A stretch of 64,000 bases of DNA from Candidatus Beckwithbacteria bacterium GW2011_GWC1_49_16 (GTDB lineage: Bacteria > Patescibacteriota > Microgenomatia > UBA1400 > CG1-02-47-37): assembly GCA_001029675.1 (NCBI GenBank), contig CP011210.1:841280-905279 (forward strand). Direction: 5' to 3'. The translations under genes were made by a program, and so were the position numbers. The notes under the pieces were generated by a model. The model was not told where the DNA came from. It saw nothing but the letters and a program-made list of their open reading frames with translations, and did no database searches. Positions 1 to 64,000 of the stretch are shown piece after piece (the stretch's first letter is position 1; each line of letters opens with the position of its first letter).

Positions 1-20
1 TCACACCCCGGGGGTGTGAT
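1..20. repeat. Palindromic repeat copy (TCACACCCCGGGGGTGTGAT), probably truncated by the window edge
   Basis: Near-perfect inverted repeat. Same family as the copies at 514-534, 19995-20015, 21447-21471 and 41364-41385. Confidence 0.7.
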
Positions 21-502
21 AATTCCTCCAGTGAATCCGGCAAATGGTCAATACCCTGGAATTCTTTGACCACTATTGATTTGATCTTGGATTTTATCTC
101 CGGTCGAAGGTTTGGGTAAGTCATTTCTTTCTCGCCGCCGATTGACTCGCAATCGTCTTCGATTAGAATGTCCGGCATGATCCGCTCGGCGACAGCCTTA
201 TATTCTTCACCCTTATTTCGAAAAACCAAGTTGTGGGCGTCGGGGAATTGATAGGTGTTTAAGACTTTTTTAATCTGGTCGATTTCCGCTTTACTCTGGC
301 GTGAGGTTAAGTAGTAAATTTCGGCTTCTTGTTCTTGCCAATTCTTAATTTTCTCAACCGCCCGGCCGGCCGGCAGGTAACTGGCAAAATCATAAACCGA
401 CTTTTCCTTAGCTTGAGACATTTTCACCCGTTCCTCCCGGCTCAAGTTTAACCCTGATTTAAACATCAACGCCGTGCCTTCGGTAAAAATCATGATCTTC
501 AT
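1..502 (-). CDS. Hypothetical protein, C-terminus runs off the window edge
   Basis: Not in the ORF track because it is partial. The reverse-complement ORF starts ATG at 502 (MKIMIFTEGTALMF...) and reads through position 1 with no stop. Its last codons (..SHPRGV) are encoded by the palindromic repeat. Confidence 0.45.
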   Translation of the reverse strand, partial: MKIMIFTEGTALMFKSGLNLSREERVKMSQAKEKSVYDFASYLPAGRAVEKIKNWQEQEAEIYYLTSRQSKAEIDQIKKVLNTYQFPDAHNLVFRNKGEEYKAVAERIMPDILIEDDCESIGGEKEMTYPNLRPEIKSKIKSIVVKEFQGIDHLPDSLEELSHPRGV

Positions 503-513
503 AGTCTTAGTCT

Positions 514-534
514 ATCACACCCCGGGGGTGTGAT
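514..534. repeat. Palindromic repeat copy (ATCACACCCC-G-GGGGTGTGAT)
   Basis: Perfect 10-bp arms around a central G. It lies between the ABC permease stop (538) and the start of the next gene (502). Confidence 0.75.
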
Positions 535-537
535 GAT

Positions 538-1317
538 TTAGCTTGAGGCAGACGAGTACTGGGTCAAAGCGTAGTGCCAAAACTTTAAGCTAAGCCACCA
601 GATAAAAACCGAGGCGGCTAAAACCCCCGCGATGGTTACCGGAGTCAAAAAGCCCAAAAGAGCTTTGGCGGGGAAAGTAAACACCAGGGCAATGGGAACA
701 ACAAAGGTTAAAAAAGCCCGGACTGACTCGACGTAGATGTCTATCGGCACCCGGCCCATGGAGGCAAGGTCTCTGAAAATCCAGATGGTGTGGTCGACCT
801 CGGTGGTAATCACCCCCACGGCGGCGACGGCAATGTGGATGGCGGTGACGATGATCACTGCCGCCAGCGACAAAAATGCAAAGCTTACCAGGTCAGGGGC
901 AGACACGCTGTTAAGCCGCCAACCCAAGGCGACGATCACCACCAGCAACAAGGGCAAATCTAAAAAGTCGGTGTGGGCGGTTAAGATTTGAAACAGCGGA
1001 TTTAGGGGTTTGGCTAATGTAAAGTCAAAAGAACCGGAAACTATTTCTTCCCTAAACCAGTAAATACCGCGGTAGAAAAACTGGCCGAAAAGATCAAAGA
1101 GGTTGTAAACCAAAAAGAAGATAATCACCTGATCCAAAGAATAACCGGCGATAGTGCCTAAGCGGTCTTTGAGGACAAAGAGGAAGGCTAAAAAGAAAAA
1201 GAAGCGGACAAACTTGCCGGCCAAAAAAAGAAACGACGACAATCTGGTAGCCAGAAGCGACTGGAGGGTGAGGGCGGAAGTTTTCAACCAGTATTTAGAA
1301 TAAGTTTTGAACCTCAT
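538..1317 (-). CDS. ABC-2 family transporter permease
   Basis: Multi-TM hydrophobic protein. Paralogous to 3126..3914 (shared C-terminal ..ALTQYSSASS / ..ALRHYTSASS). Adjacent to the ABC ATPase. Confidence 0.7.
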   Translation of the reverse strand: MRFKTYSKYWLKTSALTLQSLLATRLSSFLFLAGKFVRFFFFLAFLFVLKDRLGTIAGYSLDQVIIFFLVYNLFDLFGQFFYRGIYWFREEIVSGSFDFTLAKPLNPLFQILTAHTDFLDLPLLLVVIVALGWRLNSVSAPDLVSFAFLSLAAVIIVTAIHIAVAAVGVITTEVDHTIWIFRDLASMGRVPIDIYVESVRAFLTFVVPIALVFTFPAKALLGFLTPVTIAGVLAASVFIWWLSLKFWHYALTQYSSASS

Positions 1318-1320
1318 AGC

Positions 1321-2121
1321 TTAGCGGCCGTAGGCGCCGTAAATTTTTAAACCTTTGCGCCAAACGGCGCGACTCACCCGGTACAAAAGCACCAGCCAGA
1401 CGAGGTTGGCGGCAACCAAGCCGACAGCGCCGGCAAGGTCCACCCGGCCAAGATAAATCTGCATCGGCTGAAACAAGAAAAAGGCGGGCGGCAAAAGCCG
1501 GAAGAAGTTGTAGACGACGGGGGGGAAAATATCCAAAGGAAACAGTCCCCCGGCCAAAAACTCCAGGATCATAAAAATGAAAAAGCGCAAGGGCCAACTG
1601 TTGTGCTCGGGATACCAAAAGGCAAAAGAGCTGACCAGAAAAGAAAAAAGAAAATACAAGAGCATGGCCAAAATGACAGCGACGATAAAAATGGCGGCGG
1701 CGGGCGAGGAAGCCGGTGGCAAAAGGGGCGGGCGGAGAAGAAGGATAACCAGGGTTAACTCGAAGGTCATAAACAGCAGGTTTAAAAGTTTGTCGGAGAG
1801 GTCGCGGGCCAGCCAGTTTTTTAAGTAGCTAACCGGTTTAACCAAGTAGTTGTTAAGGTCACCGCTGGCGATTTCGACGCCGACGGTTTGGCTTCTTGAC
1901 GATAAAACGAAAGAGCGCAGGACAGAAGTGCCGATAACGTAGGTGAGCATGGCGGCCCGGCTGTAGCCAAAGAGTTGGTTGTTGTCAGCGTAAATGGCCA
2001 GCCAGAGAAAATAGACGGCTAAAAACTGGATCACGTGTCTGACCCGCCACATGATGAAGTTAAGGCGATAGACAAAGCCGTTTATCAGGCTGGTTTGAAA
2101 AATCTTGAGGTATTTGCCCAT
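1321..2121 (-). CDS. ABC-2 family transporter permease
   Basis: Multi-TM. Paralogous to 3915..4715 (..KIYGAYGR / ..KAYSAYGG tails). Confidence 0.7.
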   Translation of the reverse strand: MGKYLKIFQTSLINGFVYRLNFIMWRVRHVIQFLAVYFLWLAIYADNNQLFGYSRAAMLTYVIGTSVLRSFVLSSRSQTVGVEIASGDLNNYLVKPVSYLKNWLARDLSDKLLNLLFMTFELTLVILLLRPPLLPPASSPAAAIFIVAVILAMLLYFLFSFLVSSFAFWYPEHNSWPLRFFIFMILEFLAGGLFPLDIFPPVVYNFFRLLPPAFFLFQPMQIYLGRVDLAGAVGLVAANLVWLVLLYRVSRAVWRKGLKIYGAYGR

Positions 2122-3111
2122 TTAGGCTAGTTCGCGGTCGCCGAAAAGCTGGCGGATGATGTCTTCGATGGCCGGCTCGGTGATGTTTAAATCGGCGACG
2201 GCAAAGTTTTTGAGCAATTTAACGGCCAGACTATTGGCCAAGCTTTTTTTGACTGACAAGACCACCCGGGGCGGGTCAAAATATTTAATTTTGGCCCGGG
2301 TTAATTTTCTGATTTGATCCTTGGTGATGGGGTTGGCGAAAATTATCTCCAGCTGTTTGTGGGTAGCGTATTTTTTGATGATGGTATTAAGCTTGCCGTC
2401 AAAGAAGATTTTGCCGTGGTCGATGACGATGATACGATCGCAGAGCTCCCTGACGTCGCCCATGTAGTGGCTGGTTAAGATGATGGTGGCGTTGAATTTT
2501 TGCTGATAATTTTTGATAAAGTCTCTGATTTTTTTCTGCATGACTACGTCCAGACCGATGGTGGGTTCGTCTAAAAACAAAACTTGGGGAGAATGAAGTA
2601 GCGCCGCCACCAACTCGCACTTCATCCGTTGACCCAAAGACAACTTTCTCACCTGGACTTTGAGGATATCTTTTAAGTCGAGCATTTTGACCAGAGCCTT
2701 CAAAGTTTTATCAAAGTTGGCCGGCGGAATCTCGTAGATTTCGCGGTTTAAGATAAACGAGTCAAGGGCGGGCAGGTCCCACCAGAGCTGGTTTTTTTGA
2801 CCCATGACCAAAGAAAACTGCTTTTGAAACTGACTCTTTCTGTCAAAAGGAGTAAAGCCTAAAACCTGAACCTGACCCGAGGTGGGATAGAGTAAGCCGG
2901 AGAGAACTTTTAAAGTAGTAGTTTTACCGGCGCCGTTGGGGCCGATAAAGCCGACCAGTTCGCCTGGCTCAATATCAAAAGAAATGCCGTCGACGGCACG
3001 GACAGACTGGTAGCGGCGAGAAAAAAGTGATTTGATCGAACCGGTGAGGCCGGGTTCCTTTTGGTAAACCTGGTAGTATTTTTTTAAGTTTTTGACCGAA
3101 ATAACCGACAT
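2122..3111 (-). CDS. ABC transporter ATP-binding protein
   Basis: Walker A GPNGAGKTT, ABC signature LSLGQRMK, Walker B LFLDEPTIGLD. Confidence 0.9.
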   Translation of the reverse strand: MSVISVKNLKKYYQVYQKEPGLTGSIKSLFSRRYQSVRAVDGISFDIEPGELVGFIGPNGAGKTTTLKVLSGLLYPTSGQVQVLGFTPFDRKSQFQKQFSLVMGQKNQLWWDLPALDSFILNREIYEIPPANFDKTLKALVKMLDLKDILKVQVRKLSLGQRMKCELVAALLHSPQVLFLDEPTIGLDVVMQKKIRDFIKNYQQKFNATIILTSHYMGDVRELCDRIIVIDHGKIFFDGKLNTIIKKYATHKQLEIIFANPITKDQIRKLTRAKIKYFDPPRVVLSVKKSLANSLAVKLLKNFAVADLNITEPAIEDIIRQLFGDRELA

Positions 3112-3125
3112 AACAAATTATTCTA

Positions 3126-3914
3126 TCACGATGAGGCCGAGGTGTAGTGGCGTAAAGCGAAACGCCAGGCGCGGCCGGACAACCAGAGCAGGAGGGCGGC
3201 GGCAAATAAACCAAAAAAAGCCAGGGGCCAACTGATGGCGCCGGTAATGCTTTTTACGGGAACGGTGGCGATAAACATCAAGGGTAAAAGGTAGGTTAAA
3301 AGCGGTCGTAAAATCGGACCGGTCAAATCCAGGGGGATCCGGGCCAGCTGGTGAAAGGAGCGAAACAAATGGTTAATGTTTTCTACCCTACCCCACCAAA
3401 AAACCGGCAAAAGCGTCATAAACCACAAGGCGTAGCTGATGGTGATGCCGATGACGATAAGAAAGATAAAGACCAGCAAATTAATCATCGACACCGGCCA
3501 AAAGTAGGTTTTGATTAAATAGACAATCAGTGCGAGCATAGCAATGACGCTGACCAGGAAACTCAAAGACAGGTAACGCAAGGAAACGATGAATTGACCG
3601 GAGGCGGGCTTGGTCAAAACCAAGTCGAGCTCGCCGCTGTTGACCAGGGAGACAAAGTTGGCAAAATTAATTTCGAAAAAGGTGTCGAAGATGCGGTCGG
3701 CCAAAAAATAGACAGCGAGTAACAAAAGCACTTGAGGGCGGGCCCAGCCGTTGACAGTGTCGACGTGCTGGTAGATGAGGATAAAAGTGAGGATAAAAAG
3801 TAGCGCCCAGGAAAGGCTGACTAAATTACTGAAAATAAAGTGGGCGCGAAATTCCATTTCGCGCACCAGACAGTTTTTGAAAAATTCCCAGTAGAGCTTG
3901 AGATAGCGCTTCAT
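3126..3914 (-). CDS. ABC-2 family transporter permease (second copy)
   Basis: Paralog of 538..1317. Confidence 0.7.
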   Translation of the reverse strand: MKRYLKLYWEFFKNCLVREMEFRAHFIFSNLVSLSWALLFILTFILIYQHVDTVNGWARPQVLLLLAVYFLADRIFDTFFEINFANFVSLVNSGELDLVLTKPASGQFIVSLRYLSLSFLVSVIAMLALIVYLIKTYFWPVSMINLLVFIFLIVIGITISYALWFMTLLPVFWWGRVENINHLFRSFHQLARIPLDLTGPILRPLLTYLLPLMFIATVPVKSITGAISWPLAFFGLFAAALLLWLSGRAWRFALRHYTSASS

Positions 3915-4715
3915 TTAGCCGCCGTAAGCGGAATAGGCTTTGGTCCCCCGCTTTAAAACCAAATGATAAAGCCAGTAAAACAAAAGGCACCAGAAAAATT
4001 GGACGGCCAAACCCAAAATCACGGCGTTGGCCTGGTTGAGACGATTGAGACTTAATGAGACCGGAAAATAAAGAAAGTACTTGAAAGGCAGGAAGTTGGT
4101 AAAGTGTAAAAGTTTTGCCGGAAACAAGTCCAGGGGAATAAGCTGGCCGGAAAAAAAGCTATTGATAACGTTGAAGCTTAAAAACAACCAGCCGGCTTCG
4201 GTAAACCAGATGGTGGTCAGTCCCAAAATCATCTTGGCAAAAAAATGGAGCCAAAAAGCCATGAAGACGCTGACTAAAATTGCCAAGATTTTGGCGGGGC
4301 TAAAGCTTAAGGAACTTAAATCTAAATGAAAAATCGGCACTAAAAGTAAAATCAGGGGCAAAAAAAACAAAATTCTGACCACGCGCCAAGAACTGCCGGC
4401 GGCTATTTTGTAGACGGATAAACTCACGGGGCGGAGCAAATAGTAAGAGAAGCTGCCGGAACGGATTTCCCGGGATAACTCGTACTGGGGGTGGGTGGCG
4501 ACTAAGTTGTTGACGAACATGATGCCAAAGTAGTAAAGCACCATCGAGGTGAGCGAGTAGCCGGCGATATCGGATTTAGTTTGAAAGGCGGCCAGCCAAA
4601 AAATTAAGGCCACGACCGGTTGGCTAACCTCGAGTAACATCCAGACTGCGCCTTCGGCCCGGTAAACCAAGGCATCGGCCACGGCGACGCGAAAAAAAGC
4701 CCAGAACTGGCGCAT
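3915..4715 (-). CDS. ABC-2 family transporter permease (second copy)
   Basis: Paralog of 1321..2121. Confidence 0.7.
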   Translation of the reverse strand: MRQFWAFFRVAVADALVYRAEGAVWMLLEVSQPVVALIFWLAAFQTKSDIAGYSLTSMVLYYFGIMFVNNLVATHPQYELSREIRSGSFSYYLLRPVSLSVYKIAAGSSWRVVRILFFLPLILLLVPIFHLDLSSLSFSPAKILAILVSVFMAFWLHFFAKMILGLTTIWFTEAGWLFLSFNVINSFFSGQLIPLDLFPAKLLHFTNFLPFKYFLYFPVSLSLNRLNQANAVILGLAVQFFWCLLFYWLYHLVLKRGTKAYSAYGG

Positions 4716-4744
4716 GACTACTATTATAACAGCCGGATTTGGGG

Positions 4745-5017
4745 TTACTTGACCAGGCGCTTGAAGGTTTTGCCGACGATGAAGCGAACGACTTTGTGGC
4801 TCTTGATGATTAAATCGTCGCCGGTTTGGGGGTTTCTGCCCTTTTTATCTTTGACTTTGCCGATTTTGAAAGTACCAAAGCCGGAAAGAACCACTTTTTC
4901 GCCCTTTTCCACTTGGCGAATGACTTCGTCTAAGAAAGCGTCGATGGATTCACGGGCGGCTTTTTTGGTCAGGTGGGCTTTTTTGGCGATGACTTCGATG
5001 ATGTCGGCTTTAGTCAT
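4745..5017 (-). CDS. hup: DNA-binding protein HU
   Basis: 90 aa, MTKADIIEVIAKKAHLTKKAARESIDAFLDEV...GFGTFKIGKVKDKKGRNPQTGDDLIIKSHKVVRF. Classic HU/IHF fold signature. Confidence 0.9.
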   Translation of the reverse strand: MTKADIIEVIAKKAHLTKKAARESIDAFLDEVIRQVEKGEKVVLSGFGTFKIGKVKDKKGRNPQTGDDLIIKSHKVVRFIVGKTFKRLVK

Positions 5018-5088
5018 AAGTAAAGTCTATATTAGCCGCAGCATCAAGCTAAATCAAGTAGCAATTTCTGGCCCTTTAATTATTTGAA

Positions 5089-6450
5089 TTAAGTCACTGC
5101 TTCGGCGCGAGTCTCGCGGATGACGTTGACCTTGATCTGGCCGGGAAAATCTTTGACCTCTTCTTTGATTTTGTCCCTGATGTCGCTTGCCAGTTTGACG
5201 GTAGCGTCGTCGTCGATGTCTTTGGGATTGACCACGACGCGAACTTCGCGACCCGCCTGAATGGCGTAGGCGGTGTCGACCCCGGTGAAGCCTGACGCGA
5301 TATCCTCGATTTGGGTCATGCGGGTAAGGTAGCCCTCGTGATCTTCGTAGCGGGCGCCGGGGCGGGAGCCGGAGATGGCGTCGGCGATATAGACCAAGAC
5401 AGACTCTGTGGAAGAAAAGGGTTTGTCTTCGTGGTGCTCGGCGACACAGTTAATCACGGCTTCGGGAACGCGGAACTGACGCAAAAACTTGACGCCGACT
5501 TCGACGTGGGTGCCTTCGGCGTCGTCGATGACTTTGCCGATGTCATGAAGCAAACAGCCTAAACGAACGATGTTGACGTTGGCGCCGACTTCGTGGGCCA
5601 GCTTAATCCCTACCCTAGTTTCTTCCAGGGTATGGGCGATCATGTTCTGGCCGTAGGAGAAGCGGTATTTGAAGCGGCCGAGCTTGTCGATGATTTCCAC
5701 CGGCAGGTTGAAGACCTTGACGGCGTGGGCGAGTTTTTCTCCTTCGCGGCGCATAATCCGGTCGATGTCCTCTTTGACTCTTTTGACTATCTCTTCTATC
5801 CTGGAGGGCTGGATGCGGCCGTCGGCGAGTAACTTTTCCAAAGCCACCCGGGCGATCTCGCGCCTGACCGGATCAAAGCAGGAGAGACGGATTAGGCCCG
5901 GCTCATCCAGATCGACCTCGACGCCGGTGACTTTTTCGAAAGTCCTGATGTTTCTGCCGTCGCGGCCGATAACCCGGCCCTTCATGTCTTCGTCTTTGAC
6001 TTTGACGATGGAGACGGTGTACTCGGCGACGTAGTCTGTGGCACCGTGGCGCATGGCTTCGACTAAGATCTCTTTGGCCTTTTCGTCGGCTTCGGCTTTG
6101 GCGCGCTCCTCGGCTTCGGAGACAATTTCGGCGATATCGCGGGTGAGGCGTTTTTCGTAGGCTGAAAGCAGCATTTTTTTGGCCTCGTCCGGCTTGAGCC
6201 GAGAGATGGCCTTTAACTTATCCAACTGACTAGCTTTTAAGTCTTTTAACTCAAGTTCTTTTTGTTCCAGGGCCGTTCTTATCTTGAGAGCTTCGTCTTT
6301 GGCTTCGAGAATGATTTCCCTAGCCTGAGCCTGGGCGTGGCTCAAGTCTGTCTTGGGAGCGACCGGGGGTTTTTTGCCAACCGGAGGCTGAACCACCTTT
6401 GGGTAAGGCTTTTGACTCGAAAACTTATGAAGGCGTCTAAAAAATGACAT
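5089..6450 (-). CDS. rny: Ribonuclease Y
   Basis: KH domain (GRVIGRDGRNIRTFEKVTGV) plus HD domain (LLHDIGK, AEHHED). Confidence 0.9.
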   Translation of the reverse strand: MSFFRRLHKFSSQKPYPKVVQPPVGKKPPVAPKTDLSHAQAQAREIILEAKDEALKIRTALEQKELELKDLKASQLDKLKAISRLKPDEAKKMLLSAYEKRLTRDIAEIVSEAEERAKAEADEKAKEILVEAMRHGATDYVAEYTVSIVKVKDEDMKGRVIGRDGRNIRTFEKVTGVEVDLDEPGLIRLSCFDPVRREIARVALEKLLADGRIQPSRIEEIVKRVKEDIDRIMRREGEKLAHAVKVFNLPVEIIDKLGRFKYRFSYGQNMIAHTLEETRVGIKLAHEVGANVNIVRLGCLLHDIGKVIDDAEGTHVEVGVKFLRQFRVPEAVINCVAEHHEDKPFSSTESVLVYIADAISGSRPGARYEDHEGYLTRMTQIEDIASGFTGVDTAYAIQAGREVRVVVNPKDIDDDATVKLASDIRDKIKEEVKDFPGQIKVNVIRETRAEAVT

Positions 6451-6634
6451 ATATCAAAAACTAGCAATCAGCTACTAGCTCCTAGGTTAATTTGTGCGCG
6501 GGAGAAAAAAGGCGACCAAGCGCCCCACCGAGTTTTATTCGCTTTGGGGAGAGTAAGAAGTGTCGATTAGTTTAGGTTGATATAGTAACATTTTACTCTT
6601 GACTGGTCGTCATTTATCGCACGCTTGGTTTATT

Positions 6635-7096
6635 CTAGCCAAATTTACTAAATTCGTCAATGAGGGAATAAATGGCGGCGGCGGTAAACCCCCGGGTTTT
6701 GAGCCACGAGGAGATTTTTTGGCGTTTTTGAAGACTGGTTAAGCCCCGGAGACGACGGACACGGGAGCTGATAAATTTTTTAGCTAAAGCTTTTTCCTCG
6801 GCAGCGTCGGGTAAAACCTGGTCGATAATCTCCTCGCTGATCCCCTTTTTCTTGAGCTCGACGGTTAGGCCGAAGTTGCCCCGGGGACGGTGGCTTTGAC
6901 GTTGTTTAACCCACCAGCGGGCAAAACTAACATCGTCGAGCAGACCATCGCCTTTAAGCCGGTTGACGACCCCATCGATCAAGCTTTGGTCGGGAGTAAT
7001 TTTTTCCAAACGGGAGCGAATTTCGGCAACGGAGCGGGCGCGATAGGAAAGAAGTTTTAGAGCCTTGGCGGTTAGTTTTTCCCTAATGTCGGTCAC
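6635..7096 (-). CDS. recX: Regulatory protein RecX
   Basis: 153 aa helical protein immediately downstream of recA and overlapping its stop. RecX-like repeats. Confidence 0.7.
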
Positions 7097-8130
7097 TTTT
7101 TGGGCCGGCCGCGTTTTTTCTTGGCCGGGGCGGGTTCGGGTTCGCCTTTGACTTTGGCCCAGATGTCCTGTTCGATTTTTTTGGCAAGTTTTCCGTTTTC
7201 CAGAAGATAGAGGCGAGCGGCTTCTTTGCCCTGGCCGATGACGTCCTCGCCGTATTTGTAGAAGCTGCCGGATTTAGTCAGGATGCCGTGTTCGACGCCT
7301 AAATCAATCAGGTCGCCCACTTTGGAGATGCCGCCGAGGTTTAAAATGTCGATTTCAGCCAACCTAAAAGGCGGGGCGACTTTGTTTTTGACCACTTTAA
7401 TCCGGTGGCGGGAACCGATGATGATGTCGCCGTCGGCAATGTTGCCGATTTTTCTACAATCCAACCTTATCGAGGCGTAGAATTTTAAGGCCTTGCCTCC
7501 CGGAGTGGTTTCGGGGTTGCCGAACATGACGCCGATTTTCATTCTCAACTGGTTGGTGAAGATGACGGTGGTTTTGGATTTGGAAATGGCGCTGGTTAGT
7601 TTCCTCATCGCTTGGCTCATCAGTCGAGCCTGAACGCCGATCATGGAATCGCCCATTTCGCCTTCGATCTCGGCTTTGGGGACTAAAGCGGCGACCGAGT
7701 CGATGCAGATGACGTCAAGACCGCCGGAGCGGATTAGGGTCTCGGTAATCTCCAGGGCCTGCTCGCCGGTATCTGGCTGGGAGATGAGTAAGTCGTCGAG
7801 GTTGACGCCGATGGACTGGGCCCGTTGGGGGTCAAGGGCGTGCTCGGCGTCGATGAAAGCGGCGGTGCCGCCTTTTTTTTGCGCCTCGGCGATAACATGA
7901 AGACACAGAGTGGTTTTGCCCGAAGCCTCGGGGCCGAAGATTTCGGTAATTCTGCCGCGGGGCAAACCGCCGATACCCAAAGCGATATCTAAAGCGGGCG
8001 AACCTGTAGGAATAAAGGCGATATCGGTGTGTTGTTGCTCGCCCAGCCTCATGATCGAACCAGCACCATACTGCTTCTCGATCTGCTCCATCGCTACTTT
8101 AATTGCTTGAAGTTTGGGATCTTTAGGCAT
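7093..8130 (-). CDS. recA: Recombinase RecA
   Basis: Walker [11 protein letters not shown]. Conserved RecA core over its full length. Confidence 0.95.
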
Positions 8131-8710
8131 TTTCTATCAGTTTAACAGAATCTTGGTAAATTTCAATCAGCTGCCTGATAAAATCTTGGTTGCCGACGAT
8201 GGATTTGACTAAGCTAACAAATAGAAAGACTTCAAAAAACACCAGCAGGGCGAGGGTAGCGACTGCCCGCCAGGGACGGGGCCGGCCCACCACCCGGGTA
8301 CCGGTAAACTGGTCGTGCCAGGAGCGGTTTTTGGGGTCGATAATGATCCAGAGGAAACCGGCGCCAAAAACGAGCCAGGAAACAGTATAGCCAACGGCAT
8401 AGCGGAATAAGGCTAAACCAAAAGAGATGTTTTTGCCTTTGGCGTCAACGACTCTAAGGCCGGCGGCGAGCTTGCCTAAAGTGGTCCCAAGGTTGGCGCT
8501 AGTCAGCGACAGATAGAGCCACCAGAGGGGAACAAAGAAAAAGGCGACAAAAAACAGCCACCAAAACAAATTTTTGCCAAAAGCGGGGGCTAAACCTCCG
8601 GCTTGGCTCCAGGCCATCCACAAGCCGATTAACGCCAAAAGACAAAACAAGGACTTGTCGATTAAGAAAGCGAGGGCTCGGACAATAAAGCCGGCAACAG
8701 GTGGTTTCAT
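8123..8710 (-). CDS. RDD family membrane protein
   Basis: N-terminal [16 protein letters not shown] and C-terminal [12 protein letters not shown] motifs, typical of the RDD family. Multi-TM. Confidence 0.55.
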
Positions 8711-8712
8711 AG

Positions 8713-9651
8713 TTAGCGCTTTAATTGATTAAATAATAGGGTCCAGTTGGTTTCCAAGAAAACCTGAGTGACGGCTCTGAGCCAAAAGCTTAAGAGGATA
8801 AACGCCGGGCCGAAAACTAAAACGAAGGGAACGATGAAGATTTGGGCGTAGCGGTAGATCGCATAACCTAAGGCGGCGGTCAGACCCAAGACTGTGGCCC
8901 AAGCCAGGCCGATAAGCAAAGTCAGGCCGAGGTTAATAAGGCCCAGCTTCAGAAGCGACCGCCAGTGAGTCCGGGCCAACTTAAAGGCGATTTTGACCGC
9001 CGGAGTGAACCTCAAGGATTTTTGGACAATCAGCCTGCGGGCCAGAATCAGGGTAAAGACGATTAAAATCAGGCCGGCGGTGAAGTAAATTAAAGCGGCT
9101 GCCGCTAGAAACAACCCCACCAGGGCCTTGATGGACTCCGGGGCATTGGCAAAAATGGGGGCGGCCAAGACCAGCACCAAAAGGGCCAGCGACCAGTAAA
9201 CAAACCAGGGAAGAATTTGTAAGATCATTAAGGGGACGGCGGCTTTGAGGCCGAGAGCCGAGGCGGAAGCGATTTGGGGCCGGCCGCGATTAAGTTTTAA
9301 GTTGATGCCGGAAAGTAATGCGCCCAGGGCCCATTGGCTGATAAAAAGATGCAAGAGAAAATAGATCGTGGAGGTGACAAAAACGGTCGTGCCTAAAACA
9401 AACCAGGCAGGGCGGGGGACGCGGGCAAGACTCTCCCCGATCTTAACTAAGGCAGTTTCGGCCAAAGCCAAATAGCGGTCAACCCCGAAGTTGACGGTGT
9501 CGGTCGAAGGCATGGCTTGGGGTAAATCGGCCAAGCTTTGTAAGTTAACGCCGCGGGAGCCGGAAAAAACGGCCGCGATCAGGCCGTAAAGCCAGAGGGG
9601 CTTTTGGGTGGCGGTGAGCTGAAAAGATTGTTTCAAAATTTTTTTATACAT
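8713..9651 (-). CDS. Hypothetical polytopic membrane protein
   Basis: 312 aa with multiple hydrophobic segments. No recognisable motif. Confidence 0.5.
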   Translation of the reverse strand: MYKKILKQSFQLTATQKPLWLYGLIAAVFSGSRGVNLQSLADLPQAMPSTDTVNFGVDRYLALAETALVKIGESLARVPRPAWFVLGTTVFVTSTIYFLLHLFISQWALGALLSGINLKLNRGRPQIASASALGLKAAVPLMILQILPWFVYWSLALLVLVLAAPIFANAPESIKALVGLFLAAAALIYFTAGLILIVFTLILARRLIVQKSLRFTPAVKIAFKLARTHWRSLLKLGLINLGLTLLIGLAWATVLGLTAALGYAIYRYAQIFIVPFVLVFGPAFILLSFWLRAVTQVFLETNWTLLFNQLKR

Positions 9652-9703
9652 CGGTTCATTTTTCCATATAGTCTGGTAAAATACAAACGTACCTAGCGTA
9701 CAG

Positions 9704-9774
9704 CGGGGATTAGTTTAACGGTAGAATGCGCGGCTGGGGGCCGTGCGGAGACAGTTCGACCCTGTCATCCCCGA
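9704..9774 (+). tRNA. tRNA-Pro (anticodon GGG)
   Basis: Hand-folded cloverleaf. Acceptor stem CGGGGAT/ATCCCCG is 7 bp perfect. U8 and A14 present. D-loop AACGGTA with G18-G19 and A21, D-stem of 4 pairs including 2 G-U. Anticodon stem CGCGG/CCGTG with loop CU-GGG-GG (U33, G37). T-arm GACAG-TTCGACC-CTGTC. C1-G72 plus A73 are proline identity elements. CCA is not encoded. Confidence 0.8.
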
Positions 9775-9776
9775 AA

Positions 9777-11705
9777 TTAGACTGATATATCAGTCCTTTT
9801 TCTAAGAGCAAGACCTTCTCGAATTAATTTATTGAGAAGGTCATTAACGGTTTTATCAACTTGTTGCCATACTTCTTCGTCAATTTCATTGGTGACTCCC
9901 GGATCGTGTCTTCTAAGTGATGCTTGAAAGACTTCGGCAAAGAGTTCTTCTTGCGACTGTAGCTCTGAAAATTCAATATCTTTTTTCCTTAAAAGGGAGA
10001 AAATGTGCCTTACTTTTTGTCTATCTTCAGAGGGATAATAACTAGTTATGAGTCCCTCAACCTCTTCGGGGTTATCCTCAACCATTTTAGTGATAACAAA
10101 TGGCAAAATTACTCTATTAAAATAGACCCCTGCCGGTTCAATTTTGAACATCCTTCTTTCTGGCGCTTTAAAAAGTTCGAGGTTATTCTCGATAGTATCA
10201 AGCATTCTCTTTTCGAATTCGTTCAACCTATAACCTGACTGATCTAAGTACTGTTTATATTCGTTTTGGTAAAAATCCTCGATCGAGGCGATGGGAGTAT
10301 CACTTTCCCCTTTGGCAAAAAGTCTATAGATCATAAGGTCGTCTAAGGGTTGAGAATAATACTTACTGGAGGCACCATAAAGTCTATAAAGGAAGTAAGT
10401 TAACTTGAAAAAAAGAGATTTTTCATTGACATCATTATCAGGAAACACAAATTCTGTGGCCGGGTAGTCGGTAATACCAGCTTCATTTATATCCTTGTCG
10501 GTTCTTTCTAAAAATTCAATTATGGATTCGTTGCTAAGATCTAGAGATGCAAATTTGCCTGACGGAGTAAAAAAAGTTTTCAGGTTTCTGGTGGGACGGA
10601 AGAGCTCAAGCATTTCTTCAAGGGCGACGGTGTACTTGACGACATCAACGTCTTTCTCAAGAAAAACGATCTTTTTGTGAAGCGAGTGGCCGAATTCGTG
10701 AAGTACGTATTCTTTCCAAACGGTCGGAAATTTCCTGAAACTTTCTATATTTGCTTCTCCTATCCCCAAAACAATCTGGTTTAAAAAGTCGTCGTACTCA
10801 CCCCAAGGATTGTCGCCACCTTCAAATACACCTAAATTCGAAGCTGCTCTTTCTAAGCGATATTCTTTGAGAATTTGTTTTATTTCTTCTTTCAGTTCTT
10901 CATCTTCGGTTGCGACATAAATATTAGCCTCTTTGGGCCTTTTTGGTGCAATGGGGCCTTCCCGAAATTTGATTATTTTTCTCTGCGAGAGACTCTTAAC
11001 TTTAAGATAATTAAGAAGCGTTCCTTGATCAAGGAGTCTGTAAAGAGGACTTTGCTGACGGATCGCGCCAATAGTAGCCAACGCACTGTTGTCATCCCCG
11101 TATCGATCTTCAGAAACAGACCAAACGTCCGCCCACTGGGCGTTAATCGAGAATATCTCTTCTCCTAAAAAGGGGTCGCGAGTATCATAAACGTTAGTGA
11201 TAGATGGATTTCTCAAAGCCTCTTCAAACTTTTCAGGGACATTCCAGTATTCTTCTCTAACCATTAAAAGGGCCCAAACGGCACTGCCAACTTCGTAAAA
11301 ATCATCTTCTATCATCGTTTTGGCTCGCGGGCTTAAATTGCCTTCATTTTTAAGATCGAGATAAACCTGCTTCAGCCTTTTTAACTGGGACATTGATTTT
11401 TCCGTATTGCTTTGCCATTTTTCCTCGTCAAAGGAAATTAGTGCCAGCTGATCTTTAAATTGATAAGGGATGAGACCAAGCTCTCTTTCAATCTGGGGCA
11501 TAAATTTTTCCGGCTCAAAATCTTCTACGTTTTCAAAAAATCTTGTTTCAGACCAGTTGATTCTTTCTCTGGGGGCTTCGTGAGGAAGAAATTTTTCTAA
11601 CTTAAGTAACCAGGGTATCGCGGCCAACTTCAGAACCTCTCTTCTTTTAAGATCAACTTGTGGCCTAGGCAGGTTACCTGTTTCTAATCCGCCTGAATCT
11701 TTCAT
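9777..11705 (-). CDS. Large hypothetical protein with HExxH zinc-metallopeptidase motif
   Basis: 642 aa. HEFGHSLH motif at about residue 330. No other recognisable domain. Confidence 0.4.
   Translation of the reverse strand: MKDSGGLETGNLPRPQVDLKRREVLKLAAIPWLLKLEKFLPHEAPRERINWSETRFFENVEDFEPEKFMPQIERELGLIPYQFKDQLALISFDEEKWQSNTEKSMSQLKRLKQVYLDLKNEGNLSPRAKTMIEDDFYEVGSAVWALLMVREEYWNVPEKFEEALRNPSITNVYDTRDPFLGEEIFSINAQWADVWSVSEDRYGDDNSALATIGAIRQQSPLYRLLDQGTLLNYLKVKSLSQRKIIKFREGPIAPKRPKEANIYVATEDEELKEEIKQILKEYRLERAASNLGVFEGGDNPWGEYDDFLNQIVLGIGEANIESFRKFPTVWKEYVLHEFGHSLHKKIVFLEKDVDVVKYTVALEEMLELFRPTRNLKTFFTPSGKFASLDLSNESIIEFLERTDKDINEAGITDYPATEFVFPDNDVNEKSLFFKLTYFLYRLYGASSKYYSQPLDDLMIYRLFAKGESDTPIASIEDFYQNEYKQYLDQSGYRLNEFEKRMLDTIENNLELFKAPERRMFKIEPAGVYFNRVILPFVITKMVEDNPEEVEGLITSYYPSEDRQKVRHIFSLLRKKDIEFSELQSQEELFAEVFQASLRRHDPGVTNEIDEEVWQQVDKTVNDLLNKLIREGLALRKRTDISV
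9780..9803 (+). terminator. Intrinsic terminator downstream of tRNA-Pro
   Basis: Perfect 16-nt palindrome GACTGATATATCAGTC followed by CTTTTTCT. It overlaps the last codons of the convergent minus-strand gene. Confidence 0.55.
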
Positions 11706-11756
11706 GTAGCCAATTATATCGAGATAGGCCTGTGGTTGTCGACCTAGGAGGAAAGT

Positions 11757-12425
11757 TTATTCGGTGGTTTTTTCCGGGCCGGCGTTGTGGAAGGATGAGG
11801 CAAAGGCTTTGATGCGAGCTTCATCGAAGCTGTCCATTTTGTCGATCTTGCCCCAGGCGGTTAAGGCGATGGCGACGTCGAGCTCCGGGCGAGGGACGAT
11901 GATCAGGCGTTGATAAGAATTTAAAAGTGGGGTTAATTGATCAACTAAAGCCTGGCAAGGCGCGGAAGCAAACCTTTCCGGCAAATCGACGACTTTGTCC
12001 GGCGGGTTTTCAGGCGTAAGCCAGCTCATGCCGGCCGGCGGGGTGAAGGTTAAATGATACAGGTCGGGGCTGGCCGAACTGGTAGCAATGTCTTCTCCCT
12101 CGTGGGCAAAGACGGCAGGAATAAAACGGCCGGCGGACAACCGGTCGCAGTTGTAGGAGATGACCACGTACCCATGCTCTAAGGAATGAATTAAGTAACC
12201 GTCTGATAAAACTTGGGTATAGGCTCCCCTTTTGGCCCAAACGGGAAAGTGGGGGCCGGAGGTGGGCGGGTTGGAGTTATAGTTTACGCCGGCGATGTCG
12301 TTGACGTGGTCTGCTCCTTGGTCGGCGATGGTGTCAAAGTGAAGATTTTCACTGCCGCGGCTAAACCAAAACCAGGCGCCAATGACGGCGGCGATGATAA
12401 TGGTTGGCCAAAGAAATTTTTTCAT
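11757..12425 (-). CDS. DUF3105-like secreted/membrane-anchored protein
   Basis: N-terminal TM segment. Motifs SGPHFPVW..LIHSLEHGYVVISY resemble the DUF3105 family. Confidence 0.45.
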   Translation of the reverse strand: MKKFLWPTIIIAAVIGAWFWFSRGSENLHFDTIADQGADHVNDIAGVNYNSNPPTSGPHFPVWAKRGAYTQVLSDGYLIHSLEHGYVVISYNCDRLSAGRFIPAVFAHEGEDIATSSASPDLYHLTFTPPAGMSWLTPENPPDKVVDLPERFASAPCQALVDQLTPLLNSYQRLIIVPRPELDVAIALTAWGKIDKMDSFDEARIKAFASSFHNAGPEKTTE

Positions 12426-12428
12426 GAC

Positions 12429-13202
12429 TTATTTAAGTTCGAAGGTAACGGAAACGGTTTTTGACAGCCTTTCTCTGCCCGGCTCGATCGGGGTGGCGGT
12501 TTGGTCGGAGACCACCTCCAGGCCGCGGTAGATGGGGCCAACTCCCGACTCGGAAACGGTCAAGACTTTGCCCAAACGGCGACCGGAAGCTTTGGCGGCG
12601 GCTTGGGCTTTTTCCCTGGCGTCGGCAATGGCTTGCTCGAGAAGCTGACTGTCGTAGTCGGCGGTGTCGTCAAGGGAAAAATTGGGGCCGGAGACTGAAG
12701 TGGCGCCAGAGCTAGCCAGCAAATCTGCCAGCTCTCCCGCCCGGTCGATGTTTTTGAGTTTGATCTCGACGGTGTTTGAGGCTTGCCACTGGTTGCCGGT
12801 TCGGGGGCGGGGCGGGTAGATCATAATCTCGACCTCGCCATCGGTTTGATAGACGCTAATCTCTCTGGTTTGTAAATCCTCGTCGGCAATACCAAAACTT
12901 TTTAGCGAGTCGATTAGGTCGGCCATATTGGAATTGACTTGGTCGACGGCAACTTCTTTGTCAGCGTCGGTGACGCTAACTGTGGCAGAAAAGCGGGCTA
13001 CCTGCGGCAGGGTGTCTAGGTGGGCCTCACCGGTGACGGTTAAGCTTGAGCCGGGCAAGACCTCAAACTTGCCCCAGTTGACCCTGTCCCAGGGCAAAAC
13101 GAAAATTCCAGCGAGAACTACCAGAACGATAACTAGAACTTTCGCCCAGTAAGGTTTAAAAATCATCTCTTGAGAGTAACATCTTAAACTCAAAGGTGTC
13201 AA
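12429..13202 (-). CDS. SIMPL (DUF541) domain protein
   Basis: N-terminal TM/signal. Pattern matches SIMPL/BP26-like periplasmic proteins. Confidence 0.5.
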   Translation of the reverse strand: MTPLSLRCYSQEMIFKPYWAKVLVIVLVVLAGIFVLPWDRVNWGKFEVLPGSSLTVTGEAHLDTLPQVARFSATVSVTDADKEVAVDQVNSNMADLIDSLKSFGIADEDLQTREISVYQTDGEVEIMIYPPRPRTGNQWQASNTVEIKLKNIDRAGELADLLASSGATSVSGPNFSLDDTADYDSQLLEQAIADAREKAQAAAKASGRRLGKVLTVSESGVGPIYRGLEVVSDQTATPIEPGRERLSKTVSVTFELK

Positions 13203-13234
13203 TCACTCTGGTATAATAACCCATAATTTTTAAA

Positions 13235-14074
13235 ATGGGCTGGACAGAGAAAGTTTTAAATACCAAGCCAGAATTAAAGTATAAGAGCGTTCCTGAAGCT
13301 CTTGAGGCTTTTGCTTTAGAGCAAGAAACTTACAGAAATTCTGATGAAGTCGAGCGCTTCGGGGTGGAAACGCGCAAGGGTTTAAGAGAAGCAACCAGAG
13401 AAAGTGCCTGGTTTAAGCGAATTTATGGCGAGGCGGTTAACCGCTTCTCGGTACCTTTAAGTGGCGTCGACCTCCGCCAACTGAAGGGAGAGTTGAGTGG
13501 GGCCATTTTTGAAAACATGGCTTATCATTTTCTACTGGCTGACTTAGACAACCAAACTACCTTGCTGTCGCCCCAGCAAACATTTGAGATTTATTTAATT
13601 CAACTGGGGCTCGACTACACCAGTGAAAAAGTAATTCAACACCCTTTTGACGGCTGGGGAATTATAGGCATAAGCGTTCCCGATGGCTTGGAAGTAGGTT
13701 TAATCGATTTACAAATTAAACGCGTCCACGAGTATACCACTTCGAATAAAAACCACCACTTAAGCCGCAAGGTCACTAGCTTTTGGGCGAACCGACAACA
13801 TCATCAATTTCCCCCAAGCGAAGCAGGCTTAACCATGACGCTCCCAGACGGGATAATGATTGAAAACAGACGCTTGGCTAAAGATTTAAAAACTAAACAC
13901 CTGCCGATTACCGGCAGTCAGTTTAGAGAATTCATTCACCACACCATAAACCACTACCGCTCGTTTCAGCCCTTAGAAGAAGGCGTAGCCAGCGCCACCT
14001 TGATGGAAATACAAGAATTTGCCCGGGCGCGGGCGGGCCAAACAGCAGAAGTTGCTACCACTCTGGTAAAATAA
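13235..14074 (+). CDS. Hypothetical protein
   Basis: 279 aa ORF with no recognisable motifs. Confidence 0.4.
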   Translation: MGWTEKVLNTKPELKYKSVPEALEAFALEQETYRNSDEVERFGVETRKGLREATRESAWFKRIYGEAVNRFSVPLSGVDLRQLKGELSGAIFENMAYHFLLADLDNQTTLLSPQQTFEIYLIQLGLDYTSEKVIQHPFDGWGIIGISVPDGLEVGLIDLQIKRVHEYTTSNKNHHLSRKVTSFWANRQHHQFPPSEAGLTMTLPDGIMIENRRLAKDLKTKHLPITGSQFREFIHHTINHYRSFQPLEEGVASATLMEIQEFARARAGQTAEVATTLVK

Positions 14075-14078
14075 CTCC

Positions 14079-15221
14079 ATGAAAAACTCGCCGGCACTGG
14101 CCTACTCTCAAAAGCCCAAGCTGGCGGTGAAAATCCTGGCGCCATTGAAAAGCAAAAGAGATTTGAGTTTGGCCTATACGCCCGGCATTGCCGAGGTGGC
14201 CAAAGCGGTGGCGGCAGACGGCAACAAACTTTATACTTACACCTTTAAAAGAAACAATCTGGCGGTAATTTCGGACGGGTCGGCGGTGTTGGGGCTGGGG
14301 AACATCGGCCACAAGGGCAGCTACCCGGTGATGGAGGGCAAGGCGATGTTGTTTCGCCGCTTTGGCAGAATCAACGCCGTGCCGATCATTGTCAAAACCC
14401 AAAAGGTCGATGAGTTTGTGGACACGGTAGTCAACATTGCCGATTCTTTTGGGGCGATTAACCTTGAAGACATCAGCGCCCCGCGCTGCTTTGAGATTGA
14501 AGAGCGGTTAAAGAAGCTTTTGGACATTCCCCTGATGCACGACGACCAGCACGGCACGGCCATCGTGGTGCTGTCGGCTTTGACCAATGCCTTAAAACTT
14601 CTGCCCAAATCAGGCAAAAACACCCGGATCGTGATGGTCGGCTCCGGGTCGGCGGGAGTGGCGGTGAGCCGGCTTTTAGTCATGGCCGGCTATAAAAACA
14701 TCATTCTGTGCGATTCCAAAGGCATCGTCAGCAAACGCCGGCGCGACCTGAACCCGGTAAAAAGAGCCATGCTCAAGGTGACCAACCCCAATAATGTTTC
14801 GGGGAAAATCCAAGACGCTTTGAAAGGCGCCCAAGGGCTAATCGGGGTGTCGCGGGCGGGGCTGGTCGGCCCGGCCGATATTAAACTGATGGATAAAGCG
14901 CCGATTATTTTTGCCATGGCCAACCCGGTGCCGGAGATTATGCCCGACGAAGCCCGCCGCGCCGGGGCCGGGATCGTGGGCACGGGCAGGAGCGACTATC
15001 CTAACCAAATCAACAACGCTTTGGCTTTCCCCGGAGTCTTCCGAGGGGCGATTGACGCCAGGGCGAAAATTACCGACAAGATGAAACTGGCCGCAGTTGC
15101 CGCCATCGTCTCCTACCACCAAAAGAATTTAGCCAAAAACAAACTCATGCCGAGGGTATTGGATTCTAAAGTCCACCAAGTGATTGCCCGGGCGGTTTAC
15201 TCGGCCGCCAAACAAAAGTAG
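14079..15221 (+). CDS. NAD(P)-dependent malic enzyme (short form)
   Basis: Conserved malic-enzyme blocks LSLAYTPGIAEV, AVISDGSAVLGLGNIG, and Rossmann GSGSAGVAV. Confidence 0.85.
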   Translation: MKNSPALAYSQKPKLAVKILAPLKSKRDLSLAYTPGIAEVAKAVAADGNKLYTYTFKRNNLAVISDGSAVLGLGNIGHKGSYPVMEGKAMLFRRFGRINAVPIIVKTQKVDEFVDTVVNIADSFGAINLEDISAPRCFEIEERLKKLLDIPLMHDDQHGTAIVVLSALTNALKLLPKSGKNTRIVMVGSGSAGVAVSRLLVMAGYKNIILCDSKGIVSKRRRDLNPVKRAMLKVTNPNNVSGKIQDALKGAQGLIGVSRAGLVGPADIKLMDKAPIIFAMANPVPEIMPDEARRAGAGIVGTGRSDYPNQINNALAFPGVFRGAIDARAKITDKMKLAAVAAIVSYHQKNLAKNKLMPRVLDSKVHQVIARAVYSAAKQK

Positions 15222-15988
15222 CTGCCGATTAGGGAAAATTCTTCCAAGTGGGTTTGTTGGTTATAGAAGGTCGAGGCAGAACCGCCGTCGAGGTTTAAAG
15301 CCGTGGTGAAGCTTAACCCTAAAGTCTCGGCCAGGTTAACCAAAAGGCGCGGAGTCTCGGCCAAAAGCGGCCCGGTAAAAGCCGAGTCTTCCCCGACGAG
15401 CGCCAAAAAAACCAGCTGGCCTTGGAGGGTAGTAGCGGCGACTACTCGGCGGCGGGGTTCGTCGTTTTTGATCCTCAAAGGCAAAGGCAGGCCGTTGGCA
15501 ATCAGCAGCGGCCCCGACTGCAAACCCCAGTCAACCGCCCCCTGCGGTCTGACGTTGCTCAAAGAAACTTGGCCTTGATTTAAACTTAAGTAGCCGTTTA
15601 AGAAATCTGACAAAACCGGCGGAGACGCTTGGCGACCCTCGGCAACCAACCAACCGATGGGTTCGCCGTTAAGGTCGTAAAATCCGCCGGAAACTAAACC
15701 AGAGCAGGTAGAGATTAGATCGGCGCTTTCGGCTTTAGCTTGGTGATTGGGGAAAAGCTTGAGGCTGGCGGGATCGTCAACCGCCAAAACGGCGTAGTGA
15801 AAGGTTTGGTCTTCAAAAAAGAAAGTGTCCATGGTGGCTAAAACCACTTCGGGGGTTTGGGGACCCTCCTGGCTAACACCCCTCGGGGTAAGCTGGGGCT
15901 CTTCGACGGAAGTTGGATCAAAGTTGGTTTTTTGGTAAAACCAAACTCCAGTTAAAACCACCCCCAAAAGGATGAGGATCTTTTTCAT
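15197..15988 (-). CDS. Phosphodiester glycosidase-like secreted protein
   Basis: N-terminal signal/TM. ALNLDGGSAS motif resembles the NAGPA/phosphodiester glycosidase family. Confidence 0.4.
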   Translation of the reverse strand: MKKILILLGVVLTGVWFYQKTNFDPTSVEEPQLTPRGVSQEGPQTPEVVLATMDTFFFEDQTFHYAVLAVDDPASLKLFPNHQAKAESADLISTCSGLVSGGFYDLNGEPIGWLVAEGRQASPPVLSDFLNGYLSLNQGQVSLSNVRPQGAVDWGLQSGPLLIANGLPLPLRIKNDEPRRRVVAATTLQGQLVFLALVGEDSAFTGPLLAETPRLLVNLAETLGLSFTTALNLDGGSASTFYNQQTHLEEFSLIGSYFCLAAE

Positions 15989-16005
15989 GGCTCAATTATA
16001 CTTGA

Positions 16006-16584
16006 CTAGTAGCCGCCGTCGGGCAAGTCTTGCATCATCTTGTCGAGCGTTTCCTGGTCCATCACTTGGTCGCCCTCGGCGCTAGGCTGCATCAGGTCTT
16101 CCATCATGGCGCCAAAGTCGGCGAAAGTAACGTCGGCCGGAGGCTCGAACATGGAGTCGGCGACGACTGCGGGCAGACAGCTGTAGTCAACGTCAGGAGC
16201 AGTGTAGTCGCCCTGATCGGTGGTCTCGTCGGGCACGACGCTGGGTTCGGGCTGGTCAAATAAAGAACCCTCGGCCGGGTCGGAACAGAATTTGGTACCC
16301 TGGCCGTCTTGACCCCAAGAGTACATGCAGTTGTCGCGGATGATGATGTCGACTTGACCGGTGTCGCCGAGCATCTGTCCTCGGTACATTTCGCCTTTGA
16401 CGTAACCTTCATACTGGACCTCGTCCACGGTATAGGTACATTTCATCGGTACGCCCAACTTTACGGCGGCGGCCAGCGAGCCGGTGAAGACGTCCTGGCC
16501 GGTCGGGGTTTTGCCGCCTTTAAGGTAGAACCAGCCGATGCCGGCCAAAACCACCACAGCGACGATTATTAAAATATTTTTCAT
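16006..16584 (-). CDS. Hypothetical secreted acidic protein
   Basis: Signal-anchor followed by an Asp/Glu-rich C-terminus. Confidence 0.4.
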   Translation of the reverse strand: MKNILIIVAVVVLAGIGWFYLKGGKTPTGQDVFTGSLAAAVKLGVPMKCTYTVDEVQYEGYVKGEMYRGQMLGDTGQVDIIIRDNCMYSWGQDGQGTKFCSDPAEGSLFDQPEPSVVPDETTDQGDYTAPDVDYSCLPAVVADSMFEPPADVTFADFGAMMEDLMQPSAEGDQVMDQETLDKMMQDLPDGGY

Positions 16585-16601
16585 TGGTTACTCACCCCCT
16601 C

Positions 16602-17072
16602 TCAAAAGTTGAGTTGAACGATTGATAGATTCAAGTAGGCAGCAAAGCTAACCCAGGCCAGGTAAGGCAGAAGCAGCAGGCCGGCGGTTTGGCTCAAGCG
16701 ATAGAATTTGACCAGGGTGACTAAAATCAAAAGCCACAAGATAATGATTTCTACTAAAGCCAGGTCGGGGCGTTTGAGACCAAAAAATAAGTAAGACCAG
16801 AAAAAATTAGCCACCAGCTGGAGGGCGTAGAAAGCGAGGGCGGCTTTGACTTTTTTGGCTTTGGCCTTGACCATAAGGATAAGGTAGGAAGCGTAGCCCA
16901 TGAGCAGGAAAAGCAGGGTCCAGACCGGGGCAAAAACAAAGTTGGGCGGGGTGAACGAGGGCTGGTTGATGGTCGCGTACCAAGTGGTGATTGAAGGGGT
17001 AGTGACAAGAGAGCCTAGAAAGCCAACAAGTTGAGGGACAGCTAAAGCGACGATCAGCTTGGTAAGATTCAT
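16602..17072 (-). CDS. tspO: TspO/MBR family tryptophan-rich sensory protein
   Basis: 156 aa, 5 TM, W/Y/F-rich. FAPVWTLLFLLMGYASYL matches the TspO signature. Confidence 0.6.
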   Translation of the reverse strand: MNLTKLIVALAVPQLVGFLGSLVTTPSITTWYATINQPSFTPPNFVFAPVWTLLFLLMGYASYLILMVKAKAKKVKAALAFYALQLVANFFWSYLFFGLKRPDLALVEIIILWLLILVTLVKFYRLSQTAGLLLLPYLAWVSFAAYLNLSIVQLNF

Positions 17073-17569
17073 TGAGACAATTGTATACTAGACAGATGGA
17101 AAAGGAAGCCATATTTGCCGGAGGCTGTTTTTGGTGCATTGAGGCGGCGTTTGTAGATATGGAGGGGGTGTTGGAAGTGACTTCGGGCTACACCGACCAC
17201 TATGAAGCGGTCAAAGTGGTTTATGACCCGGACAAGGTAGCTTACGAGAAATTACTCGAAAGATTTTGGCAGCAGATCGACCCGACCGACCCCAATGGCC
17301 AGTTTGCCGACGTGGGGCCGCAATACCGGACGGCGATTTTTTATGCCGATGATGCCCAAAAACGGGCGGCGGAAAAATCGCGCGACGAACTTGACCGCTC
17401 GGGTAAGTTTGAGGAACCGATCGTCACCGAGATTTTGCCGGTAGGAGAGTTTTACCCTGCCGAAGACTACCACCAGGAGTATTACCGCAAAAACCCGACG
17501 CATTACAAGCTCTACAAAGCCGGCTCGGGAAGAGAGGGGTATATTAAGAAGACGTGGGGGAAGGATTAA
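17072..17569 (+). CDS. msrA: Peptide methionine sulfoxide reductase MsrA
   Basis: Active-site GGCFWC motif near the N-terminus and conserved MsrA core. Confidence 0.9.
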   Translation: MRQLYTRQMEKEAIFAGGCFWCIEAAFVDMEGVLEVTSGYTDHYEAVKVVYDPDKVAYEKLLERFWQQIDPTDPNGQFADVGPQYRTAIFYADDAQKRAAEKSRDELDRSGKFEEPIVTEILPVGEFYPAEDYHQEYYRKNPTHYKLYKAGSGREGYIKKTWGKD

Positions 17570-18480
17570 AATCTACCCATGATTCTATCGACATCCATCA
17601 TCAGCATAACTTGCCTTATTTGCTCGTCGGTAAAATCAGGATTTTGCGCTCTTACGCTTTCTTCAAAAACAAACTTAGTCAGCTCCAAAGCATACTCGCG
17701 TCGGGCTTTTTCGCTTTCTAAAAATCTTGCGGCTTGACTCTTAGAGATTTTGCCGTCAAGAGCCATTTTGGTTACTTCACCTTTGTCTTCCAGCGCGGCT
17801 AAAAAAATCTCGAATTGCTCTCTAAATTTACTGCCAGGCCTGCCGACTTTTAACAAGTTCGTAGGTATTTCGTTAGGATCGACCTCTTCTTCAACTTCAT
17901 CTTCTTCTAAGCCTCTGTACTGCGATACAGGAAAACCTGTATCTTCTAGGGTTTTAGAGACTTGAGCCCTGGCGTCTTCGTCCCAACCTAAAACCTGGAG
18001 TTGATAACCTGGGGCAAACAGGTAGTTATCCCTTTCTTCCCTAGTTGGTTCCCGGCCATTTTCTGCTTGAAAACGCTTTTCCCAAAACTTCTCCTGCTTG
18101 CGGGCCTTTGAAATTGACGGCCGAGATATAGCTACATAGACAGGATCGTGTTGGCCGACTATTTTGAAAGAGTCTAAGTCGAAAGAGTCAAGAATGCTAT
18201 CGTGAGGGAAAAATTTCTCCAGGGGGATTAACCCTTGAGGAAATTCTGCTTCTAGTTGAGTAAGTTCATCATCGAGTATCTTAGAAAGATCGTCACCTAG
18301 CCAACCTTCGCTAAAGTAATCACGCAACCTGGCGTCATTATACTTGACCTCGTTGACGACGGCGAAAATTTGCCTCAACTCATCCGGGGTAAGCTCCAAG
18401 GGTACAAGCCGGTCGTTGCCGATGGTAACAATGCGGTCTTTTATTGGCGGAATTGAATTTTGAGTTGTTTCTGGCGGCAT
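17566..18480 (-). CDS. Hypothetical acidic protein
   Basis: 304 aa ORF with no known motif. Confidence 0.4.
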   Translation of the reverse strand: MPPETTQNSIPPIKDRIVTIGNDRLVPLELTPDELRQIFAVVNEVKYNDARLRDYFSEGWLGDDLSKILDDELTQLEAEFPQGLIPLEKFFPHDSILDSFDLDSFKIVGQHDPVYVAISRPSISKARKQEKFWEKRFQAENGREPTREERDNYLFAPGYQLQVLGWDEDARAQVSKTLEDTGFPVSQYRGLEEDEVEEEVDPNEIPTNLLKVGRPGSKFREQFEIFLAALEDKGEVTKMALDGKISKSQAARFLESEKARREYALELTKFVFEESVRAQNPDFTDEQIRQVMLMMDVDRIMGRF

Positions 18481-18492
18481 GGCGAGAATTTA

Positions 18493-19077
18493 TCAAAAAG
18501 ACGTGGGGGGAATAGGCTGATCTCGAAGTTTTTCTTTTAAAGGATCGAAAGTGGCTAAGCTGATAGTGCCGGGAACGGCCCGGTCCAGGTTTAAAATGCC
18601 CTCTAAGTGATCATACTCGTGTTGGATGAGTCTGGCTAGATCACCGGAAAAGTTGTCTTCTTGCTCTTGACCGCTGCCGTCAATCCATTTTATTCTGATG
18701 GCTTCTGACCTTTCGACGTCGGCGCTGATGATGCCGGCGCTGATGCAAACCTCTCGAAAAAAGTTGGTTGAGTCTGAATATCTGATGATCTCGGGATTGA
18801 TAAAAATGTCCACTTCTTGATTTTCGTTTAGGGTGACAAAGACTCTTTTGCTCTCACCGATTTGGGGAGCGGCTAGTCCCCGGCCCATGCCGGTTAGCTT
18901 TCTGTATTTTTTCAAAACCCGACCCAAACGCTGGCCAATCTCCAACCCTTCTTCAACATCAACTTCTTGGGTTTTGGTCCTTAAGACCGGGTCGCCGGCA
19001 TAAACGATCTCGGGGACGACCCCGGTAACGCACATAAAGTCTTCGGCCAACGCTTGCAGTTGTTTTTCTCGCGCCAT
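18493..19077 (-). CDS. def: Peptide deformylase
   Basis: GRGLAAPQIG, EGCLS-like region and the metal-binding QHEYDHLEG motif. The track ORF extends to 19308, but the conserved PDF start MAREKQ.. maps to the ATG at 19077. Confidence 0.85.
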   Translation of the reverse strand: MAREKQLQALAEDFMCVTGVVPEIVYAGDPVLRTKTQEVDVEEGLEIGQRLGRVLKKYRKLTGMGRGLAAPQIGESKRVFVTLNENQEVDIFINPEIIRYSDSTNFFREVCISAGIISADVERSEAIRIKWIDGSGQEQEDNFSGDLARLIQHEYDHLEGILNLDRAVPGTISLATFDPLKEKLRDQPIPPTSF

Positions 19078-19146
19078 GGCCGGATTATACCACAATATCA
19101 ACCTATAATGTTGTTTGGCGGGGCTAGTTAGGCTATAATCCGGACC

Positions 19147-19722
19147 ATGAAAACAGAAAATTTCCAGGATTTGAAAAGCAAAGAAACAAGCCGGGGGGTA
19201 GCGGTAGAGCTTTTTACTAAAGTTCGAGACGTTCCTTACGCTTTGAATGCTGACGGTAATATTGAGGGCTTGTTTGAAGATGGAGTGGCGGGCTATACCA
19301 GAAAACATCTTTATTTGCTTCCCCGCCTGAAAAAGCTGGGGTATAAAGTCGACATTGGCATTGCTGAATTTGACTGGCGAGAGCTGCCAATTCCCACAGA
19401 TATTCTAGAGCTGCTAAAAGATCCCCACGGCTATCATATGTTTTTGTACGTGGGCACGGGAAAAGCCACTAAGGTAGTCGACGCTACCTGGGATAAAGGC
19501 ATGACACGTCTTGGCTTTCCGGTTTTTTCTTGGGATGGAGTTTCTTCAACAGGCCTGGCGATAAAGGCGACCAACGCTAGAAGACAAAACTTACTGACTC
19601 TTAAAACCAGAGCGATAGCAAGCTCAACTCTCAAAAAGTTAAAAAATCCAATAGAGACTGAAGCAACTCCTTTTAATGATGGTTTTAATCTGTGGTTGGG
19701 AGAAATGAGGGGAAAGATTTAG
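19147..19722 (+). CDS. Hypothetical protein
   Basis: 191 aa ORF, no motif recognised. Confidence 0.35.
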   Translation: MKTENFQDLKSKETSRGVAVELFTKVRDVPYALNADGNIEGLFEDGVAGYTRKHLYLLPRLKKLGYKVDIGIAEFDWRELPIPTDILELLKDPHGYHMFLYVGTGKATKVVDATWDKGMTRLGFPVFSWDGVSSTGLAIKATNARRQNLLTLKTRAIASSTLKKLKNPIETEATPFNDGFNLWLGEMRGKI

Positions 19723-19759
19723 GCTTTGCCCAGGTGGCTGGGAATGGTAGGATAAAACC

Positions 19760-20014
19760 ATGAAACTTAAAGCGGGAGATAAGGCACCTGCGGCTGTACC
19801 CGGGAAGCCTGCGGTATTCGCGACAACTTTAGTCAATTAAAGCAGAAAAATGATTAAAAGTTACGGCGCCGACGGGGTGATTTTTGCCAGAAGAACCACT
19901 TTTGTGATCGACCCCGCCGGCAAAATCGCCAAAATCTACGACAAAGTCAAGCCTGACGAGCACGCGGGAGAGTTGATTGAGGATTTAAAAGTCTATCACA
20001 CACCGGGTGTGTGA
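19760..20014 (+). pseudogene. bcp: bcp (thiol peroxidase/peroxiredoxin Q) pseudogene with internal deletion
   Basis: N-terminal fragment MKLKAGDKAPA matches the Bcp N-terminus (MNPLKAGDIAPK), followed by a stop at 19838. The C-terminal fragment 19850-20014 (..SYGADGVIFARRTTFVIDPAGKIAKIY..) matches the Bcp C-terminus. The roughly 90-codon core that carries the catalytic Cys is missing. The fragment ends HTPGV-stop inside the palindromic repeat. Confidence 0.7.
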
Positions 20015-20025
20015 TTGGGGTGGGG
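19995..20025. repeat. Palindromic repeat copy (ATCACACACC-G-GGTGTGTGAT) plus GGGGTGGGG tract
   Basis: 10-bp inverted arms. A G4TG4 tract follows immediately, as at the 21447 copy. Confidence 0.75.
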
Positions 20026-20198
20026 CGGCTTTTTGGGCGGATTGAGTGTCGCTAATCGCCCGCATCAAAATGACGTCCTTGACATTTTTGGGCCTTAGCT
20101 TTTCTCCTTTTTCATCCATATGTCAATAATAGCATGTTAGCGGCAGGTGGCGGCTTGGGCATAGAAAAATAGCCTGTTTTTTGGTAAAATATAGGGGT

Positions 20199-20462
20199 AT
20201 GTATAATTGGTCGGTTGATGAGAAGGCTTTTAAAAAAAGAAATCCGGAAGGGTATCGGCTGTGGCGGCTGGTACAACTGATTAACTACGGCCTGGACGGC
20301 GAGAAACTCGACGAGGACGAAGTCAAAAAAGCCTGGCCGAAGATTAAAGATGATCTCGATCCGTATTCTCGGCGGGCTATAGAGTATTTATTATGGCAAA
20401 AAGCATACTCACTGCCAAGCAACGTGACTTTTTGGAATTGGCAGAAAAAGAACCTTCACTAG
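20199..20462 (+). CDS. Small hypothetical protein upstream of and overlapping the AbiEii-like gene
   Basis: ORF of about 87 aa (track 20181..20462). It overlaps the NTase start by 70 nt, so it is uncertain whether it is real. By position it could be a cognate antitoxin. Confidence 0.3.
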   Translation: MYNWSVDEKAFKKRNPEGYRLWRLVQLINYGLDGEKLDEDEVKKAWPKIKDDLDPYSRRAIEYLLWQKAYSLPSNVTFWNWQKKNLH

Positions 20463-21073
20463 TTAAGCGGTTTTATTTAACCGGCGGCACGGCTTTGGCG
20501 GAGTTTTACTTTCAACATCGGTTGTCGGAAGATATCGATCTTTTTTCCGAACAAGAAGTAAATCCCAAAGCGGCAGAGGCTTTTTTGAAAAAGGCGGCGG
20601 CAAACTTAAAGATTAAAAAAATTGTCAGACAGCAGTTTTTGGGACTTCATACCTATAAACTCCACTATAAAGATGGCGATTTTTTAAAGGTGGATTTTAA
20701 CTATTATCCGTTCCCCCGGATTGAAAAAGGAACGAGTTTTGGTAAATTGGAAGTTAGCAGCGTCTACGATATTGCCGTAAATAAGATTCATACCGTCGGC
20801 ATGAAGCCCAGGGCCAGAGACTATGTTGATTTGTATTTTATTTTTACCACCTCAAAATACAAACCGGAAAAATATTTACAGAGAATGCGGCTCGACAGCC
20901 AGGCAAAATTTGATTGGCCGTTGGAGGCAAAAAACTTGGCGGCGGGGTTTTTGCGGGTGAAAGACTTTTCTAAAACCGACCTGCCCAAAATGCTCAAACC
21001 CCTTGACCTTAAAGCCATGGAAAAGTTTTTTTTGCAGCTGGCCCGGGGTTTGAAAAAGGAAATTTTTAAATGA
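20393..21073 (+). CDS. Nucleotidyltransferase of the AbiEii/AbiGii toxin family
   Basis: FYLTGGTALAEFYF..RLSEDIDLF matches the AbiEii NTase signature (GGTAL...SxDIDL). Confidence 0.65.
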   Translation: MAKSILTAKQRDFLELAEKEPSLVKRFYLTGGTALAEFYFQHRLSEDIDLFSEQEVNPKAAEAFLKKAAANLKIKKIVRQQFLGLHTYKLHYKDGDFLKVDFNYYPFPRIEKGTSFGKLEVSSVYDIAVNKIHTVGMKPRARDYVDLYFIFTTSKYKPEKYLQRMRLDSQAKFDWPLEAKNLAAGFLRVKDFSKTDLPKMLKPLDLKAMEKFFLQLARGLKKEIFK

Positions 21074-21468
21074 CCACTGTAACCATTGCCAGCGATAAAA
21101 AAGACCAAGTGGTGGATATTAGCGACCGGGTGCAGGAGGTGGTGGATAAGGCTGGGGTGAAAGACGGCAGCGTTACCGTGTCTGTGGCCCACACCACCTG
21201 CGCCGTGACTACCGCTGACCTTGATCCCGGCACCGACGAGGACATGATGGAAGCTTTCCGGGCGATGGTGCCTAAGTTAAAATTCCGCCACCCGCATGAC
21301 CCCGAGCACGCGCCGGATCATATTTTGTCCAGCCTCATCGGCCCGTCGGTGACCGTGCCGGTGGCAAAAGGCAAACTGGTGTTAGGATCCTGGCAGAGAA
21401 TCGTTTTGGTCGAGTTTAACGGCCCCCGCCAAAGACACATCACCATCTATCACATACCGGGTGTGTGA
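21070..21468 (+). CDS. yjbQ: YjbQ family (UPF0047) protein
   Basis: VSVAHTTCAVT...PDHILSSLIGPSVTVPVAKGKLVLGSWQRIVLVEFNGPRQRHI aligns with E. coli YjbQ. ATGA overlap with the NTase. C-terminus ..YHIPGV-stop is encoded by the repeat. Confidence 0.75.
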   Translation: MTTVTIASDKKDQVVDISDRVQEVVDKAGVKDGSVTVSVAHTTCAVTTADLDPGTDEDMMEAFRAMVPKLKFRHPHDPEHAPDHILSSLIGPSVTVPVAKGKLVLGSWQRIVLVEFNGPRQRHITIYHIPGV

Positions 21469-21479
21469 TAGGGGTGGGG
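21447..21479. repeat. Palindromic repeat copy (CTATCACATACC-G-GGTGTGTGATAG) plus GGGGTGGGG tract
   Basis: 12-bp arms with one mismatch. It contains the YjbQ stop codon and is followed by G4TG4. Confidence 0.75.
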
Positions 21480-22154
21480 TTAGCGGCAGGTGTCGGCTTT
21501 GACGAAGCCGGCGGCTTGGGCTTCTTTCTCACTGCAAAACCAAGCCTCGCCGATGTCCAGCTCGACCACGGTCCAAATGTACTGGGCGCAGCCGGGATAG
21601 TAGTATTTTTTGACTTTGGTGGATTTGTCGATGTTGGCTTTGATGTTACAGCCGGGATTGGCTAAGTTCTCCTTTTGCCAGCATTTTTGACTGAAAACGC
21701 CCAAGTTGTTTTTTCGGGCAGAGTGGTTGGCGGCTTTGAGGGCTTCCCTTTGGGAGGTCTGGTCTGAGTGGTAGCGGACCCAACCTGAAGCCAGCATAGC
21801 CTGATTCACCAGTTCGTCCCCGACATAGATTAAAGCCATGGGCCGGCCGCGCTGGTCTAAGATTTTTTCCGAGACGACCACCGACTGGCCTTCGACTAAA
21901 CTGGTGAGCAAGTCCTTGGCTTCCTGCCCGCCGCAAAACTCGAGCTCGGGGGCGTCGAGGTGGCGGAGCCTCAAGCGGACTTTGCCGTCTAGCACAATGG
22001 TGTCGCCGTCGATGACGCCTAAAACCTTGATGGCGTCGCCGGAGACTTGGGGCTCACCGAGTAAAACCAAATTTAAAATCAGTGAAGGCACGGCGACGGC
22101 AAAACCTATCCAAGGCAGAAGCTTGGTGAAGTTTAGTCTAACTCTCTTTTTCAC
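21480..22154 (-). CDS. Secreted thermonuclease (SNase-like) with Cys-rich C-terminal domain
   Basis: N-terminal TM/signal. GVIDGDTIVLDGKVRLRLRHLDAPE is the staphylococcal-nuclease motif. C-terminal YYYPGC..WFCSEKEAQAAGF..C cysteine module. Confidence 0.75.
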   Translation of the reverse strand: MKKRVRLNFTKLLPWIGFAVAVPSLILNLVLLGEPQVSGDAIKVLGVIDGDTIVLDGKVRLRLRHLDAPELEFCGGQEAKDLLTSLVEGQSVVVSEKILDQRGRPMALIYVGDELVNQAMLASGWVRYHSDQTSQREALKAANHSARKNNLGVFSQKCWQKENLANPGCNIKANIDKSTKVKKYYYPGCAQYIWTVVELDIGEAWFCSEKEAQAAGFVKADTCR

Positions 22155-22963
22155 TTTGCTCCCATGACTTGCTGTTCGTACTCACCGAGCGGTACGATTC
22201 GGTAAACAAACTGGTCAGGTATATCGTCATGAAGAGATATAGTAACGTCATCAATATGTTCGAAGCGGTTAGGCTGACCATCTCCTTTTATAAACTCGGT
22301 AAAATTACCTCTGTCCCCGAAGATTACTTGGACTCCCTTATGTGATTTTCCTTCAAATAGTAAGTCGGCAATTTTCTTGTCGTTTATGCCGAACTTTTCT
22401 AGGGCTTTTAGCGTTTTCGTTAAGTGATTTTGGACAAGTGGTTTGTCAATCTCATGGATCGCCCTAAGTACTTCGTCAGAGTTTTTTAGATTATCCACTT
22501 TTATCCACCCGTTTATCAATTCAAAGCTGGGTTCGAACCCTGTGCCAATTCTATCCGATTCTTCCTTGGGAACCCCGAGTCTGTATAATCTTTCCATGAG
22601 GCTCCAGCGCCAACCAATGTGCCAGTAATCCATCACCCAATCAAGGTTGCTTCCATAGACACTATCGACTAGATCCTCATGAATCCCCTGTTCTACAACA
22701 ACTTTTAAAACGTCAGGGTGAGGAATTAAGTTAACTCTTGCTTCCTCAGAATCTTTAGCTCCAGAGGACCACTTTAGTACTGAAATTTTTTCTCCAGATA
22801 CACCCTCTTCTAAATGGGATAAAGATATAGAGGTGCATCCGGCTAGTTCTTCCTTGAATAAAGGCTGATTTAGCTCATTTACAAGCTTGTCGGGAGTGAT
22901 AATCCTATCTTTGAATGGCTGCCAAATTTCTTTTGGTAGACCTTCACTATACTTTGCGTCCAT
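22151..22963 (-). CDS. Hypothetical protein
   Basis: 270 aa. 4-nt overlap with the SNase gene, so likely co-operonic. Confidence 0.4.
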   Translation of the reverse strand: MDAKYSEGLPKEIWQPFKDRIITPDKLVNELNQPLFKEELAGCTSISLSHLEEGVSGEKISVLKWSSGAKDSEEARVNLIPHPDVLKVVVEQGIHEDLVDSVYGSNLDWVMDYWHIGWRWSLMERLYRLGVPKEESDRIGTGFEPSFELINGWIKVDNLKNSDEVLRAIHEIDKPLVQNHLTKTLKALEKFGINDKKIADLLFEGKSHKGVQVIFGDRGNFTEFIKGDGQPNRFEHIDDVTISLHDDIPDQFVYRIVPLGEYEQQVMGAK

Positions 22964-23024
22964 ATAGATTCATTTTACACCAAGGTGATTCTCCGGGGCA
23001 TTGAGTGAATTTTAGCACAAAAAA

Positions 23025-23480
23025 TTATCTATACCCCTGGATTTCAGGTACCAGTGCAAAATGTTTGGAAAATTCGGTTTCTAGTTTTTCGGTGTAAAAA
23101 TCCTTTGACCCTCTCACGTCGTCTGGGTTCAAAGTGGTAGCTTCTAAATCTAGTTGTCGTGAAACTCTGTGTTCAGGCGTCACTCCTAAATGAATCTTAC
23201 CGGCGCATTGAATTTGAGTTTGAGGATTTATTGACCTTAGCGCATCGGCGAAATCAGAGTGATATACCGCACCTGAAAAAACGTACATTGTATCTTCCGC
23301 TACAATAAACTTTAACCTTACCCCGGCTCCCCCGATGAAAAATTCGTCAGCCAATTGGTCAAAATCTCTAATGTTCAACGGCTGATCGTTGATAGTTATC
23401 CTAAAACAATCGAAGGTTAAATCCTGTCTTTCTGTAGGAACCGGATTTATTCCTTCTAGAGCTTCTATCGTCGGTGACAT
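23025..23480 (-). CDS. Hypothetical protein
   Basis: Start is probably the ATG at 23480 (MSPTIEALEG). The track ORF begins at a TTG at 23564. Confidence 0.35.
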   Translation of the reverse strand: MSPTIEALEGINPVPTERQDLTFDCFRITINDQPLNIRDFDQLADEFFIGGAGVRLKFIVAEDTMYVFSGAVYHSDFADALRSINPQTQIQCAGKIHLGVTPEHRVSRQLDLEATTLNPDDVRGSKDFYTEKLETEFSKHFALVPEIQGYR

Positions 23481-23579
23481 AAAAAAAGCCTCCCCTTTTA
23501 CGGCAGGCGGAGATATTATACAACTAAAACTTGTTGGCGTGGTAAGATTATTATAGTACGGCAAAGGGGGTGAGGAGAA

Positions 23580-23765
23580 ATGAAAAAGGCTGATTATATT
23601 AAACTTTCCGGTTATCTTTTTGGGATTGTGGGGCTAATTCACCTAGGCAGGGTTTTTCTGGGCTGGCCGCTGATTTTGGGCGGCTTTCTAATCCCCGCCT
23701 GGGCCAGCTTTTTGGCCGGCTTGATCCTGTGGTACCTGGCCTACGCCTCGATGAAGTTGAAGTGA
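23580..23765 (+). CDS. Small two-TM membrane protein
   Basis: 61 aa, two hydrophobic helices. Confidence 0.35.
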   Translation: MKKADYIKLSGYLFGIVGLIHLGRVFLGWPLILGGFLIPAWASFLAGLILWYLAYASMKLK

Positions 23766-23772
23766 GGGGTTA

Positions 23773-24216
23773 CTAAGGGTGGGTAGCAAAACTAAAAATG
23801 CCTTCGGGCATCTGGTTTAGCATAAGGTTAGTTTTGGCTGCGAACGCGTCTGTGTCTCTCCGGTGAAGCACTAATCTTTCCAGGCGGCTTAATTTCGCGT
23901 CTTGTGGCCTGGTTTCGACAACTTCCATGGCTAACTGTTGATCGAACTCCGGGTTTTGGCTTAGTTTGTGTCTTATGGCTGTAACAACAAGGCGGTGGGG
24001 TTTGCTTGACATTCCGCCCTGATAATTTTCGTCATGAAGAAAAGACACGGTAGAATCTAGAAAGGCCGCGCTTTTTGAGGTAAGACCGATTAACAGGCTG
24101 GGATCGATGTCGATAGTGGCGCTGCCTTCTGTTAAGGCTTTTTGGGCGGCAGAGTTAGCCTCGGACAAAATGTGGTCAAGAGTATTAGCGCCTGCTTCTT
24201 TAGTTCCGCCCTGCAT
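23773..24216 (-). CDS. Hypothetical protein
   Basis: 147 aa ORF. Confidence 0.35.
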   Translation of the reverse strand: MQGGTKEAGANTLDHILSEANSAAQKALTEGSATIDIDPSLLIGLTSKSAAFLDSTVSFLHDENYQGGMSSKPHRLVVTAIRHKLSQNPEFDQQLAMEVVETRPQDAKLSRLERLVLHRRDTDAFAAKTNLMLNQMPEGIFSFATHP

Positions 24217-24228
24217 ACTTGCTGCCCA

Positions 24229-24618
24229 CTATTCCAAATCCGCAGGCTCTTTTTTCTTGACTTTAGGCTTTTTCATGGCTGAAACCAGCTCGAGAAGATG
24301 ATCCAGTTTTTGGTTAATCGCATCAAAGTGGTCCTGGTAATTGGGTCCTGATCTTTGCGGCGTCCGACCATCCCGGTTAAAGCGGCCACCTCCGCGCGGC
24401 TGACTGTCGCCGCTGTCTTTTCTGAAACAATCGTTGCAAAAAACCGGCTTGTCCCCTGTAGGGCGAAAAGGCACTTCGCAGTCTTTGCCGCAGTTGGAAC
24501 AGACTGCCGGATGCATTTCGCGCCTGAAGTCCCCGCCGCCAAAGCGCCCGCCGCCAGGGCCGCCCCGGCCTCCCCCGCCTCGGCTGCCTCCACCTCTGCC
24601 TCGATTAAAATCTCTCAT
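24229..24618 (-). CDS. Arg/Gly-rich protein with C4 zinc ribbon
   Basis: N-terminal RGG repeats (GRGGGSRGGGGRGGPGGGRFGGG). CSNCGKDCEVPF...PVFCNDCF zinc ribbon. Putative nucleic-acid binder. Confidence 0.45.
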   Translation of the reverse strand: MRDFNRGRGGGSRGGGGRGGPGGGRFGGGDFRREMHPAVCSNCGKDCEVPFRPTGDKPVFCNDCFRKDSGDSQPRGGGRFNRDGRTPQRSGPNYQDHFDAINQKLDHLLELVSAMKKPKVKKKEPADLE

Positions 24619-24665
24619 GGCGCCATTATACTCTTATTTCCCGCCTGGAAAAGGGGTAGAATGGA

Positions 24666-25487
24666 TTGATGAAAAATTACTTTGCCTTTATAGACGAATC
24701 AGGAAACTCGACGCAGGAAAGATTTTTTGGTCTGGGTTTAATGCTGATGGACGACGAAATTGGTGATTTCTATGATGCTATGAAGCCTCATTATGAAAAA
24801 GCTTTTAACATTGCCAAGTCAAACAAAATAACCAGAGTTAAAGAACTAGAAAAGAATGCCGACCTGAAACAGTTGTCTAGTTTAGCAAGTAGCCATATCC
24901 ATTTTGAATTAAAGTTTAAGTATGTAAACTTTACTAATAATGTAGTTTATCGAGACTTGGTAGCCACCTATTTTAACTTCAAAGAGGTAAGGTTTTGCGC
25001 CTTGATTATTGATCGTCAAACTTATTCAAATACAACCAAAAAGGGAATTACCTTAAATCCCTGGGATGTTTATATTAATCAAGCCTCCATGCTTCTGGCA
25101 AACAACATCAGGGAAATTACCCCGTGTAATGTTTGCGTTTTAGCGGATGATTTGTCAAAGCCCACATATATCAAAAAGTCGTTTGAAAAATCTCTCAAAG
25201 ATGCGCTTGAATACCGATTGAAAAAACGAGGTATCAGCAATAGTGTGTTTGGAGTTACAAGATTGGAGTCTCATTCATCTTTACTATTGCAAGTTTCAGA
25301 CATACTTTTGGGAGCGGTAATGTATGATTATAAGAAAAAAATTGGTTTAATTTCCGAAAAGCTTAGTCAAAGACAAGAGATTGTCACTGAAAAGATTCGC
25401 AGTATTCTCAAAACTAAAAGCTTAGCTGTCAATAAAACATTTCATCAACCCAACTATTTTTCCGTTTGGGAACTGAAGAAGCCATAA
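24666..25487 (+). CDS. DUF3800 family protein
   Basis: N-terminal YFAFIDESGN motif characteristic of DUF3800. Confidence 0.5.
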   Translation: MMKNYFAFIDESGNSTQERFFGLGLMLMDDEIGDFYDAMKPHYEKAFNIAKSNKITRVKELEKNADLKQLSSLASSHIHFELKFKYVNFTNNVVYRDLVATYFNFKEVRFCALIIDRQTYSNTTKKGITLNPWDVYINQASMLLANNIREITPCNVCVLADDLSKPTYIKKSFEKSLKDALEYRLKKRGISNSVFGVTRLESHSSLLLQVSDILLGAVMYDYKKKIGLISEKLSQRQEIVTEKIRSILKTKSLAVNKTFHQPNYFSVWELKKP

Positions 25488-25490
25488 AAA

Positions 25491-25524
25491 TTGCGGGTCA
25501 TGGACAAGAGACCCACACCCGCAA
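25491..25524. terminator. Hairpin between convergent DUF3800 and VRR-NUC genes
   Basis: TTGCGGGTC-n-GACCCACACCCGCAA inverted repeat (8-9 bp stem). No clean T-run. Confidence 0.3.
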
Positions 25525-25588
25525 TAACAGTATATATAAATTGTGGGACAAAAGTCAATCTTCTTTGTCTTTTTTGTCAACCCCCTGC

Positions 25589-26092
25589 TTAATTTTTTAA
25601 AACAACTAAACCTTCGCAAACTTTAGCTTGCAAAAGAACCACTTGCTTTTTAATCATCTGCTTTTTAAACCTTTTTTCAATTTGCTTAAAGAAATTCTTT
25701 TGGGCTGGGCTAAGCTTATCGGTTCTTTTAACCTCGGCGAAGAAAAATTCTTTACCCTTATAAACAAAAAGGTCTGGCGGCTGGGTTTTCTTCCTTTTAT
25801 CTTCTCGGCGCAAAAACCTAAAACCGTCTTCGCCGACAAATTTTTTGACAATTTGCTGTTTTCTGGGATGGGGGTTGTAAATGTACTGCTCCACCAAAAC
25901 ATTGAAGCCCTGCCGGTAGTAATGGATGGCCCTTAACCACTCGATAAAATGCCAGCTCGGCTGGCTGACGGTCAACTGCAAATCTTTATCGTCAAACAGC
26001 TTGGGATATTTCTTTTTTAGTTCCTTTGCCAACTTACCGGTTTTCCACCGATCCCAGAGCTTTGGATCATAACTAAAGTACTCGGTTTTCAT
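25589..26092 (-). CDS. VRR-NUC domain nuclease
   Basis: PDLFVYKGKEFFFAEVKRTDKLSPAQKNFFKQI matches the VRR-NUC PD-(D/E)XK core (PDL...EVK...LSxxQ). Confidence 0.5.
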   Translation of the reverse strand: MKTEYFSYDPKLWDRWKTGKLAKELKKKYPKLFDDKDLQLTVSQPSWHFIEWLRAIHYYRQGFNVLVEQYIYNPHPRKQQIVKKFVGEDGFRFLRREDKRKKTQPPDLFVYKGKEFFFAEVKRTDKLSPAQKNFFKQIEKRFKKQMIKKQVVLLQAKVCEGLVVLKN

Positions 26093-26214
26093 ACAAGGCG
26101 TTGACTGCTTCAGTGTAGCATGGAGTCAGTTTCTTGGGGGGGGCGTTGTGATGATATAGTTTGCACGAGATATTGGTAGTTGACCCAGACGAAATAGTCG
26201 GGTATTCTCGAGGT

Positions 26215-26850
26215 ATGAAAAAAGTAACTGCCCGGCAAAAAGAGTTGTTAAAGGTTGTTTACGACTATATTAAAACAACTGGTTATCCTCCGACCATAAA
26301 GGAGATGAGAGATAGTTTGAAGGTCACCTCTAATCAGTCTGTCATCGACCTACTAGAACACCTAGAAAATAAAAAGTTGATCAAGCGACAAGAAGGTGTA
26401 GCTAGAAGCATTGTGATTTTACCTTTTGGGTACGAAGCCATTGCTAAAACAGCCTTGGCTCCATTCCTGGGCATGAGTCACGCCGGATCCCCCATTGACG
26501 CTATACAAATAGATGGCGAGTGGCAAGAGCTTTCTAACGAGGCCGCTCAGCTTAAGGATAATGTTTTTTTGCTTAAAGTTTTGGGTGACTCGATGATAAA
26601 CGCAGGCATTGATAACGGTGACGTTGTTTTAGTCAGAGTGCAAAAGGAGTTTGTGTCCGGAGACATAGTACTGGCTGAGGTTGAAGGTGAATCAACAATT
26701 AAACGGTTTATGTCTGATGACACTCCTCCATTTATTTACCTAAAGCCTGAGAATCCAAAACATAAAGTAATTCCATTTAACGAAAGAACTAAGCTTAAGG
26801 GAAAAATAATCTCTATCTTAAAAGAGGGGTCCTGGAAGTCTATTAACTAA
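26215..26850 (+). CDS. lexA: LexA-like repressor (wHTH plus S24 peptidase)
   Basis: N-terminal LexA DNA-binding domain (ARQKELLKVVYDYIKTTGYPPTIKEMRDSL). Ala-Gly cleavage site (SHAGSP). Ser/Lys dyad (VLGDSM ... TIKRF). Stop is 1 nt before the methylase start. Confidence 0.8.
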   Translation: MKKVTARQKELLKVVYDYIKTTGYPPTIKEMRDSLKVTSNQSVIDLLEHLENKKLIKRQEGVARSIVILPFGYEAIAKTALAPFLGMSHAGSPIDAIQIDGEWQELSNEAAQLKDNVFLLKVLGDSMINAGIDNGDVVLVRVQKEFVSGDIVLAEVEGESTIKRFMSDDTPPFIYLKPENPKHKVIPFNERTKLKGKIISILKEGSWKSIN

Positions 26851-26851
26851 T

Positions 26852-28807
26852 ATGCCAACTAAAAAGCCCAATAAAGCTGAAGAAATTATCAAAAAGGTTT
26901 TTAAAGAGCCGGATATTGCCCATGGCCTTAAAGAGTTTGAAGACTTGGATTTGAAAACTATCCTTTATATCACCGAGGAAGAAAAAGGCAGATATTTTGT
27001 GAAAGATCTTAAATCCGGCAAAACAAGGCTGGTTTATGACGAGACCAAAAAAAAGGGCAAGCCAGAGGAGATTGTGCGCCAGCTTTGGCTTTACAAGCTC
27101 AACAAAATCTATGGCTATCCTTTTGAAAGGATTGAAGTAGAAAAAAGTATCCATTTCGGCAGAGAGATTAGAGCAAAAGCGGCTGACATTGTGATTACCA
27201 AAACAGACAAAATCACACCCTATATTATCGTTGAAGTAAAAAAGCCTGATGAGAAAAAAGGCATAGAACAGTTAAAGAGTTATCTATCTGCCGAGGGTAG
27301 CGAAATTGGCGTTTGGTCAAACGGGATAGAAAAGGTGGTGCTCTACCGCCCTTACCCTAAAGAATATGAAGACTCTTTGAGTGATATTCCCAGAGCAGAC
27401 CAAAAGATTGACGATTTATTCGAAGTTAGGCGCACTTGGCAGGAATTAAACCCTAAGTTTGACTTTGTCCATATTGTCAGAAGCATCGAAGAGGCGGCGC
27501 TGGCTGGTTCCGGGGCGAATGTATTTGAAGAGATTTTTAAAATTCTTTATGCCAAGCTATTTGACGAAAAACTGGCCCGGGATCAACGGAAAGATCAAGA
27601 GGTGTTGTTTAGAAAATATAAAGATCCGGAAAAAACTTATGAGGTGATTAACCAACTTTTTAAAAATGCTGCTAGGCAATGGCCGGATACTTTTGAGCTG
27701 TCTGACAAGATTAGGCTTTCTCCCCAGAGACTTAATGTTTGTGTGCCATTTTTAGAAAAAGTGCGTTTGTTTGAAGTGGGCCAAGGAGAACTGGAGATTA
27801 TCGATAGCGCTTTTGAGTACTTAATTACCGAGGTTTCCAAGGGTAAAAAAGGGCAGTATTTCACCCCCCGCCACGTAATTAAGATGTGTATCAAGATTGT
27901 GAACCCCAAAACAAGCGAATATGTGATTGATCCTGCCTGTGGCTCGGGAGGGTTTCTGCTTCACACCATGTATCATGCCTGGGAAGAATTACCGACCGAA
28001 GCGGCTAAAAAAGAGTACGCCGCCAAATATTTATACGGCATTGACTTTGACGATAACATGCGCCGGATTTCCCAAGCGCTGATGCTAATTGCCGGAGACG
28101 GCAAGCACCATATTTTCAAACGCAACTCGCTTGACAGTCGTGACTGGACCGGCTATGAAGCCGAAGAAGCCAGAGTAGAGTTTAAAAAACTGCTACACAA
28201 ATTTGATAATCCCGCTGATGACAAGGAAAATCAAAAAAGCTTTAGGCATTTGGATTTCGACATCCTGCTGACAAACCCACCGTTTGCCGGAGAGAATAAG
28301 GGCGACGCCGGACTTTTAAGACAATACGAATTGGCTAAAAGCGACGGTAAGCTAAAAAACAATGTCGATCGGCATATCCTATTTATCGAGCGATCGCTAG
28401 ACGCTGTCCGCCCTGGGGGCAGACTAGCGATAGTTTTACCCCAAGGGGTGCTTAACAATACCAATATGGCCTACATTCGCCAGTGGCTGTTTGATAAGGC
28501 CATAATTTTGGCGGTGGTCGGGCTTCACGTCAACACTTTTAAACCTCACGCGGGCACGAAAACGTCCGTGCTATTTTTGCAAAAGTGGCCCGAGGACAAA
28601 AAACACCTCAAAGACTACCCTATTTTTATGGCGGTTTCCAAAAAACCCGGCAAGGACAACTCCGGCGACTATGTTTATAAAAAAGACGATAAAGGCAACT
28701 TTTCCTACGACGTTAATGGTCGCAAGGTCCTGGATCACGACCTAGACGAAATTGCGGATAAGTTTATCGAGTTTGCTAAAAAGGAGGGTTTTAGTTTTTC
28801 GACATGA
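26852..28807 (+). CDS. Restriction-modification fusion: HsdR-N-type PD-(D/E)XK nuclease domain plus N6-adenine DNA methyltransferase (Type IIB/BcgI-A-like)
   Basis: Residues about 100-180: ADIVITKTD...PYIIVEVKKPD...GIEQLKSY...GVWSNG, equivalent to the HsdR N-terminal endonuclease motifs. MTase motif I DPACGSGGFL and motif IV LLTNPPFAG. Confidence 0.8.
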   Translation: MPTKKPNKAEEIIKKVFKEPDIAHGLKEFEDLDLKTILYITEEEKGRYFVKDLKSGKTRLVYDETKKKGKPEEIVRQLWLYKLNKIYGYPFERIEVEKSIHFGREIRAKAADIVITKTDKITPYIIVEVKKPDEKKGIEQLKSYLSAEGSEIGVWSNGIEKVVLYRPYPKEYEDSLSDIPRADQKIDDLFEVRRTWQELNPKFDFVHIVRSIEEAALAGSGANVFEEIFKILYAKLFDEKLARDQRKDQEVLFRKYKDPEKTYEVINQLFKNAARQWPDTFELSDKIRLSPQRLNVCVPFLEKVRLFEVGQGELEIIDSAFEYLITEVSKGKKGQYFTPRHVIKMCIKIVNPKTSEYVIDPACGSGGFLLHTMYHAWEELPTEAAKKEYAAKYLYGIDFDDNMRRISQALMLIAGDGKHHIFKRNSLDSRDWTGYEAEEARVEFKKLLHKFDNPADDKENQKSFRHLDFDILLTNPPFAGENKGDAGLLRQYELAKSDGKLKNNVDRHILFIERSLDAVRPGGRLAIVLPQGVLNNTNMAYIRQWLFDKAIILAVVGLHVNTFKPHAGTKTSVLFLQKWPEDKKHLKDYPIFMAVSKKPGKDNSGDYVYKKDDKGNFSYDVNGRKVLDHDLDEIADKFIEFAKKEGFSFST

Positions 28808-30549
28808 GATACAAAAAATTTCTAATTCAAAATTATAAAGCCATCAAAAAAGCAACCATAGAATTGACAGACGATGGTCTTGTCTTGCTACTAGGAATAA
28901 ACGAGTCTGGAAAGACGAGTGTTCTACTGGCTATAGAGTCATTTGATCATACAAATGACCCTACCGATGAGAATCTGAAACTAAAACGGTATAAGCAGAT
29001 AAGAAATAAAAGAGAGATTACGGGTGTTAGCGAGGCCAAAATAACAGCCGAGATACAAATGGAGAAAAACGACCAAAAGAGGATCAAAGAAACGCTTTTA
29101 ACAGATGGTTTTTTAGACAAGGATCGAGAAAGAGAATTTCAAGAGCTCCTTAAGATAGTAGGTGTGATAAAGATATGCAGAAAATTTGTTTATCAAGATG
29201 CAGAGTTTAATCAAGTTGTCTATGAACTTTTGGATAACGGTAAAAAATTCTTAAGCCTCTTAAAAGGTGAAATTAATGAGGATGCAGTTTGCAAGTCTAT
29301 TCTAAAAATCTCCCCATCAGTTCAGTATTTTGAAGATTTCAAAGACCAGATACCAGAATTTATTAGTCCTGTTCCAGGCGCACAGTATTATGATTTAGAT
29401 TGGGTCAATACACTGGAAGGTCTTTTCTATCATGCGGACCCAAAGCTGTCGATATCAGCCTTTGAGGCAATCAAAGATGATGTTGCTAGAAAAACCTTAG
29501 AAAGAAGGGTAAACAACAAATTAAATAAACAATTCACTCAGCGCTGGAATAAATTAAAAGGCGTAAAAACTATTCATCAGGCAGACCTTATTTATCTAAA
29601 GACAGAACAGCTTTTTACCTTTCAAATAGTAGGGGCTGATAGGGCAACAGTTTTTTCTGTTGATGAAAGAAGTAAGGGGGCCTTGTGGTATTTCACTTTT
29701 CTTTTAAAAACTGAGTTTAGGAAACGTAAACTGAGAGCACAAACTGGAAAGACTTTATACCTAATAGATGAGCCTGGTTCCAACTTGCACTCATCGGCTC
29801 AGACAAATATGAGAGAGGATTTTAAAACTCTGGCTAGCGACTCTAATGTTATATACACAACTCACAACCAGTATCTTATTGATACAACTAACCTTTCAAG
29901 CACCTATATCACTGAAACTTCTGGAGGCGTGATCAAAGCTACTAAGTATAGCCAGTATTTACAAGGACGCAGTGTTAAGACTTCTTACTTCCAGCCACTA
30001 CTGGATGCAATTAAAGTACAACCTTTTTCGCTAGAAATTCCATGGGAAAAAACATTAATCTGTGAAGGAATATATGACTACATTGCTTACTCCATAGCTT
30101 TTGAAGATTTACTTGGTAAAAAGCTGGGTTTCTCCATTATTCCGGGAGAAGGTGCTTCTAGTCTTTCACCTCTCATATCTCTGAGTATAGCCTGGGGTTC
30201 AAAGTTTTTGGTGTTGCTCGATAGAGATGAAGAGGGGGTGGAACAAGCTGAAAGGTACTCTGGTAATTTTAAAATTTTCAAAGATAAAATCTTAACTTTA
30301 GGTGATATTGCCAAATTGGCAAAACAGAATTTTGAAGTGGAAGACCTTTTTTCTGTCCGAGATAAAATGAAACTTGCTACTTTGGCTGGAGTGTCCTTGG
30401 TCAAACCTCCAACGAAGGGGTCTTTTGACCAAATTTTGGCTACCATATTTCTCTCACAACCTTTAAGGAGAAAGGTTCAAGACAATTTGGAAAAGAGCAC
30501 AAAAAAAACATTTGAAGGAATTTACAGACATTTAAACTCTCTTTATTAA
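28804..30549 (+). CDS. OLD-family ATP-dependent endonuclease (ABC-type ATPase plus Toprim)
   Basis: Walker A LGINESGKTS, Walker B LYLIDEPGSNLH, H-loop TTHNQ. C-terminal Toprim: TLICEGIYDYIAY (catalytic Glu) and FLVLLDRDEEG (DxD). ATGA overlap with the upstream gene. Confidence 0.75.
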   Translation: MRYKKFLIQNYKAIKKATIELTDDGLVLLLGINESGKTSVLLAIESFDHTNDPTDENLKLKRYKQIRNKREITGVSEAKITAEIQMEKNDQKRIKETLLTDGFLDKDREREFQELLKIVGVIKICRKFVYQDAEFNQVVYELLDNGKKFLSLLKGEINEDAVCKSILKISPSVQYFEDFKDQIPEFISPVPGAQYYDLDWVNTLEGLFYHADPKLSISAFEAIKDDVARKTLERRVNNKLNKQFTQRWNKLKGVKTIHQADLIYLKTEQLFTFQIVGADRATVFSVDERSKGALWYFTFLLKTEFRKRKLRAQTGKTLYLIDEPGSNLHSSAQTNMREDFKTLASDSNVIYTTHNQYLIDTTNLSSTYITETSGGVIKATKYSQYLQGRSVKTSYFQPLLDAIKVQPFSLEIPWEKTLICEGIYDYIAYSIAFEDLLGKKLGFSIIPGEGASSLSPLISLSIAWGSKFLVLLDRDEEGVEQAERYSGNFKIFKDKILTLGDIAKLAKQNFEVEDLFSVRDKMKLATLAGVSLVKPPTKGSFDQILATIFLSQPLRRKVQDNLEKSTKKTFEGIYRHLNSLY

Positions 30550-30556
30550 AATTGCC

Positions 30557-31957
30557 ATGGATTTTTCAATAATCCAAAAATCTCAACTTGAAGGACCGAA
30601 TCGGCTGGATGCGGAATATTTTCAACCACAATATTTGGAATTAGAGAAGAATATTTTACAAACAGATACACTTATAAAGTGGGAAGAAATAGATGGTAAA
30701 TTCATTACAGGTCCGTTTGGTTCGGAATTTAATGTTGAAAACTACGATGAGAACAGCCAACACAGATATGTTAGGGGTAAGGATGTAAAACCCTTCTTTT
30801 TATCGACGGATGATAATGTTTACATACCTGAAAAAGATTTTGTAAGACTTAAAAAGTACTCTCTTGAAGAAGATGATATTTTAATATCTGTGGTTGGGAC
30901 TTTGGGAAATGCAACAGTTATAGACAGCTCTAACTTACCTGCCATATTCAGTAGCAAAAGCACTACATTTAGATCCAGAAATATTAATGCGTATTATTTA
31001 TTAGCATATTTAAACTCAAAATATGGTCAGGGGCTTTTGTTAAGATGCTCAAGAGGTCAGGTACAGACAGGGCTAAATATAGTCGACTTGAAAACTTTAC
31101 CTATTTACTTGCCTTCTACAGAAAAGCAAGACGCCGTGGCCTCTTTAGTTAAAAAATCTTACGATTTGCTAGGGCAATCAAAATTTAGGTATGTGGAAGC
31201 AGAAGACTTACTTTTTGAGGAGTTGGGATTGAAAGATTTTGAGGTTCCGGAAGATTTGACTTGGGTGGTAGGTTATTCGGAAGTTGAGAAGGAAAATCGT
31301 GTTGATGCCGAGTACTTTCAACCAAAGTACGAAAAAATTGTTTCAACAATAAAATCATATAGTAAGGGTTGGGACTTTTTAAAAAATTTAACAACTTTGA
31401 TTGGCCATCCTTCAAACCCTCCATATGCTCGCGCGGATTCAATTGATAAAACTTTTATCATCACTCAAAAACATCTTTCAGACTATTTTCCTTTAGATAA
31501 TTTTTGGGAAGATAAAAAAGCACTATATACAACTAATGACTTTATAAATAAAAATAAAGAATTTCTTTTAAGGGAAAACGATATTCTTCTTTATTCAGTC
31601 GGAGCCTATATAGGTAAGACAAACATCTATAATTCAAATACAAAAGCTACAATTGGAAGCTTTTTAACTTTAGTTCGGGCAAAACAAGACATTATCAACC
31701 CGTTTTACCTACTAGTTTTCTTGAATTCTGAAATTGGACACCTTCTTACACGTAGAAATTCAAAAGGATTGGCCCAGCAATACATTTACCCCTATGATAC
31801 AAAAAACATTCCAGTTCCAAAAATTGATAATGGTGTTCAAGAAGAAATTGGGAAGTTTATCAAAAAGGGTTACGAGGCGAGGAAGAAATCAAAAGAGTTA
31901 CTTGAAGAAGCTAAAAGGAAAGTTGAAGAAATGATAGACAAGGGCAGTAAAAACTAA
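30557..31957 (+). CDS. hsdS: Restriction-modification specificity subunit HsdS with two TRDs
   Basis: Two-fold internal repeat with conserved LDAEYFQPQY / VDAEYFQPKY blocks at residues about 18 and about 251. 466 aa. Confidence 0.8.
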   Translation: MDFSIIQKSQLEGPNRLDAEYFQPQYLELEKNILQTDTLIKWEEIDGKFITGPFGSEFNVENYDENSQHRYVRGKDVKPFFLSTDDNVYIPEKDFVRLKKYSLEEDDILISVVGTLGNATVIDSSNLPAIFSSKSTTFRSRNINAYYLLAYLNSKYGQGLLLRCSRGQVQTGLNIVDLKTLPIYLPSTEKQDAVASLVKKSYDLLGQSKFRYVEAEDLLFEELGLKDFEVPEDLTWVVGYSEVEKENRVDAEYFQPKYEKIVSTIKSYSKGWDFLKNLTTLIGHPSNPPYARADSIDKTFIITQKHLSDYFPLDNFWEDKKALYTTNDFINKNKEFLLRENDILLYSVGAYIGKTNIYNSNTKATIGSFLTLVRAKQDIINPFYLLVFLNSEIGHLLTRRNSKGLAQQYIYPYDTKNIPVPKIDNGVQEEIGKFIKKGYEARKKSKELLEEAKRKVEEMIDKGSKN

Positions 31958-31964
31958 TGATCTT

Positions 31965-32159
31965 ATGAATATTAAAGAACTATTAAAGGAAATGGAAAGA
32001 GTTTATGAGCCCCAAGAAATAGAATTTGATTTTACTAGGTTATTCTATAAACTTGAGAAGATTTGCCCGGAGCATGGAGTTGGAGAGAAAAATTTAGACC
32101 TACAAAGATATGCTTGTCCGGCTTGCAATAAGATTCTAAAGAAAAAGAGGCGTTTATGA
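31965..32159 (+). CDS. Small zinc-ribbon protein with basic tail
   Basis: CPEHG...CPAC, C-terminal KKKRRL. 7 nt after the hsdS stop. Confidence 0.4.
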   Translation: MNIKELLKEMERVYEPQEIEFDFTRLFYKLEKICPEHGVGEKNLDLQRYACPACNKILKKKRRL

Positions 32160-32476
32160 CCAAACAGGCTTTGCTGGAAAAACTGGAAGTAAAAGTTGGA
32201 AAAACTTTAAGGTTTATAAACGAAGTTTTATTCCCTAGAAACGACGTAAATAGAGATATCTTGGATAAATATAAAGTGGTGCTCAATAACTACTTAAAAA
32301 GTAAAAATATTGACACACTACATCAGCTGAAAGATTTACATTATAGACCAACACCTGAGGGTTCTCAGACTGACTACACTGAAGGCACGGGTTTGGCTTT
32401 TGATGGAAAACACACTACGCTTTCTGACCTGCTTATGGAAATTGAAGATTTAATTGTAATAATTAGAAAGAATTGA
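32156..32476 (+). CDS. Hypothetical protein
   Basis: 106 aa. ATGA overlap with the upstream ORF. Confidence 0.35.
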   Translation: MTKQALLEKLEVKVGKTLRFINEVLFPRNDVNRDILDKYKVVLNNYLKSKNIDTLHQLKDLHYRPTPEGSQTDYTEGTGLAFDGKHTTLSDLLMEIEDLIVIIRKN

Positions 32477-32479
32477 TAA

Positions 32480-32938
32480 ATGAGTGATAAAAAGAAAAAA
32501 GGAAGAACTGGAGAGCAAGAGGTGGTTGATTTAGTAAAATGTCCAAATTGTTTAAGTAAACTAATCTTGCTACCAGAAAGTTTTCCGATGTATGACGTGC
32601 AATGTTCGAGGTGTCTTTTTCGAGCCCAAGTGAAAACAGTGCATAGCAAGCCTAAAGCCTCAATTTTCGGCGCCGGATGGAGAATTCTTGAAAAAGTTTT
32701 AAAGGCTGGATGCTTGATGCCTCAATTAATGGTTAACTTCAAGTGGAGTTCAAGAAACGGTGGCTTAAATCAAGAAATTCGTTTTTACCCATTCATTGCT
32801 AAAGGCAATATCCAAAAATATAAATTGTCTGCAAAAGCGAGAAGGGCTAACTATTGGATGTTTAAATACGTGAAGTTAGATAAAATACCCTATCTACCCT
32901 TATATCAACAACACGATCCTCTACGGACTAATGAGTAG
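32480..32938 (+). CDS. Zinc-ribbon protein, possible degenerate PD-(D/E)XK (Hjc-like) nuclease fold
   Basis: GRTGEQEV (GxxGE-like motif I), CPNC..CSRC insertion, YDVQ and AQVK as candidate D/(E/Q)xK. Speculative. Confidence 0.3.
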   Translation: MSDKKKKGRTGEQEVVDLVKCPNCLSKLILLPESFPMYDVQCSRCLFRAQVKTVHSKPKASIFGAGWRILEKVLKAGCLMPQLMVNFKWSSRNGGLNQEIRFYPFIAKGNIQKYKLSAKARRANYWMFKYVKLDKIPYLPLYQQHDPLRTNE

Positions 32939-32964
32939 AATTTTTTAGGTTATAAGGTTCTTCT

Positions 32965-33030
32965 ATGACCCATAAAAAATTTCTGGCAAAGTATCGCAAG
33001 TTTTTGAGGGAGAACCGAGAAAATTTCTAA
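32965..33030 (+). pseudogene. 5' remnant of an AlkD-like DNA alkylation repair gene
   Basis: Encodes MTHKKFLAKYRKFLRENRENF-stop. Nucleotide and peptide similarity to the start of the intact gene at 34463 (MTPQKFLATYRKFLKENYNAE). Confidence 0.55.
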
Positions 33031-33044
33031 TTGACCTAATTGTT

Positions 33045-33581
33045 CTAAGATTTACTTCGCCTCCACACCATCCTACTCGAATCATCCATGGTGCGGCGGA
33101 AGCCGCGGTTGAGGTAAAACTGGTTTAAGTCGGGATCCCCTGGTTTGGTGCCGATACCATGAAGAACGTCTATCTCGATATAGTCATACTGGCTTTTTAG
33201 ATCATCTAATAAAGTTGTACCGATACCCTGGTTTTGAAATTCGGGATCTACGATCCTAAAGTGGCCATGAAAACCGCGTGATTCCTGACCAACAATTTCT
33301 TCTCCGATATGAGCACCGAAAACTTGACTGGGGCCCTGGGCAAGAATGGTAGTGAGGGGGCGGCTAGGATCGAAAGGTTGGCTAAGCCAAGATTTGACTC
33401 TGTCCGGTAACCAATTTCTATCCGGATACTTGACTTCCAAATAAAGGATAAAGTCCAAGAAGGTTTGGGCCGCTTTGGCGGGAACTTCCTGGACTAAATT
33501 GTAGTCGGCGCCGAGCCTTAAGGATTCTTTTAGTTTAGTCAATTTACGGCAACATGTAGCCCAGGCGGGCGAAGTTGACAA
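33045..33581 (-). CDS. GNAT family N-acetyltransferase
   Basis: FQNQGIGTTLLDDL is acetyl-CoA-binding motif A. Confidence 0.65.
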   Translation of the reverse strand: MSTSPAWATCCRKLTKLKESLRLGADYNLVQEVPAKAAQTFLDFILYLEVKYPDRNWLPDRVKSWLSQPFDPSRPLTTILAQGPSQVFGAHIGEEIVGQESRGFHGHFRIVDPEFQNQGIGTTLLDDLKSQYDYIEIDVLHGIGTKPGDPDLNQFYLNRGFRRTMDDSSRMVWRRSKS

Positions 33582-34416
33582 AATTTCCTAAGCGGTCAAG
33601 TAAAACTTGCTCTTTAATGTCCTGCTCTGTTTCGTTGTAGACCATCACGTTAGATTCCCTGAGCTTTAATATATTTAGTCTGACTTCTACAGGCAGCGAT
33701 TTATTGATGGGGTAAGAGTCAAAAATATCCATATCAAAAAAAGCATCCCTTTCTTGGCTATCTACCGCGTTAACCGCTAGTTTGTCGTGGCTTAGAGTAA
33801 AACCAACCGGTTCATGGTCTGGATCTAGTAGAACTGTCGGTTCGGGCATAAGGTCGGGTAGGAGTAAGTGGGCTACGGCTCTGGACATTATTTCTGCCGA
33901 GGCAAAGTATCTGGCTACTTCCGGAGCGTCGTTTTGAAGTTTATGGCCCGCTTTTTCGACTATTGTGGGCTTCTGGCCTGGTTTTCTCATAGTAATTTTG
34001 AAATAATCTAGAATCGGGTTTCTAACATACTCAGGTTGTGGGGTATCGGGGTAAAGCCTGTATAGGGCTTTAGTAATTACTTCCTGTGAGTTGTTAAAGC
34101 CGCCACCGAAGAGTTTGACTATGGTTGATTCAGTATCTCTAGTTGCGGCTCCGAGTTCTGGGCCGTTTATGATTGAAAAAATTAAACCTTCGCGCCTGAT
34201 GCTGTTTCTGCCTACAGGAATAAGGCTTAGATTAGGATTTAATAGATTAACCAGGAACATTCCGGCATCTTTAGTTTTAAGACCTTTAAGCTTTGTCTCA
34301 ACCTGGTCAAGATTTAAACGTCGGGGGTCACTAATGGCTTGAGCTGCTAGATCGAGGTGGTTTCGAGCACGTTCAAGGTAAGGGGCAGGAGTGGGTACTT
34401 TAACCTCGCCTCCCAT
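33544..34416 (-). CDS. Hypothetical protein
   Basis: 290 aa ORF. Confidence 0.4.
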   Translation of the reverse strand: MGGEVKVPTPAPYLERARNHLDLAAQAISDPRRLNLDQVETKLKGLKTKDAGMFLVNLLNPNLSLIPVGRNSIRREGLIFSIINGPELGAATRDTESTIVKLFGGGFNNSQEVITKALYRLYPDTPQPEYVRNPILDYFKITMRKPGQKPTIVEKAGHKLQNDAPEVARYFASAEIMSRAVAHLLLPDLMPEPTVLLDPDHEPVGFTLSHDKLAVNAVDSQERDAFFDMDIFDSYPINKSLPVEVRLNILKLRESNVMVYNETEQDIKEQVLLDRLGNFVNFARLGYMLP

Positions 34417-34462
34417 AGTGGCAGTATAATATCATAGATATTTTGTGAAGTAAACTAAATTT

Positions 34463-35209
34463 ATGACCCCGCAAAAATTCCTGGCTACGTACCGCAAGTT
34501 TTTAAAAGAGAATTACAACGCCGAGCGAGCCAGGCAGGAGAAAAGATACCTCTACTCTACCCTTAAGCACTACGGCGTGTCGGTGTGGCAGATGAGGAAG
34601 TTTTTTAAGAAATGGCAGAAGGAGATGGCAAGATTAAACAAGAAACAGGCTTTGGCCTGGGCGAAGCTTTTCTGGGCCCAGCCGTCGCACGAGGAGAAAA
34701 GCTTGGCTTTGGGAGTTCTTAACATTCATAAAGACAAACTCACCCTGGCTGATATGCCCTTGATTGAAAAAATGATGCGCGAGTCGCGCGGCTGGGCTTT
34801 GCTTGACTACCTGATGATTCCGCTGATGCCGGGGATTTTAGAGAAAGATAAACGGGCATACAAATATCTGACCAAATGGATTAAGGACAACGATTTCTGG
34901 GTACGGCGGTCGGCACTTTTGGCCCAAAACTTGTTTTTTCGCTATGGCAACGGCGGTGATAAAAAACTATTTTTTAAACTGGCCGAGAGCCAATTTGACG
35001 AGGCTTGGATTGATAAAGTTTACCAAGATAGGCTGATGAACAAACGAGCCAAGTTTTTTATCAGAAAGGCCATCGGTTGGGCTTTGCGGGAGATGGGCGA
35101 GAAAGACCCAAAGGCGGTTTTGGCCTTCACCAAGAAAAACAAGAGTAAGATGTCGGGACTAAGCTATCGGGAAGCGACCAGGAAGATAGAGCCTAAGTTT
35201 GGTATATAA
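34463..35209 (+). CDS. DNA alkylation repair protein (AlkC/AlkD-like HEAT-repeat glycosylase family)
   Basis: Helical-repeat protein. N-terminal and overall pattern typical of the DNA_alkylation family. Confidence 0.55.
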   Translation: MTPQKFLATYRKFLKENYNAERARQEKRYLYSTLKHYGVSVWQMRKFFKKWQKEMARLNKKQALAWAKLFWAQPSHEEKSLALGVLNIHKDKLTLADMPLIEKMMRESRGWALLDYLMIPLMPGILEKDKRAYKYLTKWIKDNDFWVRRSALLAQNLFFRYGNGGDKKLFFKLAESQFDEAWIDKVYQDRLMNKRAKFFIRKAIGWALREMGEKDPKAVLAFTKKNKSKMSGLSYREATRKIEPKFGI

Positions 35210-35217
35210 TTGGGGCA

Positions 35218-35562
35218 ATGTTGGTAGTGGATAATAAAATTTCTCTTGAGAAGCTAAAGCAGATGGCTAAGGACCGGTTTGGTAATTTAGTCAAGGCAGT
35301 GGTGGATACAGCTAAAGAAATTATGGCGGTGGACGGGGAGCTTCACGCTGACCAGGAGAGGCTGCTTTTGGACCGCGGCTCGAAGCAGCAAGATTTGTGG
35401 GGCATTAACCTTTATCCGGAAAAGTATGGCGATGATGATTTTGTCGAGTTTGACTCGATGATTAATTTGAAACCGGGGCAGAATAATTTGAGCCGCGGGG
35501 TAGATGACAAAAAAATCCGAGCCAGGATTGTCAAAATTGTTAACCGGTTGGTAGAGAAATGA
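35218..35562 (+). CDS. Hypothetical protein
   Basis: 114 aa. ATGA overlap with the next ORF. Confidence 0.4.
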   Translation: MLVVDNKISLEKLKQMAKDRFGNLVKAVVDTAKEIMAVDGELHADQERLLLDRGSKQQDLWGINLYPEKYGDDDFVEFDSMINLKPGQNNLSRGVDDKKIRARIVKIVNRLVEK

Positions 35563-35888
35563 AATATCAACATCGGGATTTGGCCAAGGGTAAGTGGAGG
35601 AAATTGACTTTGATGGAACAGATGGCCAACGTGGGCAGTGAGGTGTCAAGAACGATTAAGTGGAAGAAAAAAGATAAAAAGTACGCCCAAATGGCTTTTT
35701 GGCGGGCTTTGGAGCTTTTGGGTTTGACCATTAACGACCCCAAAAACAAAGCTGGGCTTAAGGAAATCTGCCGGGCCAAAGAAATGCTGGTCGATTGGTA
35801 TTTTGATAATCCGCTTTATAGAAGCAGTGATGAGGAGTGGCAGAGGTATTTTAACCAATTTAACTGGGCGGCAAGAATTAAAAGGTAG
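35559..35888 (+). CDS. Hypothetical protein
   Basis: 109 aa. Confidence 0.4.
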   Translation: MKYQHRDLAKGKWRKLTLMEQMANVGSEVSRTIKWKKKDKKYAQMAFWRALELLGLTINDPKNKAGLKEICRAKEMLVDWYFDNPLYRSSDEEWQRYFNQFNWAARIKR

Positions 35889-35895
35889 GTTTTTT

Positions 35896-36579
35896 ATGTA
35901 TAAGCTCTCGCCATCTGACTTTGCTTACCTTTATGAGGAGTGCAAGCTGTGTTACTGGCTTAAAGTCAAAAAGGGCATTTACCAACCAAGCATGCCCATG
36001 CCGGGGGTGTTTTCGGCGATTAACACCAGGATCCAGGGGACTTTGATCGGCAAAAACTTGCAAAGTTTATCAGCCGACCTGCCCCAGGCGGTGGTGAAAA
36101 CCCAAGAGGGGTGGGTGGAGTCTAAGCTCGTGCCGGAGACCGGCGTTTACATCAAAGGTAAGTATGATTTGCTGGCTCAAGCTGCCGACGGGGGCAACTT
36201 TTTAGTTGACCTTAAGATCAGCCAGCCGCATGAGGATAAGATTGACAAATACAAAACCCAGCTCTCGGCCTACAAGTTTGCTTTGGAAAACCCTAAAAGC
36301 GGAGTGGGAGTTAAAATCGCCCGGATGGGATTACTCATCTTCTACCCTGACGCGGTGGCTTTTGAAAATGGCGCGGCTAGAGTCAACTTCCCCCCAAGCT
36401 GGCTGGAAATTCCCCTGGATGAGGCAGGCTTTTTGGCTTTTGCCAGAGAGGTTAACGCTTTGCTTGACGGGCCGGCGCCTGAAGAAGGGACGGGCTGTAA
36501 GTGGTGCCAATACCGGCATAAAGGTGAGGAAGAGACCCACGAAGAAGACGAGGTCAAGCAGCAGGATATTCCTTTTTGA
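35896..36579 (+). CDS. Cas4/RecB-like PD-(D/E)XK nuclease with Fe-S cysteine cluster
   Basis: N-terminal CKLC and C-terminal CKWC cysteines flank a core with DLLAQAADGGNFLVDLKIS (D...DxK-like). The real start is probably MYKLSP at 35896; the track ORF begins upstream. Confidence 0.5.
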   Translation: MYKLSPSDFAYLYEECKLCYWLKVKKGIYQPSMPMPGVFSAINTRIQGTLIGKNLQSLSADLPQAVVKTQEGWVESKLVPETGVYIKGKYDLLAQAADGGNFLVDLKISQPHEDKIDKYKTQLSAYKFALENPKSGVGVKIARMGLLIFYPDAVAFENGAARVNFPPSWLEIPLDEAGFLAFAREVNALLDGPAPEEGTGCKWCQYRHKGEEETHEEDEVKQQDIPF

Positions 36580-36582
36580 AAC

Positions 36583-37035
36583 TTAGGCGGCTTCCGGAAA
36601 GTGAATGTGGGTGTTTAATTTACCAAAGAGGTTTTCGCGATTTTGTCTCTGAATGACAGGATTTTTATCTGCGGCCAAATCATAAACTTGGCTTTGAATC
36701 AGCTTCTCGGCATGAACGGAGGTGATGCCTAGGTCGCTTAGCTGACCCTTAAAGGCTTCGATGACTTTTTCATTTTCGTGGGCTCTGAGGTATTCGTCGG
36801 TAAAGACGGCCATGCCTTCGTCTAAAAATCCGGCTATGTGGCGGGTAACTCTGTCTATTCTTTCCGGGGGAATTTTTAAAACGGTGGAGAGGATTTCGAT
36901 CCTTCTTGGCAAGGGAACGCCCCTTTTTATCCTTAAGCTTTCAATCAGTTCACCGCCGACAAGGCGATGAAAGATGGTATAGTCCGGAAAAAACTGGGGT
37001 TTAGGTCTGCCTGTCTCGGTTTTTGCTTCAGCCAT
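36583..37035 (-). CDS. Hypothetical protein
   Basis: 150 aa. Confidence 0.35.
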   Translation of the reverse strand: MAEAKTETGRPKPQFFPDYTIFHRLVGGELIESLRIKRGVPLPRRIEILSTVLKIPPERIDRVTRHIAGFLDEGMAVFTDEYLRAHENEKVIEAFKGQLSDLGITSVHAEKLIQSQVYDLAADKNPVIQRQNRENLFGKLNTHIHFPEAA

Positions 37036-37071
37036 AGAGATTTAGAGTTATAGGGTTAGGGTAAGTATAAC

Positions 37072-37647
37072 ATGAGATATAATAAAACTATGCGCGCTAA
37101 AGGCCTGATATTAATTCTTTTGATTGTGGCGGTGGGTTTGGGGGTGTTAAGATATAGGCAAGAGGACTCTCCCAGCCCGAGCGAAGAGACGACTAAGGAG
37201 GTAGTAGACATGAAGCTAGTAAGCAGCGCTTTTGAGGAAGGCCAAGCGATTCCGGCTCAATATACCTGTGACGGGGACAATGTTTCTCCCCCGCTAACAG
37301 TTAGTGAGGTATCTGAGCAAGCTAAAAGTTTAGCCATGATTGTGGATGACCCAGACGCCCCGGCAGGAGACTGGGTGCATTGGCTGTGGTGGAATGCTTC
37401 GGGCGCCACGGCAGAAATTGCCGAGAACGCCACGCCTTCGGGGGCGATGGTGGGCAAAAACGACTTTGGCGCCAATGGTTATGGCGGGCCGTGCCCGCCG
37501 TCAGGGACGCACCGGTACCAGTTTAAACTTTTTGCTTTGGATGCGGCTTTGGACTTACCTGAAACTTCTGGCAAGGCGGGGTTACTTTCGGCGATGGAGG
37601 GGCATATTTTGGAACAGGTGATGCTGACGGGAACGTATTCAAGATAA
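37072..37647 (+). CDS. YbhB/YbcL (PEBP/Raf-kinase-inhibitor-like) family protein
   Basis: DPDAPAG, WVHWLWWN, YGGPCPPSGTHRY motifs. Confidence 0.8.
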   Translation: MRYNKTMRAKGLILILLIVAVGLGVLRYRQEDSPSPSEETTKEVVDMKLVSSAFEEGQAIPAQYTCDGDNVSPPLTVSEVSEQAKSLAMIVDDPDAPAGDWVHWLWWNASGATAEIAENATPSGAMVGKNDFGANGYGGPCPPSGTHRYQFKLFALDAALDLPETSGKAGLLSAMEGHILEQVMLTGTYSR

Positions 37648-37691
37648 TATCAAAACTGTCTCTTGACATTATGATAATTTTGGCATAATAT

Positions 37692-37988
37692 ATGAAAGTA
37701 CTTTTTGATCCAAGGGTTAAAAAATTTCTTAAGAATATTTCTAAGCAAGAACGGGCTAAGGTGACTGAATACGTAGATCTTTTTAAGGAGTACGGCTTTG
37801 CTCTAGGGCAAAAGTATTTGAAAAAGGTGGATAATAAAATATGGGAGTTGCGCCCGGGCAAGATGAGAGTGTTTTTGTTCAAATACTCCGCTAACCATAT
37901 TGTTATTCACGCGATGTTTAAAAAGTCACAGAAAATTACTAAGGAAACAAAACAGTTATTAGCAAGTAGACTTAAGGAATATTTATGA
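37692..37988 (+). CDS. Type II toxin, Gp49-like/HigB (RelE/ParE superfamily)
   Basis: IWELRPGKMRVFLFKYSANHIVIHAMFKKSQKITKETKQ matches the phage Gp49-like toxin family. ATGA overlap with the downstream XRE gene. Confidence 0.65.
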   Translation: MKVLFDPRVKKFLKNISKQERAKVTEYVDLFKEYGFALGQKYLKKVDNKIWELRPGKMRVFLFKYSANHIVIHAMFKKSQKITKETKQLLASRLKEYL

Positions 37989-38284
37989 AGAAAAAAATAG
38001 ATATTAGCAAGCTGACAACCTTTGAGGAACTTAAAGTTGAATGGATGAAAGATCCTGGCTTTAGGCGTGAATATCAAAAAGTCCAGCCTCATTACCAGCT
38101 GGCGCGGCAAATTATTGGCGCTAGGTTAAAAAAGAAAATGACCCAAGCGGAACTGGCAAAAAAGGCTAAAACGGGCCAGGCGGTAATTTCGCGGCTTGAG
38201 GGGATGAACGCCCAGCCGACGATTTCGCTTTTGCAAAGAATCGCCCAGGCCTTGAACACCAAAATTGAGCTGACCATTCGCTGA
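37985..38284 (+). CDS. XRE-family HTH antitoxin (HigA-like)
   Basis: [21 protein letters not shown] helix-turn-helix. Confidence 0.65.
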
Positions 38285-38715
38285 TGGTAAAAGTAGTTAA
38301 ATCCGACCGCCAGTGGGGGGAAAAATTAACTGACGAGCAGTTTAAGGTATTGAGGCGTTGCGGAACAGAACCACCGTTTACGGGGAAATACGTTCGTCAC
38401 AAAGGCAAGGGTATGTATGTTTGCGCCGGCTGCGGAGCGAAACTGTTTGACTCGGACACCAAGTATGACTCGCAGTCGGGCTGGCCGGCTTTTTGGGACG
38501 TGGTGGATAAAAAGGCGGTCAAGCTAACAGACGACAATACTTTGGGGATGAGTCGAACCGAAGTCACTTGTGCCAATTGCGGCGGGCACCTGGGACATGT
38601 ATTCAACGACGGACCCAAGGAAAAAACGGGGTTAAGGTACTGCATCAACTCGGCGGCTTTGGATTTTCAGCCAAAGGCTGATGGGTCTTTGGCCCATGAG
38701 GGGAAGGAAAAATGA
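38284..38715 (+). CDS. msrB: Peptide methionine sulfoxide reductase MsrB
   Basis: [38 protein letters not shown] are SelR/MsrB signatures. Confidence 0.9.
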
Positions 38716-39578
38716 AAGATAAGTATAACGCCACCTGGGTGTCGTATTCATCGATTTCGGACTGGTTGCGCTGCCCTCGGGCCTACTACTTTAAAAACGT
38801 CTATAAAAACCCCAAGACGGGTAGGAAAATCAGCCTGATGGCCCCGCCTTTGGCTTTGGGCCAGGCGGTGCACGAGGTGATCGAGGGCTTGTCGACCTTA
38901 GCGGTGGATAAACGCTTTGACACGCCGTTGGTTACCAGGCTGGAACAAGCCTGGAAGAAAATTTCCGGCAAGCGGGGTGGGTTTTCTGATCGTGACCAGG
39001 AAGCAAGATTTTTGGACCGGGCCAAGGTCATGCTTAAGCGAGTGAACGACCATCCGGGGCCTTTGAAAAATTTGGCGGTAAAAATTAAAACCGAGGGCGG
39101 GATGACGCCGTATTTTTGGCTGTCGGAAGCTGACGAGATCATTTTGGTGGGCAGGATCGACTGGCTGGAATATTTGGCGGACAAGGAAGCAGTGCACATC
39201 ATCGACTTTAAGACGGGTAAGACAAAACAGAAAGACGGCTCGCTCCAGCTGCCGATCTACTTGCTTCTGGCCGAAAACCTGCAAGAGCGGCCGGTGAAAA
39301 AAGTAAGTTATTGGTATATTGAACAGAGTAACGCTCCGGAAGAGCAAAAAATGCCGGTGAAAGAAAAAGCCGAACAAGACGTCTTAAAGGTAGCCAAGGA
39401 AATTAGTCTGGCTAAAAAACTTAATCGCTTTGTCTGCCCCCACGGCGGCTGCCCGGCCTGCCGCGAAATGGAGGCGGTAACTGAAGGTAAAGCCGAGATG
39501 GTGGGGGTGGACGAGATCGGCCGGGAGGTGTATGTTTTGGAGCACGGCAAAGCGGCTTTTGAAAGCGAGCTGCTATAA
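38712..39578 (+). CDS. Cas4/RecB-like PD-(D/E)XK nuclease with Fe-S cluster
   Basis: N-terminal Cys (WLRCPRAYY) plus C-terminal CPHGGCPAC, which is the Cas4 C-x(n)-C-x4-C-x2-C arrangement. Core [17 protein letters not shown]. Confidence 0.55.
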
Positions 39579-39590
39579 TAGAAAAAGCTC

Positions 39591-40679
39591 ATGAGCATTT
39601 TGGCTAAGGATTTTTTAAAGACCGAAGGGATATTGACCGGAGAGCCTAACGACAGCTTGGCGTCGGCACTAGCAAAACTTAATTCCAGCCACGGGGCGGT
39701 GTTTGTGACTGAAGGCAAGAAACTCCTGGGGCTGATCAGCCCTTATCACGTCTTGTACCGGTCAAACTTTCCCGGTGAGAGTAAACTCAAAAACTGTTTG
39801 TTTCGCCCGCCGAAACTATCCCCTGACACGCCGGTGGCCAAGATCGCCCGTCTCATGGTCGAGTCCAAGGTTTACTATTTGCCGGTGGTTGACTTGGAGG
39901 ACAATCTTTTAGGGATCGTGTCGTACCGGCGGATTTTGCGCTGGCTTAAAGATAACGGCTTGATCGGCGAGTTTGGCGATTTGATGAAACCAAAAGCGAT
40001 GATTTCGATTAAGGAAGACGAGGCTTTGGGGCGGGCCCGGACTTTAATGAAGCCGGGCGGAGTCAGCCGTTTGATGGTGACGGCCCCTTCGGGGAAATTG
40101 ATCGGCATTTTGACCCGGTATGATTTAAGGTTGGCTTTGGCCGAGCCGCAAAACTCGCAGAAATCTTGGTCGCGGGCAGGGAGCAAAGACGGTTTGGCGG
40201 ATAGACAAGTCAGACCGTACATAAAACGGGCGGTGGCGACTTTGGGGCGGGATAAAGATATCAAACAAGCCATCGAGCTGATTTTGACCCGGACTATCGG
40301 CAGCGTAGTCTTAGTCAACAACAAGTACCAACCGGTGGGGCTGGTGTCGGTCCACGACATCTTAAACAGGCTGGCGGAAAGAGAACAAGGCAGTAAGAAC
40401 CCCTTGAGCTTTAATTTGCCGGATGGGTTCCGCTATCGGGAAACTTTGAAACGCAAGGTAAGAAAAAGCTTTAGAAAACTTTCCCGGCGGGGGAAAATCC
40501 TGACCTACCGCGTGACGGTCAAACAAAAACTTAACCGCGCCGGTAAAGTCAGCCGCTATGAGGTAATAATCGGAGTGAAACTGCCCAACCGGGCGGAGCT
40601 TAGCACCAAGGTGGTAGAATATGACGCGGTCAAGGCCGTTAACCAGGCTTTGGATAAAATCGCCGCCCAGATGGAGTAA
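39591..40679 (+). CDS. CBS-pair domain protein with C-terminal HPF/RaiA-like segment
   Basis: Two CBS pairs. Tail KILTYRVTVKQ...YEVIIGVKLPNRAELSTKVVEYDAVKAVNQALDKI has an HPF-like pattern. Confidence 0.45.
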   Translation: MSILAKDFLKTEGILTGEPNDSLASALAKLNSSHGAVFVTEGKKLLGLISPYHVLYRSNFPGESKLKNCLFRPPKLSPDTPVAKIARLMVESKVYYLPVVDLEDNLLGIVSYRRILRWLKDNGLIGEFGDLMKPKAMISIKEDEALGRARTLMKPGGVSRLMVTAPSGKLIGILTRYDLRLALAEPQNSQKSWSRAGSKDGLADRQVRPYIKRAVATLGRDKDIKQAIELILTRTIGSVVLVNNKYQPVGLVSVHDILNRLAEREQGSKNPLSFNLPDGFRYRETLKRKVRKSFRKLSRRGKILTYRVTVKQKLNRAGKVSRYEVIIGVKLPNRAELSTKVVEYDAVKAVNQALDKIAAQME

Positions 40680-40680
40680 A

Positions 40681-41064
40681 ATGGTGACGATGAAGCTTAG
40701 TCAACAAAAATGCGTCCCTTGCCGCGGCGGCGTGCCGCCGATGAAGCGGAGTTTGATTAAAGAGTATATTAAAAAGGTAAATCCGGGCTGGCGGGTGAAA
40801 CACGTGGAGCTACCTGGGGCAAAGGACGGTGAGGGGGCCAAGATTGTGCGGCGGTTCACTTTCAAAAACTTTGCGGCGGCTTTGGAGTTTGTCAACCAGG
40901 TGGGGGCGATTGCTGAAGGTGAGGACCACCACCCGAATATTCACTTAACTAACTGGAACAAGGTCAAGTTAGTTTTATTCACCCATAAAATTAACGGGCT
41001 TCACGCTAATGACTTTATCCTGGCGGCCAAAATTGATAAACTGGCTCATGACTTTGAAGGATAG
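40681..41064 (+). CDS. Pterin-4a-carbinolamine dehydratase
   Basis: GEDHHPNIHL is the PCD signature [EDKH]-x3-H-[HN]-P. Start assumed at MVTMKL (40681). Confidence 0.7.
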   Translation: MVTMKLSQQKCVPCRGGVPPMKRSLIKEYIKKVNPGWRVKHVELPGAKDGEGAKIVRRFTFKNFAAALEFVNQVGAIAEGEDHHPNIHLTNWNKVKLVLFTHKINGLHANDFILAAKIDKLAHDFEG

Positions 41065-41350
41065 AGTTTATAAACTGACCAGCCGCATCCCTAAAGGCAA
41101 AGTGACCACTTATGGCGCTATCGCCAAAAAACTTGGCGTCGGCAGTGCCCGGCCGATCGGCAATATCCTCCACGTTAATCCTTACGCCCCCAAAGTCCCC
41201 TGCCACCGGGTGGTGTCTTCAACCGGTAGGCTCGCCAAAAACTTTGGCGCTCCCGGCAAAATCGCCACCCACGCTAAGTTGTTACGCGCCGAAGGCGTTA
41301 CCGTCACCAACAATCGCGTGAGCTTAAAAAAATATTTATGGACACCCTAG
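41048..41350 (+). CDS. ogt: Methylated-DNA--protein-cysteine methyltransferase DNA-binding domain (Ogt/MGMT)
   Basis: VPCHRVV active-site motif with TYGAIAKKLG..ARPIGN. Start assumed at MTLKDRVY (41048). Confidence 0.75.
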   Translation: MTLKDRVYKLTSRIPKGKVTTYGAIAKKLGVGSARPIGNILHVNPYAPKVPCHRVVSSTGRLAKNFGAPGKIATHAKLLRAEGVTVTNNRVSLKKYLWTP

Positions 41351-41357
41351 CTTAATT

Positions 41358-41385
41358 CAGGCTTCACACACCGGGTGCGTGATAG
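41358..41385. repeat. Palindromic repeat copy (TCACACACC-GGG-TGCGTGATAG) with CAGGCTTCACAC leader
   Basis: Imperfect member of the repeat family. It shares the 14-nt direct repeat CAGGCTTCACAC(A/C)CC with 41907-41922. Confidence 0.65.
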
Positions 41386-41386
41386 T

Positions 41387-41893
41387 TTAGGTAATTTCAA
41401 CAATTTGGGCGGAGTTGGTTTTGGTGTCGTAGATAGCGTAAGTGGCGCGAACGTAACCTTTGCCCGGCACGATGCCACAAACAGCACCAGGGTTGACCAG
41501 TAAAGATTGGCCAATTTTTTTGTTGACTACCTGGTGGGTGTGACCAAAGAAAACGGCATCGTAGTCGCCGGTTTTGGCCAAAAGCTCTCCCAATTTAGGA
41601 TAGTGACAGAAAGCAATCTTCTTTTTATCGAGTTCGACCTCGCCAAACTCTTTGGTTAAAGGAGTCCAGGTAAAATTATCACCCCCTCTTTGTAACATGG
41701 CAATGTGGTCTTCGTCGACATTGCCCAAGCAAGCGTAAATCGGCAGGCCAATTTGCCCCATCGCCCCGGCTGTAAAAGGAGCGCACATATCCCCTAAAAA
41801 GATAATGGCTTCCACCTTAGCTTTTATTTGTTGGGCAATTTTTTCCAGATTACCAATGTGGTCGTGAATGTCAGATAAAATGGCAATTTTCAT
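41387..41893 (-). CDS. Metallophosphoesterase (YfcE/MPP family)
   Basis: MKIAILSDIHD, GDMCAPF, FGHTHQ motifs. Confidence 0.8.
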   Translation of the reverse strand: MKIAILSDIHDHIGNLEKIAQQIKAKVEAIIFLGDMCAPFTAGAMGQIGLPIYACLGNVDEDHIAMLQRGGDNFTWTPLTKEFGEVELDKKKIAFCHYPKLGELLAKTGDYDAVFFGHTHQVVNKKIGQSLLVNPGAVCGIVPGKGYVRATYAIYDTKTNSAQIVEIT

Positions 41894-41906
41894 TGGTTAC
41901 ATTATA

Positions 41907-41922
41907 CAGGCTTCACACCCCG
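41907..41922. repeat. Half-copy of the palindromic repeat (CAGGCTTCACACCCCG)
   Basis: Direct repeat of 41358-41373. It supplies the ..GV-stop (GGGGTGTGA on the minus strand) of the 644-aa ORF. Confidence 0.6.
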
Positions 41923-43847
41923 ACAATCGCCTGTTGCTGTTTTATATCTTTGGCTTTAAAAAATTCAAGCATTCTATTCGTCCCTCCTGAGGTGCTTCTG
42001 GTATGAGCGACAAACTCCCATAAATCCTTGAGCCAGCCTCTGGCATCTTGGGTGCGTAAAAGAGACGTATAGCCAAACCCCATATTTTCCGGAAATTCTA
42101 TGTCTTCCAGAGCTTGGTTATTTTTCTGAGCCACAATCACCTTGGCAATTGGTTCTGAAATAAGATCGTTTTCATGACGTTGCAACGCTAATTCTTGTTT
42201 TTTCCTTAAATATTCTGTGCTTTCGGCAAAGGCCTGCAAGTTGGCGTCTTGCCAGTCTGATGCTTCCGGTATCTGACCAAGCGCATAGCCTTTATCAGCT
42301 AAAATTCTATCTATATGTCTGGCTGAGTCTACCTCTAACACGTCGGGCATGAAACCCATGCGCCGTTTGTGCTCCGTCTCGCTATCAAGGTCTGCTATGA
42401 AAGCGGCTACTTCCGAGTTTTGGATAGATTGACTTAAAGCTTTTCGGGTGGCCTGCCGAGAGGTTGGTTGATCGGCCGCAAATGCCTGAGGATTGAAGTC
42501 ATTACCCCCAAGCATGTCCATGTTGGGATCTTGAAGCGATTTTAACACTGCCTCCTCGTATTGTTTGACAAAAATCGGATTGGCCAGAAGCCTGGCTCTG
42601 GCAGTTTCGTCGGCAGGCAGATCGCCCAGAAAAAAAAGCAGTCGTTTTTCCAACAAACCTTGTGCCGTGGCCGCACGCTGGCTTTGATGCATTAAATCCA
42701 ATAAAGCCCAATGGGCCCGCGATTCTGGTCGATCTAGGGGTTGTTTCAAATCCTCAATCAAGGACTGTCTAACACTATCTTTGGCGGCATCCCCTTGTTT
42801 ATCTAATAAAACTCTATGCTCTATCCACTTGCTGGTTAAATAGGCAATAATAATCAACTCATGATAACTGCATTCCTGCTCTAAAAAAGTCGATAAAGAA
42901 GCTTGTGTTTGGGAAAGGCTCATGTTTTTAATGTCTTTTTCTAATTTTTGCTGCCGGTAACCTACTCTGTCTAGATCCACTAAGGCCATTTCGTAGGCTT
43001 TGGCTACTGTTTTCGGCTCCATTGTTTTAATTTTTTCTCTTAAACGACTGGCTAAATAACCGCTCGTTCCCCGCATGCGCTCGGCTGCATCTTTTTGCCT
43101 ACGTTGATCACCCTGCTTAAAGGCCGAGCGCGAAGCTTTTAAATCAACTTCGTAGTCGGCAAAATCATAATAAGTAAACATTTCGTCAGTTTGAGAGGGG
43201 TCTAGCTGGTTGATAGCAGTGTTGATTCTGGCCATTTGCCCGACTGAAAGTCTAGTCTGTTCCCATTCCCCCCATTGATCCAATTCTCCCAGGGAATACT
43301 TTACTGCCGCCATAATGTCCTCTTCTGTGGTTGGGGTTTCAGGTAAAGTTAAGTTGGTTCTGGCGGCAAAAAGGCTCAGGTTATTGCTGGCGTAGGCAAC
43401 CGTCTTTTCCAAAACTGTCGTGCTTTCATCGATGTTTCTGGCGTGATCTTCTTCTTGCTGTTTTTCATTTTCTTCTTGCTCAACGAGCTTGCGGACTAGT
43501 CCAGGATTGGAGGCCGAGTGTAAGTAATGAGTCGCTTCTTCGTCTCGGGTGCGGCGATGAATTAAGGCGTCAGAGGATAACACCTCATCGCTCTCAAAAG
43601 AAATTTCACCGACACTTTTATCTCCTTCCTTAGTCGCCCGGAATGAGCCTATTGCCATTGGAGGGCGCTGGTTGGATAAGCGGAGGGGCAAATTGGCGGA
43701 AAGGTGCTCCAGGCTTGCTGCGGAAATGCCTAAAAAGGTGGCCATGTCTTTGACGCTTTGATTTAATCTTTCGTCTGGAGAAATGGGCTGCTCCGCACCT
43801 TTTTGTTTAAAACCTGATTCGATCACTCCGGTGGGGTTTTCGGGCAT
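41913..43847 (-). CDS. Large hypothetical protein
   Basis: 644 aa, largely helical, no recognisable motif. Confidence 0.4.
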   Translation of the reverse strand: MPENPTGVIESGFKQKGAEQPISPDERLNQSVKDMATFLGISAASLEHLSANLPLRLSNQRPPMAIGSFRATKEGDKSVGEISFESDEVLSSDALIHRRTRDEEATHYLHSASNPGLVRKLVEQEENEKQQEEDHARNIDESTTVLEKTVAYASNNLSLFAARTNLTLPETPTTEEDIMAAVKYSLGELDQWGEWEQTRLSVGQMARINTAINQLDPSQTDEMFTYYDFADYEVDLKASRSAFKQGDQRRQKDAAERMRGTSGYLASRLREKIKTMEPKTVAKAYEMALVDLDRVGYRQQKLEKDIKNMSLSQTQASLSTFLEQECSYHELIIIAYLTSKWIEHRVLLDKQGDAAKDSVRQSLIEDLKQPLDRPESRAHWALLDLMHQSQRAATAQGLLEKRLLFFLGDLPADETARARLLANPIFVKQYEEAVLKSLQDPNMDMLGGNDFNPQAFAADQPTSRQATRKALSQSIQNSEVAAFIADLDSETEHKRRMGFMPDVLEVDSARHIDRILADKGYALGQIPEASDWQDANLQAFAESTEYLRKKQELALQRHENDLISEPIAKVIVAQKNNQALEDIEFPENMGFGYTSLLRTQDARGWLKDLWEFVAHTRSTSGGTNRMLEFFKAKDIKQQQAIVGV

Positions 43848-43919
43848 ATGCCTAAATTATAATAGCAAAACGGCGAGGGTGGGTGGGGTGGTAAGTTTTA
43901 ACGATTATGGTAGACTAGG

Positions 43920-44549
43920 TTGATGAAAAAAGTCAGTGGGTTTTTCATCTTGCTTCTTCTGGGTGCTTTGGGTGCGGCGGGATATTTTGCCTGGCAAAAT
44001 TATCAGTTAAGGTCAAAACCGCAGCCTTCACAACTTCAACCTAAAGAAGTTCAGCTCCAACCGACCCCAACCGCTCAAACCGCTCAAGTAGATGAATTTT
44101 CCGATTGGTTAGACTTTGGCAGCAGGACAGATCTCTTTACCATTAAACATCCAAAAAATGTCAGCGTGGGACAAACGCCAGACAACTACATTCAAGTATC
44201 TGTCTGGGGGCCCACCCAAGAAAAAGACACCGAGTTTTATGACGGCATCAACCTGTTATTTAAATTTAATCCCCTAAATGGACAAACCCTAGAAGCTGTG
44301 GTTGACAATAGCGTTCAAGAGTCTCAAGTGGTGGGCGAAATCATTACGGCTAAGACGCCGATGAGCTTAAATAATTATGATGGCTTTACTTATACCAGCC
44401 AGGGCTTGGGGGTTTTCCGGTATATTTTCCTAGAATGGCCTGGGCAAGGATATATGGAAATAATTGACGGCACTAACGACCCCACCGGCCAAGGCTACAA
44501 AGAAATCGTTGAAAAGATTCTTTTGACTTTGGAGTACTCCGCTGTTTAG
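43920..44549 (+). CDS. Hypothetical secreted/membrane-anchored protein
   Basis: N-terminal hydrophobic anchor (FILLLLGALGAAGYFAW). Confidence 0.4.
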   Translation: MMKKVSGFFILLLLGALGAAGYFAWQNYQLRSKPQPSQLQPKEVQLQPTPTAQTAQVDEFSDWLDFGSRTDLFTIKHPKNVSVGQTPDNYIQVSVWGPTQEKDTEFYDGINLLFKFNPLNGQTLEAVVDNSVQESQVVGEIITAKTPMSLNNYDGFTYTSQGLGVFRYIFLEWPGQGYMEIIDGTNDPTGQGYKEIVEKILLTLEYSAV

Positions 44550-44599
44550 GCGGGGGTGATCGAAATCGGGCTGGCGGCGAAAGTGAATGGGGTGAGGGG

Positions 44600-44893
44600 C
44601 TAGGATTCTAAAACTCGAAGCTGGCTAATATGCCTAAAGTCTGCGTCTTGAGTAACATCAAACTTAGCTGTAGCTACTTGTTGGCCTAATACCGGAACGC
44701 CCTGCTCCCATGCTTTTCTTGATTTATGATTGCCGTCTGTGACGTAGGGCCTACCCTTGGCGTCTTTGCCAAATTTAATCGGGTCTTTTAAATTTACCTT
44801 TTTAATTCCGCTTCTATAGACTCTAGTCTCTTGGGTATAAAGGCTGTTGGGATCAAGAGAAATTATTTTGGGTTCCGACTCATTTTCTGGCAT
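44600..44893 (-). CDS. Hypothetical protein
   Basis: 97 aa ORF. Confidence 0.3.
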   Translation of the reverse strand: MPENESEPKIISLDPNSLYTQETRVYRSGIKKVNLKDPIKFGKDAKGRPYVTDGNHKSRKAWEQGVPVLGQQVATAKFDVTQDADFRHISQLRVLES

Positions 44894-44906
44894 AGCCTTA
44901 TTTTAC

Positions 44907-45776
44907 CTAGGAAACGGGAATTTTTCTTTTGCCAAAAGTGACGGCGTAACCGCCGACTTTGACGCCACCGCGTAGGTTAACGTACATTTTGCCGCCTTTG
45001 CCTAAGATATAGCCCTGCTCGATAACCAGCTGATCTTTATCGGTTAGGCCGTATTTTTGGACGTAGCAGCCCAAGGCGTCGGCGGCAATGCCGGTAATCG
45101 GGTCTTCGTCGATGCCGATTAGGGGATTAAACTGGCGGGCGTGAAAATCGCTGCCCGCCTCCATGGTTTGGCTGGTGAAGGGGTAAAACCCCCGACAATC
45201 TCCGTGAGCGCGGTAGTTTTTGATGCCGGCTAAATCTGGCTTAATACTTTTGAGGCTTATCAGTGAATCGACGGGGATCATTAGTTTAGCCACGCCGCCG
45301 GTGGAGACGCTTTGGAGAGGGTAGTTTAACAAGTGGTTTGCGTTTAGATTGAGCAATTTAGCGATCACCTCTTTGTCCGGTTCGGGACGGTAAAACTTGG
45401 GAGCAGATTGTTCCATGACCATCATGCCGTCCTGGCGGCAAAAAACTGCCAGGGTTCCTGCTTGGGTGACTTGGTTGGCTTTAACTTCTTTTTGGCCGGC
45501 AAGGTTGATTTGGATTTCTTGGACAAGAATGTGGAAAGCGGCGATGGTGGCGTGGCCACAAAGGGGCACTTCTGTTTTGGAAGTGAAGAACCTAACCCTA
45601 AAAGTAGACTTTTGCGGCAGCGCCTGAACAAACGCCGACTCGGAAAAGCCGAGCTTGCTGGCTATCTGCAACATTTGCTTGTCGCTTAAGTCGCCTGCTT
45701 CCAGGATAACGCCAGCGGGGTTGCCTTGATTGGGGTCTTTGGTAAAGGCTTTAACCAGGAAGGCTTCTTTGTCCAT
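44907..45776 (-). CDS. PhzF family isomerase-like protein
   Basis: GNPAGVIL near the N-terminus, CGHATIAA, and overall PhzF/YHI9 pattern. Confidence 0.6.
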   Translation of the reverse strand: MDKEAFLVKAFTKDPNQGNPAGVILEAGDLSDKQMLQIASKLGFSESAFVQALPQKSTFRVRFFTSKTEVPLCGHATIAAFHILVQEIQINLAGQKEVKANQVTQAGTLAVFCRQDGMMVMEQSAPKFYRPEPDKEVIAKLLNLNANHLLNYPLQSVSTGGVAKLMIPVDSLISLKSIKPDLAGIKNYRAHGDCRGFYPFTSQTMEAGSDFHARQFNPLIGIDEDPITGIAADALGCYVQKYGLTDKDQLVIEQGYILGKGGKMYVNLRGGVKVGGYAVTFGKRKIPVS

Positions 45777-45840
45777 AGAGAAATTTTAGCACGAGGAGCT
45801 TGGGGGTGAGGGCGGATGGGGTGGTTTTTCTTTATCTGTC

Positions 45841-45866
45841 TTGAGAAAAACACTCCGGGAGTGTTA
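45841..45866 (-). terminator. Intrinsic terminator after rpsI (end of the ribosomal superoperon)
   Basis: Perfect palindrome AACACTCC-G-GGAGTGTT followed on the minus strand by TTTTCTC. Confidence 0.55.
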
Positions 45867-45880
45867 GAGATTAGGAAGGA

Positions 45881-46294
45881 TTAGCGCTTGGGAGATTGTT
45901 TCTGGCGACGGGATTTACCGCCCTTGCCGGCTTGGCGGCGCTGCCTTTTTCTGGGGTCGCGGGTTAAAAGGTCGTACTTTTTTAACAGGGGTTTGAATTT
46001 ATCCTCATTGGCTTTGACGAGAGCCCGCGATAGACCGTGGGTGACGGCAACCAATTGGCCCGAAGGGCCGGAACCGACTACCTTGACGGATGCCGAGTAG
46101 CGGTCGATGACGCCGACGGCCTCAAAGGGCTTGAGATAAAGTTTTTTAGCCAGCTGGCCGGGAAAATAGTCCCCGATGGGCTTGTCGTTGACGGTAATCT
46201 CCCCTGGCTTTCTGAACAACCTGACCCGGGCGATGGCCCGTTTTCTGCGGCCGACGGCAAAGATGAAGTTGCTCTTTTTAGTCTTTTTTGGCAT
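45881..46294 (-). CDS. rpsI: 30S ribosomal protein S9
   Basis: Conserved S9 sequence with C-terminal basic tail. Confidence 0.9.
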   Translation of the reverse strand: MPKKTKKSNFIFAVGRRKRAIARVRLFRKPGEITVNDKPIGDYFPGQLAKKLYLKPFEAVGVIDRYSASVKVVGSGPSGQLVAVTHGLSRALVKANEDKFKPLLKKYDLLTRDPRKRQRRQAGKGGKSRRQKQSPKR

Positions 46295-46709
46295 GGGGCT
46301 TTAGCTGACTTTGGTGGGGGTGGGTGGCGTCTGGGAAAACTTTGAGGCGGCGCAGTCTGGGGTCACGAAGTTTGTTTTGGGGCAACATTCTTTTGACCGC
46401 CATTTCGATGATTTTTCTGGAGTCTTTGGCAAGCTGTTTGGCGAAAGTGATTGACTTTAAGCCGCCGGGGTAATTTGAGTGATGGTAGTAGGTTTTTTGG
46501 GTGGACTTTTTGCCGGTGACTTCGATTTGGTCGGAATTTATCACCACCACGTAGTCGCCGCAGTCAAGGTAAGAGGTAAAGTAGGGCTTGGATTTACCCA
46601 TGAGAAGCTGGGCGACTTTGGTGGCAAAGCGGCCCAAGATCTGGCCTTTGGCGTCGAGAAGATGCCAGGCTCTGGTAATGTCTTTTGGTTTGGTGGAGTA
46701 AGTCTTCAT
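46278..46709 (-). CDS. rplM: 50S ribosomal protein L13
   Basis: MKTYSTKPKDITRAWHLLDAKGQILGR. Confidence 0.9.
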   Translation of the reverse strand: MKTYSTKPKDITRAWHLLDAKGQILGRFATKVAQLLMGKSKPYFTSYLDCGDYVVVINSDQIEVTGKKSTQKTYYHHSNYPGGLKSITFAKQLAKDSRKIIEMAVKRMLPQNKLRDPRLRRLKVFPDATHPHQSQLKPHAKKD

Positions 46710-47257
46710 TAGTGTTTTTGACGGCCGGCTTTTTTAAGGTAGCGGGCGAAAAGGCCGCGGCGCTCGGTCTTCTCCTCCGGGGCTTGGGGAGTCGCAGATT
46801 TTACTTTAAGGTCGGACCTTCCCTCACTGCGTTCGGGTTGCCCAGACCGCTTCGCGGTCTTCCCCTTTAAGGTCCGACCTTTGGTCTTGGCTTTAGGCGG
46901 AGCCTTGTCTACCAGCTCGAGGCGGGCCATCATGGCGTTGTCTCCAACCCGCCTGCCGACGCGAATCAGCCGGGTAAAGCCGGAGAGGCGCTTTTTGGTG
47001 CGGGGGGCGATGTCGTCAAAAAGCTTGTGGACTGCCGTCTTGTCCGGCAAGAAAGCCAACAGCTGCCGCCGGGACGAAAGCGAGCCTTTTTGGGCCCGGG
47101 AAATTAATTTATCGACCAGGCCCTTGACCGCCTTGGCTTTGGCCTCGGTGGTCAAAATCGCTTCTTTGAGGATCAACGACCGGGCCAACCCTTTGAACAG
47201 GGCTTGGCGCTTTTTGGTGTTGCGGCCGAGCTTGAGGCCTTTTTTACGATGCCTCAT
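46709..47257 (-). CDS. rplQ: 50S ribosomal protein L17 with C-terminal extension
   Basis: MRHRKKGLKLGRNTKKRQALFKGLARSL. 182 aa, so it carries a C-terminal extension. Confidence 0.85.
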   Translation of the reverse strand: MRHRKKGLKLGRNTKKRQALFKGLARSLILKEAILTTEAKAKAVKGLVDKLISRAQKGSLSSRRQLLAFLPDKTAVHKLFDDIAPRTKKRLSGFTRLIRVGRRVGDNAMMARLELVDKAPPKAKTKGRTLKGKTAKRSGQPERSEGRSDLKVKSATPQAPEEKTERRGLFARYLKKAGRQKH

Positions 47258-48174
47258 TAACCTTTGACCTTTATGCCTTTGGCTTTTAATTTTTTAATGA
47301 TGATGTCGACCGACTTACCGCCGAGGTTTTTGACTTTGGCGATGTCGGCGACGCTGACGCCGGCAAAGTCCTTGACCGTGGCGTAGCCGCCTTTTCTTAG
47401 GGCGTTGGCGATACGCGTGGGTAAGTCTAGCTCCTCGACCGAGAGCTTGAGAGCCTCGTCGTCGTCCTCTTTGACCACCTCTTCCGCCTTGGCTTTCTCG
47501 AAAGTCGGCTCGACTATTTGGGTAAAGGAGGCGATCAAGATCCGGGCGGCGTGGCTTAGCGCCTCGGCGGGCTTGATGGAGCCGTCGGTGGTAATCTCCA
47601 GCACCAGCTTGTCCAGGTCGGTGCGCCTGCCGACGCGGGCGGTGTCGACGTGGTACTTGACGCGCAAAACCGGAGAAAAGGTGGCGTCTAAGACTATCTC
47701 GCCTAACTTTTCCGGCTGGCGGTCTTTGCTCGATTGGTAGCCGTAGCCGGGGCTGATGGTGAGCTTAGCCTCGAGTTTGGCTTTTTTGTCAGAAAGATCG
47801 GCTAAAACCAGGTCGGCGTTGACCACTTTGACCTTGGCCGGGGCCTTGATGTCGCCGGCTTTGATTTTGCCCGGGCCGGTGGCGGTGATTTCCGCCTCGA
47901 CCGGTTTGTCGCCCGTAAACTTAAAGCGAACCTGCTTTAAGTTTAACAAGAATTCGACCACGTCCTGGCGCATGCCGGAAAGCGTGGTAAATTGGTGGCT
48001 GACGCCCTCGATTGATACCTTGGTGACGGCGGCGCCGGGAAGGCTGGTTAAGAGCACCCGCCGAATGGCGTTGCCGAGAGTCAAGCCGTAGCCGGGCTCG
48101 AGCGGCGAAAGCTCGAAGCGGCCGAAATCGCGACTGACGGCCCGGGCAGTGGTTTTAAAGTTTACTTTTAACAT
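47257..48174 (-). CDS. rpoA: DNA-directed RNA polymerase subunit alpha
   Basis: N-terminal alpha dimerisation domain plus alpha-CTD (ELDLPTRIANAL). Confidence 0.9.
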   Translation of the reverse strand: MLKVNFKTTARAVSRDFGRFELSPLEPGYGLTLGNAIRRVLLTSLPGAAVTKVSIEGVSHQFTTLSGMRQDVVEFLLNLKQVRFKFTGDKPVEAEITATGPGKIKAGDIKAPAKVKVVNADLVLADLSDKKAKLEAKLTISPGYGYQSSKDRQPEKLGEIVLDATFSPVLRVKYHVDTARVGRRTDLDKLVLEITTDGSIKPAEALSHAARILIASFTQIVEPTFEKAKAEEVVKEDDDEALKLSVEELDLPTRIANALRKGGYATVKDFAGVSVADIAKVKNLGGKSVDIIIKKLKAKGIKVKG

Positions 48175-48182
48175 GTAACTCC

Positions 48183-48791
48183 TTACCTGGAGTAAAACTC
48201 CACTATTTGTTGTTCTTGAATGTTGGCGTCGACTTCTTCGCGCTGGGGCAAGCGCTCCACTTTGGCCACGGCGGCCTTACGTTTAATCCATTTGGGGGGT
48301 GAAAAATCCTTGTCGCTAAGAAGTTCGGCGACGTGGGGAACTTTTTGGCCTTTGTCGGTCAAGCTGACTACGGCTCCCGGTTTGACTTCGTAAGAGGGGA
48401 CGTCGATTTTTTTGCCGTCGACTAAGACGTGGCCGTGGCCGACCAATTGTCTGGCGGCGGCGCGGGTGGGGGCGAGCCCAGCCCGGTAGATAATGTTGTC
48501 GAGACGGGATTCAAGAATTTCTAACAATTTGGCGCCGGTGGCGGCCTTTAACTTTCTGGCCCGGTTGTAGTAGCGGCGGAACTGGCGTTCGAGGACGCCG
48601 TAGTAGGCCCTTAACTTTTGTTTTTCGGTTAGCTGGAGGGCGTAGTCGGAACGTTTTCTGATATAGCGCTGGCCGTGGTGGCCGGGGCGGTGGGGTTTTT
48701 TGGCCAAAATCTTGTCGAACTTGGGGTTGCCGAAGATATTTTCGTTGAAAAGTCTGACCACTTTGGCTCTGGGTGTATTTGCTCTTGCCAT
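48183..48791 (-). CDS. rpsD: 30S ribosomal protein S4
   Basis: MARANTPRAKVVRLF, S4 domain. Confidence 0.9.
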   Translation of the reverse strand: MARANTPRAKVVRLFNENIFGNPKFDKILAKKPHRPGHHGQRYIRKRSDYALQLTEKQKLRAYYGVLERQFRRYYNRARKLKAATGAKLLEILESRLDNIIYRAGLAPTRAAARQLVGHGHVLVDGKKIDVPSYEVKPGAVVSLTDKGQKVPHVAELLSDKDFSPPKWIKRKAAVAKVERLPQREEVDANIQEQQIVEFYSR

Positions 48792-48796
48792 ATAAA

Positions 48797-49156
48797 TTAA
48801 CCCCTCCGCCTCTTTTTGGGCCGGCAGCCGTTGTGGGGCATGGGAGAAACGTCGGCTAACTCAATTACTCTGATGCCGCTGGCTCTTAAAGCGCTCAAGG
48901 CGGCGTCGCGGCCGGAGCCGGGGCCTTTGATGAAGACTTGGGCAGAAGTTAACCCTTGGTCTTTGGCTTTTTTTAAAACGGCGTCGATGGCGGTGGTGGC
49001 GGCAAAGGGAGTGGATTTTCTGGCGCCTTTAAAGCCGGATGAACCGGTCGAACCCCAGAGGGCGACTTGGCCGTCCGGGTCGGTAACGGTGATGATGGTG
49101 TTGTTGAAGGTGGCGGTGATGTAGATGCGGCCCTGGTTCAACGATTTTTGGGTCAT
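48797..49156 (-). CDS. rpsK: 30S ribosomal protein S11
   Basis: Conserved S11. Confidence 0.9.
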   Translation of the reverse strand: MTQKSLNQGRIYITATFNNTIITVTDPDGQVALWGSTGSSGFKGARKSTPFAATTAIDAVLKKAKDQGLTSAQVFIKGPGSGRDAALSALRASGIRVIELADVSPMPHNGCRPKKRRRG

Positions 49157-49159
49157 AGG

Positions 49160-49558
49160 TTATTTTTTGGCCTCTTCAACTTTGGTGGCTTCTTCTTTTT
49201 TAAGGGCGCCGACGGTCATGCGTTTACCTCTTTTGGTGCGGGCGTTGTGGCGGGTTCTCTGGCCGCGGGCGGGAAGATTTGCCGAGTGGCGTTTGCCCCG
49301 GTAGGTGCCGATTTGCTTTAAACGCTTGATGTTGTCGCGGACGGTCTTTCGTAAGTTGCCTTCGGTGGAGACGGTGTCTAAGGCCTTAGCCAAGCGGCTG
49401 ATCTCGTCGGGAGTTAAGTCGCGGGCTTTTTTGTCGGGGTCGACGTGGGCCAGTTTTAAGATAGAGCCGACGTTGCCCCGGCCGATGCCAAAGATGGCGG
49501 TTAAGGCGATTTCGGTTCTTTTTTGCTCTGGTAGGTCAATACCTGATATGCGGGGCAT
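49160..49558 (-). CDS. rpsM: 30S ribosomal protein S13
   Basis: MPRISGIDLPEQKR. Confidence 0.9.
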   Translation of the reverse strand: MPRISGIDLPEQKRTEIALTAIFGIGRGNVGSILKLAHVDPDKKARDLTPDEISRLAKALDTVSTEGNLRKTVRDNIKRLKQIGTYRGKRHSANLPARGQRTRHNARTKRGKRMTVGALKKEEATKVEEAKK

Positions 49559-49560
49559 AT

Positions 49561-49674
49561 TTAGCCTTGTCTCTGTTTATGCCGCGGGTTGGTGCAAACG
49601 ACGTAGACCTTCCCCTTGCGGCGAACGATTTTACATTTGAGGCATCTTTTTTTGACTGATGCTTGGACTTTCAT
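49561..49674 (-). CDS. rpmJ: 50S ribosomal protein L36
   Basis: Not in the ORF track. The reverse complement encodes [37 protein letters not shown] (37 aa, zinc ribbon). Confidence 0.9.
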
Positions 49675-49719
49675 AAAATAACTTAATACTTAATACTAAA
49701 AACTTTGAGGTTTGAGCCC

Positions 49720-49941
49720 TTACTTGTTTCTGTAAACGATGCGACCCTTGGTGTCGTCATAGGGGGTCAGCTCGACCTTAACCTGGTCACCAGGAAGAAC
49801 TCTAATGCGGTACATTCTCATTTTGCCTGCCAGGTGACAAAGAAGGACTTTGTTTGAATTTTCAAGCTTGACTCTGAAGGTGGCGTTGGGCAGTGCCTCG
49901 ATTACCTCCCCTTCGACTGTGTTAGCGTCGCTGTCAACCAT
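49720..49941 (-). CDS. infA: Translation initiation factor IF-1
   Basis: 73 aa S1-like OB fold. [32 protein letters not shown]. Confidence 0.9.
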
Positions 49942-49953
49942 TTAGTCTGTTGA

Positions 49954-50718
49954 TTATACCATTTCTGTCAAAATTTGTGGGCCGGTGGTGGTGATAGCGA
50001 CGGTATCTTCAAACACAGCCGCTAGTTTACCATCGGCGGTAGCAATAGTCCAGTGGTCGGCCTCATCGGTAACGGTGTCGGGGGTGCCGGCCATGTAGAT
50101 GGCCTCGATCGCCAGGGTCATGCCGACAGTTAATTTGGGGCTTAATTCGATCGGCCCGTCGATAAAACAGGGCACGGCCGGAGCCTCGTGGAGCTGACGG
50201 CCCACGCCGTGGCCGGTGAGGTTGGTGGCCGGAGAGTAGCCGGCGGCAGTGATGGTATCCTCCAACGCTTGGGAAATGTGGCCGACGCGGTGGCCGGGGA
50301 CGGCTTGGGCGATAGCCAGTTTTAAGGCTTTTTTGCCCACGGCAAGGAATTTGAGCTTATCGGGGTAGAGATTTTTTTGCCTGGTGGCAGTGAAGCTAAC
50401 TGAAGTGTCGGTGTGAAAGCCTTGGTAGTAGAGGCCGACGTCGATAGAAACCAAGTCGCCTTCGGTTATTTTGGTGGCGGAGGGGATGCCGTGGACAATG
50501 CCGGAATTGAGGTTGACGCAGGTGGCAAAGCGGTAGCCGGGGACCAGGGCAAAAGAGGCCTGGCCGCCGGAATTGCTGATGAGTTTTTGGGCCAAGGCTT
50601 CGATTTGGGACAGGGCAACTCCGGGGGCGGCAAAGTTTACCAGTTGGTTTTTGATGGCGGCTAACTTCTTGCCGCCCTCCGCCATTGACTTGACTTTAAC
50701 GGCTAATTTTAAGTTCAT
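49954..50718 (-). CDS. map: Methionine aminopeptidase (type I)
   Basis: Pita-bread fold with metal ligands in conserved blocks (DVGLYYQGFHTD, HGVGRQLHE). Confidence 0.9.
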   Translation of the reverse strand: MNLKLAVKVKSMAEGGKKLAAIKNQLVNFAAPGVALSQIEALAQKLISNSGGQASFALVPGYRFATCVNLNSGIVHGIPSATKITEGDLVSIDVGLYYQGFHTDTSVSFTATRQKNLYPDKLKFLAVGKKALKLAIAQAVPGHRVGHISQALEDTITAAGYSPATNLTGHGVGRQLHEAPAVPCFIDGPIELSPKLTVGMTLAIEAIYMAGTPDTVTDEADHWTIATADGKLAAVFEDTVAITTTGPQILTEMV

Positions 50719-51259
50719 TTAAAATGCTTCTTAGTTGGCCGTGGAAACGGTCCAGAGTCGAGTTGTTTTGCACCAGAAAGTCTGAAAGAGCAATCGGCCC
50801 GCCTTTGTTTAAATTTTCCAGTTCGGCCATGTCGCGGAGGCGGGCTTGGTCTGGTTGAAGCGGCCTGACGGCCCGAGAGCTCAAGCGGGCGTAGCGGACC
50901 GGCGGCTTGGCGTAAACGGCCAGCAAAATCAGGCCGGGAAAGGCCTGTTTTAGATAGAGGTATTCTTCCCAGGAATAAAGGCCGTCTAAGACCACCAAGG
51001 GGTGGTCGGCTAAAAGTTTTTTGACCTGGGGGGTTACCTTCCGGGCGTAGGCGTCCATGCCCAAGCGCTGGCGCAATCCCTCGCGAAAGGCCTTTTCGTT
51101 TGCCTCGGTTAAGGGCAGGTTTTGCTCTTTTAGGCCTTGGTCGGTGACGGCGCCGAAACGAACCACGGGGTAGCCTAGGCTTTTAAAAAAAGCGGCGGCG
51201 GCCGATTTGCCGGCTCCGGGCATGCCGACGACGGCGACGATGGCGGGTCTTGGGGTCAT
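50696..51259 (-). CDS. P-loop nucleotide kinase-like protein (dephospho-CoA-kinase-like)
   Basis: Walker A VVGMPGAGKSAAAAFF. 187 aa, inserted between map and adk. Confidence 0.45.
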   Translation of the reverse strand: MTPRPAIVAVVGMPGAGKSAAAAFFKSLGYPVVRFGAVTDQGLKEQNLPLTEANEKAFREGLRQRLGMDAYARKVTPQVKKLLADHPLVVLDGLYSWEEYLYLKQAFPGLILLAVYAKPPVRYARLSSRAVRPLQPDQARLRDMAELENLNKGGPIALSDFLVQNNSTLDRFHGQLRSILNELKISR

Positions 51260-51834
51260 GACTTGGCGTTTACCAGGCCCAAAATATCTTGGTGGATGGC
51301 CTCGACTGACTGCTCGCCGTTAACCTCTTTTAACAAACCTTCTTGGCGGTAGAAATTTAAGACCTCTTCTTCCTGCTTTTGGTAGAGGTTGAGGCGCTGC
51401 CTGATCTTTTCCTGGCTGTCGTGGAGAGTACCGTCGGGGCTGACCCGGGCTCTGTTTAACAAGCGTTTGACCGACTCGGCCTCGGAGACTTTGAGGTAGA
51501 AAACGAAATTGACGTGATGGCCGTATTTGTCCAGTTTTTCGGCCAGAAACAGGGCTTGGGAGTGGTTTCGGGGAAAGCCGTCGATGATGAAGCCGGCGGC
51601 GACGTCTTTGTCTTTGAGGCGGGCCTTCCAGAGGACGAACATCTCCGAGTCGGCGACATAGTGGCCGGAGTTTAGGGCTTCACGGCAGGTTTGGCCCATG
51701 ACGCCGCGGTCTTTTTCAGCGTAGTGGCGGACCAAGTCGCCGGAGCCAAGGTAAGGCAGTTTCAATTTTTCTGCCAGGAGCTTGGCCTGGGTGGATTTGC
51801 CGGAACCCTCGGGGCCGTAAAAGATTATGTACAT
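51256..51834 (-). CDS. adk: Adenylate kinase
   Basis: MYIIFYGPEGSGKSTQAKLLAEKL P-loop, NMP-binding and LID regions. Confidence 0.9.
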   Translation of the reverse strand: MYIIFYGPEGSGKSTQAKLLAEKLKLPYLGSGDLVRHYAEKDRGVMGQTCREALNSGHYVADSEMFVLWKARLKDKDVAAGFIIDGFPRNHSQALFLAEKLDKYGHHVNFVFYLKVSEAESVKRLLNRARVSPDGTLHDSQEKIRQRLNLYQKQEEEVLNFYRQEGLLKEVNGEQSVEAIHQDILGLVNAKS

Positions 51835-51841
51835 AGGTTTA

Positions 51842-53122
51842 TTATAGAAAGCTGTCGTAATTTCTCATAATCAGCTGCGACTCTAGACTTTTGCTGACTT
51901 CTAAAACTACCGAGACGACGATTAAAATGCCGGTACCGCCGAGAGTCAGAGTGGTGATGCCGGTGAGCGACGAGGCGATGGAAGGGAGGATGGCGACTAA
52001 CCCTAAAAAGATAGCGCCGGCCAGGGTGATCCGGTTTAAGACGTAGGAAAGGTAGTCGGCGGTGGGGCGGCCGGGGCGGATGCCGGGAATGAAGCCGCCG
52101 TATTTTTTGATGTCGTCGGCAATTTTATCCGGGTTGAAGGTAACGGCGGTGTAAAAGTAAGTAAAGGCAACGACCAGGCCAAAGTAGATCAGGTGGTAGG
52201 GGGCGCGGTTGGGGTCAAACCAGTTGACCAATAACCCAGAAAGCCTGACCAGGGTAGGATTTGAAGCCTGCTGAAGCCAGCTGCCCAAGATGCTGGGCAT
52301 GACCACCAAGGAAACGGCAAAGATGATGGGAATGACGCCGGCTTGGTTGACGCGTAAGGGAAGATGGGTGCTGGTTCCGCCCTGGGAAGAGGTAGAAATG
52401 CGGCGGGCGTAGCGGACGGTGATTTGACGGGTGGCTTCGTTGACGTAGACGATGCCGGCGATGACCGCCAGCCCCATGATGGAAAAGGCGAGCAAATGAG
52501 ACAAGCTGACGGCTTGGATGATGGAGGTGGTCTGGAACAATGAGATGGGCAGGCGGCTGACGATGCCGGCAAAGATTAACAGCGAGATGCCGTTGCCGAG
52601 GCCGTATTCGGTGAGAAGCTCCCCCAGCCACATCAGTAAGCAGGTGCCGGCCACCATGGTGGTGACGATGGTGATGATGTCAGCCGGGCTGGTGGGGTTT
52701 AGTACCTGCTGGTTTCGGAGTAACACCACCATGCCGATTGATTGGAGGGCGGCCAAAGGCACGGTCAGAAGCCGGGTGTATTGGTTGATTTTTTCCCGGC
52801 CCAGATCGCCTTCTTTTTGTAAAGCCTCAAGCTTGGGGAAAACCATGGTCAGAAGCTGGAGGACAATCGAGGCGTTGATATAAGGGGCCAGCCCCAAGGC
52901 CATGACGGAAAAGTTGGCCAAGGTGCCCCCGGAAAAGATATCCAGTAGTCCTAATATTTGATTTGAAGCAAAAAGTTGGTTTAAAGCCACCAGGTCGACT
53001 CCGGGGGCGGGAACGTGGGCGATAAGGCGGAAAATGGCAAAAATCCCCAGGGTAATGAGGAATTTTTTTCTAAGCTCGGGGGTTTTAACGGCGTTTAAAA
53101 TCGAAGAGAAACGGTTAGTCAT
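51842..53122 (-). CDS. secY: Preprotein translocase subunit SecY
   Basis: 426 aa, 10 TM, conserved SecY blocks. Confidence 0.9.
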
Positions 53123-53574
53123 TTAACCTTCTCGATAATTTTGCCTCCGGCGGCGGTAATTTTTTTAGCCGCGGCCTTGGAGGTGGCTAAGGCCACTTTT
53201 AAACCCTTGGGGGCAACACCGTCGCCTAAAAGCTTGATGGGTAAATTTTGCGCGCTTGGGGGTAAAAGGCCGACTTTGACCAAGCTTTCCGGCGTCACCT
53301 CGGAGGTTTTTGGGAAATCTTTAAGATCTTTAAGGTTTAAGATGACGCTAGCAGTCTTAAAGGACTTAAACTTACCCTTACCGCGGAACATGGGCAGGCG
53401 GCGGATGAGGCTTTTTCTCATGGCCGTGCCTTCGAAATAAGTTTTGACTTTGCTTCGGGCCTTTTGGCCTTTGGCGCCGCGGCCTGAAGTGTGGCCGCCT
53501 TTGCCTGAGCCGTAGCCGCGGCCGGGGCGTTTTTTACTTTTGGTAACGGTTTTGGTTAACTTTTCAAGCTTCAT
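53119..53574 (-). CDS. rplO: 50S ribosomal protein L15
   Basis: [20 protein letters not shown]. It directly follows S5, with no L30 gene between them. Confidence 0.9.
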
Positions 53575-53582
53575 GAGTCTCC

Positions 53583-54050
53583 TTAAATTTTTTCTAATTT
53601 TTTTAATGCTTTAATGGTAGCATAAACGTTTGAGGCCGGATTTCTGGTACCCAAAACTTTGCTGGAAATGTTTTTGACGCCGGCGGCTTCCATGACGGCC
53701 CTGACCGGGCCTCCGGCGATGACTCCGCTGCCGGGAGGAGCGGGTTTGAGGAGGATTTTGGCGGCGCCGAACTTGAATATGATGTCGTGGGGAATGGTAT
53801 CGTTCTTAAGGGGAACGGTGATCAGGTTTTTCTTGGCGCGCCGGACACCCTTTTTGATGCCGCCGACGACGTCGGGAGCCTTGCCCAGGCCCACGCCGAC
53901 GCGGCCTTTTTTGTCGCCGACGACCATGAGCACCGAAAAGCCGATTTGGTTGCCGCCTTTGGTCTTTTTGGAAACGCGGCTGACCTGGATGACTTTTTCG
54001 TCAAATTCTTTGGGTTCTTGGCGGCGGGGATAGGACCTTGAATCTCTCAT
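53583..54050 (-). CDS. rpsE: 30S ribosomal protein S5
   Basis: Conserved S5. Confidence 0.9.
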
Positions 54051-54052
54051 AG

Positions 54053-54379
54053 TTAGAATTTTAAACCACCTTTGCGGGCTGCTTCAGCCAGGGCTTTGAC
54101 CCGGCCGTGGTAGCGGAAGCCGCCGCGGTCAAAAACCACTTTAATAATTTTTTTGGGTTTGGCGGCAGCGGCGATGGCCTCCCCGACTGATTCGGCCAGC
54201 TTGGTCTTTTTGATAGCGGCAGTTTTTTTAAGCTTCAAGCTTGAGGCAGAAGCTAAAATGTTGCCGGTTTTGGGTTCGATAATCTGGGCGTAGATTTGTT
54301 TGCCCGAACGAAAGACCGACAGCCGGGGTAAGTTTACCCGGCGGATTTTGGCGCGGACTCGTAACTTTCTTTGTTGCAT
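54053..54379 (-). CDS. rplR: 50S ribosomal protein L18
   Basis: Conserved L18. Confidence 0.9.
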
Positions 54380-54383
54380 AAGT

Positions 54384-54941
54384 TTAACCTTCGCCGCCTT
54401 CGGCGGCTTTAGCGGCTTTACCCGGCTTCAATTTAACTTCCTCCCCCTGATAGCGGATGCCTTTACCCTTATAGACGTCGGGAGGCCGCAGCCGACGGAT
54501 CTTGGCGGCGGTTTCGCCCACCAGTTGTTTGTCGGCGCCGGAAACGGTGATGAGATTGTTGTCGTTGGCCTCAAGCTTGATGCCCTCTGGGGCGGGAAAA
54601 ATTATCGGGTGGGAGAAGCCGAGTTTTAGCTCTAAACCGTTGTCTTTGGCGGCGACCCGGTAGCCGGTGCCGAGAATCTGTAAAACCTTGCTGAAACCCG
54701 CGCTGACGCCTTTGACGGCGTTGGCGATTAGAGACCGGGTCAGACCATGCAGCTCCCTGGCCTGACGGGAGTTTTTAACCGGAGAGATAAAAAGCTGGTC
54801 ACCTTTTTGCTCGAGCTTTAATTCACGGGGGATTATCTGGGAAAGCTCACCGCTCCCCGACTTAACCGTGACCCGTCTGCCGTCGACGGTGACGGTAACT
54901 TGGTCAGGGATGGTGATGGGGGCTTTGCCGACTCTAGACAT
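54384..54941 (-). CDS. rplF: 50S ribosomal protein L6
   Basis: [12 protein letters not shown]; start taken at the ATG at 54941. Confidence 0.9.
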
Positions 54942-54943
54942 AG

Positions 54944-55339
54944 TTAGTTTATCTTGCAAATTATCTCTCCGCCGAGTTTGGCTTTTTGGGCCTGGCGGGC
55001 GGTCATTAAGCCCCTGGAAGTGGAGATTAAGGTTGTCCCCCTCCCCAGTAAAAGCCGGGAGAGCCCCTGATATTTGACGTAGCGGCGGACGCCGGGCTTG
55101 GAGATGCGCTTTATGCCGGTTATGGCCGGGCGGCCTTTTTGATGCTTGAGGCCAACCTGGAGCATTTTTTCCTGGGGTTTTTTGCCGCTGACGCTAACGT
55201 CTTTTAAGTAAGCCTCTTTGACTAAAATCTTGACTAGGTCGTGCTTCAATTTGGAGTAAGGGACCACCACCTGATTGTGTTTGACGCGAGAGGCGTTTCT
55301 TAATCTGGTGAGTAAATCGGCAATCGGGTCTGATAGCAT
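54944..55339 (-). CDS. rpsH: 30S ribosomal protein S8
   Basis: MLSDPIADLLTRLRNA. Confidence 0.9.
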   Translation of the reverse strand: MLSDPIADLLTRLRNASRVKHNQVVVPYSKLKHDLVKILVKEAYLKDVSVSGKKPQEKMLQVGLKHQKGRPAITGIKRISKPGVRRYVKYQGLSRLLLGRGTTLISTSRGLMTARQAQKAKLGGEIICKIN

Positions 55340-55341
55340 AG

Positions 55342-55527
55342 TTACCAGCTGGCCTTGGTGACGCCGGGCAGATCACCCTTGTGGGCTAATTTTCTAAAAC
55401 AGAGGCGGCAAATGCCAAACTGCCTTAAGAAACCGCGGGGCCGGCCGCAAAGCTGACAGCGGTTTCTGGCTCTAGTCGAGAATTTTGGCTTTTTGGTTCT
55501 TCTGACAAAGTATTTGACTTTGGCCAT
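55342..55527 (-). CDS. rpsZ: 30S ribosomal protein S14 type Z (zinc-binding)
   Basis: 61 aa, CQLCGRP...CRLCFR. Confidence 0.9.
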
Positions 55528-55530
55528 AAT

Positions 55531-56091
55531 TTAGGTTTTAGTATCTGATTCTGGTTTGGCAAAGGGCATGCCTAAAAGCTCAAGCAGACGGTGGGCCTGT
55601 TTGTTATCGTTGGTGTTGGTCACGATGGTGAGCTGTAAGCCCCGGATCTGGTCGATTGTATCATAATCGACTTCGGGGAAAACGATTTGTTCGGCCAACC
55701 CCAAGGAATAGTTGCCCCGGCCGTCAAAAGAGTTAAGGCTTACCCCCTGAAAGTCGCGCAATTGGGGCAGAACTAGGTGGACCAGTTTATCCAAAAAGGC
55801 ATACATCCGTTCACCTCTAAGGGTGGCCATGACGCCGATGGTGTCCCCTTTTCTAAGGTTAAAGCCGGCTTCGGCTTGGTGGGCCCGGGTGATCACCGCC
55901 TGTTGACCGGCGATTAAACTGACATACTTTTGGATCTTTTGGGCGACGCCCTTGTCGCCGGCCCCCTCTTTGATCCCTAAGTTGATGACTATTTTGGTCA
56001 CCCGGGGGACGGCCAGGTCGGCCGCGAAATTCCATTCCTTTTTGAGGGCGGGGACGATTTCGTCTTGGTATTTTTGTTTTAAACGATTCAT
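55531..56091 (-). CDS. rplE: 50S ribosomal protein L5
   Basis: Conserved L5. Confidence 0.9.
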   Translation of the reverse strand: MNRLKQKYQDEIVPALKKEWNFAADLAVPRVTKIVINLGIKEGAGDKGVAQKIQKYVSLIAGQQAVITRAHQAEAGFNLRKGDTIGVMATLRGERMYAFLDKLVHLVLPQLRDFQGVSLNSFDGRGNYSLGLAEQIVFPEVDYDTIDQIRGLQLTIVTNTNDNKQAHRLLELLGMPFAKPESDTKT

Positions 56092-56408
56092 TTGGTTTTA
56101 CTGTCAACCGGTTTGCCGCATTTTTTACAGACTCTGACCTTTTTTTTACCCTCGCCCTGAAAGCCGACGCGGGTGGGCTGGTGGCACTGGGGGCAGATGA
56201 GTTTAACTTTGGCGACATTTAAGGGTTTTGAGATGTCGACGATGCCGCCGGGGCGGTTTTGACCCTGGGCTTTTTGGTGTTTTTTGACTTGGTTGACGCC
56301 GGCGACGATGACCGAGTTTATCCGCGGTAAAACCGCTTCGACTTTGCCGCTTCTACCGCGGTCGCGGCCTAAAACTACTTTGACGGTGTCGGCGGGTTTT
56401 AACTTCAT
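56088..56408 (-). CDS. rplX: 50S ribosomal protein L24 with C-terminal zinc ribbon
   Basis: MKLKPADTVKVVLGRDRGRSGKV KOW domain. Unusual C-terminal CPQC...CKKC. Start at the ATG at 56408. Confidence 0.85.
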   Translation of the reverse strand: MKLKPADTVKVVLGRDRGRSGKVEAVLPRINSVIVAGVNQVKKHQKAQGQNRPGGIVDISKPLNVAKVKLICPQCHQPTRVGFQGEGKKKVRVCKKCGKPVDSKTK

Positions 56409-56412
56409 ATAT

Positions 56413-56787
56413 TTAAAGCACCTCGGGGGCCAAGGAGGCAATTTTACTGTAACCGGCGGTTTTGACCTCGCGGGCGATGGGGCCGAAAATCCGAGTGCCG
56501 ACGGGGTCGCGGGTTTTGAGGCTGTCTAAAACCACGGCGGCGTTGTCGTCGAAGCGGATGTAGGAACCGTCGGGGCGGCCGAGCTCTTTTTTGGTGCGGA
56601 CGATGACGGCCTTGACCACTTGGCCTGATTTAATCTGACCGTGGGGGTCGGCGGCGATGACCGAGGCGGTGATAATGTCGGATAAATGGCCGAAGCGGCG
56701 CCTGGAACCGCCGTGGACCAGGATCACCCGGAGTTTTTTGGCTCCGGAATTGTCGGCCACTTTTAAGATACTTCTTAGTTGAATCAT
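56413..56787 (-). CDS. rplN: 50S ribosomal protein L14
   Basis: [19 protein letters not shown]. Confidence 0.9.
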
Positions 56788-57011
56788 AGTTTTTTAATCA
56801 CCTTCCATCTTTTCTTCTTACTGATGGGTGGGGTTTCTTCGATGACCACTTTGTCGCCGGGAGCAAGCTTTAAGTCATTGGCCGCCAAGTAATGCTTTTT
56901 GACGGTTAGAGTTTTTTGGTACAACGGGTGGGACCAGCGTCTGACCACCAAAACTTTGGCGGTAGCAACCATTTTGGTGTGGACGACGGTGCCGGTAATT
57001 TGTTTTTTCAT
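56784..57011 (-). CDS. rpsQ: 30S ribosomal protein S17
   Basis: Conserved S17. Confidence 0.9.
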
Positions 57012-57199
57012 TTGGCCGAGATAATAGTTTTTAAAACGGCGATAAGGTGACGGGTGCGGGAAAGGCTTTTGACGTCTTTTAGCTTGGCGGTTGATAGGTC
57101 CAGCTTGAGCTTGGCAACGTCGGCTTGAGCCTGACTTAACCGCTTGGTTAATTCTGGCAGCTGTTGCTGGTGGAGGTCTTTTAAATCCTTTGACTTCAT
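57008..57199 (-). CDS. rpmC: 50S ribosomal protein L29
   Basis: 63 aa helical. Confidence 0.85.
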   Translation of the reverse strand: MKSKDLKDLHQQQLPELTKRLSQAQADVAKLKLDLSTAKLKDVKSLSRTRHLIAVLKTIISAK

Positions 57200-57200
57200 C

Positions 57201-57614
57201 TTAAATTTTGGTAATAATTTTGCTTCTTAATGATAGTTTTTGGGCGGCTTTGCGCAAGGCTTCCTGGGATAAGCCCTTCTCGACGCCGGCCAGCTCAAAA
57301 ATGATCCGGCCGGGCCTGACCACGGCGACATAGCCTTCGATGTCGCCTTTGCCGCTGCCCATTCTGACGCCGGCGCCTTTTTTGGTGTAGCTTTTGTCGG
57401 GAAAAATCCTGATCCAAAGCTTACCGGTTCTTTTGGTGGCGTGGGTGATGACTTTTCTGGCCGCTTCGATCTGACGGGCGGAAACCCAACCACGAGTCAG
57501 GGCCTTGAGGCCATATTCGCCAAAAGCCAAGGTGATACCGCGGCCAGCGTTGCCGCGCATTACGCCCCGGAAGTGCTTACGGTATTTTGATTTTTTAGGT
57601 TGTAGCATAAACAA
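57201..57614 (-). CDS. rplP: 50S ribosomal protein L16
   Basis: MFMLQPKKSKYRKHFRG. Confidence 0.9.
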   Translation of the reverse strand: MFMLQPKKSKYRKHFRGVMRGNAGRGITLAFGEYGLKALTRGWVSARQIEAARKVITHATKRTGKLWIRIFPDKSYTKKGAGVRMGSGKGDIEGYVAVVRPGRIIFELAGVEKGLSQEALRKAAQKLSLRSKIITKI

Positions 57615-57627
57615 ACAGAATTTCTAA

Positions 57628-58284
57628 TTATTTAAGGTCTTTTTCCCCTTTGTAGATCCAGACTTTGATGCCGACGTAGCCAAACTTGGTGAAGGCGGGT
57701 TTTTCAAAATAGTCGATATCGGCCCTGATGGTACTCAAGGGCACGCTGCCCTGGGAATATTTTTCGGTGCGGGAGATTTCGGCGCCGCCGATACGACCGG
57801 AGAGGACGATGCGCGCCCCTTTGGCGCCGGCGGAGATAACTTTCTCCAGGGCCTGGGAAACGGCGCGCCGATGCGGGTAGCGGCGAATCAGCTGGTCGGC
57901 GATTCTGTCACCCACCAGGCGGGCAGACAAATCGGGAGTTTTCATCTCGACCACGTTTAGTTCAAATTTGGGGCTTTTGCCTGATTTGGTGTCGAAGGCC
58001 AACTTTTGAGTGAGAAGCTTTTTTAGCTCCTCGAGTCCGGAGCCGCCTCGGCCGATGACTACGCCGGGGCGGGCGACCTCTAGGGTGATTTTGACGGTGT
58101 TGATGGAGCGGTCGATCTTGACTTGGGTGATGCCGGCCAACTTTAATTTATCAAAGAGGAATTTTCTAAGCTTGATATCCTCGAACATGAATTTTTGATA
58201 CTGTTTGCCCTCGGCAAACCAGTTGGACCGCCATGAATAAAGCGGGCCAAGACGAAAGCCAATGGGGTTAACTTTTTGACCCAT
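57628..58284 (-). CDS. rpsC: 30S ribosomal protein S3
   Basis: MGQKVNPIGFRLG; start at the ATG at 58284. Confidence 0.9.
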   Translation of the reverse strand: MGQKVNPIGFRLGPLYSWRSNWFAEGKQYQKFMFEDIKLRKFLFDKLKLAGITQVKIDRSINTVKITLEVARPGVVIGRGGSGLEELKKLLTQKLAFDTKSGKSPKFELNVVEMKTPDLSARLVGDRIADQLIRRYPHRRAVSQALEKVISAGAKGARIVLSGRIGGAEISRTEKYSQGSVPLSTIRADIDYFEKPAFTKFGYVGIKVWIYKGEKDLK

Positions 58285-58666
58285 TTTTATTAGTTTTATT
58301 TGTTTTTCGTGCTTGGGATTTCGTGCTTTGATCATCTTTGGCCTCTAAGATGATCTTGATGTGCGAGGTTTTCTTCTGAATGGCGTGGCCGCGACCGCGG
58401 GCGGCGGCCCGCGACCTTTTGTAAGTGGGGCCCTGGTTGACCTGAAGCGAAGAGAAAGTCAACCCGTCGCGGTTTAGATTGTGGTTGTTGACGGCGTTGG
58501 CGATGGCTTGCTTTAAAACCTTGAGAATCACCTTGGCGCCGCGGTGGGGCAGGTGTTTGAGAAAAATAGTCGCCTCTTGGGGAGAACGACCCCTGACCGC
58601 GTCGGCGACGACCCGCAACTTTTGGGGGCTTTGATGCACAAATTTGGTTTCGGCTTTGATTAACAT
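58268..58666 (-). CDS. rplV: 50S ribosomal protein L22
   Basis: Start taken at MLIKAETKF (58666), which overlaps the S19 stop. Confidence 0.85.
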   Translation of the reverse strand: MLIKAETKFVHQSPQKLRVVADAVRGRSPQEATIFLKHLPHRGAKVILKVLKQAIANAVNNHNLNRDGLTFSSLQVNQGPTYKRSRAAARGRGHAIQKKTSHIKIILEAKDDQSTKSQARKTNKTNKNGSKS

Positions 58667-58667
58667 A

Positions 58668-58952
58668 TTAGGTTTTGGTGACGAGACGTTTGACCATCTT
58701 GCCGTGGCCTCTGAAACTTCTGGTGGGAGCAAACTCCCCCAGGTGGTGGCCGACCATGGCCTCGGTGATGTAGACCTCGATAAATTTTTTACCGTTGTGG
58801 ATCAAAAAGGTGTGGCCGACGAACTCGGGCGAAATTTGGCTGGATCGGATCCAGGTTTTGATCGGCTCTTTTTTGCCCGCAGTTTTCATCTTTTGAATTT
58901 TTTTGATTAGCCTGTCGTCGACGTAGGGGCCTTTTTTGCTGCTTCTGGCCAT
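58668..58952 (-). CDS. rpsS: 30S ribosomal protein S19
   Basis: [15 protein letters not shown]. Confidence 0.9.
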
Positions 58953-58953
58953 A

Positions 58954-59778
58954 TTATTTCTTGCGCCTGTCTTTGATAATTGATTTGTTGGAGTATTTTC
59001 TCTGGCGGCGGGTCTTTTTGCCTAAAGTCTTTTTGCCCCAAGGGCTAACGGGAGAAGGGCGGCCGACGCCGCTTCTACCCTCGCCGCCGCCGTGAGGGTG
59101 GGAGTCGGGATGCTGGGCGGTGCCGCGAACCGTGGGGCGGATGCCCATATGGCGCTTGCGGCCGGCTTTGCCGAGTTTAATGTTTTTTTTGTCGATGTTG
59201 CCGATCTCGCCGACGGTGGCGTAACAGGCCAAAGAGACACTTCTGATCTCGCCTGACGGGAGTTTGATGGAGGCGGCTTTGTCTTTGGACTGCAAGACAG
59301 CGGCGGTGCCGGCCGAGCGAACCAGTTGGCCGCCTTTACCGGGAGTTAATTCGAGGTTATGGATGGTGGTGCCGACGGGAATGCTTTTTAGGGGTAAGGC
59401 GTTGCCGGCTCTTATCGGGGCCTTGACGGAAGCCAAGACGGTCTGGCCCGCCCTTAACCCCTTGGGGGCTAAAATATAGCGCTTGGCGCCGTCGGTGTAG
59501 AAAAGCAAAGCCAGGTGGGCGGAACGGTTGGGGTCGTATTCCAACCCCACGACCTGGGCGGGAATATCCCTTTTGTCTCTTTTAAAGTCTATTTCCCGAT
59601 AAAAGCGCTTGTGACGGCCGCCGCGGTGGCGGACGGTAACCCGACCGCTGGAGTTTCTGCCGGCGGTGTAGTTTAAACTCCGAGTCAGGCTCTTTTCCGG
59701 CCTTTTTAAAACCAAATGGGCGTAGCTGACGTCCCGGCGGTGACGCCGGCCGGGAGTGGTGGCTTTGTAGGTTTTCAT
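58954..59778 (-). CDS. rplB: 50S ribosomal protein L2
   Basis: Conserved L2. Confidence 0.9.
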
Positions 59779-60110
59779 TTTTTCTTGGCTTTTCCCGGCT
59801 TTGCCGAGGATCCACGGCCTTTGGGCCGGGATTCTTCCGGTAATTGAAAGTAGTCGATTGTATCACCTGGCTTTAAAGTGACAAGGGCCTTTTTTTGGGG
59901 CGAGGTATAGATGCGGCGGCGAAGCTTTAAAGTATGCTTGGGCTTGGCGGCGGTTTTTGCCGTCTTGACCGCCAAAACCGTAACCTGAAACTGGTCCTGA
60001 ATCGCCTTTTTGACGGCCGCCTTGGAGGCAGAAGCCAAAACCTCAAAAGTAAACTGATGGCTTTGGGAAAGCTTGAGGCTTTTTTCGGTGACGATTGGTT
60101 TAACCAGCAT
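59775..60110 (-). CDS. rplW: 50S ribosomal protein L23
   Basis: Conserved L23 with basic tail. Confidence 0.85.
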
Positions 60111-60735
60111 AGTGGTCTGTTAAGCTTTTTAAGGATTTTTCGGTGAAAATGAGCTGGTGGCTTGAGAGCGCCTGGTAGGTGGTGAGTTTGTCGGCGGAAG
60201 TGACGCTAAGCCGGGGTAAGTTTTTGGTGGCGGTAACGATGTTGGCGGGGGGCTTGGGGGCTAAAATCAGGGTGGCGTTTTTGGCTTTGGGGGCGAGTTT
60301 TTGAATAATTTGGGCAAAGATTTTGGTCTTTGGTTTTTGGGTGTCAAGGCCGGAGACGGCGATAACCTCTTGGTCTTTTAATTTTTGAGTTAAGGCGGAA
60401 AAGAGGCTTAAGCGTTTCATTTTGCGGGTCAGCTTGAGGTTAAAGTTTTGCTGGCCGGTGGGGCCGTGGGCCTTGGCGCCGCCGACAAAAATGGGGGCAT
60501 TACGGCTCCCGTGGCGGGCGCGGCCGGTGCCTTTTTGGCGCCAGATTTTGGCTTTGGTGACCTTAACTTCGCCGCGAGACTTGGTGCGGGCGGAAGCCTG
60601 GCGCTGATTAGATAAATAAACCCTCACCGCCTGATTGACAAGACTGGGGTTGACCTTGGCGCCAAAGATTTTGCCCGAAACTTTCAGGCTTTTTACTTTT
60701 TTACCGCTGGTGTTAACGAGGGGAATTTGGGCCAT
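60100..60735 (-). CDS. rplD: 50S ribosomal protein L4
   Basis: Conserved L4. Confidence 0.9.
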
Positions 60736-60738
60736 AGA

Positions 60739-61344
60739 TCAAATTTTGGTTAGTTTTAAAAGGCCTTTTCTGAAGCCGGGGACGGTGCCCGTGAGTGTCA
60801 AGAGGTTATCAGCTTCGGAAACAGAGACGACTTGGCAGTTTTTGACGGTGACGGTGGCGGCGCCGTAGTGGCCGGCCATTTTTTTGCCCTTCCAGACCCG
60901 GCCGGGGTCGGTGCGCATGCCGATGGAGCCGGGGGCACGGGCGCGGTCGGACTGGCCGTGGGTCTTGGGGCCGCCGGCAAAGCCATGGCGCTTCATCACC
61001 CCGGCAAAGCCGCGGCCTAAACTTATCCCGGTGACCTTGACTTTGTCCTGGGGCTTTAAAACGGCGTCGACGGGAACGAGGTCCCCTGGCTTTAATTCAG
61101 GCTCTGACTCGAGCTTGATCTCCCTTAAAAAACGGGGGCCTTTAGCTTTTTTGGCCCCCCTTTTGACTGACTTTTGACCGATGCCGACTTTAAGACCCCA
61201 ATAGCCGTCGCGGTCGAGGGTCTTGACCTGGGTGACCACCAGGGGCTCGACTTTGACGACGCTGACCACCTGGCGGCGGCCCTTGGCGTCAAAGGCTTGA
61301 GTAGTGGTGAACTTGGTGCCGTAAAATGAATTAATCATAATCAT
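60739..61344 (-). CDS. rplC: 50S ribosomal protein L3
   Basis: Conserved L3. Confidence 0.9.
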   Translation of the reverse strand: MIMINSFYGTKFTTTQAFDAKGRRQVVSVVKVEPLVVTQVKTLDRDGYWGLKVGIGQKSVKRGAKKAKGPRFLREIKLESEPELKPGDLVPVDAVLKPQDKVKVTGISLGRGFAGVMKRHGFAGGPKTHGQSDRARAPGSIGMRTDPGRVWKGKKMAGHYGAATVTVKNCQVVSVSEADNLLTLTGTVPGFRKGLLKLTKI

Positions 61345-61371
61345 CAGGGGATCTCTCGTTGACTCTCGAGA

Positions 61372-61680
61372 TTACATACGTATTTCAATACCGACGCCGG
61401 CGGGAAGCTCCAGGTGCATTAAAGAGTCGATGGTTTTGTCGGTGGCGTCGATGATGTCGACCAGGCGCTTGTGGGTCAAAACCTCGAAGTGTTCCCGGGC
61501 GTCTTTGTCGACGTGGGGGCTGGTGGTGACGGTGAGTAGCTTTCTTTTGGTGGGCAAGGGTACCGGGCCCACGATCTTGGCTCCCGTCGACAGGGCAGTG
61601 TCCAGGATTTTTTGGCAGCATTCGTCGATGATGCGATGATCATACGACTTAAGCTTAATTCTAATTCTGCCTTTTGGCAT
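61372..61680 (-). CDS. rpsJ: 30S ribosomal protein S10
   Basis: Conserved S10. Confidence 0.9.
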
Positions 61681-61745
61681 AATCTTTGGTCACAAGATAA
61701 GAAGAGCCCGAAGGCTCTGTCTTATCCAATGGACGAAATTGGTAG

Positions 61746-62924
61746 TTAAGCCAGAATCTTGGTGATGACCCCGGCGCCAACGGTCAAGCCACCCTCGCGG
61801 ATAGCAAACCGGAGGTTTTCCTCCAGGGCTACCGGTTGGATGAGTTTGGCCGTCATCTTGGCGCTGTCGCCGGGCATGACCATCTCAACTCCTTTGGGGA
61901 GAGTGACTTCCCCGGTGACATCAGTAGTCCTGATGTAGAATTGAGGTTTGTAGCCGGTAAAGAAAGGCGTATGGCGGCCACCCTCTTCTTTACTTAAGAT
62001 GTAAATCTCGGCCTCAAACCCGGTGTGAGCCTTGGCGCTGCCGGGCTTGGCCAATACCTGGCCGCGCTCGACTTCGTCTTTCTCGACGCCGCGCAGAAGC
62101 ACACCGACGTTGTCGCCGGCTTGGCCTTCGTCGAGTTGTTTTCGGAACATCTCGACGCCGGTGACGGTGGTCTTTTTGGCGTCTTTGAGGCCGACGATCT
62201 CGATTTCTTCGCCGACTTTGACGACGCCTCTTTCAATCCGGCCGGTAACGACCGTGCCGCGACCTTTGATGGAAAAGACGTCCTCGACGGGCATCAAGAA
62301 CGGCTGATCCAGAGGGCGCTTGGGCTCGGGAATGTACTCGTCCAGAGCTTTCATCAGCTCCTCGATGGATTTTTGGGCTTCTTTGTCGCCCTCGAGGCAC
62401 TTTAAGGCAGAGCCCCGAATGATGGGGATGTCTTTGCCAGGGAACTCGTATTTGGTCAGAAGTTCCCTGATTTCCTCCTCGACCAAGTCGACCATTTCTT
62501 TGTCTTCGACGGCGTCGACTTTGTTTAAAAAGACGACGACGGCCGGGACGTTTACCTGGCGAGCTAAAAGTATGTGCTCCCGGGTTTGGGGCATGGGGCC
62601 ATCGGTGGCGGCGACCACCAGGATGGCACCGTCCATCTGGGCGGCTCCGGTAATCATGTTTTTGATGTAGTCACGGTGCCCGGGGCAGTCGATGTGGGCA
62701 TAGTGACGCTTGTCGGTCTCGTACTCGAGGTGGGTAATCGAAATGGTGATACCCCGCTCCTTTTCCTCGGGCGCCTTATCGATGTCTTCAAATTTCAAGG
62801 CGGTAGCCTGATTTTTACCGGCCAAATACTGGGTAATGGCCGCTGATAGAGTGGTCTTGCCGTGGTCGACGTGACCGATGGTGCCGACGTTGATGTGCGG
62901 CTTGGTGCGTTGATAGACTGCCAT
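61746..62924 (-). CDS. tuf: Elongation factor Tu
   Basis: [19 protein letters not shown] GTPase motifs. Confidence 0.95.
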
Positions 62925-62977
62925 GATTCCTCCTTATTTTTTGGTAACTTGTTATTTTACCTTATTGTAATATGTTT

Positions 62978-64000
62978 TCAAGTTTTTTGCTCGGTTGGTT
63001 TTGCGGCATCCGGTTTTTGCTTTTGGATGATGCCCTGGGCGATGTTGTCGGGCACCACCTCGTAGTGGGACGGCTCCATGTAAAAACTGGCCCGGCCTTG
63101 AGTCATGGAGCGCAAAATGGTGGCGTACTGGGACATTTCTGCCAGGGGTACCAGGGCGGTGATCAAGAGGACCTGGCCGCGTTTTTTGGTACCTAAGACC
63201 TGGCCGCGTTTTGAAGAAAGGTCGCCGATAACCTCGCCCATAAACTGCTCGGGAGTGCTAACTTCTATCTTCATGATCGGCTCAAGCAGCACCGGGCTTG
63301 CTTGTTTGATGGCGGCCTGCAGGGCGATGGAGCCGGCGATTTTGAAGGCGACCTCACTACTGTCGACGTCGTGGAAGGTGCCGTCGTAGACGGCGGCTTT
63401 GACGTCTACCAGGGGAAAGCCGGCGATGACGCCGTTGGCCATGGCCTCTTTGACGCCCTTTTCGACGGCGGGGATAAACTCCCTGGGGATGGCGCCGCCG
63501 GTGACTTCGGAGACAAACTCGTAGCCCTCGCCGCGGTCTTTGGGTTCGACCCTAATGAAACAGTGGCCGTACTGGCCGCGGCCGCCCGACTGGCGGATGT
63601 ATTTACCTTCGGCCTCGGCGGTGGCAGTAATGGTTTCTTTGTAGGCGACCTGGGGCCGGCCGGTGTTGGCTTCGACCTTAAACTCGCGCTTCATCCGGTC
63701 GACTAAAATCTCCAAATGAAGCTCCCCCATGCCGGAGATGATGGTTTGGCCGGTTTCGGGGTCGGACTTGATGGTGAAGGTGGGGTCTTCGTCGGCCAGC
63801 CTATTTAGAGCCAGGCCCATTTTTTCCTGGTCGGCCTTGGTTTTGGGCTCGATAGCCAAGGAGATGACCGGCTCGGTAAAAGAAATCCCCTCGAGAATAA
63901 TGGGATTTTGCTCGTCGCAGAGGGTGTCGCCGGTGGTGGTGTCTTTGAGACCGACGACGGCGACGATTTCACCGGCGTAAGCCTGACTGATCTCTTCCCG
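62978..64000 (-). CDS. fusA: Elongation factor G (C-terminal roughly 340 codons; the N-terminus lies beyond the window end)
   Basis: Domains III-V of EF-G. The ORF stays open to position 64000. Confidence 0.9.

Follow-up and report, generated by a model that had tools for sequence, protein, structure and literature searches.

An OLD-family gene lying between the methyltransferase and specificity genes of a restriction-modification (R-M) operon raises the question of whether its product is a working part of the R-M enzyme, a guard of it, or a passenger. We addressed this for one such gene in the whole stretch of DNA analysed, 64 kb long and referred to below as the window; the features are listed in Table 1. 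The gene is an intact OLD-family ATPase-Toprim gene. As the first-pass annotation had described, it is nested and translationally coupled within an R-M-type operon: its start overlaps the stop codon of the upstream 651-aa ORF (cgacATGAgat, with ATG at 28804-28806 and TGA at 28805-28807), and its own stop codon (TAA, 30547-30549) is followed by 7 nt (aattgcc) before the ATG of hsdS at 30557.

Table 1. Positions in the window of the operon genes, the promoter and the conserved elements of the OLD protein.
Feature	Coordinates	Strand	Residues	Basis or remarks
Operon promoter with operator-like element TTGACC-CAGACGAAATAGTCGGG-TATTCT	26180..26208	+		Promoter scan; presumed LexA autoregulation site
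lexA	26215..26850	+		First gene of the operon; LexA DNA-binding domain and S24 autopeptidase
RM-type bifunctional subunit (M)	26852..28807	+		N-terminal PD-(D/E)xK (HSDR_N_2) and gamma-class N6-adenine methyltransferase (DPACG, NPPF)
OLD-family nuclease gene	28804..30549	+	581 aa	ATG start; Pfam, PADLOC, homologs, models
Domain layout of the OLD protein			~1-400; ~410-581	ABC ATPase head; Toprim and C-terminal helical region
Walker A, GINESGKTS	28894..28920	+	31-39	G31, N33, E34, S35, G36, K37 invariant, 51/51 homologs
Walker B, LYLIDEP	29755..29775	+	318-324	D322, E323 invariant, 51/51 homologs
H-loop, TTHNQ	29857-29871	+	352-356	H354 invariant, 51/51 homologs
Toprim catalytic core, LICEGIYD and LLDRDEEG	30055..30237	+	418-425; 471-478	E421, D425 and D473-x-D475 invariant, 51/51 homologs
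Downstream invariant Toprim residues	30340-30342; 30415-30417		E513; K538	51/51 homologs
Specificity subunit (S), HsdS-like, two target-recognition domains	30557..31957	+		Pfam Methylase_S in two stretches; PADLOC Specificity_I 6.8e-41

The five motifs quoted in the first-pass annotation (GINESGKTS, LYLIDEP, TTHNQ, LICEGIYD and LLDRDEEG) are all present. An alignment run as a check for absent Toprim catalytic residues found E421, D425, D473, D475, E513 and K538 invariant in 51 of 51 homologs, upholding the assignment to OLD-family proteins with an ATPase and a Toprim whose catalytic residues are intact. The signature residues of an ABC-signature-like SKGALW (residues 290-295) are likewise invariant in the 51 homologs. 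In sequence order and spacing only, D425 (at E+4), E513 and K538 follow D381/E480 of Thermus scotoductus (Ts) OLD and E402/E543/K550 of P2 Old, and agree with the metal A, metal B and Lys scheme mapped in those two proteins (PMC7049728). The protein is a predicted nuclease.

Pfam AAA_15 matched the protein at 8.6e-18 and OLD-like_TOPRIM (PF20469) at 5.8e-4 (20.8 bits, under the cutoff of 23.2); the latter profile was detected in 12 of the 51 homologs, at best at 5.1e-5. Among PADLOC profiles, AriA was the best for the ATPase head (4e-20, covering only residues 1-359), with Old at 1e-18, several GajA profiles also matching the head, and mad3 matching it at 2e-11, weaker than AriA and Old. The AlphaFold model (pLDDT 87.3) had GajA and Ts OLD as its top PDB matches, GajA being the best over the full length (8sm3_A at 2.3e-15, 8u7i_A at 7.4e-15). 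When the C-terminal domain was modelled alone (pLDDT 90), the top six PDB matches were all OLD Toprim structures, with 6nk8, 6njw, 6p74, 6njv and 6njx among the top. Structural modelling, which the first-pass annotation had proposed, therefore gives GajA, Ts OLD and the Burkholderia (Bp) and Xcc OLD Toprim domains as the nearest solved folds.

The operon is headed by lexA, whose product scores 160 bits against a cutoff of 111 with the NCBIfam lexA equivalog (TIGR00498) and matches Pfam LexA_DNA_bind and Peptidase_S24. Its start is likely ATG 26215, not the listed TTG 26161, because the promoter falls inside the TTG extension. The palindromic operator-like element sits between the -35 and the -10, and only at 26192-26204 does the window match it without a mismatch. 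Across related loci it is kept upstream of lexA as TTGACn-CCAGAAnAAATAGTCGGGTA-TnnnnT, and in two of them (L030 and L044) it is the perfect palindrome ACCCGACTAAATAGTCGGGT. In 30 of 39 M-type loci and in contig L125 there is a single copy of the exact 10-mer ATAGTCGGGT, located just upstream of lexA; the unrelated loci compared have 0 copies. A lexA homolog lies directly upstream of M in all 37 loci whose contig extends that far, and the lexA-headed operon is widespread in Candidate Phyla Radiation (CPR) bacteria.

The gene upstream of OLD had been annotated as a methylase. It does encode an N6 methyltransferase, but the description as a plain HsdM fails, as a PD-(D/E)xK domain (HSDR_N_2) is fused to it. 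M (651 aa) matches Pfam HSDR_N_2 at 2.6e-21, N6_Mtase at 5.5e-36 and PADLOC MTase_I at 1.5e-162; all 39 of its homologs keep D...ExK and NPPF unchanged. The R-M enzyme carries its own nuclease motif. Its best solved relative is RM.BsaXI of type IIB (2.6e-29), in a match that covers only M residues 213-582. In all 35 loci whose sequence runs far enough, M is followed by an S homolog, which is hypervariable (29-47% identity). The genes have a type IIB-like make-up, with nuclease motif and gamma-class N6 methyltransferase in one subunit and a separate S, and cleavage is predicted. No HsdR was found in the window (as distinct from the whole genome), which holds no ORF longer than 651 aa and no ResIII or helicase among the ORFs scanned with Pfam. 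The first-pass observation that OLD has no GajB-like partner also held, a helicase gene being neither adjacent to OLD nor among the scanned window ORFs; two 640-aa ORFs ~12-17 kb from OLD had no Pfam match.

With HsdR not found, OLD could be the motor and nuclease of an HsdR-less system, in which M-S would recognise and methylate the target and OLD would cleave it with ATP. The methylation-associated defence system (MADS) provides a parallel: M is a relative of mad2 and S of mad5 (NCBIfam MAD2 at 1e-87, 295 bits with a cutoff of 720; MAD5 at 2.8e-42, 145 bits with a cutoff of 400), the ATPase head matches mad3, the order M-ATPase-S is that of mad2-mad3/4-mad5, and mad3 is needed for restriction and not for methylation. 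However, the MADS matches stay under the NCBIfam cutoffs, the mandatory mad6-8 are missing (the 64-, 106- and 152-aa ORFs downstream of S had no MADS matches), and the mad3 match is weaker than those to AriA and Old. Moreover, M, with its invariant PD-(D/E)xK motif, resembles the self-sufficient RM.BsaXI, and the same M (73-78% identical) occurs in operons with nothing, or with unrelated cargo, in the place of OLD. We consider it highly improbable that OLD is an R-like subunit.

The position between M and S was compared across 38 related genome loci with the same lexA-M-S operon, in which M is 60-78% identical. The core order in these genomes is lexA, the nuclease-methylase fusion, a variable slot and hsdS. 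OLD was in the slot in 0 of the 38; five slots are empty, and the others hold ORFs of ~30 unrelated families, including NYN, PemK/MazF, two DUF3800 families, DUF4145, DUF6602, DUF2806, trypsin-like and membrane proteins. Every cargo is coupled by overlap or short gap, as tightly as OLD; the ATGA overlap thus belongs to the slot and is no evidence of co-evolution, and tight operon nesting does not imply subunit status. The only other contig with the lexA-M-OLD-S arrangement, L006, was found via the OLD protein; its OLD is 65% identical, and the S alleles adjoining the two slot OLDs share only 32% identity. More than 100 database clusters match M at 73% identity or higher, against 2 clusters above 60% for OLD. 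The GC content falls from ~0.46 to ~0.36 exactly at the M/OLD boundary. Because the M-S position is a swap-in slot for unrelated accessory genes, OLD appears to be an interchangeable passenger and not a built-in subunit. Its earlier designation as an integral operon member is not supported by the comparison, with OLD in none of the 38 loci, the slot empty or otherwise filled, and its relatives mostly standing alone.

The PemK/MazF toxin and the other toxin-like genes held by the slot elsewhere would also suit a selfish or addiction cargo, with OLD mainly stabilising the operon or island through post-segregational killing or interference with competing elements, and no phage defence. P2 Old kills recBC hosts (PMC7049728), and OLD relatives adjoin IS elements and integrases. 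Yet the slot has no evident antitoxin-like partner, and the OLDs of known biology (P2 Old, GajA and retron Eco8) act in phage exclusion (PMC10568477). An addiction role seems quite improbable to us.

The distribution of the OLD family is independent of the operon. Relatives at 38-56% identity are mostly lone genes in unrelated contexts (IS elements, Mrr, an integrase island, housekeeping genes), and 61 of 71 metagenome OLD loci lack a type I R-M neighbour. Since most relatives, among them the closest beyond L006, lack R-M genes as neighbours, the protein would need no R-M partner. As a refuting outcome, the first-pass annotation had named frequent independent insertion of the gene instead of co-evolution with the hsd genes; the check for independent insertion came out positive, both in the variability of the slot and in the lone OLD relatives.

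The other 10 of the 71 loci (~14%) have OLD nested in other R-M operons, beside at least two different M families, and the nested genes overlap tightly with the R-M genes (M-OLD-S in L055, L115 and L124; S-OLD-R in L087 and L099). This proportion is above expectation for a purely independent gene. In two further contigs (L125 and L070) OLD lies directly behind a lexA or S24 gene. Both observations count against OLD as mere cargo.

The recurrence of OLD homologs in R-M operons would be expected of a guard or backup effector resembling PrrC or PARIS, silenced by M-S or monitoring it. OLD would be freed when the complex is disabled by a phage anti-restriction protein, either one that mimics DNA (Ocr or ArdA, for example) or a peptide like Stp, and would then degrade DNA, or RNA/tRNA like AriB, so that infection is aborted; the slot as a whole would serve to dock backup effectors that can replace one another. 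The genes most often found directly beside the OLD family are of R-M families (Methylase_S 7, N6_Mtase 5 and ResIII 4 of 125 neighbours), and other slot cargos (PemK/MazF, NYN, DUF4145, DUF3800) come from families typical of toxins or abortive-infection effectors. Ocr is sensed by AriA of PARIS, whose PADLOC profile gives the strongest match to the ATPase head. BREX and RM-like loci contain OLD-ABC/Toprim modules for which a backup-effector role has been proposed (PMC12839542). These described effectors and the nested OLD homologs lend some indirect support to the anti-anti-restriction or PrrC-like role suggested in the first-pass annotation. In the MADS preprint, deletion of the S gene, mad5, is survived only when mad2 or mad3 is deleted too. 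However, most family members have no R-M neighbour, and five operons have an empty slot. A conserved physical interface between OLD and the R-M proteins is unlikely because of the divergence of the S alleles beside the slot OLDs and the different M families beside nested OLDs. Guarding by OLD is possible, but we regard it as doubtful.

The reading we favour, at a probability of roughly 0.55, is that OLD is an autonomous defence nuclease riding as accessory cargo in a LexA-controlled R-M operon. The enzyme would be an ABC ATPase controlling a two-metal Toprim nuclease, of a clade whose members are probably mostly single-gene defence or exclusion modules, and it would have been captured in the hypervariable slot between the M stop codon and the start of the specificity gene. 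It appears to be co-transcribed and translationally coupled with the R-M genes and is therefore probably under the LexA-type operator, induced or boosted by DNA damage or infection. The R-M enzyme would not need OLD or co-evolve with it, and OLD would add a second, independent layer of attack on nucleic acids, nicking or degrading DNA under ATP control, either that of the invader or, to abort the infection, that of the host. Against this reading, the MADS ATPase between M and S, mad3, is required for restriction, so an ATPase at such a position can be wired functionally to the two subunits. Solo defence by a bacterial class 1 OLD is, according to PMC10568477, yet to be demonstrated.

We also weighed the notion that the operon is an SOS-controlled modular defence platform, with the M-S junction as a dedicated dock for swapped effectors whose function is tied to the restriction complex or to cleavage of LexA. 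Recombination between the conserved 3' end of M and the 5' end of S would exchange the effectors, and OLD, MazF, NYN, DUF3800, DUF4145, proteases and membrane proteins would be backup or abortive-infection arms. If so, OLD would be one allele of a generalised PrrC-like guard layer, new for OLD nucleases and for CPR bacteria. We judge such a platform rather unlikely.

On its own the OLD gene contributes little: nucleases of this ATPase-Toprim kind have been well studied, and examples lodged in methylation-based defence loci are on record. More interest attaches to the cargo slot. The comparison reveals a precisely placed and recurrent site for cargo in a highly conserved lexA-linked R-M operon of CPR bacteria, in which few defence systems are known. 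The loci form a natural panel, in which the same RM and S genes enclose an empty slot or one of ~30 inserts, that could test autonomy against guarding for R-M-embedded effectors and could help to answer whether single-gene OLDs defend alone.

Among known systems, class 1 OLDs are single genes away from other defence genes (PMC10568477). The first-pass label of standalone class 1 is apt in that there is no helicase, RT or separate Toprim (AriB) partner, as for P2 Old and Ts OLD (PDB 6P74), but the embedding in an R-M operon goes against the class definition. The likeness to this class extends to 6p74 among the top structural matches and, as far as residue order and spacing go, to the metal A (E, DxD) residues, those expected for metal B (D at E+4, later E) and a conserved Lys. 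Unlike Ts OLD, to which sequence identity is ~12%, the protein has a C-terminal helical region, so its best domain match is the C-terminal region of the class 2 Bp OLD. GajA of Gabija, also class 2, is the best full-length structural match and has PADLOC matches to the head, but identity to it is ~13% and the GajB/UvrD-like helicase of Gabija is neither adjacent nor among the scanned window ORFs. PARIS has separate AriA and AriB genes, whereas ATPase and Toprim are fused here in one polypeptide.

The operon resembles MADS in its mad2- and mad5-related M and S, the AAA_15-type ATPase gene between them and a regulator gene in first place. It differs in scoring under the NCBIfam cutoffs, in missing mad6, mad7 and mad8, which are mandatory in the model of the MADS preprint, and in an ATPase that has a fused Toprim and is replaceable. 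As in type IIB R-M (BsaXI, BcgI), a nuclease and N6-methyltransferase subunit is combined with a separate HsdS-like S and no HsdR; unlike type IIB, the RM.BsaXI match is partial, the N-terminal nuclease is of the HSDR_N_2 type, lexA heads the operon and the slot lies between RM and S. PrrC, RloC and the 'rlo' genes are likewise ABC-type NTPase-effector genes inserted inside a restriction operon, and EcoprrI keeps PrrC silent until the T4 Stp peptide releases it (PMC1484252 and PMC3458546). The PrrC/RloC effector is an anticodon nuclease, whereas here it has a Toprim DNase-type fold, and prrC is always R-M linked (type Ic hsd locus), whereas the OLD family mostly is not. The OLD-ABC/Toprim backup effectors (NAR 2026, PMC12839542) share the Toprim-linked OLD ABC ATPase and its location inside, or adjoining, the core genes of a defence operon based on methylation. 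Unlike those loci, the host here is not BREX but a lexA-headed, HsdR-less RM and S operon of CPR bacteria, and the position of the gene is a demonstrable general cargo slot.

We examined the protein encoded between M, a nuclease-methyltransferase fusion gene, and S, an HsdS-like gene, by profile, structure, and conservation analysis. A 100% protein match assigned the window to a CPR bacterium, Candidatus Beckwithbacteria bacterium GW2011_GWB1_47_15. The five motifs that the first-pass annotation had named in this ORF (OLD) were all found, at residues 31-39, 318-324, 352-356, 418-425, and 471-478, and the nested position described there, overlapping the M stop with hsdS close behind, was borne out by the ORF ends (Table). 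In Pfam, AAA_15 matched residues 1-359 (8.6e-18), and OLD-like_TOPRIM gave a sub-threshold match to residues 416-475 (5.8e-4). The best PADLOC profiles were AriA (4e-20) and Old (1e-18), followed by many ATPase-head matches to GajA, PtuA, and mad3. A PDB sequence search with the single protein returned generic ABC ATPases only, and a profile of 51 homologs returned Ts OLD and retron/Septu ATPases via the ATPase head alone. The profile of the C-terminal domain alone reached small Toprim proteins at non-significant scores (E about 2), with the E and DxD motifs in register. The AlphaFold model was confident (pLDDT 87.3, pTM 0.78), and its closest full-length PDB folds were GajA (8sm3_A, 2.3e-15; 8u7i_A) and Thermus OLD (6p74, 3.5e-14). 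When residues 400-581 were modelled on their own (pLDDT 90), the six best PDB folds were all OLD Toprim domains (6nk8 A and B, 6njw, 6p74, 6njv, and 6njx). As the C-terminal profile gave no significant match, the Toprim assignment derives from this fold search and the conservation pattern.

Across the 51 aligned homologs (36-65% identity), invariant positions included Walker A G31, N33, E34, S35, G36, and K37, the signature-like S290 and G292, Walker B D322 and E323, and H354 of the H-loop. The Toprim residues E421, G422, D425, D473, D475, and G478 were likewise invariant, as were E513 and K538. At the level of sequence, the catalytic residues agree in order and spacing with the Ts OLD/P2 Old scheme. 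In Ts OLD, metal A is bound by E377, D431, and D433 and metal B by D381, S478, and E480, with an Arg in the Lys/Arg role; the P2 Old equivalents are E398, D453, and D455, then E402, D541, and E543, and K550 (PMC7049728). By order and spacing, the presumed counterparts here are E421, D473, and D475 for metal A, D425 and E513 for metal B, and K538. Together, the profile matches, invariant residues, and structure matches make membership of the OLD family well supported.

The host operon differs from the classical type I arrangement. The "methylase" M consists of an HSDR_N_2 PD-(D/E)xK domain fused to a gamma-class N6 methyltransferase (Pfam), with the D...ExK and NPPF motifs invariant in 39/39 homologs. 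Among solved structures, the type IIB enzyme RM.BsaXI is its best match (2.6e-29). No ORF in the 64-kb window is longer than 651 aa and hence no HsdR is present there; with this and the nuclease motif in M itself, a classical type I R-M system was rejected. Directly upstream of M lies a genuine lexA gene, which scored 160 bits for TIGR00498 (cutoff 111). Scanning genomes for M yielded 38 loci labelled as many CPR lineages, in which neighbors were called by tblastn with the window proteins. Wherever the locus was long enough, lexA lay directly upstream of M (37/37) and an HsdS homolog downstream (35/35). M, with roughly 7,800 database homologs, is unusually conserved, at 73-80% identity among the best 120 database clusters listed and 60-78% in the 38 loci, compared with about 50-64% for lexA and about 29-47% for S, which points to strong constraint or else to frequent transfer.

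Table. Window coordinates of the OLD gene, its host operon, and flanking features
Feature	Position	Strand	Remark
DUF3800 gene	24666-25487	opposite to VRR-NUC-like ORF	upstream of operon; low GC
VRR-NUC-like ORF	25589-26092	opposite to DUF3800 gene	upstream of operon; weak match
Operon promoter	26180-26208	+	upstream of lexA; conserved element TTGACn-CCAGAAnAAATAGTCGGGTA-TnnnnT
lexA stop / M start	26850 / 26852	+	ORF ends
M (RM fusion)	26852-28807	+	651-aa ORF
OLD-family nuclease gene	28804-30549	+	ORF, 581 aa
OLD start/M stop overlap	28804-28807	+	ATGA; ATG of OLD over TGA of upstream 651-aa ORF
OLD stop TAA	30547-30549	+	7 nt, then ATG of 466-aa HsdS-like gene
Low-GC block	28600-33000		about 4.2 kb within this interval; compositionally distinct
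DpnI-like ORF	32480-32938		152 aa; three genes downstream of OLD
DNA alkylation repair enzyme homolog	34463-35209		downstream of operon
PD-(D/E)XK (PDDEXK_1) protein	35803-36579		downstream of operon

The M-S interval, measured from stop to start codon, proved to be a variable slot. It spans 2 to 1,725 nt across loci, and tblastn detected OLD in 0 of the 38 M-bearing genome loci. The junction is empty in 5 loci (2-78 nt); in the remaining loci, about 30, it holds one or two ORFs on the same strand, and these group into about 30 clusters with no relation to one another. Pfam assigned these cargos to NYN, DUF3800 (two clusters), DUF6602, trypsin-like peptidase, DUF4145, PemK/MazF, and DUF2806; one had a weak RnlA-type match, and several without a Pfam match resemble membrane or coiled-coil proteins in sequence. 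Every cargo is translationally coupled as tightly as OLD, with a start that overlaps the M stop or is at most about 20 nt away and a stop that abuts the S ATG. The ATGA overlap therefore belongs to the slot itself. That OLD serves as an R-subunit is very unlikely, since this M functions whether the slot is empty or filled by unrelated genes, and M carries a conserved nuclease motif of its own. At the M/OLD boundary, GC content drops from about 0.46 to about 0.36, and it remains low across S and the small ORFs behind it. The low-GC block measures 0.32-0.39 over OLD, S, and three small ORFs and returns to ~0.45 near 33000.

Relatives of OLD were mostly found elsewhere. Just one further contig, L006, showed the lexA-M-OLD-S order (OLD 65%, M 76%, S 32% identical). 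The relatives closest after that (38-56% identity) stand alone, with IS elements, an Mrr gene, an integrase island, an N6_N4 methylase, or housekeeping genes as their neighbors. A metagenome scan with OLD gave 80 loci, with neighbors callable in 71; a type I M, S, or R gene directly adjoined the homolog in 10 of these, R-M families being the commonest neighbors yet a minority. The viral contig scan returned just six distant relatives (26-43% identity) and so provides no evidence that this clade is phage-borne. OLD had been proposed as an integral, co-evolving hsd partner, a proposal that its absence from the 38 same-operon loci, the variable slot, and the mostly lone relatives contradict. This distribution instead identifies OLD as an independent inserter, the pattern that the annotation had itself set against co-evolution. 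We favor, with a probability of about 0.55, a model in which OLD is an autonomous defense nuclease and travels as cargo, the slot being a recombination-prone site within a type IIB-like R-M operon under LexA control. That it is purely selfish or addiction cargo is a minor, improbable alternative.

OLD homologs are nonetheless repeatedly nested in R-M operons. M-OLD-S order occurs with a classical HsdM in metagenome loci L055 (704-5031) and L124 (4492-8450) and with a distant relative of the window M in L115, and HsdS-OLD-HsdR order occurs in canonical type I operons, with overlapping stops and starts, in L087 (4772-10640) and L099 (3748-9589). The nested homologs in L087, L099, L055, and L124, all four within canonical type I operons, are 29-51% identical to OLD and have overlapping or short-gap junctions. 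By analogy with PrrC or PARIS, OLD might then possibly act as a guard or backup of its host operon. Other slot cargos are toxin-like, and OLD/Toprim backup effectors have been proposed for BREX and RM-like loci (PMC12839542). In MADS, according to the preprint, the ATPase mad3, flanked by M and S, is required for restriction, and deletion of S is lethal unless mad2 or mad3 is also removed; the preprint assigns no domains to mad3 and mad4 in its main text, referring for these to its Supplementary Notes. We regard this guard role as tentative, and autonomous cargo as the preferred reading.

The promoter element (Table) is strongly conserved upstream of lexA in L006 and the 38 genome loci (L013-L050), between -35 and -10; in L030 and L044 it forms the perfect palindrome ACCCGACTAAATAGTCGGGT. 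Its 10-mer ATAGTCGGGT is present as a single copy just upstream of lexA in 30 of 39 M-type loci and in no unrelated locus. A pattern search upstream of lexA found no copy of classical LexA boxes (GAAC-N4-GTTC, CTGT-N8-ACAG, and others). The palindrome is a candidate CPR LexA box through which LexA would presumably autoregulate the whole operon. Many related loci (L014, L030, L032, L034-L039, L041, L043-L047, L049, L050) share a DnaA-box-like motif, (G)TTATCCACA, located 20-60 nt ahead of the lexA -35; the motif is not evident in the window. In L125 (3745-7821), a fused ORF of 484 aa, comprising a LexA DNA-binding domain, an S24 peptidase, and an N6_N4 DNA methylase, is followed by an MvaI/BcnI endonuclease and an overlapping OLD homolog (31% identity). 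The ATAGTCGGGT operator also lies upstream here, as in the lexA-M loci; the fusion may be genuine, or it may stem from an assembly error or a frameshift. In L070, an S24-like gene precedes the OLD homolog.

The DUF3800 gene just upstream of the operon belongs to the same family as some slot cargos. The DpnI-like ORF has a weak DpnI/Dam-replacing-family match (1.2e-5, just under the cutoff). In L053, a homolog of this ORF at 72% identity (3131-3595) is found downstream of an OLD at 53% identity, and the gene upstream of that OLD, a partial N6_Mtase, shares only 34% identity with M. With co-occurrence in this one other contig only, linkage was not called, and it may reflect chance within a defense island. 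The alkylation repair homolog and PDDEXK_1 protein place DNA-repair genes next to the lexA operon.

Among named systems, the scanned window ORFs contain no helicase, RT, or separate Toprim gene adjoining OLD, in agreement with the earlier remark that a UvrD-like GajB partner is missing. Gabija was rejected for lack of the helicase, PARIS since ATPase and Toprim are fused rather than split, and PrrC since the effector domain is of the wrong type. M and S are related to mad2 and mad5, but MADS was rejected as scores fell under the family cutoffs and the mandatory mad6-8 are missing. The label "standalone class 1 OLD" agrees with the lack of a helicase, RT, or Toprim partner, but OLD falls outside the context definition of class 1 because it adjoins other defense genes; it fits no other named class either. 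OLD nucleases and their classes (PMC10568477) and OLD/Toprim embedding in methylation-based defense loci (PMC12839542) have already been described. A lexA-RM-[slot]-S operon whose cargo position is hypervariable was not found in the literature searched, in a search not aimed at the slot, and compared with the OLD gene, this conserved operon is the more interesting by-product.
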